A program made the position numbers and the translations under genes. Positions 1 to 64,000 of a stretch of 64,000 nt of DNA are shown in pieces (the stretch's first letter is position 1; each line of letters begins with the position of its first letter). The stretch is from Guillardia theta CCMP2712. Taxonomy: Eukaryota; Protista; Cryptophyta. The notes beneath the pieces were generated by a model. That model did not search any database, had not been told where the DNA came from, and saw only the letters and a program-made list of their open reading frames with translations. The stretch is from contig NW_005434631.1 in NCBI RefSeq assembly GCF_000315625.1, positions 441,891-505,890 on the forward strand. Reading direction: 5' to 3'.

Positions 1-574
1 TCAGCAGGAGCTGGACACAATCGGAAGCAACATCTATGGCTTTGTTCAGATGATCACGCGCCGCTTGATAGTTCTTTTGCTCCAACAGCGTCTTTGCTGC
101 ATCATACGCTTGTTCAGCGAGGTGAAGGTTGCTTAAGGTTTCCCTGAGGCTCGCCGAGTCCTTGCTCTTGAGAAGCGCTTGCACATCCTCGCGGGCCTCC
201 TGGAACCTTCCTTGAGAGGTATGGATCTTTGCTCGCTTGTCCAGAGCCTGGAAGTAATCTGGTTTAATCTCGAGAACCTTGGCAAGATCCCGCAGCGCAG
301 CCTCAAACTTCTTCTCGATGATATGCGCCGTCGCCCTCTTGTACCAGTTCATATGGTCCGTGGGGTTCATCTTCACGGCGCTGTCGAAATGCTTCAGGGC
401 CGCGGCTAGTTTCCCTTCCATCAATGCCTTGTCTCCCAGAGACCTCTCATGGGCAGCTGCCCCCGCAGAAAGCGAATCTGTCTTCTCAGATGACGCGTTC
501 GTGTTGATGATGCACAGGATGAGAGCAAACAATAAAGCTTGTGTGCGATGCTGATTGAGAGCACGTGGAAGCAT
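1..574 (-). CDS. DNAJC3: ER co-chaperone P58IPK/DNAJC3-like TPR protein, 5' part (runs off the window start)
   Basis: Manual minus-strand translation from ATG 574: MLPRALNQHRTQALLFALILCIINTNA (signal peptide), then TPRs (LGDKALMEGKLAAALKHFDSAVKMNPTDHMNWYKRATAHI...AALRDLAKVLEIKPDYFQALDKRAKI). The frame is open to position 1. The J domain would lie outside the window. Confidence 0.75.
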   Translation of the reverse strand, partial: MLPRALNQHRTQALLFALILCIINTNASSEKTDSLSAGAAAHERSLGDKALMEGKLAAALKHFDSAVKMNPTDHMNWYKRATAHIIEKKFEAALRDLAKVLEIKPDYFQALDKRAKIHTSQGRFQEAREDVQALLKSKDSASLRETLSNLHLAEQAYDAAKTLLEQKNYQAARDHLNKAIDVASDCVQLLL

Positions 575-1069
575 CGTGTGAGGCTGTTGGATAGATAGCT
601 ACAGTCACGGATGATACCTCTTGATGGTGCAGAATGCTTGACTGGCGGTCTTACAATTGAACAACCTGGCAACGATACAATCCAGAATCCCGTTTCACGC
701 ACCGAAAGCCATAGAAACGTCCACAATGTCACAGGGGAGGAGGAGGAGGAGGAGGAGGAGGGTCACTGTGACCCTGGCGGCGCTCAGGCTGCAGCAGGAG
801 CTTCCCGTGCGAGGGGTCGGCGAGCTGGGGAAGGGGGGCGACTGGGGGCGGAGAAGGCCCAAGGAAGGTGAAGGGATGAAGTACCGGTGGTCTGCAATGT
901 GTTAGAATGATGCAGGGTGGGGTCTGTGTCATAGGGCTGTTGTATAGGATATCTGCAGGTCCTAGGACCTACTATGGCCTCCCACGTCACGTAGCCGTTA
1001 TCCCCGTTATTACACCATGGAAGGACGGTTACAAGAAGCAGGCTGGCTTCGGCGCGGCGGTTAACTACA

Positions 1070-1330
1070 CCGTGACTCCGGCGGGCCGGCCCGACAACTG
1101 ATCGGATGGGCCAGTGCGCGGCCCGGCCGGGCCGCGCCGGCACTCCCGCCGCCCCGCCCCCCGCCACCGTCGGGTGCATCCGACGGTCCGCTCGGACGGT
1201 CCCGGCGATCCGACATGGCCGGGCACTGCACGGTGACCGCCGCGGCCTTGTCACTGATGACCGTGACTTCAATAACCGGGCCGGGGCGGCGGCCCGCCGC
1301 ATCGGATCATCTGAAACTTCGGAAGTCGGC
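1070..1330. repeat. GC-rich, CCGG/GGCC-dense intergenic tract
   Basis: Dense short palindromes (gccggc, ccggccgg). Composition resembles 8300-9055, 24840-25145 and 31885-31970. Confidence 0.5.
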
Positions 1331-1502
1331 CGTGGTTCGACTGAGAGGCCTCGGAGGATGGTGACGATCACAGTGGCAGCTGATCGGATTCACGGCGGGC
1401 CGCATCATCCGAGCCTGTTTCGTGATTGGCCTACACAAGTTTATTGACTCTGACATCGATGTCAAACGTTGAGATGTCAAACGTTCCGTTAGGTAGATGG
1501 AC

Positions 1503-1806
1503 TTAAGCTTGCCAGAGCATGACACGGTTGTGAATGGCATTGCCGGGCTGCGAGGAGGGTCAGCAGGGGCTGAGCTGGGAGAGCGAGGAGGCACCTGATC
1601 GAAGGTCTGCTGATGGGGGTCGTAGAGATCGCCAGTGACAGCTGACCCGTCCTGCCCCTCGTCACGCACGAAGAGTCTCCTCTCGCTCCTCCTCAAACCT
1701 GCCAGCTCTGCGGTGCCATGTTGTCGTAAGTCCCTGGTCCGGTGGCGCCAGGCTGAGTGTAGAAGTAGGCAGGAGGGAAGCTATCATCGGACGCCTGATT
1801 CAACAT
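1503..1806 (-). CDS. Small three-exon protein (at least 69 aa), unknown function
   Basis: Exons 1806-1699, 1651-1595 and 1547-1503 are joined by two 47-nt GT-AG phase-0 introns, giving MLNQASDDSFPPAYFYTQPGATGPGTYDNMAPQSWQ|DGSAVTGDLYDPHQQTFDQ|PGNAIHNRVMLWQA*. An AG just before the ATG suggests a further upstream exon. Confidence 0.65.
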
Positions 1807-2777
1807 CTACAGCAGGAGGTCAGAGACAGTCGAGGCCTGTAGGCTGAGCGGGAGGCTGAAGATATGTGAAGCCATCGGACACGGCAGGAGACTAAAACAT
1901 GAACAGAGGAGAGGTACATAATGTGAAGGCGAAGTTTGTTCTACACGAAAATAAGTTGGAGAATGTGCGAAGCTAGTGGTATATCAAATGAAGGCCCAAG
2001 ATCATGCTTTCCAGATCAAGTGAAAGTAGAACAGTCTCAGATAAACAAAGCAGTGGATTCAGAAACAAAAGAGGTTTACATGTATGATCATTTGTCTGTG
2101 CACTTGTACCTCTTTGAGTGTCGATGTGTTTGCATGCATTTGTTTGTTCGATTTATGTCTCATGCGCGAGTCAAGAGGTTCACGTACACACATCTGATAA
2201 AAGGAGGTCCATGTACACACATCTGATAAAAGAAGAATGCTTTCTGTCAAGAAACTATCCCACATGTACCTTTCGCGCCCCTCTACCTCGAGCTCGCACT
2301 AACTCTTTCTAAAATGTTTGTTTCGCATGCTTGTTTTATGTAGCATAGGAAGCACATGTCTTCATGCTCTACTCTTACATCACTTCAGACTCTCTCCCCT
2401 CATCTTCTCCCTTCATTTCGCATGCCTCCATCCTCGCGCGCACCTGGCCGGGCATGAAGCTCCACAAGCTCATGAATCGCGACATGGCGTGAGGATACGA
2501 GGGGACAGACCACCCCACTCTCTAAATGTAGGGAAAAGTACCCGTCCGAATTACAGCGGGAATAAGACCGGTGGCACGGAGAGTATGGGGGAGGACAGGG
2601 AGGGAAGGAGGGAAGGAGAGGAGAAAGGCGGAGGAGAAAGAGGATCAGCATAGAAGATCTCGATCACATCGCTCCAGATCTTCTTGCCTGCTGCTATCAC
2701 CTGCTCTTCACATACGGATAATCCCAAGTCGTCAGCAAGGAATTTCTTGCTTGACGTCTACTTACGGGAGCTCGAAC

Positions 2778-4272
2778 ATGATGGTGGGTCCCGCCATGTT
2801 CTTGTTTGCTCTGCTCGCCTGCCTGCCTGTATCGCTCGAGCACCATCTTGAATGGCCAGCAAGGGATCGCCAGGTGGTCTTGAACAGACTGCGAGGTGGA
2901 TCGACGACGGAGGGAAAGTTGTATGTGTTCGGAGGATTCTCCATGAAGAGCCTGTACACGGACACGGTTGAGAGCATCAATCTGAGCCAGAAAGATCGCT
3001 GGTACTGGAAGCGAAAGCCGTACATGAAAGTCGCCAAGGCATCTTTATGTGCAGTTGCGCTCAAGGGAAAGATCTACTTGGTGGGAGGACAGGACTCAAG
3101 ATACTTCGCAGTGCAACGGAGGTTGTCACAGATGACAGACAAGAACGAGACTGTCGGACCTCACGACGTGAATTGGCCGTGAGTGTCTCGGAGCCTGATG
3201 GAAAACCTCCCTTGAATTCCCCCCTCTTTCTCCCTTGCTCTCTTCCTGTCTCTCTGCTGTCTCCTCCCGGCTTCTCACGTCTCTCGTTTGCAGGACTCTC
3301 GATATCATGGAGGTCTTCGACCCAAAGCAGGACTCCAACTCCTGCTGGACCTTCGCCCCCCCCATGTTTGAGCGCAGAGTCTCCTTCTCAGCTGCCGCGT
3401 TGGCGGGCAGGTTGTGGGTGTGTGGGGGCTACAACGGCGAGCGGGTTGTGTCTTCCTTGGAGAGCTTCGATCCGCAGGACTCGCACTGGACGACAGAGGC
3501 TGATCTGCCGAGGCCCCGGTTTGGCATCGCACTGGCAGCCTCTACAGCAGAGGGACTAAGTCTGTACGCGATTGGTGGGTCAAACGGCGAATACGTCTCA
3601 AAGGCTGTGGATATCTTCGACGTGAAGACGAGGAAGTGGAGGATGGGGCCTGACATGCTCACTGCAAGGAGGTGAAGCTTCTTTCCTCTCGACATCTCTT
3701 GCTGCCCCTGCCCTCTCCCCTTCTCCTCCTGTTTTCATCCTCCTTCCCCTCCAACATCATCACTCCTATCACCACTACAGCATTCATTCTAGTCCTGCTC
3801 CCATGCGCTTGCGCTCTCGCTCCTGCTGATCCTGTGGGTTGACAATGACCGTGGGTGGAAGTTCATGTGCGGCAGTGGAGATCAAGGGCAAGATATACGT
3901 CATGGGAGGGCTGGGCGAGGAAGGTTGTCTCAACTCCATGGAGGTTCTTGACCTCAAGACTGAGAAGTGGGAGCGATGCCTCGGCGACGGCATGCAGTCG
4001 AAGCGATCAGCATTCGGAGCGGTAAATCCTCTGCCTCCTGTCCCTTCCTCCATCTGACGAGCGGCAAGGTTGCCTACGAGGGGAGGATCTTCGTGGTGGG
4101 CGGATGCGACGGGGAGAAGATGTTGGATACAGCGGAGGTTTACGACGATAAGGAAGGGTGAGGAGGGCCTTCCCGCGCGTGTCTCGTTGTATGTGACACA
4201 TTTACTTGCAGTTGGGCTGACATGCCGAAGCTCAAAGTGCCGAGAGGAGCCCTGGGCGTCGCCTTGCTGTAA
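2778..4272 (+). CDS. Kelch-repeat protein with N-terminal signal peptide (multi-exon)
   Basis: Kelch GG motifs KLYVFGG, KIYLVGG, RLWVCGGYNG, SLYAIGGSNG, KIYVMGG and RIFVVGG across spliced exons. Hydrophobic N-terminus MMVGPAMFLFALLACLPVS. Stop TAA at 4270-4272. Confidence 0.9.
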
Positions 4273-4331
4273 GACCTTAAAGAATGGACCTGGAAGACAT
4301 GAAGCACTACGGGAGCCTCGGACCCATCGAG

Positions 4332-5861
4332 CTATGACGGGCTCGTGGGAAGACAGACCCCTGCGTTGTCCTCCATCACTCGCGCGACCGTCTTGATGTC
4401 ATACTTGACGAGTGAGCGGGCGATATCTTCGACGAGCTTGCACCTGAAGTAGTCGAACTGAGCCGTCGGCACGAACACTCGACACTCCCACACAGACCCA
4501 CTTGACCGCAAGTCCTTCATGACAACCTGTGGGAGACTCACTTTCATGCCCAGCTTCGTTTTGCCCTCGTCATGCTCCTTGTTGGCCAGCGACAAGTAGT
4601 CTGTGAGCGATATCCTGCTTTCCTTGATGTTGTCAATCCGCTCGAGGATGGTTCGAGACGGCTTCAAGACCATGTTCGAGATCATGCTGCTGCTGTCGAA
4701 GGTCGTGATGAAGGATCGCTCTTGCCCTGCCTTGGTTGCATTCTGTGACACAGGAGCGATCTTGCCCAGCACCTGCTGCGGCACGATGGAGCCGTTGGAC
4801 ATCTTGTAAAGTCGCTTGTTGGTGAATTTCTTCTGGCTCTCTTGCTTGAGATAGTCGCGCGCTAGGTACTCGTAGTCGGCCACCACCTGCTCCAGGCACT
4901 TCCTCGCCTTGTCCACGTCGGCCGACGCTGCCGTCTGGATCTCAATCTCGATCCTGCGCATCTTGTTGCGGGAGGCGTTCTCGATCACCGCCCCGAAGAT
5001 CTCCGAGTTGGGGACGCTGATGCGAACGTTGCTGAAGGTATCGAGCCGCGTCTCGAAGAGAAGCGTCTTGGCTATGATTCCCGTCTTGCCCGCTACGATC
5101 ACGATGTCGCCGACCGAGTAGGGCCGGAAGATCATGAGCATGATGCCTGCTGCGAGATTGGAGAGAACCTTCTGAGAGGCGAAGCCGATGGCAACGCTGA
5201 AGCTGGTGAGAGCTGCAGTCAGACCGCTGATGTTAATCCCAAACGAGCCCAACAAACAGGAGACGGCGATAGCAAGTGAGAAGTACTTGACTGCTCGCTG
5301 CAGGAACAGAGCAACTGTGGTGTCAGAGCCGAGAGACATCATCTCATAGATGGTGTAGTCGGCGAGCCACACCGACAGCCTGTAACCAGTGAAGAACGTC
5401 AGGATTCCCACCACCAGCAGCTCCTCTCGTTGAGTGAGGAAGGGGATCAGAGATCCCTTGGAAACAATTCGAATCGCAACGAAGCAAGCGATGGTCGAGA
5501 CGAGCAGAAATCCCAAGGCCAGCGATGAAGGTTTGCTGGGCGAATCCGTCAAGTCGTCGTCTTGAGATTGGTTGGTTGCCGCAATGCTCGAGCTACTCCG
5601 TTCGTTTGAGAGGGCACGCACCACGTCAGAGTCATCGAAGCCTCCTCGAAGTGTCGTGAATTTCTGCACGGGCGGGCGATGTCCTGGTGTTAGCAACATA
5701 ACATGCAAGGACGAGGCGCCTCCTCGTCTGACCAGCAGCTTCCTGGGAGCCACGAGGGCCGAGCAGACTTGAAATCCGTGAGCGAGGAGAAACAACTCCA
5801 TGAGCATTTTAAACATCAAGACGCGATTGAGTGCGCGCGTGCTGGTTGCCCTGAGTTTCAT
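4332..5861 (-). CDS. MscS-family mechanosensitive ion channel with N-terminal targeting extension
   Basis: Intronless 509-aa ORF with the MscS core GINISGLTAALTSFSVAIGFASQKVLSNLAAGIMLMIFRPYSVGDIV...VPNSEI...RRIEI. Confidence 0.9.
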   Translation of the reverse strand: MKLRATSTRALNRVLMFKMLMELFLLAHGFQVCSALVAPRKLLVRRGGASSLHVMLLTPGHRPPVQKFTTLRGGFDDSDVVRALSNERSSSSIAATNQSQDDDLTDSPSKPSSLALGFLLVSTIACFVAIRIVSKGSLIPFLTQREELLVVGILTFFTGYRLSVWLADYTIYEMMSLGSDTTVALFLQRAVKYFSLAIAVSCLLGSFGINISGLTAALTSFSVAIGFASQKVLSNLAAGIMLMIFRPYSVGDIVIVAGKTGIIAKTLLFETRLDTFSNVRISVPNSEIFGAVIENASRNKMRRIEIEIQTAASADVDKARKCLEQVVADYEYLARDYLKQESQKKFTNKRLYKMSNGSIVPQQVLGKIAPVSQNATKAGQERSFITTFDSSSMISNMVLKPSRTILERIDNIKESRISLTDYLSLANKEHDEGKTKLGMKVSLPQVVMKDLRSSGSVWECRVFVPTAQFDYFRCKLVEDIARSLVKYDIKTVARVMEDNAGVCLPTSPS

Positions 5862-7347
5862 AGCGTGAACTCACAGATGGATGGTCGCTGACGCTCTACA
5901 GCTATTGAGCTACTGAAGGAATTCAGACCTGCAGCAAGGTAAGCCATAAGGAAACAAATTCTAGGAGTGTAGAAGCTCCATTCCAACACAAATGAAGTAA
6001 TTCGAAAGAAAGATACAGATAACATTAAGCGTCTGCACTCTCCGCACTTTCTATCACACATTAGTTTATCGCTACATCGATCATCTTGATGGCAAACACT
6101 AACATCGGTGAGTTTAGGCAGAACAGGAACGAGAGAACGAAAGGCGTGCAACCCCTGCCGAGGCCCTTGAGCTGGCTGACAAGAAGAGGAACAGGTCACA
6201 GATATAAGTCGGAAGGAGTAAGGAAATGGGTAATGTAGAGGCAGCGGAATATTAGGGAATTGAACGGAGATGGAACACACAGGAGATTAGTGGAAGCAAG
6301 TAGAAACAGGAGGGAAATGTAAACGAGAAACATGAGAGGGAGCAAGGGAGGAAGAGGGGCAGATCGAAAGAGGGAGGGTGTAGGGGCAGAGAGAGAAAGA
6401 AGGAGGGTGTAGGGGCAGAGAGATAGAGGGAGAGGGAAGAAGGAAGGGAGAGGAAGGGGGAGGGAGGAGGAGGGAGAGAGGGAGAGAGGACAGGGGAAGG
6501 GATGGAAGGACGGGGCAGGATGATAAAAGTGTTGCGGGGCGGAAGAGGTGAAGGCAGGGGGGAACTAGGTCGCAGGGTAAGGGGGTCATAAATCATTTCA
6601 GTGATGGGGGTGGGGTGGATTTGGGGTACGAACTGAAGACTGAGGTAGGGGTACATGAGGGGCAACGAAGGGGTAGTGAAAGCTGCGGGTACGAAAGGGG
6701 GTAGTATTCGAAGGGTGGGTGGTAGGGGTAAACGGTCAAATTTGACCAAATATTGAGTAAAGAAATGGAGGAATACGGGTCACTGACCGGGCCCGGCCGA
6801 ACTTGCCAGGGCCCGGTTAGTGACATCATGTAACGGCTATGAAACGGCGTGTTCAAATTTCGGTTGGCGGGAACCACCCACCCCACCCTTATCCATTCCC
6901 TGACCCATCCCCTGGGAGAAATTGCATCCGTTTGAAACCCTTCGGAGAAAGGGTCAGAGTTTGAAGATTTATTATATCTGTCAATAGTAAATAATGCTCA
7001 TCATCAGAGAGCTGCCTTGTTCGTACCACCCCTCTGTCCCTGGAGGTACCCCATCAGGTCACGTATACTATCAGGAGCCTTTCCCTTCCCTCGCGCTCCT
7101 CCCGCTCTGACGGAGCTTGGAATCTAGACTTCCTGCTCTTCGCTCCATCCACCGCCTGTGTTCCCTTCCTTCCTTCAATTTTCCCTCCTTCCATACCCTC
7201 ACTGCTTGTCTCTTACTTGATCCTAGTCCTTTTCCTTCGTCTCAACGTTTAAACCGATCTCAATCCATTGACCTTCATTTACAATGTAAGCAACATTGCT
7301 GTTTTTTTGCATTCAAGTCAAATACTTTTGATTGTTTGCTTCTGATC

Positions 7348-8088
7348 ATGCAATTCAGGCCGACTGTTGGAGAATTGAAGCAAGAAGCTCAGCTCGGAGC
7401 TCTTGAATCCGCCCTCCATGCTGCTGTGAGAGACTACAAAGCAGAACTCACTGCCGACGAGCAGAAGGCGAAAGCCAAAGAGAAGGCTTTCAACGAGCAA
7501 GAAGTTGATCTGCTTGATGACGATGACCTCGATAGTTTGCACATGCAACGCCTCCAAGAGCTAAAGCTGGAAGCTCAACGTCGCGATGAACAAAAACGCC
7601 TCGGGCACGGGCAATACCGTCTCGTTGCCGAACCTGAATTCCTCAAGGAAGTAACCGGCAGTGAGAACGTGGTTTGTCATTTCTTTTGTGATGACTTCAT
7701 TCGATGCAAGATTGTTGACAAGCACCTTGGTGCGATTGCGCGGAAATACGTTGAGGCAAAGTTCATCCGAGTCAGCGCTCCAGATGCTCCATTCTTTGTA
7801 CAGAAGCTCAAGATCAAAGTGCTGCCATGCATCGTCATGTTCAAGGGGGGCATCGCTATCGATCGAGTCGTTGGGTTTGAAGAGCTTGGGGGTGTGGATG
7901 ACTTTGAACAAATTAAGCTGGAAAAACGCCTTGCAAGCAAAGCAATGATTCAATACAAAAATGATGATAGCTCTGACGACGAAGAGGATGAAGTGAAACA
8001 AAAGTCCAAGATAAGAGGAGGAGCATTGTACAGTGGTTCTAAGTACTCCAAGAAGTATTCTGGAGATGATAGTGATGAGGAATGGTAG
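7348..8088 (+). CDS. TXNDC9: Phosducin-like protein 3 / thioredoxin-domain protein 9 (CCT cofactor)
   Basis: GHGQYRLV.E.EFLKEVTGSENVVCHFF..DFIRCKIVDKHL...APFFVQKLKIKVLPC...DRVVGFEELGG.DDF matches PhLP3. First plausible ATG is 7348. Intronless. Confidence 0.9.
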   Translation: MQFRPTVGELKQEAQLGALESALHAAVRDYKAELTADEQKAKAKEKAFNEQEVDLLDDDDLDSLHMQRLQELKLEAQRRDEQKRLGHGQYRLVAEPEFLKEVTGSENVVCHFFCDDFIRCKIVDKHLGAIARKYVEAKFIRVSAPDAPFFVQKLKIKVLPCIVMFKGGIAIDRVVGFEELGGVDDFEQIKLEKRLASKAMIQYKNDDSSDDEEDEVKQKSKIRGGALYSGSKYSKKYSGDDSDEEW

Positions 8089-8299
8089 TTCCAATATGCA
8101 AGGATTGTCATTCTGAGATTGACATAGCTTTACACCATAGCCGCAGCTTCAGCCAGTTTTGAACTGTGGCGGGTACTGACGTGTAATTGAGCGCTTCAAG
8201 GCTCCGATTGCGCGGTTGCTTGTTCTAGTCTTTTAATTGAATTGTTGCGAAAGCTGAGATCTCTAATGGGCTGCTTGTCTACGTGACGGTTACAGTAAC

Positions 8300-9055
8300 T
8301 GGGCGCCGGCGTGTACAGTCCGATCACGGTACTAGCATCACTGTCATGTGACCGTACTACAAGCCGGGGGCCGCCCGATTCGCCTGTGACAAGTCCGACG
8401 GTCTCGGTCCGCCGGTTGAATCGACCGTAAGGCCCCGTACCGCCGTACGGTCCGTGCCACTGTCAGTGCGGCCGTCACGTCTGAGCCTCGAGGCTTGCCA
8501 ACGGCCGTTGAACCGCCAGTACCGTACGGCGCCGGGTTCCGATGGCACGCCGCCGGCCGCGCCGGGCACCGGCCGGGTCACGCCTGCACTGCCGCACGGT
8601 GCGGCCGACTCGGAGTCGAGTCGGCTAACTCGGCCGCACCCGGGCCCCGGGGCGGTGCGGCCCGGCGTGCAGAGCCGACCGTCGGCCGCACGCCGGTCAC
8701 GGCGCGGCGGAGTCCGAGGCTCCGAGCCCGGCCTGCAGTGCCTGGCATCATGATTCAGTGAGGACCGTACTGACCGGCTTCCGGCAACGGATCACAGAGT
8801 CACGGCCGCCGCGCCTCAGCCTCGCCGGGCCCGGCGCTGCGCCTGGCCGGGCCGGGCGGACCGTCGCCGGCCGCGAGGGCCTCCAGGCCCCCTACCGCCG
8901 GGGGGCGGGGTGACTGGGGGTCCGAGTCCCAGTCCGTACCGTACCGTGCCGCATTGAAGTACCCTACCCCGCGACTCGGACCGGACAGGCCCGGCGCCGG
9001 GCAGGCGGCCGTGGAGTGTCGGCATCCGGGCGGCGCGGCCCATTGCGGCCGCATA
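8300..9055. repeat. GC-rich palindrome-dense tract (possibly a decayed LTR/TE)
   Basis: Very high GC with many CCGG/GTAC/GACTC motifs. Directly abuts the interspersed repeat at 9057. Confidence 0.5.
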
Positions 9056-9056
9056 G

Positions 9057-9260
9057 GTTAAGTTTGGGGGACAGCAGTCGGCAGGATTGGGTTTGGTTCT
9101 CGCTCTCTTTTCTCTTCTCGCCGTTTGGCCAGTGCGACAGTTGTCAGGGTCAAGCCTCCTCGACTCTCCTGCCATGATGATTGTCCTCGCACTGATTTTT
9201 AACTTAACTTTGAGTAAAGAAACGACGGGTAACCCGGCGGCCGACTTTTCCGTTTCCGAG
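9057..9260 (+). mobile_element. Interspersed repeat copy A (possible LTR end + PBS)
   Basis: GTTAAGTTTGGGGGACAGCAGTCGGCAGGATTGGGTTTGGTTCTCGCT is identical to the reverse complement of about 24780-24827. Gapped similarity continues for roughly 150 nt. Confidence 0.6.
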
Positions 9261-10971
9261 TACACTGATGAGTGAAAGGTCATGAGGGGACTCGTGGGGC
9301 AATCCACCCCTACCACCGTTTGAAGAGTTTTAAAAGAACCCCTTTAAGACCACATACCCACCCGTTGAATTCATGGTAATTGGACCCCTACCATTGCAGA
9401 AATCCTCGGAAAGACCTTCAACAATGTACGCTCATGCACGTGGGGAGAGCAAGGGGAAGGGTGGGGGTACATAGAATGGGTAGCATTTGACCGAGGATTT
9501 CAGCATTTTGAGTAGGTGGGGTAGTGGAATCTCTTTTTGTTTTGTCGTTGGGGGTGGTAGAAGGCAGGAGGGCGATGAGACACCTTCAGGATAGTTCAAA
9601 TGGTCTTATTGGTTGATTTCAATCGCTTCATCAATATTTGTTCTAATATTTCAAAATATGTGTTATATGTGAAATTAGTCTGTGGTATCTGAAATTCACT
9701 GCGACCCCCGGTTCCTGCTTGAAGACCTAATCAAACCCGTACCTCAAACTTCCCTACCCCACCAAGTGATGCCACCCCACCCCCAAAAATCTCCCCAATT
9801 GCAGAACACTTGACGCTGTGTTCCGTACCATTTCATCTATGACTGTCTATAATATTTTCAATTACATCCTTAGTAAAAAATGCACATCCTCACAGCTTTG
9901 GTACTTCCGGAGCCAGCCGTTCAACAAGCACCCCTATTTGTTTCGAGTACCCACCCCAAAGATCACCCAACAAAACAAATTTTGCTTCTATTTTAGTTCA
10001 ATTTTCCCACTCTCCTACTACCCCGATTGTATCCTACTACCCTACCCTTTTCCATCTTCATTGAAGTTACAACCCCTTGTTTCACCCTACCACCCTAGTT
10101 CATCATCGTTAACACCGGTGATAAATAGTCTAAGTACCCCTGCAAATACGCATTTGGTCAAGACAGTACCCCCCTTCCATTTCTCTACCCCTCCTCACTA
10201 ATTCATCACCCCTAGTCACAACCGGCTACCCACCCCCCAAGTAGCCTTTGGCCTCACACGCCTTTTTTCTCAAAAACAATTTTATTTATCCCCCGGGTCT
10301 ATCTATCCTATCCCCGACTGATTGTACCCCACCCCACTATTGACCTGACAATTATGAGGTAGTACCCGGTATGTAAAGGACCCTACCTACCAATAAGGGC
10401 CACACGTCCCTTTGCCGCCATGCTTCCCTTCCCCCGGACCCATTCGAGCGTCCCATGTCCTCTGCTGGAATGCTAGAGTCCTCGCCTCAATCTTCTTTTA
10501 CTTCCTTTGACCTGTAGATCCCGAACGTCTCTCTGCTCTTGTTTGCTCCTTTGCTCTCTGTGCTCTTGTCTACACGAAATGATCTCCTCCCCAAAACGAA
10601 GATAGGCAGTTTAGAAATGAAGAATCAACTCTGGTTTTATGCTTTATCGTCGTTTTTGACTTTCTTGGTCCTGTCGTGCTGATGGTTCGTTTTTCAGCTC
10701 GTTGTATTGCCTCCCTGGATCAAGTTTCATCAAGTTTCGTCACGATTTCTTCATCTTCATCTTCCACCTCCTCATCATCATCCAATCTTCACTTCGAACT
10801 ACCTCACCTTTTTAGCTTGCCAGTTGTAGACAGCTGTAGTGCGCACTCATCGCGTCAACTTTCTCGCCGTCGTTTTCTCCAAGGGTTGTCTCTGCCACCG
10901 CCAGCTGGCAAGAGATCATTAGCGGGAGGACAATCGTTTGTTGCTGATTGTCCTTCCTCCTCCTCCTCGGC

Positions 10972-12860
10972 ATGCCTCTCAACCCCGCCTCAGCATGTTT
11001 CGTTCCTCAGGGCGAGCTAGCTTTCGTCACTGACCTGCCCAAGGCGGAAGAAGCCCGTGCCTCGAACAAGGAGCACGAAGAACTCGTTGAGGACGATGTC
11101 TGGGACGAAGATGAAGCCGAGCTTTCGTGTCGAGAGACGAGGAAGCAGCAGGCTGTCTCCTCTCCCGTCGACATTCCCTGCGCCCTGCCCAGGTCCCGCC
11201 CAAGCTCGTTCAGGAAGTGCCTTCCGGAGCCAACGCTCAATGACAGGCCGCAGCTCGCCCTGATGCGGGTTGACTCGGGTATAGAGCTGACGGAGTTGGA
11301 CTTCGACGAGATTCTGTTCTCCGACCCTCCCACTGTGCGAGCAAAGTCGCTCTCTCCCCGAGCAAGGTTCTTCGGCGAGGATGACGGATCTCGCCCCGAG
11401 CTTCTCTGGGCGTCCTGCTATGACTCCCCCGCACAAGTGAAAAGCAGCAGCGACTGCCTGCTGAGAAGCGGAGGGAGCGACAAGGGGAGGAACGAAGCTA
11501 CGGAGAGACCCGAGGGGAGCTCGGAGAAGAAGATCAACAAAGTCACGGTCGATGACTTCGAGATCCTGCACATGATTGGGGAGGTTGGTGCTCCCTCTCC
11601 TCGTCTCCCCCTTTCCTCACTTGGTCGTGGCAGGGTGGGTTCGGCAAGGTCTATCAAGTGCGGAAGCATGACAGCGGGAAGATCTACGCGATGAAGTGCA
11701 TGAGGAAGGAGGTTGTTCTTAAGGACAACCTGCGAGGCACCAAAGCCGAGAGAAGTGTCATGAGCAGACTCCGTCATCCCTACATCGTCACCATGCACTA
11801 TGCTTTCCAGGTAGATGAGAGATGATGGCGATGGTGGGGTGAGGCTGGTGGAAGGAAAGCAGCAGAGGGAGGGTGATGACAGCATCTGACGAGTTTCAGT
11901 GCAAGGGAAGGCTCTACCTGATCATGGACTACTTTCCCGGCGGTCAATTCCTTGATCTCCTGCATAAGAATGCCCCTTTCTCTGCCGAAGCTGCGCAGGT
12001 TCCTCTTGCTGCTTGTCCTCTGACTCCTTCTCTCGCTCACGTCCATGCAGATCTACACGGCTGAGGTGACACTGGCGCTTGAGGAGCTGCATGCTAACGG
12101 CATCGTTCACCGCGATCTCAAGCCGGAGAACATCCTCGTCGACGCCGCTGGTCACCTCGTCGTCACGGACTTCGGTTGCTCTAAGGTGCACGAGGACGGA
12201 GACTGCAGCAGCCCCATCCGCTCGCAGTCGTGGGCAGGCACGGAGTTGTACATGGCGCCCGAGCAGCTGAAGAAGGACGAGTACGGGCAGGAGGTTGACT
12301 GGTGGGCGCTGGGGGTCCTGGCGTGGGAGATGGTGACGGGGGATCATCCGTTCTACCACGACAACCGCAAGGTGATCTACAACAACATCCTCCGCAAGAA
12401 GCTCGTGCTGCCTGCCTGGCACAAGAAGGAGGTACAGGCGTTTCTCAAGGGCCTCCTCTCCCGCGACCCGAGCAAGCGTCTCGGGGCGAGCTCGGGGGCC
12501 AAGGAGGTGAAGGAGCATCCCTTCTTCAAGGGGGTGAAGTTCGACGCCATCCTCCGCAAGGAGGTCGCGGCGCCTCTTCGATCTCACGCGCTGTCGGGGG
12601 ACGAGCTTGACGTTTCCGCTCACTCCAAGCGATACACATCAGCCAAGGCAGAGCTGTCTCCTCTCCTTTCCCCCATGCTCTCCACATCAGGGCAGGAGCA
12701 TTTCTCCGGCTTCTCCTTCTACGGAGAGGCCTGGAACAACGATTCCTTCGCTCTTCCTGCTGCTGCTGTGCGGATGGAGGAGAAGAGGATGGAGCAGGAG
12801 CTCATCAACGGCAATATTCCCTTCTCCCCCTCATCGCTTCCTACTGCCGCTGTCTTTTAG
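10972..12860 (+). CDS. AGC-family Ser/Thr kinase, S6K-like
   Basis: Spliced: DDFEILHMIGE|GGFGKVYQVRK...YAMK...HPYIVTMHYAFQ|CKGRLYLIMDY...HRDLKPEN...DFG...GTELYMAPE...VDWWALG. C-terminal hydrophobic motif FSGFSFY. Confidence 0.9.
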
Positions 12861-13197
12861 CTACTCAAACACTCCTGTACATGTGTTGCTTCCTTCCAAG
12901 GACATGTTGGAGGAAGTTTTTTGATGCGACGCGCTTTAGTCTCATTAGGCTTTTTGACCTTGAAATGAACCTCCAATGTTTCAACGACATCGATGTGAAA
13001 TCCTGAGGCTCCCCACTCCTCATTTGACTTCTTCTGTCCCCCTCCCCTCCCTCCTTCTTCTCTCCCTCCATTTTTGTCTCATCTCCAGGTTTTCGAGTGA
13101 TGCCAACCGTCATAACGGCAAGCAGAAGGAGAGCACAAGAATACTTCAAGTCAAACTAGAAATGATGAGGGTGAAGAGCTAAAGGGGAGACGGTCGA

Positions 13198-15176
13198 TCA
13201 GTGAATGGCGGCTTCCAGTTCCTGCCCAGCCATCAGCAAGCACATGGAGAAAGGAAAGGAGTCAGGCCACCTTGGAGATGTTGCGCCGGGTCTTCTTCAC
13301 GAGCTGCTTCAACTTGCAGAGAGTTCCACAAGATCGCGACCCCTTGGCGAAGAGAGGAGTCGTGTGATCCTCCTCAGCCTGAGTGTACTCTGGCATGGGC
13401 ACAGACTGCTCGTAGTTGAGCTCCTGCTCGAGGCTCCGAGCCTTGCTCTTGTACTTCTGCATCTCCTTCTGCATCGTCTTGATCTCCTTCTCCTCCTTAT
13501 CGGATGGTTGCGCTGGGAGAACCTTGACTGCCTTCTTCTCGGAGTCTGCGAGCTTGTCCACCTTGTGGTTAATCTATCGCCCCGTCAGTCTGACTCCCTT
13601 CCTTGCATCCTTCTCACCTTGCTCACGTCCTTAGCCAGCGAGGTGACAACTCTCACCAACGTCTGCGTCTCAGCGCTCTCACTCTGAGGAGCCAGTGATG
13701 CAGCCTTGCGGGCAGCAGCCGGTCGATCCGCGCGCTCCTTCTGCTTCACCTGCACGCCATCAACCAAACGCAACCTCGGCAGCCTTCCTGACCTCTCGCA
13801 AGATCTTCAATGCTTTCTGTCGCAACTCGGACAGGGAGGGCTCGTTGTCCTTGGACCGTTGAGACAGCGTCTGGGTGCGAGAAGCTTGCTGCCTCGGCTG
13901 CGACTGCGCATGGACGTGCTTCAAATCCTGCACTTGAGTCTGCAACTCATTAATCTCCTGCTTCTCCTGCGTCAGCTTCCCAGATACTTTCTGCATGGCC
14001 AGCGTATCCTTAGCAGTCTCGTCCCTGCGAGGATGCGAATCAGACGGCAATCAAGAGCTTTCTCCTTCCTCACCTTCCCCGAGCTGCGACGTTGCCGCTC
14101 TCATGGTGCACCGGCTCGACGTGCTTGAGCGACACGTCGTCAAGGTCCTTCATGTCCTTGGAGTAGGCGCCCGACTTGGGCCAGTCGAACTTCTTCTCGC
14201 CCTTCTGGAGGCAGGGAGGAGTACCAGGGATAAACACCTTCTTGTTTCCCTTGAGCCCTCCTGCTGGCTCCTGCCACACCGGGTTCATGATCTCCACCGC
14301 CCCCCGGAGCACCTTGTCCCAGCGGGTGGGGTACTGCTCCTGGTAGTTGTACCCGATGTACATGATGTAGCCACACGAGCAAGGCCTTCCGTCCTTCTCG
14401 GCGAGCGGGCAGTCTCGCGGGAGGACCTTGACAGGAGGCATGCCTTCATCGGGGCTCTGGGCCTCACAGAACTTGATCATGAAGACAGGGCTAGAGCGAG
14501 GAGTTCCCCACAACACCTCTGTGCCCGAGGGCAAGGAATCCTTCTTGACAGCCGTGACCGAGATTCCCTTCTGAGGAAGAACCTCTGGTGCTACTCGCAT
14601 GCAGTCCGGAACGTCCTCGAGGCGCCTGTAAGGTCCAGGGCTGTAGTTGCCATCCGCCGGCTCGATGGTGTAGAAAAAGTACGAGTTGATGAACTCAATC
14701 GATAGAATGCCGCCGGTGAGAACGAGCATGTTACCGTTGGCCACGAAGTTGCGGATCCTCTGGCCGATCATCTTGTGCGTGTTGTACACCGGGAAGTCCC
14801 ACTCCATGGGCGGAATGACGATGGTGCTGCAGCACGTTTCACTGATCTTCCTGAACCTCTGAGACCGGAACGTAGCTACTCCGTTGTTGCCTAGGAACAT
14901 CGGATCCCTCCATTCCCCTCCCTCGATGATCCCCATGTGCAGAAGGTGCCGGATGTGCTCCCCGCTGCCGGTGAAACGATGGTTGGTGCTGGGCCCCCAC
15001 CAGAGGTAGAGGTTGGCAGGAGCGGAGTAAGGGTCGTGAGACTCGAGGTCGACCTTGAGCAGGAGCTCGTCAGTTCCTTCTGTGCTCTCTTCCCGCATCT
15101 TCATCGCCAGTACGATGAGACAGGTAGCAACGCCGAGCGCCGCCATCGCGACCCCCGCCACGCGACCCCTCCCCAT
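13198..15176 (-). CDS. Type II membrane protein with a globular (possibly GATase-like) domain and coiled-coil C-terminus
   Basis: N-terminal TM VAGVAMAALGVATCLIVLAM. Long exon containing IRNFVANGNMLVLTGG. Downstream Lys/Glu/Gln-rich exons end ELEAAIH* at 13198. Confidence 0.7.
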
Positions 15177-16187
15177 GGCGTCTCTTCGGCTGACTTGTGA
15201 GTGGGGGATGTGGTCCACTAGTGCAGAATTGACCACGTGGGGCGGGCCCAGTGATATCAGTTAACTAATGTTTAGATCGCAAGGTGACTGAGCGGCTCCG
15301 GATCCCTCCGAGTGTCCGTCGGCCCGGAGTTGGAGGGGAGGGGTGGTTTAGAGGGCAAAATGGGGGGTGAGGTAGCAACGGTGTAAAGGTTTCTGGGGTA
15401 CAAAGAGCTCGCTCCAAAAAGTTGTTATTCAATATATGGTTTTAATCATTTTTTTGTTTTATATTGTACCTCTCCGATCTCCTGTTCTGGTACTGCTGAA
15501 ACCTAAGGTATGTTTTAAAAACACTTTTCAAGCAGAGTATGGCACAAAGTCTCATACATGTGTATTATATTTGTACAAGTATTTTAGATGTCTTGTCGAC
15601 TCGGTGTAAAGCCTCACCCCATATTTAGAGGCCTCAAGGAGGGTGGATGGATACCACCCCTACCAGGTCATTTCAGCCAAAATGAGCGTAAATATACCGG
15701 TGCGTACCACCCCCTATTGTCGTTTCCACCCTACCTGGTTCTGAGTGTATTACACGTGCTGTTCGCGTTGACCCAGATTACAACAATGTATTGGGGTTAA
15801 TAAACTTCCTATAAATATTGAAATCATAAGAGGAGTTTTCAAAACATTTGAACACCCTCCAAACCGGGAGAGGAGGTGTTTGTGTGTGGGTCAACACACT
15901 TGCAGGGTGAAGATGAAGATTAGACGACGATGAGAGGAAAGGGGAGGACGGGGAAGTGGAGGCGGATCATGAGGAGAAGCAAGACGACAAGGAGGAGTAG
16001 GAGCAAGAGGAGCAGGGGCAGGGGCAGGGGAAGGGGCAGGGGAAGGGGCAGGGGCAGGGGCAGGAGGAGCTGGGAGAGGAACAGGAAGGTGCCAGTGGAG
16101 TTTTTGTCAACAGATTTGGGTAAAGGAGAGGTCGGTGCCCACACCAACAAGTCCTGAGATGCTGAGCAGCCTTAGTAGTCCACGAGA

Positions 16188-16231
16188 TTAGTCTATGCTT
16201 AGTCTGTGGTTAGTCTATGCTTAGTCTATGC
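16188..16231 (+). repeat. 4 x 11-bp tandem repeat TTAGTCTATGC upstream of METH
   Basis: Units start at 16188, 16199 (variant TTAGTCTGTGG), 16210 and 16221. Confidence 0.85.
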
Positions 16232-16460
16232 TGAGGGCAATGGTGGAAGTCAATGCTCTTGAGGACAACAGGAAAGAGAGCCGACTAGAATTCGACTCGA
16301 CTGATGTAAGGGTTGATGATAGATTAAGATGGTCAGAATGCTGGTAGAGTCAAAGGAGTCTGTTATTGTCTGGCAATGACTGCACTTGACTGTGTTTGTT
16401 GTTTACTTCCAAGTATTTCAGTCCTCGTCTCCGTTTCACTGAGTCTGTTTTCTGGCAGTC

Positions 16461-19400
16461 ATGGCAACGCTCAACAGGTGGTGCCCCATCCAAGAGGATG
16501 TGGAAGATTATTTGTGCGCCACTTTGAAGGAGGTAGGGAGTTGCTCTTGGGCTTGCGCTGAGATTGACTTTACTCTCGAAGAGGATCATGGTGATCGATG
16601 GTGCGATGGGTACTGTGATCCAGCAGTACAAGCTGCAGGCACATGAGCCTCTAGAACTTGAAGCAAGCTTCTCTGACCCTCTTGGCAGGAGGCAGATTTC
16701 AGAATGTCTGCTAAGTTTGCCGGCGACGACAACTGGTGCGATGACAAGTAAGTATCAATGCTGGAATCACTTGGATGGTGCCTGACCTCCTGACAGGTTC
16801 AAGGATCACCCCAAGGAGCTCAAGGGCAACAACGACCTTCTCTCCTTGACGCGACCAGACGTACAGCTCTGCTCTTCGCTGTGCTTTGTTGACGTGGGGT
16901 TAGGTCATCAATGAGATCCATAGGCGATACTTCGATGCTGGTGCTGACATCTGTGAAACCAACACCTTCTCTGGCACCACCGTTGCCCAGGTAACTGACT
17001 GTTCACTGCGCTTCTGCATTCCTGACCCACTGCCAGGCCGACTATGGTCTTGAGCACTTGGTTCCTGAGATCAACTACAAGTCAGCGAAGCTCTGCAAGA
17101 TGGTGAGACGCGGAGAGTTGGTCGGTTGTTGTTGATGCCTTTGACAGGCTGCCATCGAAGTCGAGAAGAACACTGGCAGGAGGCGCTTTTGCGGTGAAAC
17201 CTATAGAACGTGCTTGAGTTCATCACTGACTTGCATGAATGATAGCTGGAGCTGTTGGGCCAACCAACAGAACGCTCTCGATCTCCCCTAAAGTTGAGAA
17301 TGCAGCATTTAGAAACATCACGTTCCAGGAGCTCGTGACCGCATACAAGGATCAAGTGAAGTCTCTCGTCGAGGGTGGTTGCGATCTTCTCTTCGTTGAG
17401 ACCATCTTCGATACTCTCAATGCCAAGGCTGCCTTGTTCGCCATCGACGTGTTCTTCGAGGAGTACAATGTCAAAATGCCCATTGTCATCTCCGGAACTA
17501 TTGTCGACATGTCTGGTCGTACCTTGTCCGGACAGACCACCGAGGCCTTCTGGGTCAGCGTCTCCCACGCCCAGCCCTTGTGCGTCGGGCTCAACTGTGC
17601 CCTTGGACCAGACCAGATGAGGCCGTTCATGACGAGGCTTTCCAATGTCGCCACCTGCTTCACGCACGCCTACCCCAATGCTGGTCTTCCCAACGCCATG
17701 GGAGGATACGATCTCAACCCAGCGGACATGGCGCCGAAGCTCCGCGAATGGGCCAAGGATGGGCTCGTGAACCTCGTTGGCGGATGCTGTGGAACGACTC
17801 CCGACCATATCAAGGCGATCGCTGACGCTGTTGCCGACGTGAAGCCCTGTAGGGTCATTCCTGAACCTGTCAACAAGATGCGCTTGTCTGGACTTGAGGA
17901 TCTCACTGTTGACAAGTCTCTCCTCAACTTCGCCAACATCGGAGAGCGTTGCAACGTGGCTGGTTCCATCCGCTTCAAGAAGTTGATCATTGCCAACGAC
18001 TGGGCTAAGGCAGCTGAGGTTGCACAGAAGCAGGTTGAAGATGGTGCTCAGCTCGTGGACATCAACTTTGATGACGGTATGCTTGACGGCGTTGACTGCA
18101 TGAAGAAGTTCTGCAACTTGATCGCGACCGAGCCAGAGATCGCCAAGGTCCCCATGGTGATCGACTCGTCAAAGTTTCACATCTGCATTGCTGGCCTCGA
18201 GTGCCTGCAAGGCAAGTGCATCGTGAACTCGATCTCTCTCAAGGTTGGAGAAGAGGAGTTCAAGCAGCAAGCAAAGTTGATCAAGCGATATGGCGCAGCG
18301 GTCATTGTCATGGCCTTCGACGAGCAGGGTCAGGCTGCAGGATACGAGGACAAGGTCCGTATCTGTCAGCGAGCGTACAAGATTCTTGTGGAGGAGGTGA
18401 AGTTCAACCCCTTCGACATCGTTTTCGATCTCAACATCCTGACCATCTGCACTGGTCTCGAGGAGCACAACAACTATGGCGTTGACTTCATCAATGCCAC
18501 CAAGACTGTCAAGGAGACCTGCCCAGGAGCTAAGATTTCTGGAGGCTTGTCCAACCTCTCCTTCTCTTTCCGTGGATTGGAATCGATCCGTGAGGCTATG
18601 CACGGTGTGTTCCTGTACCATGCCATCAAGAACGGCATGGACATGGCGATTGTCAACGCAGGAAACCTTCCTATCTACGATGACATCGAGAGCGAGCTTC
18701 GCAATCTGTGCGAGGACGCGATCCTCAACAGATCGTCGGAGGCCACCGAGAAGATGTTGGAGCTTGCGGAGAAGGAGAAGCAGCGCTTGGAGGAGCTCAA
18801 GGCTGGAGGAGGTGACAAGGTCAAGAAGGCCGCGGCGGAATGGAGGAACCAGCCTGTGAAAGGTCGTCTGATCCACGCGCTGATCAAGGGGCTTGACGAA
18901 TTCATCGAGGCTGATGTGGAGGAGGCTCGTGTGGACAAGGATGCATACCCTGCCCCCCTAAACATCATCGAAGGACCGCTCATGGAGGGTATGAACATCA
19001 TCGGAGACCTCTTCGGGGCCGGCAAGATGTTCTTGCCTCAAGTGATCAAGTCTGCGCGTGTGATGAAGAAGGCTGTCGCGTACCTCACCCCCTTCATGGA
19101 GGAGGAGAAGGCCAGGAAGATGGCCGAGAACCCCGATCTTGCCGTTCAGAAGCCTGGCTGTGTTCTAATTGCCACAGTCAAGGGAGACGTGCACGACATC
19201 GGCAAGAACATTGTTGCTGTCGTTCTCGGTTGCAACAACTACGAAGTTATTGACATGGGTGTCATGTGCCCTTGCGAGAAGATCCTTGACAAGGCGCAGG
19301 AGGTTGGAGCGGATGTCATCGGCCTCTCGGGCCTCATCACCCCCTCCCTTGACGAGATGGTGACCGTTGCCAAGGAGATGCAGCGTCGCAACATGAAGGT

Positions 19401-20817
19401 CCCCCTTCTCATCGGAGGCGCCACTACCTCTCGCATGCACACTGCTGTCAAGATCGAGCCCTGCTACCCCAACGCCCCCGTCATCCACGTCCTCGATGCT
19501 TCTCGTGCTGTTTCCGTTGTCTCGTCCCTGCTCGACGAGCAGCTCAAGGTGCGTGCTGACGTCAGCAGCAAGCGCAAGCTAAATGATGATTGCAGGATGA
19601 CTTCGCCGCTGACACCCGCGAGCTGTATGAGGAGATGAGGGAAGAGCACTATGCTTCTCTCGAGGAGAGGAAGTTCAAGTCTCTCGAGCAGTCGCGTCAG
19701 CTTCCCCTCAAGGTGGACTGGAAGAACCGATCGGAGAAGCCGGTTAAGCCCAGCTTCCTCGGCCGCCGCAAGTACGTCAACGTGCCTCTCGAGGAGCTGC
19801 TGCCCTACATCGACTGGAACCCCTTCTTCGCTGTCTGGCAGCTTCGCGGCAAGTACCCCAACCGCGGATACCCCAGGATCTTCGAGGACGAGGCGGTCGG
19901 CGCTGAGGCCAAGAGGGTTTTCGATGACGCACAGAAGATGCTCAAGTCGATTGTCGACGGTAGAAAGCTCCAGGCCAATGGCGTTGTCGCCTTCTACCCC
20001 GCCAATGCTGTTGGGGATGATATCGAGGTGTACGAGGACGATTCTAGGTCACAGGTCAAGGCGGTGCTCTGCACCCTCCGACAGCAGGAGCTGCGTGAGG
20101 AGCAGTCCGAGTACTTGGCCATGTCAGACTTCATCGCTCCAAAGGGCTCGGGAGTGGAGGACTACATCGGTCTCTTTGCTGTCACCGCGGGTCTTGGTAT
20201 GGAGAAGCTGATCGCCTCATACGAGGAGAAGAACGATGACTACGGCAAGATCATGGCTCAGGTTGGTTCACCTGCTGACTGCTGAGTTGGTGCCGATGCT
20301 TAACTGACTTGTTCTTCAGGCTCTCGCTGACCGTCTGGCCGAGGCCTTTGCGGAGAAGCTTCACTTGGACGTGCGCGTCAAGGAGTGGGGCTACTGCCCC
20401 AGCGAGGGCCTCTCCCCCGAGGACCTTATCAAAGTCAAGTACGAGGGCATCCGCCCGGCTCCTGGTTATCCTTCGCAGCCCGACCACACGGAGAAGAAAG
20501 TTATGTGGGAGCTCCTCTCTGCCGATGGTATAGTGCCCTCCTCCTCCCTTTTCTCTTTCCTCTCATCTCTCCCCCTCTCTTGTGCTCGCATGTTTGACTA
20601 TTGGCCGGCAGAGCTCGCCGACATCACTCTCACGGAGTCCCTGGCGATGATGCCCGCTGCTTCCGTCTCTGGTCTCTACTTCGCCAATCCCGAGAGCAAG
20701 TACTTCGCTGTCGGCAAGATCTGCAAGGATCAGGTGGAGGACTACGCTTCTCGCAAGAAGATGGATGTCGAGGAGACGGAGCGATGGCTCGCGCCCATCC
20801 TCGGCTACGACAGATGA
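16461..20817 (+). CDS. metH: Cobalamin-dependent methionine synthase (multi-exon)
   Basis: [42 protein letters not shown]12-binding [19 protein letters not shown] and AdoMet-domain GIRPAPGYP and [10 protein letters not shown] are all present in order. Confidence 0.97.
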
Positions 20818-21016
20818 GCGTCAGGGCTGCAGTAGAAGCGAGCAAGGCTTGTTATTGTTTCGTGGCGAACGTGGGGCGTCAGCAGTCACGTTGCTTCTGT
20901 TCTTATGTAATAAAGCAAACCAAGAGTATGTCTTCACTACCTGTGAGAGAATCACGGAAAGGAGTAGGTTAGCTGCCAGTCAGAGAGATTTTCGTTGACA
21001 CATGACTACTCCTTGT

Positions 21017-21860
21017 CTAGAGAGTCGATCGTCGGACGAGCTGGGAGAGGAGCAGGTCTCGGTGAGCTACAACAGCTGGTGTCTGTGCCTTGACTGCCGT
21101 GTATCCCGCGATGCCCTCACGATCGCTTGCCGAGGTGGATCCCACAAACCCCCAAGAGTTCGGGAGGCATGAAGTACAGGGGTTGCTGCCGTATGTGGAC
21201 TTGTAAGTGCCGGCCAGGCAGGCCACACAGGGGAACACGCCATCTCTACGATCCTCCCCGGGGGGCGTCACTTTCGTGCTCCTGTCACCCAGTGTGGTGC
21301 CGATGGGGCATGTGATGCGGAAGGTCTGACCCGCGCTGTCCACGTGGCTCCCACTCGGGCAGTTGACGCTCTCCTTGGCACCAACGTCGAGAAGCATCCC
21401 GGCCTTGCAGCTGCAATCGCGGGTCGAGGCACTACGGGACACGTGACACCATCGGAGAAGAGCGAGGTGATCTTGTCCTTGTACACATCCCTCGGGTACT
21501 TCACGCACTGGTGCACAATGGAGTAATTCCCCGCGTGACATGAAAGCTGGTCGCAATACCGCTCGCCCTGGTAGAAACCCGGGTTGCAGACACCTCCAAG
21601 ACTGCAAAGAGGAGAGGAGAGGAGAGAAGAGGAGAGAAGAGGAGAGGAGAGAAGAGGAGAGAAGAGGAGAGGAGAGGAGAGGAGAGGAGAGGAGAGGAGA
21701 GGAGAGGAGAGGAGAGGAGAGGAGAGGTCCCGATTGGCATTGGAAGCATCGGACATTCGCATGCAGATCGAGTGACGTGCTGCTCGAGTCTCTCTCGATC
21801 AGCTCGAGTACGATCCATCTCGTCAGAGGGCCGTAGAACCACTCCATGGAGCATTGGGCG
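21017..21860 (-). pseudogene. Degenerate Cys-rich (GCC2/GCC3, ephrin-receptor-like) repeat gene fragment
   Basis: CVACLAGTYKSTYGSNPCTSCLPNS, CNPGFY and CHAGNYS lie in different frames and are interrupted by a GAGAG microsatellite. Confidence 0.5.
21608..21727 (+). repeat. (GAGAG)n pentanucleotide microsatellite
   Basis: Directly visible. Confidence 0.95.
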
Positions 21861-21931
21861 CTGTCTACCTCCTTGGCTCCCTCCCCGCCACCCTCAGCCA
21901 TCTTCTCTCCCTCTCCTCCTCTGCCTCCTCC

Positions 21932-22522
21932 TCAGATCGCCCCCGCCGCCCTCAGGAAGTGCTTCTGCGCATGCGACCGCACCTGCTGTACCGTCCGCGT
22001 CCCCACGTAGGTCGAGATCTGCCGCGCGACCCCGAACCCCAGCCCTACCGACACCCCGCTGCCCCCGCACCCTCCTGGTCCCCCCTGGGGCGGCCCGAAA
22101 AGCTCCAGCGCCGTTAGGAAGCGCTCCTCCTCCTCCTCCGTCCAGGGGTGCCGCCTGTACGCTGGTGCCTTGCCCTTTTTCCGCCTGGAGGAGCTCGCAG
22201 GTGGGAGTAGCTGAGGGGTCTGAGCTGGGAGGGCTGCTGGAGGGAGGCTGCTGTCGGGGCCCTGCCCATCGGCGACGTCTTCTTGCAGAGACAAGAAGAC
22301 GCTCGGGTCGACGTCGCACTTGTCCGCCTCGTGGGGATGAGAAGGAGGGAGGGGGAGGAGGAAGAGGGCATCGGCGTAGGAGTCGAGGGGGGGAGTCGAG
22401 GGAGGGGGAGGAGGAGAGGGCGAGGTAGGGAGCGAGAGACGGGGAGGAGGAGGGAGGGAGGGAGGGAGGAAGGGAGGGAGGGAGCAAGTGTTGTGATCGA
22501 AGGGTGAAGCAAGATCGGACAT
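21932..22522 (-). CDS. SHAQKHF-class Myb-like transcription factor (left copy)
   Basis: WTEEEEERFLTALELFG...GTRTVQQVRSHAQKHF, with an in-frame ATG at 22522. Confidence 0.8.
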   Translation of the reverse strand: MSDLASPFDHNTCSLPPFLPPSLPPPPRLSLPTSPSPPPPPSTPPLDSYADALFLLPLPPSHPHEADKCDVDPSVFLSLQEDVADGQGPDSSLPPAALPAQTPQLLPPASSSRRKKGKAPAYRRHPWTEEEEERFLTALELFGPPQGGPGGCGGSGVSVGLGFGVARQISTYVGTRTVQQVRSHAQKHFLRAAGAI

Positions 22523-23130
22523 CACTGACTGTCTCCATGCAAGAAAGATTCCGTCGTGTTTCAAGCATCATTCCTTGATATGCGGACTTGTCATGCACAA
22601 TACTGGCATGACCACTACCCACCTACCTTACTACACGACTACCCACCCCTGCAGCACAGCTCTGTCAAATCTTTTCGTGACGTCAAACAGTACGGAGGAG
22701 TAAGGGGTGGTTTGATGGAATGGAGGGGGTGGGGGTCTGTCACCCCCCCGCTATCTTCCGTCAAGGGCCGTCTTGGAATGGATGGCAGATACAACAACCC
22801 ACCCCAACTCCATCATTCTTGCCTTCCAATGGGGGGTAGTGGTACCTGATCCAGCGAGCCTTGTACCGTCAAAAGTAATTTTAGTCAGCTGCCAGGAGCC
22901 CTTGACTAACGGCGACAGTCATCCTTCATCCCACCATTCCTCTGCCTCCTCCTTGCCGTTCAGTGCGACTTCTCCTTGAAGGTTGACCTGTCGTGCCTAG
23001 CCCTCTCCAACCTCCTGACCTGTCGTGTCGACAGGTACTCACCTGTCCTCTCCCTCCTCTCCGTTTGACTTCCATCTCCTCTCCCTTCAATTCCATCTCC
23101 TCAACCAAAAACCCGGTTTCCCGATGCAAA

Positions 23131-23676
23131 ATGACCTCCATGAAGCTGGTCTCCATTTCCGATGGGGCAACGACCACGTCCCCATCCTCGACAACCTCCC
23201 CTACCTCCCTCCTCCTCCCCGTCTCTCGCTCCCTACCTCGCCCTCTCCTCCTCCCCCTCCCTCCTTCTGATCCCCACGAGGCGGACCAGTGCGACGTCGA
23301 CCCGAGCGTCTTCTTGTCTCTGCAAGAAGACGTCGCCGATGGGCAGGGCCCCGACAGCAGCCTCCCTCCAGCAGCCCTCCCAGCTCAGACCCCTCAGCTA
23401 CTCCCACCTGCGAGCTCCTCCAGGCGGAAAAAGGGCAAGGCACCAGCGTACAGGCGGCACCCCTGGACGGAGGAGGAGGAGGAGCGCTTCCTAACGGCGC
23501 TGGAGCTTTTCGGGCCGCCCCAGGGGGGACCAGGAGGGTGCGGGGGCAGCGGGGTGTCGGTAGGGCTGGGGTTCGGGGTCGCGCGGCAGATCTCGACCTA
23601 CGTGGGGACGCGGACGGTACAGCAGGTGCGGTCGCATGCGCAGAAGCACTTCCTGAGGGCGGCGGGGGCGATCTGA
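23131..23676 (+). CDS. SHAQKHF-class Myb-like transcription factor (right copy, inverted duplicate)
   Basis: Same Myb domain, nearly identical at DNA level to the left copy. The start is uncertain because of a ~53-nt indel. Confidence 0.7.
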   Translation: MTSMKLVSISDGATTTSPSSTTSPTSLLLPVSRSLPRPLLLPLPPSDPHEADQCDVDPSVFLSLQEDVADGQGPDSSLPPAALPAQTPQLLPPASSSRRKKGKAPAYRRHPWTEEEEERFLTALELFGPPQGGPGGCGGSGVSVGLGFGVARQISTYVGTRTVQQVRSHAQKHFLRAAGAI

Positions 23677-24609
23677 GGAGGAGGCAGAGGAGAGATGGCT
23701 GAGGGTGGCGGGGAGGGGGCTTGGAGGAGGGGACTCGAGTGAAGGATCGTAGCCCAGGTATGATGACTAGGAAGGAGAGTCAGGATCATCTCGGAGCGCA
23801 GGGTCAGCGATGTCGAGCCATCAGTGTTAGTGGAGTCGAGGGAGAGGAGAGGTATGTGCCTGATGACTGTACGGCTGGAGGATGGACAAGGATGTTGGCT
23901 GAGGAGGAGCTTTGTAGCCTTTTACTACCGAAGTTCTTTCTCAGCTACAGGTTTTCCGCACATTCGCGACCATTTCTTCTATTAAATAAGAGGCTGAGTT
24001 ACCCTTACCGTCATTCATTCTTGTTTTTGTTCCTTCCCAAGTTCCATCATGCATACGGTTCTCACTCTCGGAAAGGTGTGTTTCAGTCGAGCGGCGTCCT
24101 CGTGTCGAGAGTCGGGACTGTCAACCGTCCGATGGCCGAGACTCCCGGTCTGTCACGGTCGGCCGTTGAGCGGAGTTAGTGAAGTTTTCTAGGCGTCTCC
24201 GACTACAGGGCTCGTCAGGGGATGCCGGAAGTTGAATTGACATGTTGCGACAGCTTCAGTGTTCATACAGCAGGACTATCACTGATGATCCTGTCGGATG
24301 GTTGATGCTACAGCACCGCAAGCCCAGACTTGCCCGGCCTACACTGAGAGAATGTTACTGTACGGTACAGGATCGGATATTCTAAGGAGTCTTCTTGGTT
24401 TACAGCCTCCGAGAGTTTTTGTTAACTCGGCGCTATCTGACTGGCACTTCTGGCATACGATCCATCACTTTCTCCACCGTACGTCCGAGTCAGCGGCTCG
24501 CACTCGCGTCCAGACTAGGCTCCAGGAAGCGTTCGTAAGTGTGGGGACTGAGTCACAGGGCCTCTACTAGTTCAACGTTTTCACTCCGAAGTTCCGTCAC
24601 GCTACTGAC

Positions 24610-24830
24610 TCGATGAGCCTGCCGGGTAGAATCATGCCGGGTTTACTGACTCAAAGTGAAGTTAAAAACTTGATCAGTACCACGACAACTTCAGGAGACT
24701 CGACGGTCGAGCAGGCTTGACCCTGACACTCTGTGACTGTCGCACTGGCCAAACTTGAAACGGAGAGAAGAGAAAAGACAGCGAGAACCAAACCCAATCC
24801 TGCCGACTGCTGTCCCCCAAACTTAACTGA
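24610..24830 (-). mobile_element. Interspersed repeat copy B
   Basis: Reverse-complement homolog of 9057-9260. Flanked by a GC-rich tract at 24840-25145. Confidence 0.6.
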
Positions 24831-25717
24831 TACCTTCACTTAACTGCGCGCACTGCCGGACAATTCCCCCGCGTCATGCCAGTCGGACATCGCTTTGCCA
24901 AAGCGAAAGTTTGGCCCCCGCAGCCGAACCGGGACCCGGGAATACCCGGGACTCGCCAACGGTATTCCCTTTAGAATGCACCCGCGATGATGGCAGCCGC
25001 CCGAAGGACAGGGAGGCCTTGAGCTGACGAAAGATCCTGGACCGGATGCGTTTGCAAGTCGGATCACCTGAGACGTCTTGCGAGGCCGAGTCGCTGACTC
25101 GCTAGGGCCGCGGGCGGGCCTGACGGTCGGCCGGGCCGGGCGGTGACGCTAAAAAATACGATTTCAATCGAACTAAACACTTTATCCTGTGAATTGAATC
25201 AGTTCAAATTTCCTCACGGTGCACATGCCCCACCCCCTATTTCCAGTGCAAAACTCCAGTTAAGACCACCCCTCCTTTCTAGCTCTCCCCACCCCATGTC
25301 ATCAACTAGTCAGCTCCTGATCATGTACCAGATCCCCATTTCCCCACCCCACCCCTACCCCCCCAATTCTGAGACCCCCCGCACAAATCACCTCGATACC
25401 CACCCCATTGTTTCATGACCCCATTTTATAAGTCATGTATACGCCCATACCCCTGGTCCATATATTTTCAGAATCTGAAACGAAGGGGTGTGGATGAGTA
25501 CCCACCCTGTCTTGTTTTCGAATCCAAATCATGTACTGGCATGTACTACCCCCATCCCCTTTGACTCGACATGTACCCCCAGTGTCCCCATTTACACCCC
25601 ACCCCTACCCGGCAGGCTTTATATTATTAAAGGTGTTCCTACGGAGCTTTCAGTATCGGCAATGGCGTGATTGATCTTTGCCGCATGCGACTACATCGCT
25701 AGGAAGGTAAGGAGGTG

Positions 25718-25738
25718 ATGGCGGTGGAGGAGAGGAAC

Positions 25739-25818
<80 letters not shown>

Positions 25819-25835
25819 GCAGGAGGAGGAGCAGG

Positions 25836-25880
<45 letters not shown>

Positions 25881-28096
25881 TGGTGGTGGAGGGGAAGAAT
25901 GATGCTAGCACTATCTGTAGGATAGGCAGGTCAAGAGCAGCAGAAAGGTTTGGCGGCACTGCAAGCCCATGAGCTGGGCAAGAGCTGTGGGGTGCAAGGC
26001 TTAATGAGCATAGATGAAGGGAAGGTAGCAGGAGAGAAACAGCGGGAAGAGAGCGAGAGGAGAAGTCGCCATCGCACAAGAGGGCTGAGGGAGCAGCAAC
26101 TAGCCTTGTACTCGCCACTTGGTGATGCCTTGGTTGAAACAGCTCTGCGGAGATTCGGGCTCTGGCGGCTGATCTGGGGGGTCCTGCTCGATCAAGTGAG
26201 TCGGTGCTTTCAACTGCAGCGACGACATGCTTACGTCCTCGCGCAGGGCAGGACCGAAGCACAGGAAGCCGCAAGTTTCCAAACTCTACGAACAGCCCGG
26301 CAGGCTCGACAGCCTGGAGGAACACTCCTCCGGCTCCTCGCGCTTCCAGGCCTACTTGCAGGAGAGCTCTGTGAGTAGCGGAGGACCAGCTCCTCCTCCT
26401 GCCAGTCGGAAGCGCTGAGGCAGGGCAAGCGAGACGTGAGCGATCGGCCGGGAGCTCAGGATGACGCGCATGGAAACAACCGCGAGGCCTTCATGCGTCG
26501 ATATGAGGCCCCAGCAGAGAGACGCGTCTCGCATCCTTACAAACAAACACCTTGTTCGTGAATGAACAGTTTAAGCTAGACCATGAGCTGAAGCTTGTTC
26601 AAGCTCCTGCTGCTACTGCTACTGCTACTGCTACCACCACCACTTGTGTTGCTGCCTTCGTCCCATCTCGCCTCCTCCCACTCATTCGTTACCGTCGAAG
26701 AGTATCTGTAGCTCATGACCTGCCAAGAGTTACAGGAAGGAGGAGGGAGTAACAACTACCGAGGGTCAGAGCGGAGGAGAGCGAAGAGACGCCATGGCGT
26801 CGGGACAGCCAGTCCATGAAAGCTGCGAACGTGTAAGGGGAAGAGAGATGGAGAGGGAAGGACCGAGAGGGTTCGAGCGATAGAGGAGGAAGAGGGAGCG
26901 GAGCATGTCGCCTGACATGCTCCGCTTCTCCAGCGAAGTAGCGAAATCGTCCAGGCCACACCTGCATGAGATGAGAAGGCAGCACAGGAGGAGAAGGGGT
27001 TGAAGGAGGATAACGAGGAGGAGGAAGAGAATGAGGAGGAAGAGAATGAGGAGGAAGAGAATGAGGAGGAAGAGAACGAGGAGGAAGAGAAGGAGGAGGA
27101 AGAGAAGGAGGAGGAGGAGGAGGAGCATTTCACCTTCGAGCCCACAGCAGCACATCGAGCTGGTCCATGCCGTCAACTTCGACGGGGAGGGAAGATGAAC
27201 TTGTCGATCTGCGTGTTTCCTCCTCCCATTCCCGCAGAAACCGCAGGAGCATCCTCCTCTGACTTAACCCTGCGGCTCGTGACGAAGACGATCTGAACCA
27301 TCCTCCGTGCTCGACAGCTTCCCGGAGGCTGTTTACCAACCATCCAGAGAGAATCTTCTCCCGCACTTCTACTCGCTTGTCCTCTTCCTCATCCTCGTCC
27401 TCGTCCTCGTCCTCGTCGACCTGCTGCCATCGTAAAACCCCGTTCAGGAACAAATCGCATCACCTCCTCCTCCTCCTCCTCCTCCTCCTCCTCCTCCTCC
27501 TCAGTTGTCTCATCAGACTCTGACGCTGACTCCTCCTGATACTCCCGACCCTCATCCCTGCCGCATCTGCTGGTCAGGTGAAGAGACGATCTTCGGCATC
27601 ACCTAGACAGCTTCTTCGCAACCTCCTCGAACTGAGAGAACAGCGTCTTGCTCGTCTCCTCCCCCTCTTCCATGTTGCCCTCAAGTCTTGGGAAGGCGCT
27701 GCGCTGGACGGGGCTGAGTGGCTGGCCCGCGAGTTTGCCGCTGCTGCTGTCAACCAATGCTTGCAGACCATGTCAGGGACACGGGAGGAGGAGACAACGA
27801 GAGAGGAGACGACAGGAAGCAAGTGGGACTGGGGAACCGGTGAACAAGCAGAGGAAGGGGGAGGCAGGCCAGAAGTGAGCAGATGGATGTACCGATGCTG
27901 GGCTGTTGGAAGGGACCCTTGCCAAGGAGACTCGGCACAGGACGAGGCGAATTGGATGCTTTGGTTGGTTCAGCGACACTGACGACTCCCTTGCTAGAGG
28001 GCGACTGATCGAGAGGTTCAGAGGAATAGGTAGAGGAGGAAGTGGTGGTTGAGGAGGAGGTTGTGGATGAAAATAAGGATGAGGATGAGGATGCTG

Positions 28097-28139
<43 letters not shown>

Positions 28140-29599
28140 GGAGGAGGAGGAGGAGGAGGAGGAGGAGGAGGAGGAGGAGGGAGTTGAATGGGCTCGGAGG
28201 AGAAGAGGTTAGGGAGGAGGGAGGGAATCACCTCTTCGCTGTGCGACCATGCCGGCATCTCCCATTGCTGCAGCCCGCCTCTGCGAGCCGAATGAGAGCA
28301 GAAGAGCAGAGAGAGCCGCAGGTCATGACGAGAAAAGCAGCGAGGAACGAGGTGAAGAGGCTGCGGAAGGAGGAGGAGAAGGAAGGAGCACAGGAGCAGT
28401 TACCTTGCCGTCTCCACCAGGCGGCCCTGGCGAGCTCGGAGGTGCTCGGGGACTTTAGTCTCGTCATATTTCTTCTCCCCGCTGCGGTAGACTTCCTCCA
28501 GCCCCAACCTGCCACGTCATTAGCTTCCCCTCTGCTCCTCCTTCAGTTACCTCGCAGTGGGAGGTCGTGGGAGCATGGCTTCAAACGTGACGTTCTGTTG
28601 GGCCTTTCAGCCATTCCTCCTGCTAGTCCTCCCCAGCCCCTCCCCTCCCCAATGATCGCAACAACCCGCTCTCTCTCCTTCCCCCACTTGTTCCTCCTCT
28701 TCTTCCTCCCCTCGTCCTGTCGTTCCCCTCCTCTCACCTTCCGCCTCACGGTCAAAGAAACTTCATCCTCCATCCCACGCTTGCTAGCACGAGCACGAGC
28801 CTGTAAAGGTTATCAGCCGTACGATACTCCTCAAACTCAGCCTGCCCCTGCTCCTGCCCCTGCTCCTGCCCCTGCTCCTGCCCCTGCTCCTGCCCCTGCC
28901 CCTGCCCCTGCTCCTGCCCCTGCCCCTGCTCCTGCTCCCTTCCATCACCTTGGGCTCTGTCAAGGGCAACCCCCGGATCAGCTCCGTTACAGCAAGGACG
29001 CTCAGCCCCTCCACGTTGCATCCGTCGACGGCAAGGATGACGTCACCCTAGCAGGTTCATCAGAGAACGATAATGCGGAAACCTCTCACCTCCCGCAGGA
29101 TCCCGCTCTTAGCCGCCAGGCATCCCTCCAGTATCGTACCCACGTACACGTCGCCTCCTCCTTTGTCCTGCGCCCAATCACTACGAGCCGATCCATTGCC
29201 CTCCAACGCTCAGGGGCGGGAGGCGCCGAGGATGATGATGGGCCTCTCATCCTCCTTCCCCTCCTTCCCCTCTCACACCTGCTTCAGAAGCAATCCTAGT
29301 CGCTGCCTGGTGGGCGTGCTCTCGAGGCTGGTGGGCTTGGCACCAGGTCCTCCTCTGGGAGAGATGAGCTGCCATTGTCGTTCAGCTCGGGTCCAGCTGA
29401 GCCTGCCGCCTACCTCGCTCAGACCGGCCATGGCAGACTCCAGCAAGCTGCTCCCCTGACTCTGTTGGAGTTTCAGTTAACAGAAGCTACTGGCTCTGCC
29501 CTCTACCTGCCCCTTCCCTGGGACCCTCCTGGGGGTAAAGAGGACGCCGTCTGCGTACTGCGAGTCGTTCCTTCCTTGCGGGAGGAAGAGACGCTCTGA
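25718..29599 (+). CDS. Possible low-complexity multi-exon gene(s), unidentified
   Basis: Coding-like segments (ALVETALRRFGLWRLIWGVLLDQ; LLRNLLELREQRLARLLPLFHVALKSWEG; LYLPLPWDPPGGKEDAVCVLRVVPSL) separated by microsatellites. No recognisable domain and the exon structure is unresolved. Confidence 0.3.
25738..25817 (+). repeat. (GAT)n microsatellite
   Basis: Directly visible. Confidence 0.95.
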
Positions 29600-29606
29600 T
29601 AAAAAG

Positions 29607-31794
29607 TCAGAGGCAGGAGGATGAAGACAGGATGAAGGCTGCAGCAAGTAGAGGGGGCTGCGGACTATTTGAGCCGGCGAGAGGGAGGAAGAAAAAGGCG
29701 AGGAGCATGCCAGGGCAAGGAGGCGCACCGGTCTTGTACGAAGAGATCCTCGACTGCATCCACGACAGGAGAGAAGTCACTTCTGCTGGGCTGCCCGCAG
29801 TGAACCTTAGGAGTGGAGCAACTCGCCCTGCAGCCTCGAGCTCGAGCAGCCGCAGCAGCCATCCGTCCGGCACGAAGCCTTCCTGTGTCTGGACAGGGAG
29901 GATCAAGACGCCGCTGCTTTATGGTCACTCGAGGGAAAGAGGAGGGGCAATCGCACACCATCGCACGGCCACGTTGAGCATGAGCCTCGCTCGTCCGGAT
30001 CTCTTGAGCCAGTTGGAGAGAAGGACGAGCATCGTACTCGCCTGGTGCTTGAGGAAGAGGACGACCTGGTCGAAGTCCCCGGTCATGACAGGGTCTTCCA
30101 GCAGGAGCGCCGTCACTCCATCAAACTTGTGCTGCAGCGGAGATGTCACAGACAAGCTCGAGCTGAAGGAGGTGATCTCTACCTTGCTCGTCGCTGAGAG
30201 GATGGCCTGTGCTTGCTTGACCTCCTGGTCGTGGTAGGAGAAGATGAAGGTGTTGGCTTTCTTCGAGGAGGAGTGAGGGAGGGTCGAGGAAGGATCGAAG
30301 CTCGTGAGCATGTAGAGCAGAGCACGCGAGAGGTTGGAGAGGACTTTATCACCCTCCTCCGACACGCACCGAAGTCTGGGCAGGAGGACATCCTTGACCT
30401 GCGCAAAGAAGGTACGGCTGGAGCTCTCGAAAGAGAGGTGGAGGAGTGAGTTCACACAGAGCGCAGACCCTCTCCCATCTGTTCGGAACTGCTGAAGGGC
30501 GAGGCTGAGCAGGCCTACGAATCCCTCCCGCAGCAGCTTCGTCTTCATGTCCTTCCTGGCCGTATAGATGTCGACGGTGCTCAGCAGTTTCCGCGTTCCC
30601 ACCACATGCTGCAGCCGCGCAGTCCTGGAGTCCTCTTGCTGCTCGCTGCCCTTGTTGTTGATCCTTCTCTCGAGCTCGTGAGCGATGAGAGTAACGTAGG
30701 AGGAGTCAGAGTTGAAGAGAGTCGAGGGGCTCTCGTCAAGCCCGTACAGCTCCGCCATCGCCAGGACCGCACACACACACACAGGGCTGCTGTTGGTCAG
30801 GAAGGAGCGGAGGGGGTCGCCTATCCCGGATTCAATCAGCATGCTGCGCAGTGATGGGTTGGACGCAAAGTTGTGCAGAGTAGCAGCAGCAGCCTGCTGG
30901 TGGACGGCGATGGGATGGGAGAGGGAGGAGTAGAGGGCCCTGAGCAGGGGGTACTGGCAGAACCTGGTAGTAACCTGCCTCCATTCCTCCGAGCCTCTGA
31001 AGAAGACGTCGTCGGTGATGTTCCACAGCAAGGAGAGGACGTCTTCTGCCAGCCCCACGTGGGCGTGCAGATCCTGAGACTTTCTCAGCTCCTCCTCTGA
31101 AGCCCCTCCTATCACAGCCTGCGAATGACTGAGGAGGTTGGACACAAGGTCGACGGAGATCTGGTCAGCAGCAGAAAGCTTCGATCGCTCATCAAAGCAG
31201 CACTGTAACGACAACAAACGTCAGAACAGCCCATGGATACCTCACATTCGCTCCACTCCGTGACTAGGAAAGACGAAAGGAGGAAAAAACAAACAAAATT
31301 TGTGAATCGAACGCAGCTTTTGGATCATGCACTCAGAAGGAACGGGTAAACACGATTCCGTCACATCATACCTGGTCAAGCAGCTTGATCGCTGCTGACT
31401 TGGTGCCGGGTGCCGCATTGCTGAGCAGAACTTCCACAGCAAAACGAAGGGCATTGGCGCTGGACGAAAGCACCAGTTCATGCCCATCGTAACACAAGAT
31501 GTTGTGGATGGTACAAAGAGCTGCAGTCTTCTTCCACTCATCCTTCTCCTCTCGTCCTGTTCGCACTATCGCATTCATCGCTACCTCGTTGAAGTACTTG
31601 AGGTTTTCCCTCATTGCGCTCATGCTCCATAATTGCCCCAGCGACTCTCCCGCCCTTCCCTGCTCAAGTCCCTCCACGCACGCCTTGACTCTGCTCCCTT
31701 CTGCTTCTGGTCGTCCTCGTGCTGCCTTCATACCGTCTCCTTCATGCCCGGCTCCCCCCTCCCTCCCTCCTTCGCCTTCCCGCCCGCCCGCCAT
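29607..31794 (-). CDS. ARM-repeat protein with C-terminal TIR-like domain
   Basis: ARM-like helices (AAAATLHNFASNPSLRSMLIESG; KTKLLREGFVGLL). C-terminal FIFSY...ASTMLVLLSNWLKRSGRARLMLNVAVRC|SGVLILPVQTQEGFVPDGWL resembles TIR_2. Ends are approximate. Confidence 0.7.
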
Positions 31795-31848
31795 TCGTCT
31801 GTTCCCCGGCATAGCCGATCCCAGGGCCCAATGAGTCCTCATTTGACC

Positions 31849-31876
31849 TCACGTGACCTCACGTGACCTCACGTGA
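31849..31876. promoter_or_regulatory. Three TCACGTGA (E-box/G-box) palindromes at 10-bp spacing
   Basis: TCACGTGA at 31849, 31859 and 31869, between divergent genes. Function is inferred only. Confidence 0.4.
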
Positions 31877-32536
31877 TCTCGGATGACTCCGGCTGGTCCG
31901 ACGACTCCGAGTCAGCCGGGCGGCGCGGCCCGGGCCCGGACGGTCCGGGCCCCCGGGCCGGGGCGGTCCTACCACAGGGGCCACTGAGGGCTGGGAGCAG
32001 GACCTACTTTGAGTAAAGTTACTTGAGCCACAGCCGTTGAAGGATGGCGACGAGACGAGACTAGAGGCGGAGTGGGGGGGGAGAAGCCGCTGATCATTGG
32101 AGAGAGTCACTGGAAGAGAAGGGAGGAGGAATGAACGCAGGAAGGCGGGAGAAGCGGTCCTGAGACAGCCTACGGTAGTACTACTCAGCCATGCCATGGT
32201 AGAACCCTGCGGGAGAAAGTCTGCAGTGAGGACGCGGTGAGGGACTAGAGACCTAGTGGGGGCGCGGGGGCAAGGAGAGAGTTAGAAAGCAGATGGTCAC
32301 TCCAGACTGACTTTGATGGGACGCGGCATGATGATTGAGGTGTTGCCGTCATGGTCAAGAGCAAGGGATCACTTGTGTTGTACATGCTCAAATCTGATCT
32401 AGGATCCCTGTAAACTTGTGTGCTGACTAGGGAACCAGTCCGTTGTCTTGAGCAAAGGCTGAAGCCGGGAGCATGTTTGCTGTGGGACGGGAGCAGGAGT
32501 GAAGCAAGGTTGTTGTCTCGTGGCTGCTGGTCGACA

Positions 32537-34709
32537 ATGAGAGTGCAAGACCCTATGAAGCGCAGCACCTCCCTCATGGAGTGGGCAGGAGGTCTCAGGG
32601 ACCAAGAGGAGGTCAGGAGGCAGGCGCTGGGAGGCGTCAGCGATGGGGAGAGAAAGAAGCAGCTCGCTGTAAGGTTGCTGAGCAAGCTTGCCGCCTCGTA
32701 TGGTCTGGTGAGGTCAGTGAGCCCCGTGTGCTTGAAAGCTGAGAGAGGACGGCAGGACAAGCAGGCGATCTCGACTCGTCTCCGCGCACGCACCACCACC
32801 CCCACTCTCCGTGACGTCGCAGAGCTCGGGCGACACCTGTCGAGTGATCCCAAGGCACAAGGGAAGAACAAGTCGCTCCTTCAGTCTGTAAGTGCAGGAG
32901 CGAACGCGCATGGCAGGGACAGCAAGCTGTCGGCAGGGAGGCATGCAGCAGATGTGCCGGCAACAAGGAGACCGGCTTCGTCTCTAGGTGAAGGCTCCTA
33001 TGCGACGATCAGCCCGTCTCTGACCCTGCCGCTCCCTCAGAGGCGCTGCGAGCAAGGATGGATGACCAACGCGTTCCTGAACGAGACGAGTGGTTCCTTA
33101 TCAACGTGTTCGAGGAGAAGAGGCTGCAGGAGCGCACGAGGGAAGAGATGGAGAAGAAGAAGATGATGTCCAGAGTGAGCTCTCCTCTTCTGCGCGCCTT
33201 GACATGTCCAGCTGACTCCCGCCTAGATCTTGAGACAAACTTTGGACATCCAACAGCAAGAGGTGAAGGCCCGACATGGTCTTTGTGCGGGTCTGAGAGT
33301 CGGATCACAGTTAGAAGAAGCAAACCTGCAGTCTCTTCAGGATCAGCGAGAGGAAGCAAGGTGAGAGCAGCTCATGCTTGACTTGCATGCTGATCGGGTT
33401 GAAAGGCGATTGCTGGAAGCCAGGCAGGCCGAGCTGCGTGAGGAGCGAGCGAAGCAGGAGCAGGAGGTGAGGAATGGAAGGTTGAGGGTGGTGGCTGATG
33501 AAGTGCATGCAGGAGGTGCTCAAGAAAAAGCAGAGGGAGCAAGCAGACAAGTCTCGCCGGGAGAGCATTGACAAGATCAGGCAGAAGGTCCTGCAGCAAG
33601 GAAGCGGCTTGACGCTGAAAGGGTTGGCAGGTGAAAGAAGAGCAGGAGAGCGAGATGGCAGAGATCCGAAAGATCAAGAAGGAGTTGAAAGAGGAGGCAA
33701 AGAGAATCAAGCAGAAGAAGCAGAAGGTTGTCTGGATGCTTCTTCCCTTGCCATGACTTGCGTTGGTCGACTCAGATGCGGGAGGAATATGACGAGTTGA
33801 TGCGATACAACGAGGAAGAAAAGGCGAGGAACTCAAGGGAGCTGAAGCAGCAGGTCTTGCTGGATATCCAGGCGGCGAAAGAATACGAGCAGGTCAAGGC
33901 GACGCTGCTCTGAATCTGCTGAGTCCTCGTCAAGGTGCTGCAAGAACGAGAGAACCAGCGGCAGCTGGCGCTTGAAGCCAAGAAAGAGTTGCAAATGAAG
34001 CACGAGGAGAAGGCGAGGAAGCTTGAGGCGCTGAGACAGCAAGAGAGAGATCAAGATCAGATGTAGGGACCTCGTCCTGGACCTCGTCCTCTCCTGTTGG
34101 ACTGACCCGGGAGCAGGAAAGCAGACAAGAGCAGCAAGAACCACCAGGAGAAAGTGGATAAGAAGCGCAAGGAGGATGAGAGAATGAAGAAGGAGACGCG
34201 AGACCGCTGGGTCGCCGACCTCAAGGATCAAATGGAGCATCAAAGGCACGAGAATATATCGCGAGGTCAACTTGGTGACGAGCAAATGAGCAGGCGATTG
34301 GAGAGGGAGGCGATGGAGAGAAATCGAGCAGAAGCAGGTGACGGTGACTTGTTACTGGATTCAATGGTGATGCTGCTTGCAGTGAAGATCTTGGAGGCAT
34401 ACAAGCAAGAGATCATCCTCAACAACCAGAAGGTTGCGCAGCGACGCCGGGAAGCTTTCCGCCATCGTGAGTTGCTCGAGACTCAGATCGAGGAGGTAGG
34501 GGATAGAGGCCAGACTGCCGGGAGGTGACATCGAGCAGGAGACGAGAGCGATACGACGAGGCTTCGGACGTGTGGGAATGAGCGGGACGGAGAGGTTGAT
34601 CAACAAGCGGGTGAATTCAAAGAAGTCTTGCTCCTGCATTGCTGATCGCCAACAGGCCCTCGAGGAGGCCAAAGCGACGTTAGTGCGCAACATGAGCAGA
34701 ACAACATGA
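32537..34709 (+). CDS. Long coiled-coil (trichohyalin/TPH-like, possibly flagellar) protein, multi-exon
   Basis: Glu/Lys/Arg/Gln-rich exons (RDEWFLINVFEEKRLQER..., LKQQVLLDIQAAKEYEQ, HRELLETQIEE) separated by ~45-50 nt GT-AG introns. Confidence 0.65.
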
Positions 34710-34837
34710 AGCAAGCTGTCGTTGCGAAACACAACATGATGCTAAGAATTTTCTTGAATGACTGAAATTTCTCAAGAAAGAGGAATTCTACCTCTCTCAT
34801 CCTATCCATACAGAGTAGCTCGAGTGAATCGCAAGCT

Positions 34838-35167
34838 TTAAGGCGAGGTAGAGTCGGAGGGACCCCAGAGACCAGGCTCGAAGGTGATGTCTGCTCCGGG
34901 AACACCTCCGTTCATGATGACCTGAGAGCTCAAGTCAACATCAATAAACTCGCACTGTTCCCATCACCTCGGGGTAGAGCTTGCATCCTGGGGACTGATC
35001 AGCTCCGACAGTCTTGTAGGTCGGGATGAATCCAGGCTGTAGCCGTGTCAGGAGCCGTCAAGGGATCGATGAGTGTGACTCACGAGGGGGTTGCAGGTGT
35101 CCTCGACAAGGGACATGCCGGGCAACACAGTGAAGGGGCGGAGAGCCATGATCTGAAAGCTAGCCAT
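34838..35167 (-). CDS. Small three-exon protein (78 aa), unknown function
   Basis: Exons 35167-35084, 35036-34968 and 34921-34838 with GT-AG phase-0 introns of 47 and 46 nt give MASFQIMALRPFTVLPGMSLVEDTCNPL|PGFIPTYKTVGADQSPGCKLYPE|VIMNGGVPGADITFEPGLWGPSDSTSP*. Confidence 0.7.
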
Positions 35168-37721
35168 CCTGCATTCGAAAGTCAAGGATGAGTTGCAGGC
35201 TACATTGATGCGAACAATGTTGTTCACACAGATGGTTTCAATCTGAAAATTTCGCAACAAGGAGATCTATTCTCTTGATTAAGATCGTGACACGATACAC
35301 ATTCGATTTCAAAGTATGAGATGGTGGAACTATCAGGCTTTGTTGTAAACAGGTTGTTTCAGCTCAGTCGTGGTGCGGAAACATTCAAACAAACCAGACC
35401 CAACAACTAATGTTAACATTCATCCTCCATCCTAACCAATGTCCATCATATCATCTGCTGCATGATGATTGGTTCTCCATTGCTCCTCCCAGAACCTTTT
35501 CACCCGTTCCTCTATTCGCTCACGACACTCCGCTGCATTGCCCTTGCAAGGTTGCTGTGCTTACCTACTTTGTCCCTCCTCTTCTGCAACTATCTTATCA
35601 AGCACTCGAGATACTCTGTTCTCGCTGCTCTGCTCTCTGAAACTCTTCTTCCCCTTCCCTTGTCCCCCGTAATTTCAACTACTCTGAGAGCATATCCTGC
35701 TCTTTCACTCCTTCTCTCTGCCTTTCGTTCTCTTAACCCCCTCCTCACTACACCTTATCGAACCCTCCAGTCTGTTGCTGTCTTGTCCTGTCTCCTCCGC
35801 TCTCCTCCTCCCTCCCCTCGCCCCCTGCCCTCTGTCCTCTCTCAACACCATTGGCTGTTGGTGTGTCTCTTCGACATAAAACTGTTGTAGATTTCAGTCA
35901 AATCTAATCAAAGTTTTAGTTAAGCACAGGAATATGTTTTAGTTATATCAGTTCACTGAGATATTCAAACATTATTTGTATTTTTCAAGTTATCCAAAAG
36001 AATTTCAACAAATTTATCGGATCCGAGGTGTATTGGTGTGTTTTACTGGTCCAAGTGGGGGTGGGGGTGATATCTGAGGCGGGTCATCTACAAATGGGCA
36101 AAGTGGGGATGAGGGTATTACTGGTGGTGAAAAAAAAGTTGTAGTTTTGGAGTGCACGAGGGAAAGAATTTGTCCTGGGAAAATCATTTGAGTTTTTCAG
36201 AAATTGAAAAAATATACATATTTTCAAATTTGATTGTATAATTACAAATATAAAAAAATAATTATTGGAAATCTTCGAAAAATGTCCGGCAATGATGTTG
36301 TGTTCCTGATTCACACACCTCAGTAGGATCGGACTCGAAAGGATGGGGTCATCAGGGGGTAGCAGAGGTAGAGGGGGTAGGGTGGTGCGAATGGGGATAC
36401 AAAGTTTAGTTACTGGTGCTCCTAGCACGGGTGGGGTGGAGCATGCAGGGGGGGATTTCGAAAATCTTTGTCCAGGGGGGTAGGGGTACTGAGTGTAAGG
36501 TAATGGGTTCATTCGGATTTCGAAAGACGGGTAGGTCATTTTGAGGGGTACATTATACTCTGATTGAAAGTAGATGGTAGGGGTACTCCAGTATCTCGTC
36601 CTCAATTTTGCAGGGTGGGTAGTTGAGATTGAGGGTACTAATTTTGGTTGAACAAGGGGTAGTCGCGGAAGGTGGTATTTCAGCCGAAGTGGGGTGGGGT
36701 AGGGGCAGAGGGACGGATTTGTTTTATGGCGTTGAACCGTAAGAACAATCTATGTGTTTGTGAACAGTGAGGGTGAAGATGACACAATTGTGATATTGTT
36801 GGATTGAATTGATGTGTTAAGAAGTGTTCTATCATGAACTGTTGGGTGTTTTCTTTCCTTTCTTGATCCTTTCCTGTTCTCCTTCACTTGTACTTCTCGG
36901 ATCCATGGATATCTACTCCCACTCTGTGACCGTTGTCAGCCCCCGCTGGCATGTGCAGAATGCTCTTGCCTTCAGATCTCACTGTCTCTGATTGAATTCA
37001 TCGTCTTGTTTGATACGGCATTCATCCTTTCGCTCTCTGTTTGCCTTGATCAAGCATCGCCTCGCGCCGGTCCATGTCCATGGCGATGTTTTCATCTCCT
37101 TGCTTCGTCATAGCTCTGTCTTCTACTGCTCTGTTTGTGTTACTGTAGCATTTGGGTCTCGAAACTTTCCCGAATCATGCTCGATTCGGTTCCGATCAGT
37201 TCTCATCGCCTCTTGAACACTCTTCCTTTCCCTCTCCCATATTTGTTTCGTGCCCTTTGAAATGGTCCTCCTCTCCGGCATGCTGTGAACGCTGGAAGTT
37301 CGCGCTCCGTTACAGCCGTGGAGGTTCATCTCAGCATCGGGGCTAAAGACGACAGTACAACTCTACTATCCGACCTGATCCTTGCGACATGCTTAATTCT
37401 ATTCCCACCTGTCCTGCAATTTATTTTCATTGTGTTGACTTTGAAGTACACTGACTGTTTTCTGTCTATTCCAGGTCCGTCATTGATCTTTCTATTCGCA
37501 GGGATGCACGCGTCTTTTGCGATGTCGTTCTTCATCCCCTCAGCTCCTCTGACTTCAAGGTTTACGTCCCTCGCGAAAAGTTCTTGTCCTTTGGGTGAGG
37601 TCCTCTTATCCTTGCTGGCATGACCGTTGTCCTTGATGCATCGATCTGCTTCCCTGTTTTGAGTTTAGTGGTTACAGTTGCACCAGCAGTGCAAAGATCC
37701 TTCTCGATCTTGAATGTCAAC

Positions 37722-38524
37722 ATGGCTGCAAAGAAGGTATGAGGTCATTCACTGGCTGATTCCTTCTTGATAATTTTTCCTCGTGGAATAGGCTGAAACA
37801 GCGGATAAGCCAAAGCGACCCCTCTCTGCATACTTTGTAATTGATAGCATCATGTCATTAAGTCTTGTTTCTGATGATCCACGAACAGTTGTATGCTGGC
37901 GATAAACGTGCGACTGTAAAAGCAAAGTTTCCCACTATTGGCAACACTGGTACAGGAGATGTAGTATATTGGCGGCTTCTACTGACCTCGATGCCACAGA
38001 GATAGTCAAGAAGCTGGGTGAGATGTGGCGTGAACTGCCAGCGAATGAGAAGAAGGTCAGACTGCTTCACAGCAGTAAGACATGAGAAGAGGTCTTACTT
38101 TCAACGCAGGTCTATGAGGACAAGGCCGCTGCAGCAAAAGCTGAATATAATGCGAAGTATGGCACAGTCAAAGAAACCAAGGTTAGTTCGAGATGTTACT
38201 ATCTTGAGAGGCCTCACATCACGCATTCTTCAGCCCAAGAAACCCCTCAGCGCCTACATGCTATTCTCCAACCATGTCCGTCCTGATGTGAAGAAGGCAA
38301 ACCCAACTGTTTCGTTCGGAGAAGTTGCTAAGCTCATTGGTGCTCAATGGAGGTAACGTGGCTGGGTTGATGACCTTGCACAAGTTGTGATTTATTCTAC
38401 CAGGGGATTGCCTGAAAGCGAAAAGAAGAAGTGGAAGGATCTTGAGGACAAGGTAATCCGAACAATAGGAGAAGTGTTTCTCACTCTCCCTCAGGAGAAA
38501 GCGAAGTTTGCGCAGAACCAGTAG
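37722..38524 (+). CDS. Tandem HMG-box protein (HMGB/Nhp6-like), multi-exon
   Basis: Spliced: MAAKK|AETADKPKRPLSAYF|LYAGDKR...EIVKKLGEMWRELPANEKK|VYEDKA...|PKKPLSAYMLFS...FGEVAKLIGAQWR|GLPESEKKKW...AQNQ*. Confidence 0.9.
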
Positions 38525-38615
38525 ACTCTTGAGTTGAACTCCTGGCAAAGGATGCGATTCTGGTGGTTGGAACCAAGCTCGTTCCTCTCGAAGATAGTAA
38601 AGGCCTTCATGTCTC

Positions 38616-42150
<3,535 letters not shown>

Positions 42151-42172
42151 CAAGATTGTCAGCTAGTTCACC

Positions 42173-42245
<73 letters not shown>

Positions 42246-42645
42246 TCGTCATCATCATCATCATCGTCGTCGTCGTCGTCGTTGTCGTTGTCGTCGTCGT
42301 CATCATCATCATCATCGTCGTCATCATCGTCATCATCTCACCTTTCTTGTTCTGCATATTGTGCTTCTCAAGACGCTGACTCCTCTTTGCATCTTGGCAC
42401 CACGTCACCTCAAATCTACAAGCTTCTCTTTCACCTTCTCCTGAAGATTTCTCTCGTTTCCTGATCATCTCTCGGGCGAACACCTGGCTGCATGCATCAG
42501 CATACCACGATAGTGTTCCTTCTCCCCCGTCATCCCTCCCCTCCCTTCTCCTTGCCTTCTCTCTCCCGCCCTCTCCACTCCTTCCTCTCCCCGGCCCTCT
42601 CCTCCATCTCCTTCAACTTCTTCCTTCTCCTGTCCTGTCGCTCTT

Positions 42646-42683
<38 letters not shown>

Positions 42684-42889
42684 TCCCTCTCTCTCTCGGT
42701 ATTCTTCGATACTTTCACTGTCTACATCCCTCATCCTTCTTCCAGCGCTTCAGTGCCTGTCGTCTATATGAAGAACATCAGCACATCTTTGTTGCGCTCC
42801 CAACGTCTTCATTGCCACCCCTAACTTGACCCGTTTCTCCTCTTCCTATCATCTCTTCTCCTTCTCTCTCATCCTCCTCCTTCATCTCA

Positions 42890-45800
42890 TGCTGCCTCCA
42901 GCGCTATCGCCATGGCCGTTCGAAGCGCCAATCGTACTCGAGTTTCGAACATGCTCCCCTATACTTGCGTCCACTGACCCTCATGCTTCTGCTCTTCCTC
43001 CTTCTCCTCTGGCTTCAGATCCATTCTCCTCCTCCCTCTCTGCGAACGCGCCTCCTCCTCCTCCTCCTCCTCCTCCTCCTCCTCCTCCTCCTCCTCCTCC
43101 ATCGCCGCCGCCTGTTCCGACTCCCTGCCATGACCGCATCATCATCGCTCCCCGACTGGGAGAAATTACTCAATAATCAGACGCAGTGGGAGGCGGCGGT
43201 ATGGCGGGGTGCTTGCACGAGGTGGAGGGAAGGCTCTTCATGGCCGCGGGGGGTGAACTGAGCGCGAGGAGCGTGAGAGGAGCGAGAGTTGGGTCCAAGG
43301 TCCACCTGAAGCACAGAGTCGTCCTCATGCGGCACTTCACAGTGAGGAACCATGGCTCGTTTCTGCTCTTGGCCATGGAAACAGGGCTGGTGGAGGTGAG
43401 GGACGCGGAGAGCATGGTGCTCAGGCTCTCGCTCCTGCCCTCCAAGAAGGACGAGGGCAACCTGCCGATCGCCATGGCCGTCTCCAACGATAGCGGGCAC
43501 CCCGTGCTGTACATCACGAGGGGAGGGAACGCGTTGGAGAAGGTGACGCTCTTCAATCAGAAGAACGAGAAGCCGCTGAGAATGGAGGGAAAGTGGAAGC
43601 CGATCTCTGCTATCCAAGTCAGCCATGCTCGCAAGTCCCTGGTGGCCATAGGGCTGCAGGACGGAGAGGTTCGGATCTTGGACGCGTATACCCTGGTGCA
43701 AGGCCAGACCCTTGGCGCAAGCAGCGCCGATGGCGGCAAGCATGCGGCGGTGACGCCGTTGCGATCTGCCGTCTGCGGGATCTCGTTCTGCGAGACGAAC
43801 GAGAGCGTCATGGTCGTCTTCCATCAGCAAGGCGCCATCGCCGTGTGGAACCTCAAGGACGAGATCGTCGAGTGCGTGAGAGTGCTGGAGGAAACGATAG
43901 CTCACGGCACTTGGCATCCTTGGCTGCCCCACCTGTACACCTTGTCCTCTAGATGCTCAATTCGCTGCTGGAGCATCGTTACAGGGAGGAAGGGAGGCGT
44001 CTCCGTCGAGGAGGAGCCGCGACTTGCCTGCTCCCGACGACTGGAGTTCTCCTCCTCCTCCTCTGAGAGCAGCAGCGTGCTCGGATGCTCCAAGGGACCT
44101 GCCCACCTGTGCTTCCATCGCCGTTTCAACCTCTTCTGCATCGTCTCATCCCAGCCTCCTCCTCCTCTCATCTCAGACTCCCAGGCTGTCCTGCCCGTCC
44201 TCCAACTCGTCGACCTCCTCAACCCGTCTTGCCTCCTACCGATCGGCTGCTCCTTTGGTGCAGGCTCTGACTCCGAGCTGAAGAGGACCGAGGGGAGAGG
44301 AGCAATGGATGAGCCCGGGCATGCGGTCCGAGAGGACGTCGTCTACCTCCGAGGCTCGTCTGTCTGCGTCTTCCGGCCCCAATACAAGAAGCCGGTCAGC
44401 GTTGGTACCATCCCATGTGAAGACAACCAGGGGCTCGGTTGCCATCCAGTCAGCCTGAGCTACAGCAGCACGTTGCGGATGGGGCTGCTGCTGCAGGCGA
44501 ACTCAAGAGGGGGGAGGAACTTCAGCCTCCTGTCTCTCTCCTCCCCTACCCCCTCTTCGTCCTCCCCTGGCGTCAAGGTGAAATCCCTCCCTCCTTCCCC
44601 TTCTTCTCCGCTGACCTGCTCTTAGCAGAGGCAAGGGGAAGACGGTAGCCACCTGCAGCTGCTGATCTCGGACGCGATGCCTGCCAGAGACGCGGTCTTC
44701 GTCGGGAGGAAGTTCCTTGCTCTGCTCAGCTCCGCTGGAGATTCCATCCAGCTCCATTTGCTCAACCCGCGCAGCGCGGCCAACACCGAGGAAGGCAGAG
44801 GTTCCTTCTCTAGCGCCTGTGCTCGCCTGCAGAGCTCCGAGTTTCTCCTCTGCGAAGCTGCCGTTCCTCACGGGCTGACGCTCGATCGTCTCTACGGGCG
44901 GATGCAACAGGGCGGAGAGGAGCTAGACGACGTCTCCTCCTCCGCCTCCTCCTCCTCGCCCTCACCCTCGACGATCGAGCTGCTGGGGCTGGACAGGACT
45001 CGAGGTCTCCTCCTCTACTTCAAGGCGGATGTAGACGGGAAGGAGATCAGAGTGCGCGAGGAGAGGGAGGAACACAAGCTGAGTCAAGGGGAGCAAGTGA
45101 TGCAAGTGAACTGGAGGCCGAGGGCGGAGGAGGCGGAGGAGGCGAAAGATGCGTCACTTGCCGTCTTGACCTCTCGCAGACTGATGATCCTCGACGACGA
45201 GGGCAGGAAGCACGTGGAAGTTCCGTTGCCCAACTTGCTCTCGAGCATTTGGATAGGCGAGACCCTCTGCGTCTCCTGCATGAGTCAGGTCTTCGCCGTC
45301 TCCCTCGACGGCTTCTGCTCGCGTGTCGCCACCCTCGAGTGCTACGGTGCCGTCTTGTGCTCTTGCAGCATGAGCTCCATCGCGTTCCTCTCCCACGACA
45401 AGGGGTCGTCCCTCCTCTACACCCGCCGAGTCAACCTGCTCCTTCCGCTCCTCCGCAGCGCTCTCTTCAAGGATGACGTCAGCAGGGCTCTAGAGCTGGT
45501 GAGCTCCTGCGATGGTGACATGCTGACGCCCGAGGTTGTCCAGCTGCTCTCCTCCTCCCCCTGCAAGGACTTGGCCATCGCCGTGAAGGAGCTCTTCCTC
45601 AGCTGGCTCCCTTGGCACGACCAGCTCTCCCTCGCCTTCGCCGTCCGTGACTTCGACCTCTGCCTCGCTCTTCTCGACGCTGCCGCTACCAACCATCCTC
45701 CCCTCCTGCAAGAGCTCGGCTCAGTCTATGCCATGCTCGCCGACATCGCTCTCCTCAGCCGCTGCTCCCTCACAGCTGCCAACGCCCTCCTGCGAGCTGG

Positions 45801-48800
45801 CGCGTGTGGAGTGACTGCGTGCTTGTGGAGGCTGCTGGAGCAGCTGAGGGAGGAAGACGACGTGAAGGGGATGCGACACCTCAAGCGTTTCGCGGAGCTG
45901 ACAGGAGACAAGTACCTCGCGCTTGAGTGCTCGCTGCTGCTGGGAGAGGTCTCGGGGCTGGACGACCTGCGGGGCTTCTCCCTCCGGCTCAGCCTCGCGC
46001 CCACATGGGACAAGAAGTTCAGGAGAGCTCCAATGCCTTCGGCGTTCTTCTCCATCGTGAACCCCTCGCAGGAGGAGGAGGAGGATGGGCAAGGGGAGAC
46101 GAGGAGGTTCACCTTCTCCCTGCAGAACTCGGGGGAGGGATGGCTGCAGGAGATCAGAAGCTCGGCGTCGACGCTGATCCAGCAGCTGAAGGAGGGGAGG
46201 GAGGGGACGGCGAAGTCTCCCTCCTCCTTGTCCAGCTGGTTCTCTCATCGCCTCTCGGAGGACTGGAGCGCTGGGGAGGACAAGTCCAACAGGCCCCCAG
46301 CAGCCCCGACAGTACCGCAGCGGTCGCCTGCCTCCTCCGACTTCTCCCCATCTCGCGCCCCCAGCGAGTCGGCAAGGACTGAGCCTGACGTGGACGAGTT
46401 CGGGTTCTCGATCCGGCCGGACGAACGAGCTCCGGACTCGAACCCCTTCGGGTCGGCCGAATTGTTCGGGGAGGAAGAGGAGGACGCCGGGCAGAAGCCC
46501 CAGCTGCTGGTGAGGATCCGGTCAGCTGAGGAGTCGAAGGTGGCGGACGCAGACGAGCTGCTGCATGCCGTCAAGTCGATGTCGCTGTCGGCGGAGGGGA
46601 ACGAGACGAACATGGCCGTGCGAAACATGCTCGACATCGGGCTCGGGGCTGGAGCTTCGCTGTTCAGCGAGAAATCGAGGAGAAGGGCTGGCTCGCGCAC
46701 TGCTGACTCGAAGCATGCATCCACTAAGAATACGCCGATGTAGGAACGAGAGGGAGGAGGAGGAGGAGGAGGAAGGAGAAGGGAGAAGAGGAGGAGGAGG
46801 AGGAGGAGGAGGAAGAGGAGGTTCAGCAAGCTTGACTTCTCTGCTCCTCAGAGTTTCGCCGATGGTCTCTATCGTGGAGCACGAGGACATGCCGCACTTC
46901 CCCCCTGCCGAACCCTCGAGTACCCCCAGCTGACCTCGAGCTGGACGGCTGACTTGTGGCAGGCGACTCCTTCTCGAACATGATCTTCGACTTCGATCCC
47001 TTCGCGGCCGAGAGCTCGAGCGGAGGATTCAGAAACGAGTTTGACAATCACTTCGGTGCTCCTGCTCTTGCCCCTTTCTCTGCCCCTGCCCCTGCTGCTC
47101 TTGCTCTGTCATGCTCTCTTTGTTGCTAACAACTTGTAGGCTTTGGTGATCCCTTCAGTGCCTTTGTTGGTGACGGAAAGCTCGCGGAGGAACAAGAAGG
47201 AGAATCATCCAGGTTGATTCCCCTCCTCCTCCTTCGCCTCCTCCTCCTCCTCCACCACCACCACCACCACCACCACCACCTCCTCCTCCTCCTCCTCCTT
47301 TCCATGGACTCCCCACTCCCCCTCACTCCCCACCTCCCTCTCTCGTCTCTCTTCCTCCCCTCCTCTCCTTCTCACCTCATCGCCCCCCTTCTCACTCCCC
47401 AGCTCCCAAACTTGGTCTTCTTCTAACATCATGCAGCGACTTCATGCCCTTCCAGCAGGACGCGAGCGCCCAGGAGGGCAGCGGGGACATGGAGTCTGGG
47501 CAGGGTTCAGAGAGCAGCGAGAGGTCGATGCAGTCGGACAAGGGGAAGGGGAGGACGAGCTTCGGGTCTGTCGAGGACTGGGTGGTGCAGAACCGGGTTG
47601 TGAGCGACTCTGCTCATCGGGGGATTTTCTCGAGCTGGGATCCTTTCGAGGAACACTCCAGAGACGCACCTCTTCCCTCCTCTGCCTCCCCTCCTCTCTC
47701 TCCCGGTCCCTCCTCCTTCCCCCCCGATGCTCCTGCTTCATCCTTTCCTGCACCACAAGCCTCGGCTCCCCCCTCCGATGCTCCTCCTCCCTCTCCTCCC
47801 CAGCTCGTTTCGGCTGATCCCCCTGCCTCAACGGATGACTCGATCCACGTCTCTTTCGCTTCATTCCCTCTTGCTCCTCCCTCTGCCTCCTCTTCTGCTG
47901 CCCCTCGTTCTACTCCCCTGCCTCCTTCCTCTCCTCCTCCCTTTTCTGCTCCTCCTCTCCCTCCCTCTGCTCCTCCTCCCCCTCCTCCATCCTCCCCTCC
48001 TCCCCCCTCTTCCTCAATTCTCCGCACCTCTGCCCCTCCTCCTCCTCCTTCCGCTCCCCCTCCTCCTTCCGCTCCTCCACCTCGCCCATCTGTCCCCCCT
48101 TCCCCCTCGTCTCGTCCCCTTCCTCCGTCTTCTCCTCCCCCACCTCCTGCGGGAGCTCCCTCCCCCTTCGCCTCGGATGACCGACAAAACATCGCACAAG
48201 AGGAGAGTGGGGGAGGGGACGAGGAGGCTCGAGCGAAGTCGGAGAGTCAGGAAGGCGTTGCCGCCTCCCCCCTGGTTTCTCCTCCAAGTTTTCATCCTCT
48301 TCCCGCGTCAGACCCGCATCAAACAGGTGCAAGGAGCAGAGTAGAAGTTAACCGTCTGCTAACCCGCATGCCAGCAGGCGCGAAGGAGGAGGAGGAGGAT
48401 AAATTCAGTCAACCCCCTCCCTCCTCCTCGCCAACCGAGGTCGCAGCATTCTCCGTCCTCGCTCCCTCCCACCATTCCGGGGCAGCTGATCATGAGCTGG
48501 AAGACCAGGGAGGCAAGTGGCAAGGAGGGAAGGAGGAGCAGAAGCAAGAGGAGGCCGCGCATGTCGGCATCGAGGATGGGAAGGAACAGGGAATGGAGGA
48601 CGAGGAGGTTGGAGGTGTTGCTGTGCATGCAAGTTTGGAGGGCAGTGAGATACAATTGCCGGCTCCTCCTCTCGCTGGACAGAGCGGTAACAGCGCCCTT
48701 GTTCACCTCCTGGCCCTTCTGACGGATGTCGGTCTGTTGTCACCAGCAGGAGGAGATGGAGGAGGAGGAGATGGAGGAGGAGGAGATGGTGACTTCAAAG

Positions 48801-48940
48801 ACCCGTCGAACACACAGGTGAGTCAGAGAGGATCGTCCCTCCCTCCTCCTGACTTGCGGCAGGAGCAGCAAAGTGAACCGGGCGGTTGGGTCTCCTTCGG
48901 GGACTCGGGCATGGGATTCTCTGACGACGATTTCTCGTGA
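42890..48940 (+). CDS. WD40 propeller + helical solenoid coat-like protein with endocytic-motif tail (TSET/TPLATE TTRAY/TWD40-like)
   Basis: WD40-like strands (VAIGLQDGEVRILD, GAIAVWNL, WHPWLPHLYTLS...IRCWS), then a Leu/Ala-rich helical region, then DEFGFSIRP, NPF, several DPF motifs, a Pro-rich region and terminal GGWVSFGDSGMGFSDDDFS*. The start is uncertain. Confidence 0.65.
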
Positions 48941-49345
48941 TTTCACCAGCTTCTCGTTCCCTCGTTGCAGATCCTTCTTGTTTGTTACAGATCCTCCTTG
49001 TTTGTTACAGATCCTCCTTGTACAGATCTACTTGCACTTGTCCTACTTGCACTTGTCCTATTTGTTTCATCCAATCCATTCGTATCATTTCAGTGAACTC
49101 TCGTCCGTCTGTATTTCAGCCTGCAGCATCAGGCAACAACTTGAACCGGAGCCTCCTCGAAGACTCTTTCTTGTGTGGCAGTCTCCTGGCATCCGATCAC
49201 TGAAGGGGTAAACTAAACATCACACGTCACATAGTATCTCCTAAGTCACAGACCGGGCCTCTTCAACCTGCACTGAGTTTCAAACTCCGAGCGGGAGGTC
49301 GAACAAGACGAGAGGATGGCGGGGGAGACGAAGGAGAAGGAGAAG

Positions 49346-49349
<4 letters not shown>

Positions 49350-49416
<67 letters not shown>
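49350..49416 (+). repeat. (GA)n microsatellite
   Basis: Directly visible. Confidence 0.95.
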
Positions 49417-49417
<1 letters not shown>

Positions 49418-49454
49418 AAAAACGAAGCTAGGGAAGAGAAGCATAAGGAAGCAC

Positions 49455-49560
49455 GACTGTGAACATGGGCGGAAGCCATCACGATGCAAGGACTGTTGGG
49501 GAGGGAGCATATGCGAGGACGGGCGGCGACGATCAGCATGCAAGGACTGCAGGGGAGGGT
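49455..49560 (+). pseudogene. Frameshifted two-unit remnant of the CEHGR..CKDC repeat
   Basis: CEHGRKPSRCKDC, then after a frameshift SICEDGRRRSACKDCRGG. DNA resembles the units at 51840-52700 in opposite orientation. Confidence 0.7.
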
Positions 49561-50170
49561 TGGTAGGGGAGGAGGCAAGGGTCTGAAGGTGTGCAAGGTT
49601 GCTGAGGTTAGAAAGACATCCGTTTGTCTTGGACAGCAAGCACACGACAGCTCCTATGATTATCAGCTTCTAGGACTACTTGCCGTTACGGTATACCTGC
49701 TTGACACTACGGTATGATCAGGATGTGGCTGGTGGAAAGCTTCCAGCAAGTCAAGCACACTCCGAACAGATCGCTGACCTCTCAGGAAGCACATTCGAAG
49801 CACGGAGAAGAAGGCGGTGAAGCTTCGTGAGGGGTTTGCTTGCTGTCTTGGGTTTCGGCGCAACGAGACCGGTCTGTGGTTCTAGCGAGTTTCTTCCTTC
49901 TTCTATGGAAGCAGAGAGGTCACACCGCAAGGAACTGTGAGCTCTAGTACTGTTGGGGTGCGGTACGAACCTCTCAAGTGTTCCTGACGGTAATTTTGAC
50001 ATCAAAAGATATGGTAAACATGTTTTACGAGTACGGGGAATATGCTGTGTCTGGTTAGGGTTGATGGGCCCCATGGATGCAACTGTCATTGGTCAGGACT
50101 TGGAAGGGTTTCGAGCAAGATCATCATTCTGTCTGACCTTGCAGGAACAATCTTTGCTCTGCGCTCAAGT

Positions 50171-50664
50171 CATGGGCAGCAGTCCATCGATCAGGTCAAC
50201 TCGTACTTCATGGCCAGCAGTCCATCGATCAGGTCAACTCGTACTTCATGGCCAGCAGTCCATCGATCAGGTCAACTCGTACTTCATGGGCAGCAGTCCA
50301 TCGATCAGGTCAACTCGTACTTCATGGCCAGCAGTCCATCGATCAGGTCAACTCGTACTTCATGGCCAGCAGTCCATCGATCAGGTCAACTCGTACTTCA
50401 TGGCCAGCAGTCCATCGATCAGGTCAACTCGTACTTCATGGCCAGCAGTCCATCGATCAGGTCAACTCGTACTTCATGGCCAGCAGTCCATCGATCAGGT
50501 CAACTCGTACTTCATGGCCAGCAGTCCATCGATCAGGTCAACTCGTACTTCATGGCCAGCAGTCCATCGATCAGGTCAACTCGTACTTCATGGCCAGCAG
50601 TCCATCGATCAGGTCAACTCGTACTTCATGGGCAGCAGTCCATCGATCAGGTCAACTCGTACTT
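50171..50664 (+). repeat. Minisatellite, 13 x 38 bp (CATGG[C/G]CAGCAGTCCATCGATCAGGTCAACTCGTACTT)
   Basis: Units every 38 nt from 50171 to 50627. Only one variable position (G in copies 1, 4 and 13). No spacers. Confidence 0.97.
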
Positions 50665-51812
50665 TCCACTGCTGCAAGCATGCAGAGCCATGTAGCACTC
50701 GAACCAGACGTCAGATCAAGATTTCTTCCTCACTGAACTTGAGCAGACCAGTCAACTCAAAACACTGCCAGGGGCAAGGTGCGGTCAGCATCGCTGAGGT
50801 AGCGGCCGGGTAGGACACCGGCGGCCTGCGGCATTCCGACGGCAACTCCCCACTGGCAAGTGACTCGGACGCAGTGACCGGTGCAACCCTGCGCCATGGT
50901 GTGGCGACGACGTCGCCTCGTGAACTTGGTGAGCTCGAGGAGAGGAACGACCACATCGCTTCCAGCATGCAGGCCTGACGGTTTCCCTTCAACCGTTTGC
51001 TCCTCTCTTCACTGCCAACTGCACGAGCTAATACGATGACAAGACTTTGCGCATGCGCGGTCAAGGCCAGGGCAATCGCAGGGAGAAGCTTGTTGGTTGG
51101 GAGGCTTCTTCCATGCTAACAACTTGCTACTGTTGATCTTGTCAACACACGATCAGATGCCTGAGGTACACCAAAGACTCTTACCGCACACGTGTAGGGA
51201 AATAGGTTTCATTACAACAATGCCAGTGCCATGATGCAACATGCATCCCCTCCCTCCCTCCGATCTCACTGCTCTTCATCAAGACAAGATCACAAAGAGA
51301 ACCTGGGCCCACACGCACGCACGCTACACCAGCACTGACTACTAGCGCACACGCTTATCTTACGATGCTGCCGTCAAGACGCCTGCTGCAGCTCCAGGAG
51401 GTGAGAACTCCTCAAGGCTCCGAGATGAAATGGTGATGACTCCGTAACGGCTTCAAACGGCTCTTGTACGCACAGGCTTCATGCTTGGCAGCTGACCTGC
51501 AGGTTCTCTACTGCCCTGGAAGCGCAACGGCAAGGGAAGGGAGCTAGACATCTATGACCTCAAGTCAAGTCAATGGCTTCGTCAATCCAGCAGCACTATG
51601 TCAGTGTGAGAGCCTCACGATCTGATACTGACAGCGTGAACATGGTTATCTCGCAAGATCCCACCCCGACTCCAGCAGCCCGGTTCCGGTCCTTCAGCTG
51701 AGCTAACCTAACAAGGAGTCGCACTCAGCATCTCAAGTCACCCGCAGGCTCATGGTCCCTGCGCCTCTATCAAGCTCACATACGACGAGAGCCTTGCAAG
51801 GTAGCCTGGCGA

Positions 51813-52883
51813 TCAGACCTTCCCATGCGGGCTTCTCCTCCCTCCCCCGCAGTCCTTGCATGCTGATCGCCGTCGCCCGCGCTCGCATATGCTGCTTTGC
51901 CCGCATCCCTTGCATACCGATCGCTCCTGCCCGTGCTCGCATATGCTCCCTCCCCCAAAGTCCTTGCATACCGACCGTTGCCGCCCGTGCTCGCATATGC
52001 TCCCTCCCCTGCATGCCCTGCATTCCGCTCGCCGCCGCCCGTGCTCGCATATGCTCCCTCCCCCGCAGTCCTTGCATACCGATCGCCGTCGCCCGTGCTC
52101 GCATATGCTCCCTCCCCCGCAGTCCTTGCATCCCGATCGGACCCGGCCGTGCTCGCATATGCTCCCTCCCCCGCAGTCCTTGCATGCGGATCGGACCCGC
52201 CCGTGCTCGCATATGCTGCTTCCCCCGCAGTCCTTGCATGTAGATCGCCGCCGCCCGTGCTCGCATATGCTCCCTCCCCTGCAGTCCTTGCATGCTGATC
52301 GCCGCCGCCCGTGCTCGCATATGCTCCCTCCCCCGCAGTCCTTGCATCCCGATCGTTGCCGCCCGTGCTCGCATATGCTGCCTCCCCTGCATGCCCTGCA
52401 TCGCGATCGTTGCCGCCCGTGCTCGCATATGCTGCCTCCCCCGCAGACCTTGCATGCTGATCGGACCCGGCCGTGCTCGCATATGCTCCCTCCCCTGCAG
52501 TCCTTGCATCCCGATCGGACCCGGCCGTGCTCGCATATGCTCCCTCCCCCGCAGTCCTTGCATGCGGATCGGACCCGGCCGTGCTCGCATATGCTCCCTC
52601 CCCTGCAGTCCTTGCATGCTGATCGGACCCGGCCGTGCTCGCATATGCTCCCTCCCCTGCAGTCCTTGCATCGCGATCGGACCCTGCTGTGATGGCATGC
52701 AGTATCAGCTTTGCGCCTCTGTTTTCGTCTCTGATCGTCTTGGCTCTTGTCTTGCTCTTCTCCTCCCTCATCTGAGCTCTCCTTCCTCCTCTTCCTCCCC
52801 GACCTCTCGCTGCTTCCCGCTGCCGCCGACATCGCCGTCCTGGTACTCGTCATCGTACAGACCAGCAGCATACCACTGAGCAT
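51813..52883 (-). CDS. Cys/His tandem-repeat putative zinc-finger protein (16 x 18 aa, CEHGRxRSxCKDCGGGSI)
   Basis: 54-bp repeat units in one open frame, preceded by basic NLS-like RKRRK and RRKQRRK. Confidence 0.8.
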   Translation of the reverse strand: MLSGMLLVCTMTSTRTAMSAAAGSSERSGRKRRKESSDEGGEEQDKSQDDQRRKQRRKADTACHHSRVRSRCKDCRGGSICEHGRVRSACKDCRGGSICEHGRVRSACKDCGGGSICEHGRVRSGCKDCRGGSICEHGRVRSACKVCGGGSICEHGRQRSRCRACRGGSICEHGRQRSGCKDCGGGSICEHGRRRSACKDCRGGSICEHGRRRSTCKDCGGSSICEHGRVRSACKDCGGGSICEHGRVRSGCKDCGGGSICEHGRRRSVCKDCGGGSICEHGRRRAECRACRGGSICEHGRQRSVCKDFGGGSICEHGQERSVCKGCGQSSICERGRRRSACKDCGGGRRSPHGKV

Positions 52884-52954
52884 ACCAGCTGCATACCAGC
52901 CCAGCGGTGGGTCATTGAGGGGATGAGGGAGGCATTTAAAGAATCCCAGCGGGC

Positions 52955-53939
52955 ATGGCTGGTGGAGGTCGGCTCCTCCTCCTCCTCCTCCTCCTCTTGT
53001 CGTCGGTATGCTGGCTTGCAGACGCTCAGGGGAGGCAGAGAGGAACGCTGCTGCTCAACATGCTCATCAAGAACGAGGCCGAGCATCTCCGGAGGAGCCT
53101 TCCGAAGTGGGCCCCTTTGATCGACTACTGGATCATAGGAGTAGGTGAGTGAGGAGCCATGGCGCTTGAGGGGACTGAGCTCGACATGCAGACGACCACA
53201 ACACAGATGAGAGCGAGGACGTCATCCGCCAGTACCTCGGCCACATTCCTGGCGAGATCGTCGTGGTCGCCTTCGACGGGATGGGGCCAACATGGACGAA
53301 GTTGGTGGAGCGAGGCCTGGAGGCGTTCCCCAACGCCACTCATGGCATCATCGCAGATGCAGACTTCACTCCCATGCAGAGCAGCCTGGACAAGTCGCAG
53401 CTGATCCTCGAGTGCTCCAAGCACATGTACAGGATCCGCAGCACCGACGGCTCGACCGTTCGCAACATGGACTGGATCTATCGGAACATCCCAGGGGCCA
53501 AAGTAGAGCGGAGGACGCACCAGAGCCTGAGCGTCCCCAAGATCCCAGGGCAGCGAGTGTTCCAGACCATGATCGACCTCGAGGTGCAGGAGTTCACTGG
53601 GGGCTACCAGGATCGCTCGGGCAACAAGTCCCAGCGGTACCTCAACTGGCTACTCAAGGACCTTGAGGAGATGCCCAACGACCCGCGAACCATCTACTAC
53701 CTCGGCCATGCTCACCTGGACATGATCGGGCCGACGCCCGCGCAGGATGTGCAGAGCGGGGGGGCAGGCGCGGAGCATGTGAAGAAGGCGCTGGAGTACT
53801 TCACGTGGAGGAGCGAGGTAAGGATGGGGTACTTCGAGGAGCGGTGGTTTGCTATGCTCAAGGCAGCGGAGATCTGCGAGAGGTATCTCTTCGACTATGA
53901 ATGCTCTCTCAGGATGTGGAACAAGGCGAAGGAGGTCAG

Positions 53940-53978
<39 letters not shown>

Positions 53979-55514
53979 TCCTCCTCCTGCTCCTGCTCCT
54001 GCTCCTCCTCCTCCTCCTGCTCCTCCTCCTGCTCCTGCTCCTCCTCCTCCTCCTGCCTTCCTCCTCCTCCTCGAATATTTCTTCTCTCCTCTCACACCTC
54101 GTGCGCAGCTAGACCCTGAGCGAGTAGACACCTACTTCTACATAGGGCAGCACTACCGGCTTGCTCAGCAGCCAGACCTCGCGTTCCCTTACTTGGAACA
54201 AGTCAGTCAGCACGCATCGAGACGTCGAGGAAAGGCCATTGATTTTGACACAGGCCGTGAAGCTACAGTACCCTCCTCGCAGTCTGTTCCAGTGGAATAT
54301 GCTCTATGACTGTCTGCGGCATCTGGAGCTGGGGAGAGTTGCGATGGCAGCAAGTCTCTTCCTTTTCCTCTCTCCCCCTTCCGCCTCTCCCCCTTCCTTC
54401 CCCCCATTCCATATCCTGTTCATCTTCCTGTTCCCGTCCTCAGCCTCATCCTCCTCCTTCTCCCTCTCCCTCTCCCTCTCCCTCTCCCTCTCCCTCTCCC
54501 TCTCCCTCTCCCTCTCCCCCATCCTCCTCCTATTCCTCCACCTGCACCGCTGACGACGTTGGCAGCAAAGATGGACAGAGCGAAGTGGAGGGTGACGAAG
54601 AAGTCTCTCAAGACTGCACTGCGGCAATGCCCCCGCGAGCATCAGGTACGAAACTGTCCGTTCCCTCTCACCCGCAGTTTGTCTCCTCACGTTTCCAATG
54701 TATTTACTTGCTAGCCCTCCCTCACCTTCCTCCTCTTCGCTGCCCGCAGGACGAGGTCGGCCGGCTGCTCGGCACTGCAAGGCAGGAGCTGAACAAGTAC
54801 AAGAAGAGCAAGGAACCCGCCCAGCAGCCGCCTGCTGCTGCTGCTCCTGACCAAAAGGCTGCCGACCCTTCCAAGGATGCGCCGGCCGGCGACACGACGG
54901 CCCCCAGCAGGAGCGGAGCAGCGAAGCCCTACGTCGTGGCTCTAGAGCGGCTGCAGGACTGGTGAGCACTCGAGCCCGACTCTCCAGCTGAGTGACGTCG
55001 GTCAGGCACGGGACTCATCGGGAGCGTCTTGACAAGGTCCAGCTGGGAGGGGAGCTGGAGGCGATCACGGCGAGCATGTCAAAAGTTGTCGCTGCTCCTC
55101 CTGCCGCCGTTAAGAATTGCAAGGAGTTCATCGAGACCACTCAGGTGCCGCAAGCCTCCTTCACCTCCTCGGTCCTCCTGTCCATGTACCTCCCCAGCTC
55201 CTTCCTTCTGCCTCCTTCCATCCTTCTGCTCGCTGCTCTCCTCTCCTCCATCCCTACTTTCTCTTCCTCTCTTCCCCTTCCACCCTCTCCCCTCCCGCTC
55301 CCCCCAGCTGCTCACGGCAGGCAGGGCTACTTGTCATCTTTTAATTCCAACATGGAAAAGCTTCGCAGCCTGCTGTGGAAGTCCGAACCCCAGCTGTGGG
55401 TGAGCTGACCGACGCGCTTCCTCCTCCCTCTCACTTTCCATGCAGGAGTCCTGGCTGCAGGCAAACCTTGTGCTGTGGTCCGCATGCCCTCCAAAGACAA
55501 AGAAGAAGAAGTGA
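52955..55514 (+). CDS. Secretory GT2-family glycosyltransferase with TPR-like C-terminal region, multi-exon
   Basis: Signal peptide. GT-A start LLLNMLIKNEAEHLRRSL..IDYWIIGV|DDHNTDES and DxD motif IIADADF. TPR-like PNDPRTIYYLGHA and LDPERVDTYFYIGQHYR. Ends PPKTKKKK*. Confidence 0.85.
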
Positions 55515-55617
55515 AAGACTCCTTCCTCCTTCTAGTAGCTCAACTCCCCCCCCCCCCCTCCCTACTTTCTAGCTCCTCCTCCTCCTCCTCATCCTCTTCC
55601 TCCCACTGTCTTCTGCT

Positions 55618-57606
55618 CTACCTCAGCCTGCTGAGGGCCTGCTCGGGCGTTGGCCGCTGGTGGAGCACGAAACAGTCAGAGAGGAGCAGCAGCGTGCAGG
55701 GAAGCGCTACCTGCCCTGGTCCTCGCATCAGCATGTCCTGTAGAATTGCCAGGAGCTCCTCGTTTCCTCCTCCGAAGAGCTGCGCCACCTCCTACTCGAC
55801 CACATGTCAGCTCCCCTTGCCGGCCTTCCTCACTCCCCCTCCTTCCTCTCCCTCCTCCCCCTCCTTTCTGGAACTCCTTCCACCCCCTCCTCCTGTCTCC
55901 CCGTCCCTCCTCCTCCCGTTTCCTCCCTCCTCCTCCCACCTGCTTCAGTGAAGGCTCAGCACGTCCTTGAAGGATGTTTTGCTGCCACTTGGCGAGGCTG
56001 AAGCCGCACTTGGGAAAGTCCACCTGCTTGCCTGCTCAGGAGCTCGAGGGAGCGGCGCCACGTCACCTCGGCGAACTCCTGCATGAGGGTGACGGCGTTG
56101 GGGTCCTTGTGGTTCACCCCCGGACGAGGGTCAACGGAAAAGGAGGGGAGGAGGCATCTGCCCAGCTGTTACCTCAGCTCACGGGGCAACTCCGCAACTA
56201 CCTGATGCCTGTCATGGCCACGCAGTACACGTCGAACTTCCCCGGCTGCAGCGCCTTCGTCAGCAGCAGCTGGGCAGCAGTAAGGGGCTCGCCTGCTGGG
56301 GTTGGATCCTCTTCTCGGGGGGGGCGTAGATGGGGTCGAGGGAGACGTCGTTGATGCCTGGGGGCAGCGCTTACATCGCTTCCTCGTGCATGGACGGGGC
56401 TACCGATGTTCGCCTGAACGTCACAGGAGGACCCGAAGTCGAGGAGCTTCAGCTGCGACCCCGACACGAGGATGTTCTCTGCCGTCGGCTCCTGCCTCAA
56501 TCCCCTTCCGCCCCTCTGCGTTCGAGTCACCTGGCTTGATGTCCCGATGCATGACCCCAACAGAATGCAGCTGTTGCCATCGTCACCTCCCTGAAAACCC
56601 CATCCTCCTCTTTCTCCTCGTCCGCCTCGTCCGCCTCCTGCTCTTCCCCCTCCCTTTCATCTTCCTCCCCCCTCCCCCCAACCCTTCCCTAGCCCCCCCA
56701 CTCCTCCTCCTCTTCATCCTCATCCTCCTCCTCGCTGACCTGTACACACGTCTGGAGAAGTTCTTTCATGACTTTCTTGCAGAGCTCAGGTCTGACGCCT
56801 GATTCTGACTTGCACCCAACCTTGCCCGCGACATTCTGTTTGGACAGCAACAGGTCTTCCAACGTCTCCCCGTTCTCCTTCTTGAAGACGATACCCACAG
56901 ATCCCATGTCTGCCGTTGCCATCACGACTGAAATTCCCTTCCTCCTGCTCCTGCTCCTGCTCCTGCCCCTGCCCCTGCCCCTGCTCCTGCTCCCTCCCTC
57001 TTCCTCCCTCCCTCTCTTGCCCCCTGCCTGCCTGCCCGCCCGCCCGTTCCTCCTCCTCCACTCCTTGTCCCGGTCAGTATGTTACAACCTGCAGGGATCT
57101 GGGATGCGTCCAGCTCGATCCTCCCGAGAAACTTGGCCCATCGTCTGAGCACGGCAGCGTCAGGAGCACGGAGGAGGGCAGCAAGAGAGGTCAACGGGTT
57201 CGGGAAGGACTTGTCCAGCTTCTCGTTCACCAGCATCTCAGTCTCAAATGTCGACATAGCGAACTTCTGGTTGACAGGGCACTTGATGACGACCTGCGGC
57301 CGCCGTTAGCGCGAGCATGCTGCAGGTACCGAGAGCCACCTGTCCTCCCATGCCGGCGAACCCTTGAGACGCGAAGAAGACCTTGCCGAAGGAGCCCTGA
57401 GCGTTTGGCTGCATCCAGTTGACCTTGAAGTCGGTCGGGCCGAAGGTCTTGGCCATTCGAGGAGAGCAATCCCTCCTGCGCTGGTCAAACCTGGGCAGTG
57501 ACGCCTTCTTCGAAGCTGCTTGCAGACCGACAGGCGCTGACGTCAAGAAGGCATCGGCGACCACGCTGGTAGCCAAGAGCGCAAGTATCCTTGTGAGACG
57601 CGGCAT
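55618..57606 (-). CDS. Plastid-targeted STN7/STN8-like Ser/Thr kinase, multi-exon
   Basis: Bipartite presequence MPRLTRILALLATSVVADA-FLT. Kinase motifs QGSFGKVF, VVIK, HRDIK|AENIL, LLDFGSS, LDPIYAPPE, PGKFDVY. Ends RPTPEQALSRLR*. Confidence 0.75.
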
Positions 57607-57818
57607 CGACACCTAGCAGTCGACTAATGGGTCAAGCATGAAGAAATCGAGAGGGGAATGTCCGTCAGTTAACAGATCACCACAATGAAACATCTTCAAC
57701 CAAGCATGAAACAATCACCCAGTGCGCTCCATCAACCCCATCGCCTCCTGTCCACCGCATGTTTCGAGATCCTCATGAGGAACAATCCTCCTCTCCCCTC
57801 CATGCCGACCGCCCCCCC

Positions 57819-57918
57819 NNNNNNNNNNNNNNNNNNNNNNNNNNNNNNNNNNNNNNNNNNNNNNNNNNNNNNNNNNNNNNNNNNNNNNNNNNNNNNNNNN
57901 NNNNNNNNNNNNNNNNNN
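57819..57918. other. Assembly gap (100 N)
   Basis: Run of N. Confidence 1.
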
Positions 57919-59648
57919 CCTCTCTCTCTCTCCTCTTCCTATCTCTCCTCCTCCTCTCGTCCCGCCCCCCCCCCCCCCCCCCCTTTTCCCCTCTCCCCGC
58001 CATCACCCCTGAATCCTCCCACCCCCATTGCCGATGGATCCTGACGAGTATAATAGTTTTAAATATAAAGTCATTTTAATTATTATGCTGTCAGTAATTG
58101 TGATTACTACAATACATATATGTGTTTTAGGTATATTAATATGTAGCTGTAATATTCATTCGCCAAAGTAATATAATACCTTTTACCCTTTCAAAAATAG
58201 TATTTGTCTTCTACTGGTACCACTAGTATGGTGCTACTCGGCCTCCCTTCACTTATAAAACTGGAGTTGAGCAAATGTATCCTCCAAGATACTAGGCTCT
58301 GTCCGGGGCGCTCGGGCCCGGGCCCGGGCCCGAGTGTTACTACCATCCGTTACTTCCGTTACTGATCAACTGTTGCTGTCCAGTGGAGTACGAAGACAGG
58401 ACTGTGGTCCAGAGGAGGGTGGTAGCCCTGCGGGGTGGGACAAAGAAGGGGGTGGGGGTGGTATTTTTCACTTCCTATGATATGGTGGTGTGCTACTACA
58501 AATGGCTGAGATACAGAATTGGTGGGGTCCTCTTTTGTAGCTGCAGGAAGGGGTAGGGTACTATGTTAGATCACTGGCAATAGCGAAGGGGGTAGTAAGA
58601 GCTCTGCACTGTCTGTGGTGTGGTGTGGGGTGGTAAAAGTTAGTAAATGGGTGGGGTAGTCAAGAATGGGGTAGACGACAACCTGCAGTGAATTGTTTGG
58701 GGTGGTAAAACAAATAAAATAGGTGTTTTTAAATTTCCAGTACATGAGGGTAGGGGTCAAGTGGGTACGGGTTATGTCATCATGAAAAGAAGCGACTAAT
58801 AACGGGTGGTCATCACATAAATTGCGAACTCTTTAGGTGGAGTGGTAGTCAAAGATTAGTTAACATACGATTACTTACTTGAGTAAAATAATTTCTACAC
58901 ACCCCCACCACCTTCTGACCACTTTTACCCCACCCCTTCGGTATCTGCTGCCTACCCATACTCTCTAACCCCCACCCCCTCGACCGATACCCCCTCGCAC
59001 TACTACTTCTTCCCGGCTTTGGCTGTCAATTTCCGCTCGGATATCCGAGGGGCTCATCCATTTTTAGGTAACTACCTACTTTCTCCACTCAAATGTGTTA
59101 CTATTTTATTACTTAATACAGAATTTGGTATCTCCACGGAATCCGCATCAAAGATCAGAACCCCCTATCGGTATTCTTTGCAAGAACGCTGGTGGCCTGA
59201 ACATCGCGCGAGCAGGAAGAGCGAAGCTTTCCTTGCGCTCGGAGATCGGCAGCTTGCTCCACCCGCCCTCCTCCCTCCTCCCTCCTCCCTCATCTCTTCT
59301 CGGAACCCTCACTCTCCTCCCTTGTTCTTGCTGCCCTTCTTCTCCCTCCCCCTGCCTCTCCGCTACTTTCGAATTTTCGACCTCTTCGTCCAATCGTAAC
59401 GAAGTACTTGTGCGCTTTCTTGCCAGGCACGGGAGCTGGATCGTCTCGAAGACAACTTCCGTCTCTCTTGCTCCGAAATTTTGGTGCCTGCCAGCCTGTC
59501 TTGAGCGTGAGTGGTGTTTGGCAAGCGTCGGTGACGAAGGTAGATGGGCGTCTCTTGCGGTTTTCCGCCTCTTTTTTCGTGGAAACAGGATTGAGTGGGG
59601 CAGGCTGCAAGGAGCACGACACCACCTCTTCTCGTCTCATCCTTCACG

Positions 59649-60636
59649 ATGAGCTCGTTCCTCGACGTCCTCAACGACTCCAAGGGCAAGAAGAGCAACT
59701 CCGCGACCTCGGCGCCTCCTGCTAGCGCAGGGCAGTCGAAAGAGAAGAGCCGGCCCATGGAGGGCTCGCAGCTGACAGCAAGGCTGACCGCTCTCCGACT
59801 GGCTGATCGTCCCCCCCGATCTCTCCGGCTCTTCCAAGTTCATCCGACTCCTCCCTACATGATGGGAGGAAGCAATCCGCTGCCAACCTCGTACAGCGTG
59901 TCCCCCATGGCGAAGTCGAAGCGGCCGAGGCCACTCACGAAGAAGAACGGCGCCTTCACCGCCATGGCAGCGCGTCCTCTCTTCCATGGCAGCGCCCTCG
60001 CTCACTTCCCGCGGGATACTGTGCCTAGGAACCTGTCAAGGCCTGATATCTTTGGGGAAGCTCTTGCCCTCGCTGGTGATCCCTACTACTCCCCCCCCCC
60101 CTCCACCACCGCCTTCTCCCCTTGTTTCCTCCTACTGCCCTTGCTCTTGTCTCGATAGGATCCTCTCCCCTCCATGCCAGCGGTACGACATGCTGATACC
60201 TCCTGCGGCAGATGTCAAGGACGTGTCCATGCTGGAAGTCACAGAAGGGGGGTTCCCCCTTTGCATGAAGCATGATCAATTCACGGAGCTCGTCAAGTCT
60301 CAGGTCATAGGAGGGCACTTGCTGTTCGAACGTTGCTGACTTGCATCTCTGCCAGCAGAAGTTTGACTGGAGAGGACAGACAGTGAGCAACAAGACCTTG
60401 ATTGTGTCTTCGTGTGATGATTGCTTCCAGAATCCGCTAGCTGACATAACGTCTGTTCCCTTGATGCCGCTTCCTTCGATAACATCGTCGACTGGACTTC
60501 GGTAATTCTACTCCTCCCCTCTTCCCCTCTTCCCCTGCTCTCGTCCCCTCCCCTCCTCTCCTGCTCTCTGTTCCTGTTCGGAATTTGTCTTGTGAAACAA
60601 CCCTTCGCACGGACTTCAGCGTGTCTCAATCCTTGA

Positions 60637-60668
<32 letters not shown>

Positions 60669-61447
60669 CTTCTCTTTTGTATCCTATAGCGAGTCCGAAG
60701 ATCCTTGATCCTCCTTCTTGTATCTCTCTTCATCCCCTTCCCGCTCTCCTGACTTTTCAGCACCAGCTCGCAAGGTCGCAGGAAAACAAGGCCAAGCAGG
60801 CGAACCGAGGGAAACAGCAGTACTGGAACCAGGTACAGTGCGAGGAAGAGAGGGAGAGAGGGAGAGAGGGAGAGAGGGAGAGAGGGAGAGAGGGAGAGAG
60901 GGAGAGAGGGAGTCTGCAGGAGGGAGGGAGTCTGAGGGAGTCAGAGGGGGGGAGAGAGGGAGAGGGAGAGGCAAGCAGGGAGGCAGGCAGGAGGCAGGCA
61001 GGGAGGGAGGTATCACACTGATTCTGCCGTAGGTCGTTTCCAACCTCATGGACAAGTCCCCCAAGCCCCAGGACGGGAGGCCCCTGGTGAAGGAGGAGCA
61101 GGCGGGAGACGGGGCTGGGTCCCCGTCCTCCTCCCTCACCAGCGCAGACCATCAGGACATGGGCTCATCGAAGGGCTCCTCCTCGAAGAAGAAGTCCAAG
61201 AAGGGGGACAAGGGCAAGGGCGGCAAGTCTCGCTCGCTCCTCTCCGGCTCCGGAGCCGACGGGGACTCGCTCAACAAGTTCTTCGAGATGGAGGCCTACA
61301 AGTCCAGCGACAACCACATCCAGGACCGGAGCTCCGGCAGCTACGCGCACCCCGTGAGCAGGAAGGTGGACACACCGCTGGTAATGCCTCAGCCCTCCTT
61401 GCATCTTACATGCTCTTCCTGCCCCTGCCCCTGCCCCTGCCCCTGCC

Positions 61448-61494
<47 letters not shown>

Positions 61495-64000
61495 CCCTGC
61501 CCCTGCCCCTGCCCCTGACCCTGCCTCTGCTCCTGCTCCTGCCCTTGACCCTGCCCCTGCCCCTGCCCTTGACTCTGCTCCTGCTCCTGCCCTTGACCCT
61601 GCTCCTGCTCCTGGTCTGACGTGCTCGGTTAGGACATCGGCCTCTCGCACAAACCTTCGACGGTAGATCGCAATGGTCGCAAGTCGGAGGGGAAGGAGGG
61701 TGAGGGGAAGAAGGGAGGGGACTGTAAGAAGAGTTCAGCGCAGGATGCGAAGAAGAGCTCGTCCCCAGCTCAGCAAGAGGCGAAGCCAGCGAGCGACAGG
61801 TCGGCGGTGCTGAAGAAGGTGGAGGGCAAGGGGAAAGGGAAGAACAAGACTCGAGTCAGCCCCAAGGAAAAGGCCAGAAGGTGTCTCATGCACTGTCAGG
61901 GGAAGCTGTACATGGGCGACTCGCCTCCGAGCAGTGAGGAGCTGAAGAAGATGAGGGAGGAGGTGCTGGCGATCGAGTCTTGGAGGCCTCGGGACGGGAC
62001 GCTTGTGGAGCTGGAGGAGCTGGAGAAGGAGAGGGCTGAGGCGGTGGAGAAGTTGGAGAAGGAGGACGAAATTGCGGAGAGGGAGGCTAAGGTGCCGAGC
62101 GGTTGGCTCAGGAAACGATCTCGTCTCCTGCAGGACTACAACAAGCACTCCGACTACGGCTCCTGGTTCCTCGCCAAGATGCAAGCTGATTTCATTCCCT
62201 TGTCCAAGAACGAGTCCTTCCAAGACCTGGCCATCCTCAACTCGTCAGATGTGTCGGTGGAGCGAACGATGAGGGGGAGGGAGAGGAAGGCGCCGAAGCA
62301 CATCATGGCCAACTACTCTGTCGGGCTGCAGGGGAGCATTGCGTGGGCGGCGCTGGTGCCGAAGAAGAAGGGCGGGAGGGAGGATGACGACGTGGAGCAG
62401 GCAAGCACGACGTCCGGGGGGGACAACTCAAGGAACAAGATGTCGATCAAGAACAGGACGACGCACATGACGGGGCTGCCGGAGGGCTGGACGGGTCGTG
62501 CGGTGACGAGGCAGTCGTCAACGCAGGCAGACATTTGGATGATGGCGCCTGACGGGACCAAGTTGAGGTCGGTGGTGGACGTGGAGCACTGGTACGCGCA
62601 GAACAAGAAGCCTTTAAGCAAGCAGGAGCGCAGGCTGTTCGAGGAGAGCTGCAAGGACGTTCGGCGCAAGGCTGCCTCCCTCCATGAAGGACAGAGGGCT
62701 GCCGAGGACGCGTCCCCTGTGCAGGAGACCCCTGCCAAGGAGAGCAGGAGCAGAACTCCAGCTGGAGGAGGAGGCGGGGGAGGAGGAGGGGGGAGGAGGA
62801 GAGGGGGGGGAGGGGGGGGAAGGGAGGTGGACTTGAGTGAGTTTCAGACGATCTGCTGGGACTGCAAGAAGGGCAAGTTCTCTCAGAAACACTACTCGCG
62901 CACTCAATGCCGGAAGCTGCACGGGCACACGGACGTGGACTGGAGGGAGGATCCCAGGGAGGCAGGGAAGAAACATGCTCCTCTCCGACCTGCTGGAAGC
63001 AGAAAGGATAGCGGGCAGCAGGTGCAAGAGAGGAGCAGGAGGAGGGGGACAGAGCGCAGCTCCCGTGCAGACTCGGAGTCGAGCGAGGACGAGGACGAGT
63101 CGAGGAGGAGCAAGACGGCGAGCAGGAACGGGCGGAGCTCGCGGGATCGGCGGGAGGGAGGGAGGGGAGCAATAAAGGGGGAGGTGAAGGGAGACCAGTA
63201 CATCGCTGAGGACGATGAGAGCATCGCGGAGATCGCGCGAGGGCTGAGGGTGGAGGCGGCGGAGCTGCTGAGGATGAACAGAAGCAAGTACGGGGGCTGA
63301 CGGTCAACTCGAAGCTATACGGGGGTACCGTGCTGGATCTGCCGAGCTCCTTCTCGCGGGGCAGGAGGAGGGAGGGAGGGGAGGAGAAGGAGGACGGCGG
63401 GGAGAGCGAGGGGAACGAGGACGAGAAGGGCGGGGAGGAGGACCTGATGGAGTTTGAGGAGGAAGGTGAAGGTGAAGGAGGGGAGACGAAGTCGAAGAAG
63501 CGTCAGAGAGAGGATGGCGCCAGTGAGGAGGAGGATGGGGAGGAGGAGGATGGGGAGAGCGATCGGAGCTCGGCGCAGGTGCAGCGTCGGTGGGGAACAG
63601 GTGGGGCAGCGGCGTGATCGACTCGAGGAGCGGAGGACAGAACGCCAAGTCTATGCGATGCTCCTACGAGCTTTGCGCGACCCCCCACCACAGCGGAAGA
63701 GGAGACGGCGAGCACGGCTGGAAGCTTGTGACGGCGCAGACGCGAGCAGGGAATCGAGATTGGACGGAGCTGATAGGACGCGTCTTCTGCAACGCCTGCT
63801 TCATGCAGTTCGCTACCAGGGGGACACTTGAGAGGCCGGGTCGATCGTCGGGGAGGCAGGGCGATGGGGAGGAGGAGGTTGGAGCGGAAGGGGGGAGCAA
63901 GGACAAGGGCAAGAAGGCCTCGGACGAAGTCTCAGTAGACGGGAAGGAGGAGGAGGAGGGAGGGAAGGGAGCGGAGCAGGGGACGAGGACGCAAGGAGGG
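59649..64000 (+). CDS. Large nuclear protein with MBD-like, LysM-like and GATA-like Zn-finger domains (runs off the window end)
   Basis: MBD-like LPEGWTGRAVTRQSSTQADIWMMAPDGTKLRSVVDVEHW (about 62475-62595). LysM-like YIAEDDESIAEIARGLRVEAAELLRMNRSKYGG/LTVNSKLYGGTVLDLP. CSYELC...AGNRDWTELIGRVFCNAC (63659-63800). Linkage of all exons into one gene is inferred. Confidence 0.65.

What the first reader, a model, noticed from the sequence alone, without database searches (positions are those of the whole stretch)
46384..46590. FCHO/muniscin AP2-activator (APA)-like segment inside a WD40-solenoid coat protein
Seen: PDVDEFGFSIRPDE - acidic stretch - PQLLVRIRS - ADADELLHAVKSMSLS. Established, from memory: the FCHO1/2-SGIP1 linker that opens AP2 has three blocks, VDEEG(Y/F)SI(K/R)P, an acidic run plus K(F/Y)xIxIKP, and ASxDELKxSIGNIxLS. 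All three appear here in order, but on a propeller/solenoid protein resembling TSET/TPLATE TTRAY (TWD40) subunits rather than an F-BAR protein. Inference: an ancient adaptor-activation module carried by the TSET coat, linking TSET to AP2/clathrin endocytosis outside opisthokonts.
Basis: partly seen in the sequence, partly recalled or inferred. Interest (0 to 1): 0.8.

Follow-up and report, generated by a model that had tools for sequence, protein, structure and literature searches.

The report
AP2-activator-like motif on TSET scaffold
The disordered tail of a cryptophyte alga's TSET coat scaffold protein (TTRAY1) carries a conserved copy of the motif array that animal FCHO proteins use to switch on the AP2 endocytic adaptor, so this supposedly animal-only switch may be an old TSET part.

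Summary
Window 46384-46590 (+) encodes PDVDEFGFSIRP, then NPF, an acidic run, KPQLLVRIRS and ADADELLHAVKSMSLS.

**What the gene is.** It is Guillardia theta GUITHDRAFT_110128, which Hirst et al. 2014 already list as GtheTTRAY1, a TSET scaffold. Transcript contigs confirm that it is spliced. The real tail runs to 48940 and adds DPF, FxDxF and a terminal WVSFGD.

**Similarity to FCHO.**
- The tail's best match among 177,635 distinct PDB sequences is the FCHO2 linker (E 0.15).
- A profile of three orthologue tails hits only FCHO2-linker chains (E 7e-4).
- Flanking disordered segments hit nothing.

**Conservation.**
- The blocks are conserved in two distinct metagenomic orthologues.
- Diphylleia TTRAY1 matches co-linearly (1 of 2000 shuffles score as high).
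- By eye, Thecamonas TTRAY1 has the module, and Arabidopsis TWD40-1 has part of it.
- I saw no such module in Phytophthora, Echinamoeba, or the part of Dictyostelium I read.

**Most likely function.** It is an adaptor-docking motif array that couples TSET to AP2. Binding is untested, and the target could instead be TSET's own core.

**Novelty.** No paper in the searchable library reports an APA-like module in TTRAY or TWD40 proteins. One relevant paper could not be read. I class this as a new variant of a known kind.

The parts
43201..44577 (+). Exon 1 of the TTRAY1 gene (N-terminal beta-propeller region). The likely start is ATG 43201; the public model starts at 43375.
   Evidence: The ORF is open from 43177. 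Transcript contigs reach 43189-43214. Weak WD40-propeller Pfam hits. P0001 maps from 43375.
44578..44625 (+). 48-nt GT..AG intron that removes an in-frame TAG
   Evidence: Two runs (X1, X2) hold contigs that skip exactly these 48 bases. The public model uses an acceptor 3 nt further on.
44626..46739 (+). Exon 2: second propeller, alpha-solenoid, then a disordered tail with the APA-like module
   Evidence: 100% identical to P0001 residues 418-1105. The AF2 model shows beta-rich sequence then a helical solenoid at 672-849, pLDDT 70-86. Foldseek top hits are beta'-COP and the COPI leaf.
46384..46419 (+). N1-like block PDVDEFGFSIRP
   Evidence: Aligned to FCHO2 PDVDEEGYSIKP. D, G, S, R and P are invariant in three orthologues.
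46441..46449 (+). NPF motif (a typical EH-domain ligand), at the place of FCHO2 NHF in the N2 block
   Evidence: Invariant in three orthologues. Aligned to FCHO2 'eNhFy'.
46468..46485 (+). Acidic run GEEEED (N2-like)
   Evidence: Four invariant Glu. Aligned to the FCHO2 SDSDSEDEE run.
46495..46524 (+). N3 strand-like KPQLLVRIRS
   Evidence: Aligned near FCHO2 PKKYRIEIKP. K, P and I are invariant in orthologues. Low-confidence AF2 model shows a strand at LLVRIRS.
46543..46590 (+). N3 helix-like ADADELLHAVKSMSLS
   Evidence: Aligned to FCHO2 ASLDELKVSIGNITLS. Low-confidence AF2 model shows a helix here. The E..L pattern is kept in orthologues.
46627..46686 (+). Strongly conserved block MLDIGLGAGASLFSEKSRRR, function unknown, not part of the FCHO APA
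   Evidence: 13 invariant positions in three orthologues. Similar strings are KLGELGVGARRRARRR in Thecamonas and KLGDGLGLTMSRTKS in Arabidopsis TWD40-1.
46740..46851 (+). 112-nt GT..AG intron holding the apparent stop TAG (46741-46743) and a (GGA)n repeat
   Evidence: Three transcript contigs stop matching at 46739. The public protein continues past this point. Splice sites checked.
46852..47212 (+). Three short exons (46852-46919, 46963-47055, 47140-47212) encoding IFDFDPF and FGFGDPF (DP[FW] and FxDxF motifs)
   Evidence: Mapping of P0001 and GT..AG borders. Motif positions.
47437..48940 (+). Last coding stretch: a disordered Pro-rich tail with a third DPF (SWDPFEE, 47636-47647) and the C-terminal WVSFGD (48887-48904). 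The public model splices out three in-frame pieces; whether they are introns is open.
   Evidence: Open frame of 501 codons. Annotated pieces. The C-terminal GGWVSFG motif recurs at the end of a downstream ORF in the relative's locus L003.

Best explanation
The segment is a real, selectively maintained short-motif array in the disordered C-terminal tail of Guillardia theta TTRAY1. TTRAY1 is the alpha-COP-like propeller/solenoid scaffold of the TSET endocytic complex.

The array matches, block for block, the N1, N2 and N3 blocks of the FCHO/SGIP linker (the AP2 activator, APA). In animals, N1 and N2 dock on the C-terminal domain of AP2 mu2, and the N3 strand plus helix dock on the beta2 trunk.

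In this protein the array is followed by DP[FW], FxDxF and WxxFxD motifs. These are the classic ligands of the AP2 alpha-appendage, and they stand where FCHO has its LFGPxL block. An NPF, a typical EH-domain ligand, lies inside the array.

The most likely mechanism is that plasma-membrane-bound TSET uses this tail to capture AP2. The appendage motifs would catch AP2 first, then the APA-like blocks would bind the core. This would hold or open AP2 at nascent endocytic sites, which is the job FCHO does in animals.

Shown here: the sequence, its splicing and transcription, its conservation, its similarity to the FCHO2 linker, and the TTRAY1 identity. Inferred: the binding partner and the activating effect.
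For: - FCHO2 linker is the top PDB match for the tail, across all blocks.
- Orthologue profiles hit only FCHO2-linker chains, E 7e-4. Flanking disordered controls hit nothing.
- Invariant residues cluster in the blocks while the spacers vary in length and sequence.
- The same array occurs in P0009/L003 and in L001.
- Diphylleia TTRAY1 tail matches the cryptophyte-clade profile co-linearly; 1 of 2000 shuffles score as high.
- Thecamonas TTRAY1 has LVDAEGYVVRP, then ARPAAIRVRIR, then KLGELGVGARRR.
- Arabidopsis TWD40-1 has SSSDEEGVTKPKKLQIRIREKP, a helix-like stretch and a DPF, in the same alignment columns.
- The block roles in FCHO2 come from PMC9054013. The appendage motif definitions come from PMC5694535.
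- DPF, FxDxF and WVSFGD are present in the tail. WVSFG is conserved in L003.
- TTRAY1 identity rests.
Against: - No binding data exist.
- Statistical support is moderate. The single-sequence E-values are 0.15, 0.96 and none, and the Diphylleia tail alone does not find FCHO2.
- In N1 the second acidic residue is Phe in Guillardia. That is one of the acidic positions in the FCHO2 stretch that contacts mu2.
- The FCHO C block LFGPxL is absent.
- I saw no such module in Phytophthora sojae TTRAY1, Echinamoeba, or the aligned part of Dictyostelium TTRAY1.
- Dergai 2016 argues that non-holozoan AP2 lacks the residues that make a tightly closed state needing an activator.
- The Guillardia AP2 subunits were not examined.
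Confidence: 0.6

Rival explanations
1. The module works inside TSET. TSET and AP2 are paralogous: TCUP corresponds to mu2 and TPLATE to beta2. The N1/N2-like blocks could bind the TCUP mu-homology domain, and the N3-like strand and helix could bind the TPLATE trunk. That would lock or regulate TSET itself. On this view FCHO inherited the module and retargeted it to AP2 only after TSET was lost in opisthokonts.
For: - The module sits on a TSET subunit in several lineages.
- TSET, AP2 and COPI share ancestry (PMC4031984).
- Dergai 2016 finds that residues supporting the closed state of AP2 are holozoan-specific.
Against: - The tail is packed with motifs defined as AP2 alpha-appendage ligands: DP[FW], FxDxF and WxxFxD.
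- TCUP was found in only one of 33 cryptophyte libraries (PMC12167817), yet the N1-like block is well conserved in the cryptophyte-clade orthologues.
Confidence: 0.2
2. The module has the same function as the FCHO APA but a separate origin. Short linear motifs that fit conserved adaptor surfaces arose independently in TTRAY1 tails and in opisthokont FCHO linkers, so the likeness is convergent rather than inherited.
For: - Short motifs in disordered regions evolve readily.
- The similarity is limited to about 70 residues with moderate E-values.
- The module is patchy among TTRAY1 proteins.
Against: - Four elements appear in the same order and with similar spacing (N1, aromatic plus acidic run, basic strand, amphipathic helix) in FCHO of animals and fungi and in TTRAY1 of Cryptista, CRuMs, Apusozoa and plants.
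- FCHO already carries one TSET relic, the TCUP-derived mu-homology domain.
Confidence: 0.25
3. The likeness to FCHO is a by-product of acidic, low-complexity composition. On this view the conserved blocks do something unrelated to adaptors, for example EH-domain binding through NPF only, or membrane binding through the basic KSRRR block.
For: - The region is acidic and disordered.
- Some single-sequence searches are not significant.
- A spurious acidic-repeat hit to a bacterial protein appeared in the big search (P0003).
Against: - The strongest identities are in non-acidic positions (G[FY]S[IV][KR]P, KP..I.I[KR]).
- Only FCHO2-linker chains are found in the whole PDB at E<=10 with the three-sequence profile.
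- Flanking disordered controls find nothing.
- The shuffle control for Diphylleia preserves composition.
Confidence: 0.1

Closest known systems
AP2 activator (APA) / linker blocks N1-N2-N3 of FCHO1, FCHO2 and SGIP1 (Hollopeter 2014, PMC4215536; Zaccai 2022, PMC9054013)
   Same: - The order and spacing of the blocks are the same.
- N1 is identical to human FCHO2 at 9 of 12 positions.
- It lies in a disordered region and is followed by alpha-appendage ligands.
- An aromatic residue plus an acidic run, a basic beta-strand and an amphipathic helix follow N1, as in FCHO2.
   Different: - It is carried by a propeller/solenoid TSET scaffold, not by an F-BAR/mu-homology muniscin.
- The organism is a cryptophyte, whereas the APA was reported as holozoan-specific.
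- It has NPF where FCHO2 has NHF.
- The LFGPxL C block is replaced by DPF, FxDxF and WxxFxD.
- It has an extra conserved LDIGxG..SLF..KSRRR block.
- Binding has not been tested.
TTRAY1 / TWD40-1, the alpha-COP-like scaffold of TSET / TPLATE complex (Hirst 2014, PMC4031984; Yperman 2021, PMC7909872; bioRxiv 10.1101/2024.10.07.616965)
   Same: - The same protein family: this gene is Hirst's GtheTTRAY1.
- It has beta-propellers plus an alpha-solenoid.
- Arabidopsis TWD40-1 has an acidic Ser run, KPKKLQIRIREKP, a helix-like stretch and a DPF in the aligned linker.
   Different: - Guillardia has the full N1-like block, which Arabidopsis lacks or has only as DEEGVTKP.
- Guillardia appears to lack the C-terminal all-alpha, COPI_C-like domain of plant TWD40-1 and ends in a long disordered tail.
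- No paper I could read mentions an APA-like module in these proteins.
Fungal FCHO homologues (Syp1 family) linker
   Same: The fungal sequences in Hirst's TCUP alignment show VVDSEGYSIPPPD, then NPRIRVDIK and a helix-like stretch. That is the same N1, strand and helix order.
   Different: - They sit on an F-BAR/mu-homology protein.
- Dergai 2016 scored only about 15 residues as APA-like and judged them not functional as an APA.
Disordered tails of endocytic pioneers such as Eps15 and epsin
   Same: They carry arrays of DPF, NPF and related motifs that bind AP2 appendages and EH domains.
   Different: Those proteins lack the N1-N3 core-binding blocks and are not coat scaffolds.

Membership tests
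FCHO/SGIP AP2-activator (APA) linker | N1 block, consensus [VL]D[EAS][ED]G[YF][ST]I.P | tested here: met
   PDVDEFGFSIRP against FCHO2 PDVDEEGYSIKP. Orthologues have LVDAEGYSIRP and HLDEDGFSVRP. One acidic position is Phe in Guillardia.
FCHO/SGIP AP2-activator (APA) linker | N2 block: an aromatic residue followed by an acidic/Ser run | tested here: met
   NPFGSAELFGEEEED aligned to ENHFYSSSDSDSEDEE. The run is Ser-rich in P0009 and in L001, Glu-only in Guillardia.
FCHO/SGIP AP2-activator (APA) linker | N3 block: basic strand (PKKYRIEIKP) plus amphipathic helix (ASLDELKVSIGNITLS) | tested here: inconclusive
   The pattern is present and aligned, and a strand and helix are predicted at low confidence. 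The profile alignments to FCHO2 stop at the start of N3.
FCHO/SGIP AP2-activator (APA) linker | C block LFGPxL (alpha-appendage platform ligand) | tested here: not met
   No LFGPxL in the tail. DPF, FxDxF and WxxFxD motifs are present instead. According to PMC9054013 and PMC5694535, DPF and FxDxF use the same platform site and WxxFxD the sandwich site of that appendage.
FCHO/SGIP AP2-activator (APA) linker | Significant sequence similarity to known APA sequences | tested here: met
   Profile E 7e-4, and only FCHO2-linker chains are found. The reverse search, an APA profile against this proteome, could not be run.
FCHO/SGIP AP2-activator (APA) linker | Lies between a membrane-binding domain (F-BAR or MP) and a mu-homology domain of a muniscin | tested here: not met
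   The host is TTRAY1, with propellers and a solenoid. Pfam finds no F-BAR or mu-homology domain.
FCHO/SGIP AP2-activator (APA) linker | Binds the AP2 core and shifts it to the open state | not testable with these tools
   Needs pull-down, ITC, a protease-sensitivity assay or the fcho-1 rescue assay.
TSET TTRAY1 / TWD40-1 | [quoted passage not shown] | tested here: met
   Weak propeller Pfam hits. AF2 model is beta-rich up to about residue 670, then a solenoid at 672-849. The first propeller is low confidence. Foldseek top hits are beta'-COP 3MKQ and the COPI leaf.
TSET TTRAY1 / TWD40-1 | Sequence homology to TTRAY1 orthologues rather than to true alpha/beta'-COP | tested here: met
   - phmmer hits to Diphylleia and Echinamoeba proteins.
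- hhalign gives 99.1% probability, E 7e-19.
- The shared GLLEPL and YD..R[IV]S..L signature is seen in Arabidopsis TWD40-1.
- No Pfam COPA/B hit reaches its curated cut-off.
- Published assignment as GtheTTRAY1.
TSET TTRAY1 / TWD40-1 | Physical membership of a TSET complex with TPLATE, TSAUCER, TCUP, TSPOON and TTRAY2 | not testable with these tools
   Hirst 2014 lists Guillardia TPLATE and TTRAY2. A later survey found no complete TSET in cryptophyte libraries.

The most novel reading that the evidence does not exclude
The AP2-activator segment of opisthokont muniscins (FCHO, SGIP, Syp1) may be a relic of the TTRAY1 tail. If so, muniscins are chimeras of two TSET subunits, the TTRAY1 tail module and the TCUP mu-homology domain, joined to an F-BAR domain. 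[quoted passage not shown]
Probability: 0.4. Interest if true: 0.85.

Novelty: new variant of a known kind. Interest (0 to 1): 0.75.

Why it matters
How AP2 is switched on outside animals is an open question, and so is how TSET/TPLATE communicates with AP2. The published view is that the APA arose in holozoans together with a closed AP2 (Dergai 2016), and that the only TSET relic in FCHO is the mu-homology domain (Hirst 2014).

A conserved APA-like array on TTRAY1 gives three things:
- a concrete, mutable sequence to test TSET-AP2 coupling in plants, where KPKKLQIRIREKP in TWD40-1 is an obvious target
- a candidate origin for the FCHO linker
- a reason to re-examine whether AP2 activation is ancient

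If binding fails, it remains a clean example of a deeply conserved short-motif array of unknown use in a coat scaffold.

Tried and rejected
**Searches that found nothing useful**
- Word-index protein searches with the 688-aa piece, with the tail region of P0001 and with Diphylleia P0004 found nothing but the queries themselves. Length limits, WD40 swamping and the huge database size explain this.
- The exhaustive search gave only 8 hits. One of them, P0003, is a bacterial repeat protein matched through acidic composition, and I rejected it.
- The first metagenome scan with the tail profile found nothing. The second found only L003, a near-copy of P0009.
- The ESM Atlas gave only generic protocoatomer leads for the body and nothing for the tail.
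- Pfam has no family covering the tail.

**Folding and alignment**
- Folding the single sequence was uninformative.
- Adding Diphylleia to the tail alignment misaligned the strand block, so that alignment (A6) was not used for a search.

**Tails that did not support the module**
- Diphylleia and L001 tails alone do not find FCHO2 in the PDB.
- P0008, Echinamoeba and P0006 tails are not significant against the cryptophyte-clade profile. My by-eye likeness for P0008 is therefore not counted.

**Steps I could not take**
- A reciprocal search with an APA profile, and shuffle tests on the Thecamonas and Arabidopsis tails, were left out.
- Bashline et al. 2015 on TWD40-2 could not be read. From unverified memory it may mention a likeness between a TWD40 protein and the muniscin middle region. 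If so, the plant side has a partial precedent.
- Contamination or transfer from an animal was considered and rejected, because the gene has cryptophyte-style short introns and a TTRAY1 body.
Full report
**1. The observation**

| Element | Sequence | Coordinates |
|---|---|---|
| N1-like block | PDVDEFGFSIRP | 46384-46419 |
| NPF | NPF | 46441-46449 |
| Acidic run | GEEEED | 46468-46485 |
| Strand-like block | KPQLLVRIRS | 46495-46524 |
| Helix-like block | ADADELLHAVKSMSLS | 46543-46590 |

**2. The gene**

The two large ORFs, 43177-44622 and 44626-46740, are in one frame and separated by a single TAG. Contigs from two sequencing runs, tentatively labelled RNA, skip exactly 48 bases with GT..AG ends, 44578-44625. 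The gene is therefore spliced and apparently expressed.

Contigs from three runs stop matching at 46739. That is a GT donor two bases before the apparent stop.

The public protein for this gene is P0001, 1344 aa. It is XP_005831004.1, GUITHDRAFT_110128, from Guillardia theta CCMP2712. It continues through three short exons and a long last stretch that ends at 48940.

Two details of the public model look doubtful:
- Transcript contigs reach 43189-43214, upstream of its start at 43375, where the frame is open from an ATG at 43201.
- The transcripts use the acceptor 3 nt before the annotated one.

The stretch 47437-48940 is one open frame. The annotation removes three in-frame pieces from it. I could not decide whether these are introns.

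**3. What the protein is**

- Hirst et al. 2014 list jgi|Guith1|110128 as GtheTTRAY1, one of the two propeller/solenoid scaffolds of TSET.
- The N-terminal part gives weak WD40-propeller Pfam hits.
- An exhaustive phmmer search finds distant relatives in Diphylleia, in Echinamoeba and in unnamed records.
- Some of those relatives give sub-threshold COPA/B and COPI_C hits, as expected for alpha-COP-like but non-COPI proteins.
- A profile of the cryptophyte-clade sequences matches a profile of those relatives at 99.1% probability, E 7e-19.
- An AF2 model on eight sequences is beta-rich up to about residue 670, then forms a helical solenoid at 672-849 with pLDDT 70-86. Only the second propeller and the solenoid are reasonably confident.
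- Its best Foldseek matches in the PDB are yeast beta'-COP and COPI leaf subunits, followed by IFT-A proteins.

**4. Is the FCHO likeness real?**

- phmmer of the 147-aa tail against 177,635 distinct PDB sequences puts the FCHO2 linker first (7OG1 chain G, E 0.15). The alignment runs from PDVDEEGYSIKP to ASLDELKVSIGNITLS.
- The closest orthologue is P0009, with P0002 and the near-identical L003 copy. A second, distinct one is L001. Both are from JGI metagenomes, taxon unknown.
- These orthologues keep every block: LVDAEGYSIRP and HLDEDGFSVRP; NPF; an acidic run; LKPVIRLTIKS and LKPVIRVTIRA; a helix with E.L...MKQM.
- The spacers differ in length and sequence.
- Profiles of two and of three tails hit only FCHO2-linker chains in the whole PDB, best E 7e-4.
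- The two flanking disordered segments of P0001 hit nothing at E<=10.

Against this:
- P0009 alone scores E 0.96 and L001 alone scores nothing.
- The profile alignments cover N1, N2 and only the start of N3.

I take the similarity as real but moderate in strength.

**5. How the blocks map to FCHO function**

| FCHO2 block (PMC9054013) | Residues | Binds | Guillardia counterpart |
|---|---|---|---|
| N1 | 314-328 | C-terminal domain of mu2, at the BR3 phosphoinositide site, through acidic residues | Present; one acidic position is Phe |
| N2 | 334-357 | Lies next to N1 on mu2 | NPF plus acidic run |
| N3 strand and helix | 358-397 | Hydrophobic troughs of the beta2 trunk | KPQLLVRIRS plus helix-like stretch |
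| C (LFGPxL) | 423-438 | Alpha-appendage platform, the site used by DP[FW] and FxDxF | Absent; DPF, FxDxF and WxxFxD instead |

The continuation of the Guillardia tail has IFDFDPF, FGFGDPF (both DPF and FxDxF), SWDPFEE and a terminal WVSFGD. WVSFGD fits WXX[FW]X[DE], the ligand of the alpha-appendage sandwich (PMC5694535).

The orthologue tails have many DPF repeats. The locus L003 ends a downstream ORF with GGWVSFGED.

The NPF inside the array, invariant in the three orthologues, is a typical EH-domain ligand. This last point rests on my own knowledge.

Together this is the motif repertoire of an AP2-engaging endocytic pioneer, placed on a coat scaffold.

**6. How old is it?**

I read TTRAY1 tails from Hirst's untrimmed alignment and from proteins returned by the search.

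| Lineage / protein | What is there | Basis |
|---|---|---|
| Thecamonas trahens | LVDAEGYVVRP, a Ser-rich stretch, ARPAAIRVRIR, then KLGELGVGARRRARRR | By eye |
| Diphylleia rotans | LLDEEGYRIGKAP, acidic Ser runs, KKPKKIGITIRPKEP |; matches the cryptophyte-clade profile co-linearly, 1 of 2000 composition-preserving shuffles as high |
| Arabidopsis TWD40-1 | SSSDEEGVTKPKKLQIRIREKP, a helix-like VNKLKEAAKTFKLG, GDGLGL and a DPF, in the same alignment columns as the Guillardia module | By eye |
| Phytophthora sojae | No such module seen | |
| Echinamoeba | No such module seen | |
| Dictyostelium | No such module in the aligned part I read | |
| P0008 | Not significant | |

On the opisthokont side, the animal, fungal and other FCHO-family sequences in Hirst's TCUP alignment show the same order of elements. 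Examples are VVDSEGYSIPPPD followed by NPRIRVDIK, and SDDEDDGTVKPKFMVKISN.

This pattern fits a module that was present in ancestral TTRAY1 and was lost or eroded in some lineages. It also suggests that the FCHO linker descends from that module. The Thecamonas and Arabidopsis comparisons are by eye only, because I had no reference for those sequences.

**7. What is known**

- Hollopeter 2014 defined the APA and noted that it is absent from yeast Syp1.
- Dergai 2016 searched eukaryote proteomes with an APA profile and reported it as unique to holozoan FCHO.
- The TSET and TPLATE papers I could read do not mention an APA-like stretch in TTRAY or TWD40 proteins.
- Full-text searches combining TWD40 with APA terms found none.
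- Bashline 2015 was not available.
- A 2025 survey finds TSET reduced in cryptophytes, with TCUP in only one library. This mildly favours AP2 over TCUP as the partner of the N1-like block.

**8. Verdict**

The module is conserved and FCHO-like.

The mechanism I favour is adaptor docking and activation that couples TSET to AP2. It is an inference from motif content. The main rival is an intra-TSET role.

It should not be filed as a member of the muniscin APA in the strict sense. The host architecture differs and the C block is missing. It most likely works like the APA and may share its ancestry.

Noticed in passing
window 43189-43375 and 44626-44628: The public gene model (P0001) starts at ATG 43375. 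Transcript contigs reach 43189-43214 and the frame is open from ATG 43201, which would add 58 residues with a WD40-blade look. The transcripts also use the acceptor at 44625/44626, not the annotated one 3 nt later (a NAGNAG site).
   Followed up: partly
window 47597-48508, about 48686-48745, 48818-48862: The three annotated introns in the last coding stretch are all in frame and free of stops, so 47437-48940 is one open frame of 501 codons. The largest piece encodes a Pro-rich region (runs such as PPPPSAPPPP) and a third DPF. The length of one 5114-nt transcript contig fits retention, but this could not be checked.
   Followed up: partly
window 46627-46686; L001 about 4970-5040; L003 ORF 1181-5140: The block MLDIGxGxxSLFxxKSRRR just after the APA-like module is the best conserved part of the tail. 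It has look-alikes in Thecamonas (twice) and in Arabidopsis TWD40-1. It has no counterpart in the FCHO2 linker and no known function.
   Followed up: partly
L003 6709-7455: Downstream of the relative's TTRAY1 ORF lies an ORF encoding a long Glu/Lys/Ala-rich, coiled-coil-like stretch. It ends in GGWVSFGEDGQDFDGGDSDEFG, the same C-terminal motif as in Guillardia. The relative's gene probably continues through introns beyond the called protein.
   Followed up: no
window 42170-42330, 42650-42700, 43050-43110, 46745-46820, 47230-47300: There are several trinucleotide and dinucleotide repeats in the intergenic and intronic DNA around the gene: (CAT/CGT)n, (CT)n, (CCT)n and (GGA)n. The reads tool masked some of them.
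   Followed up: no
Hirst 2014 supplementary TCUP alignment (files 6 and 7): Fungal FCHO homologues carry N1-like, strand-like and helix-like elements in order, which is more than the 15 residues credited to them by Dergai 2016. The claim that the APA arose in holozoans may need revisiting independently of this gene.
   Followed up: partly
Hirst 2014 supplementary TTRAY alignment, Tetrahymena TTRAY1 tail: The ciliate TTRAY1 tail shows repeated NPF-containing units (NPFAFSMPPII, NPFVFQMPTII), a GDPF and a basic strand-like KKKQIKFKVKK. This suggests endocytic motif arrays are common in TTRAY1 tails.
   Followed up: no
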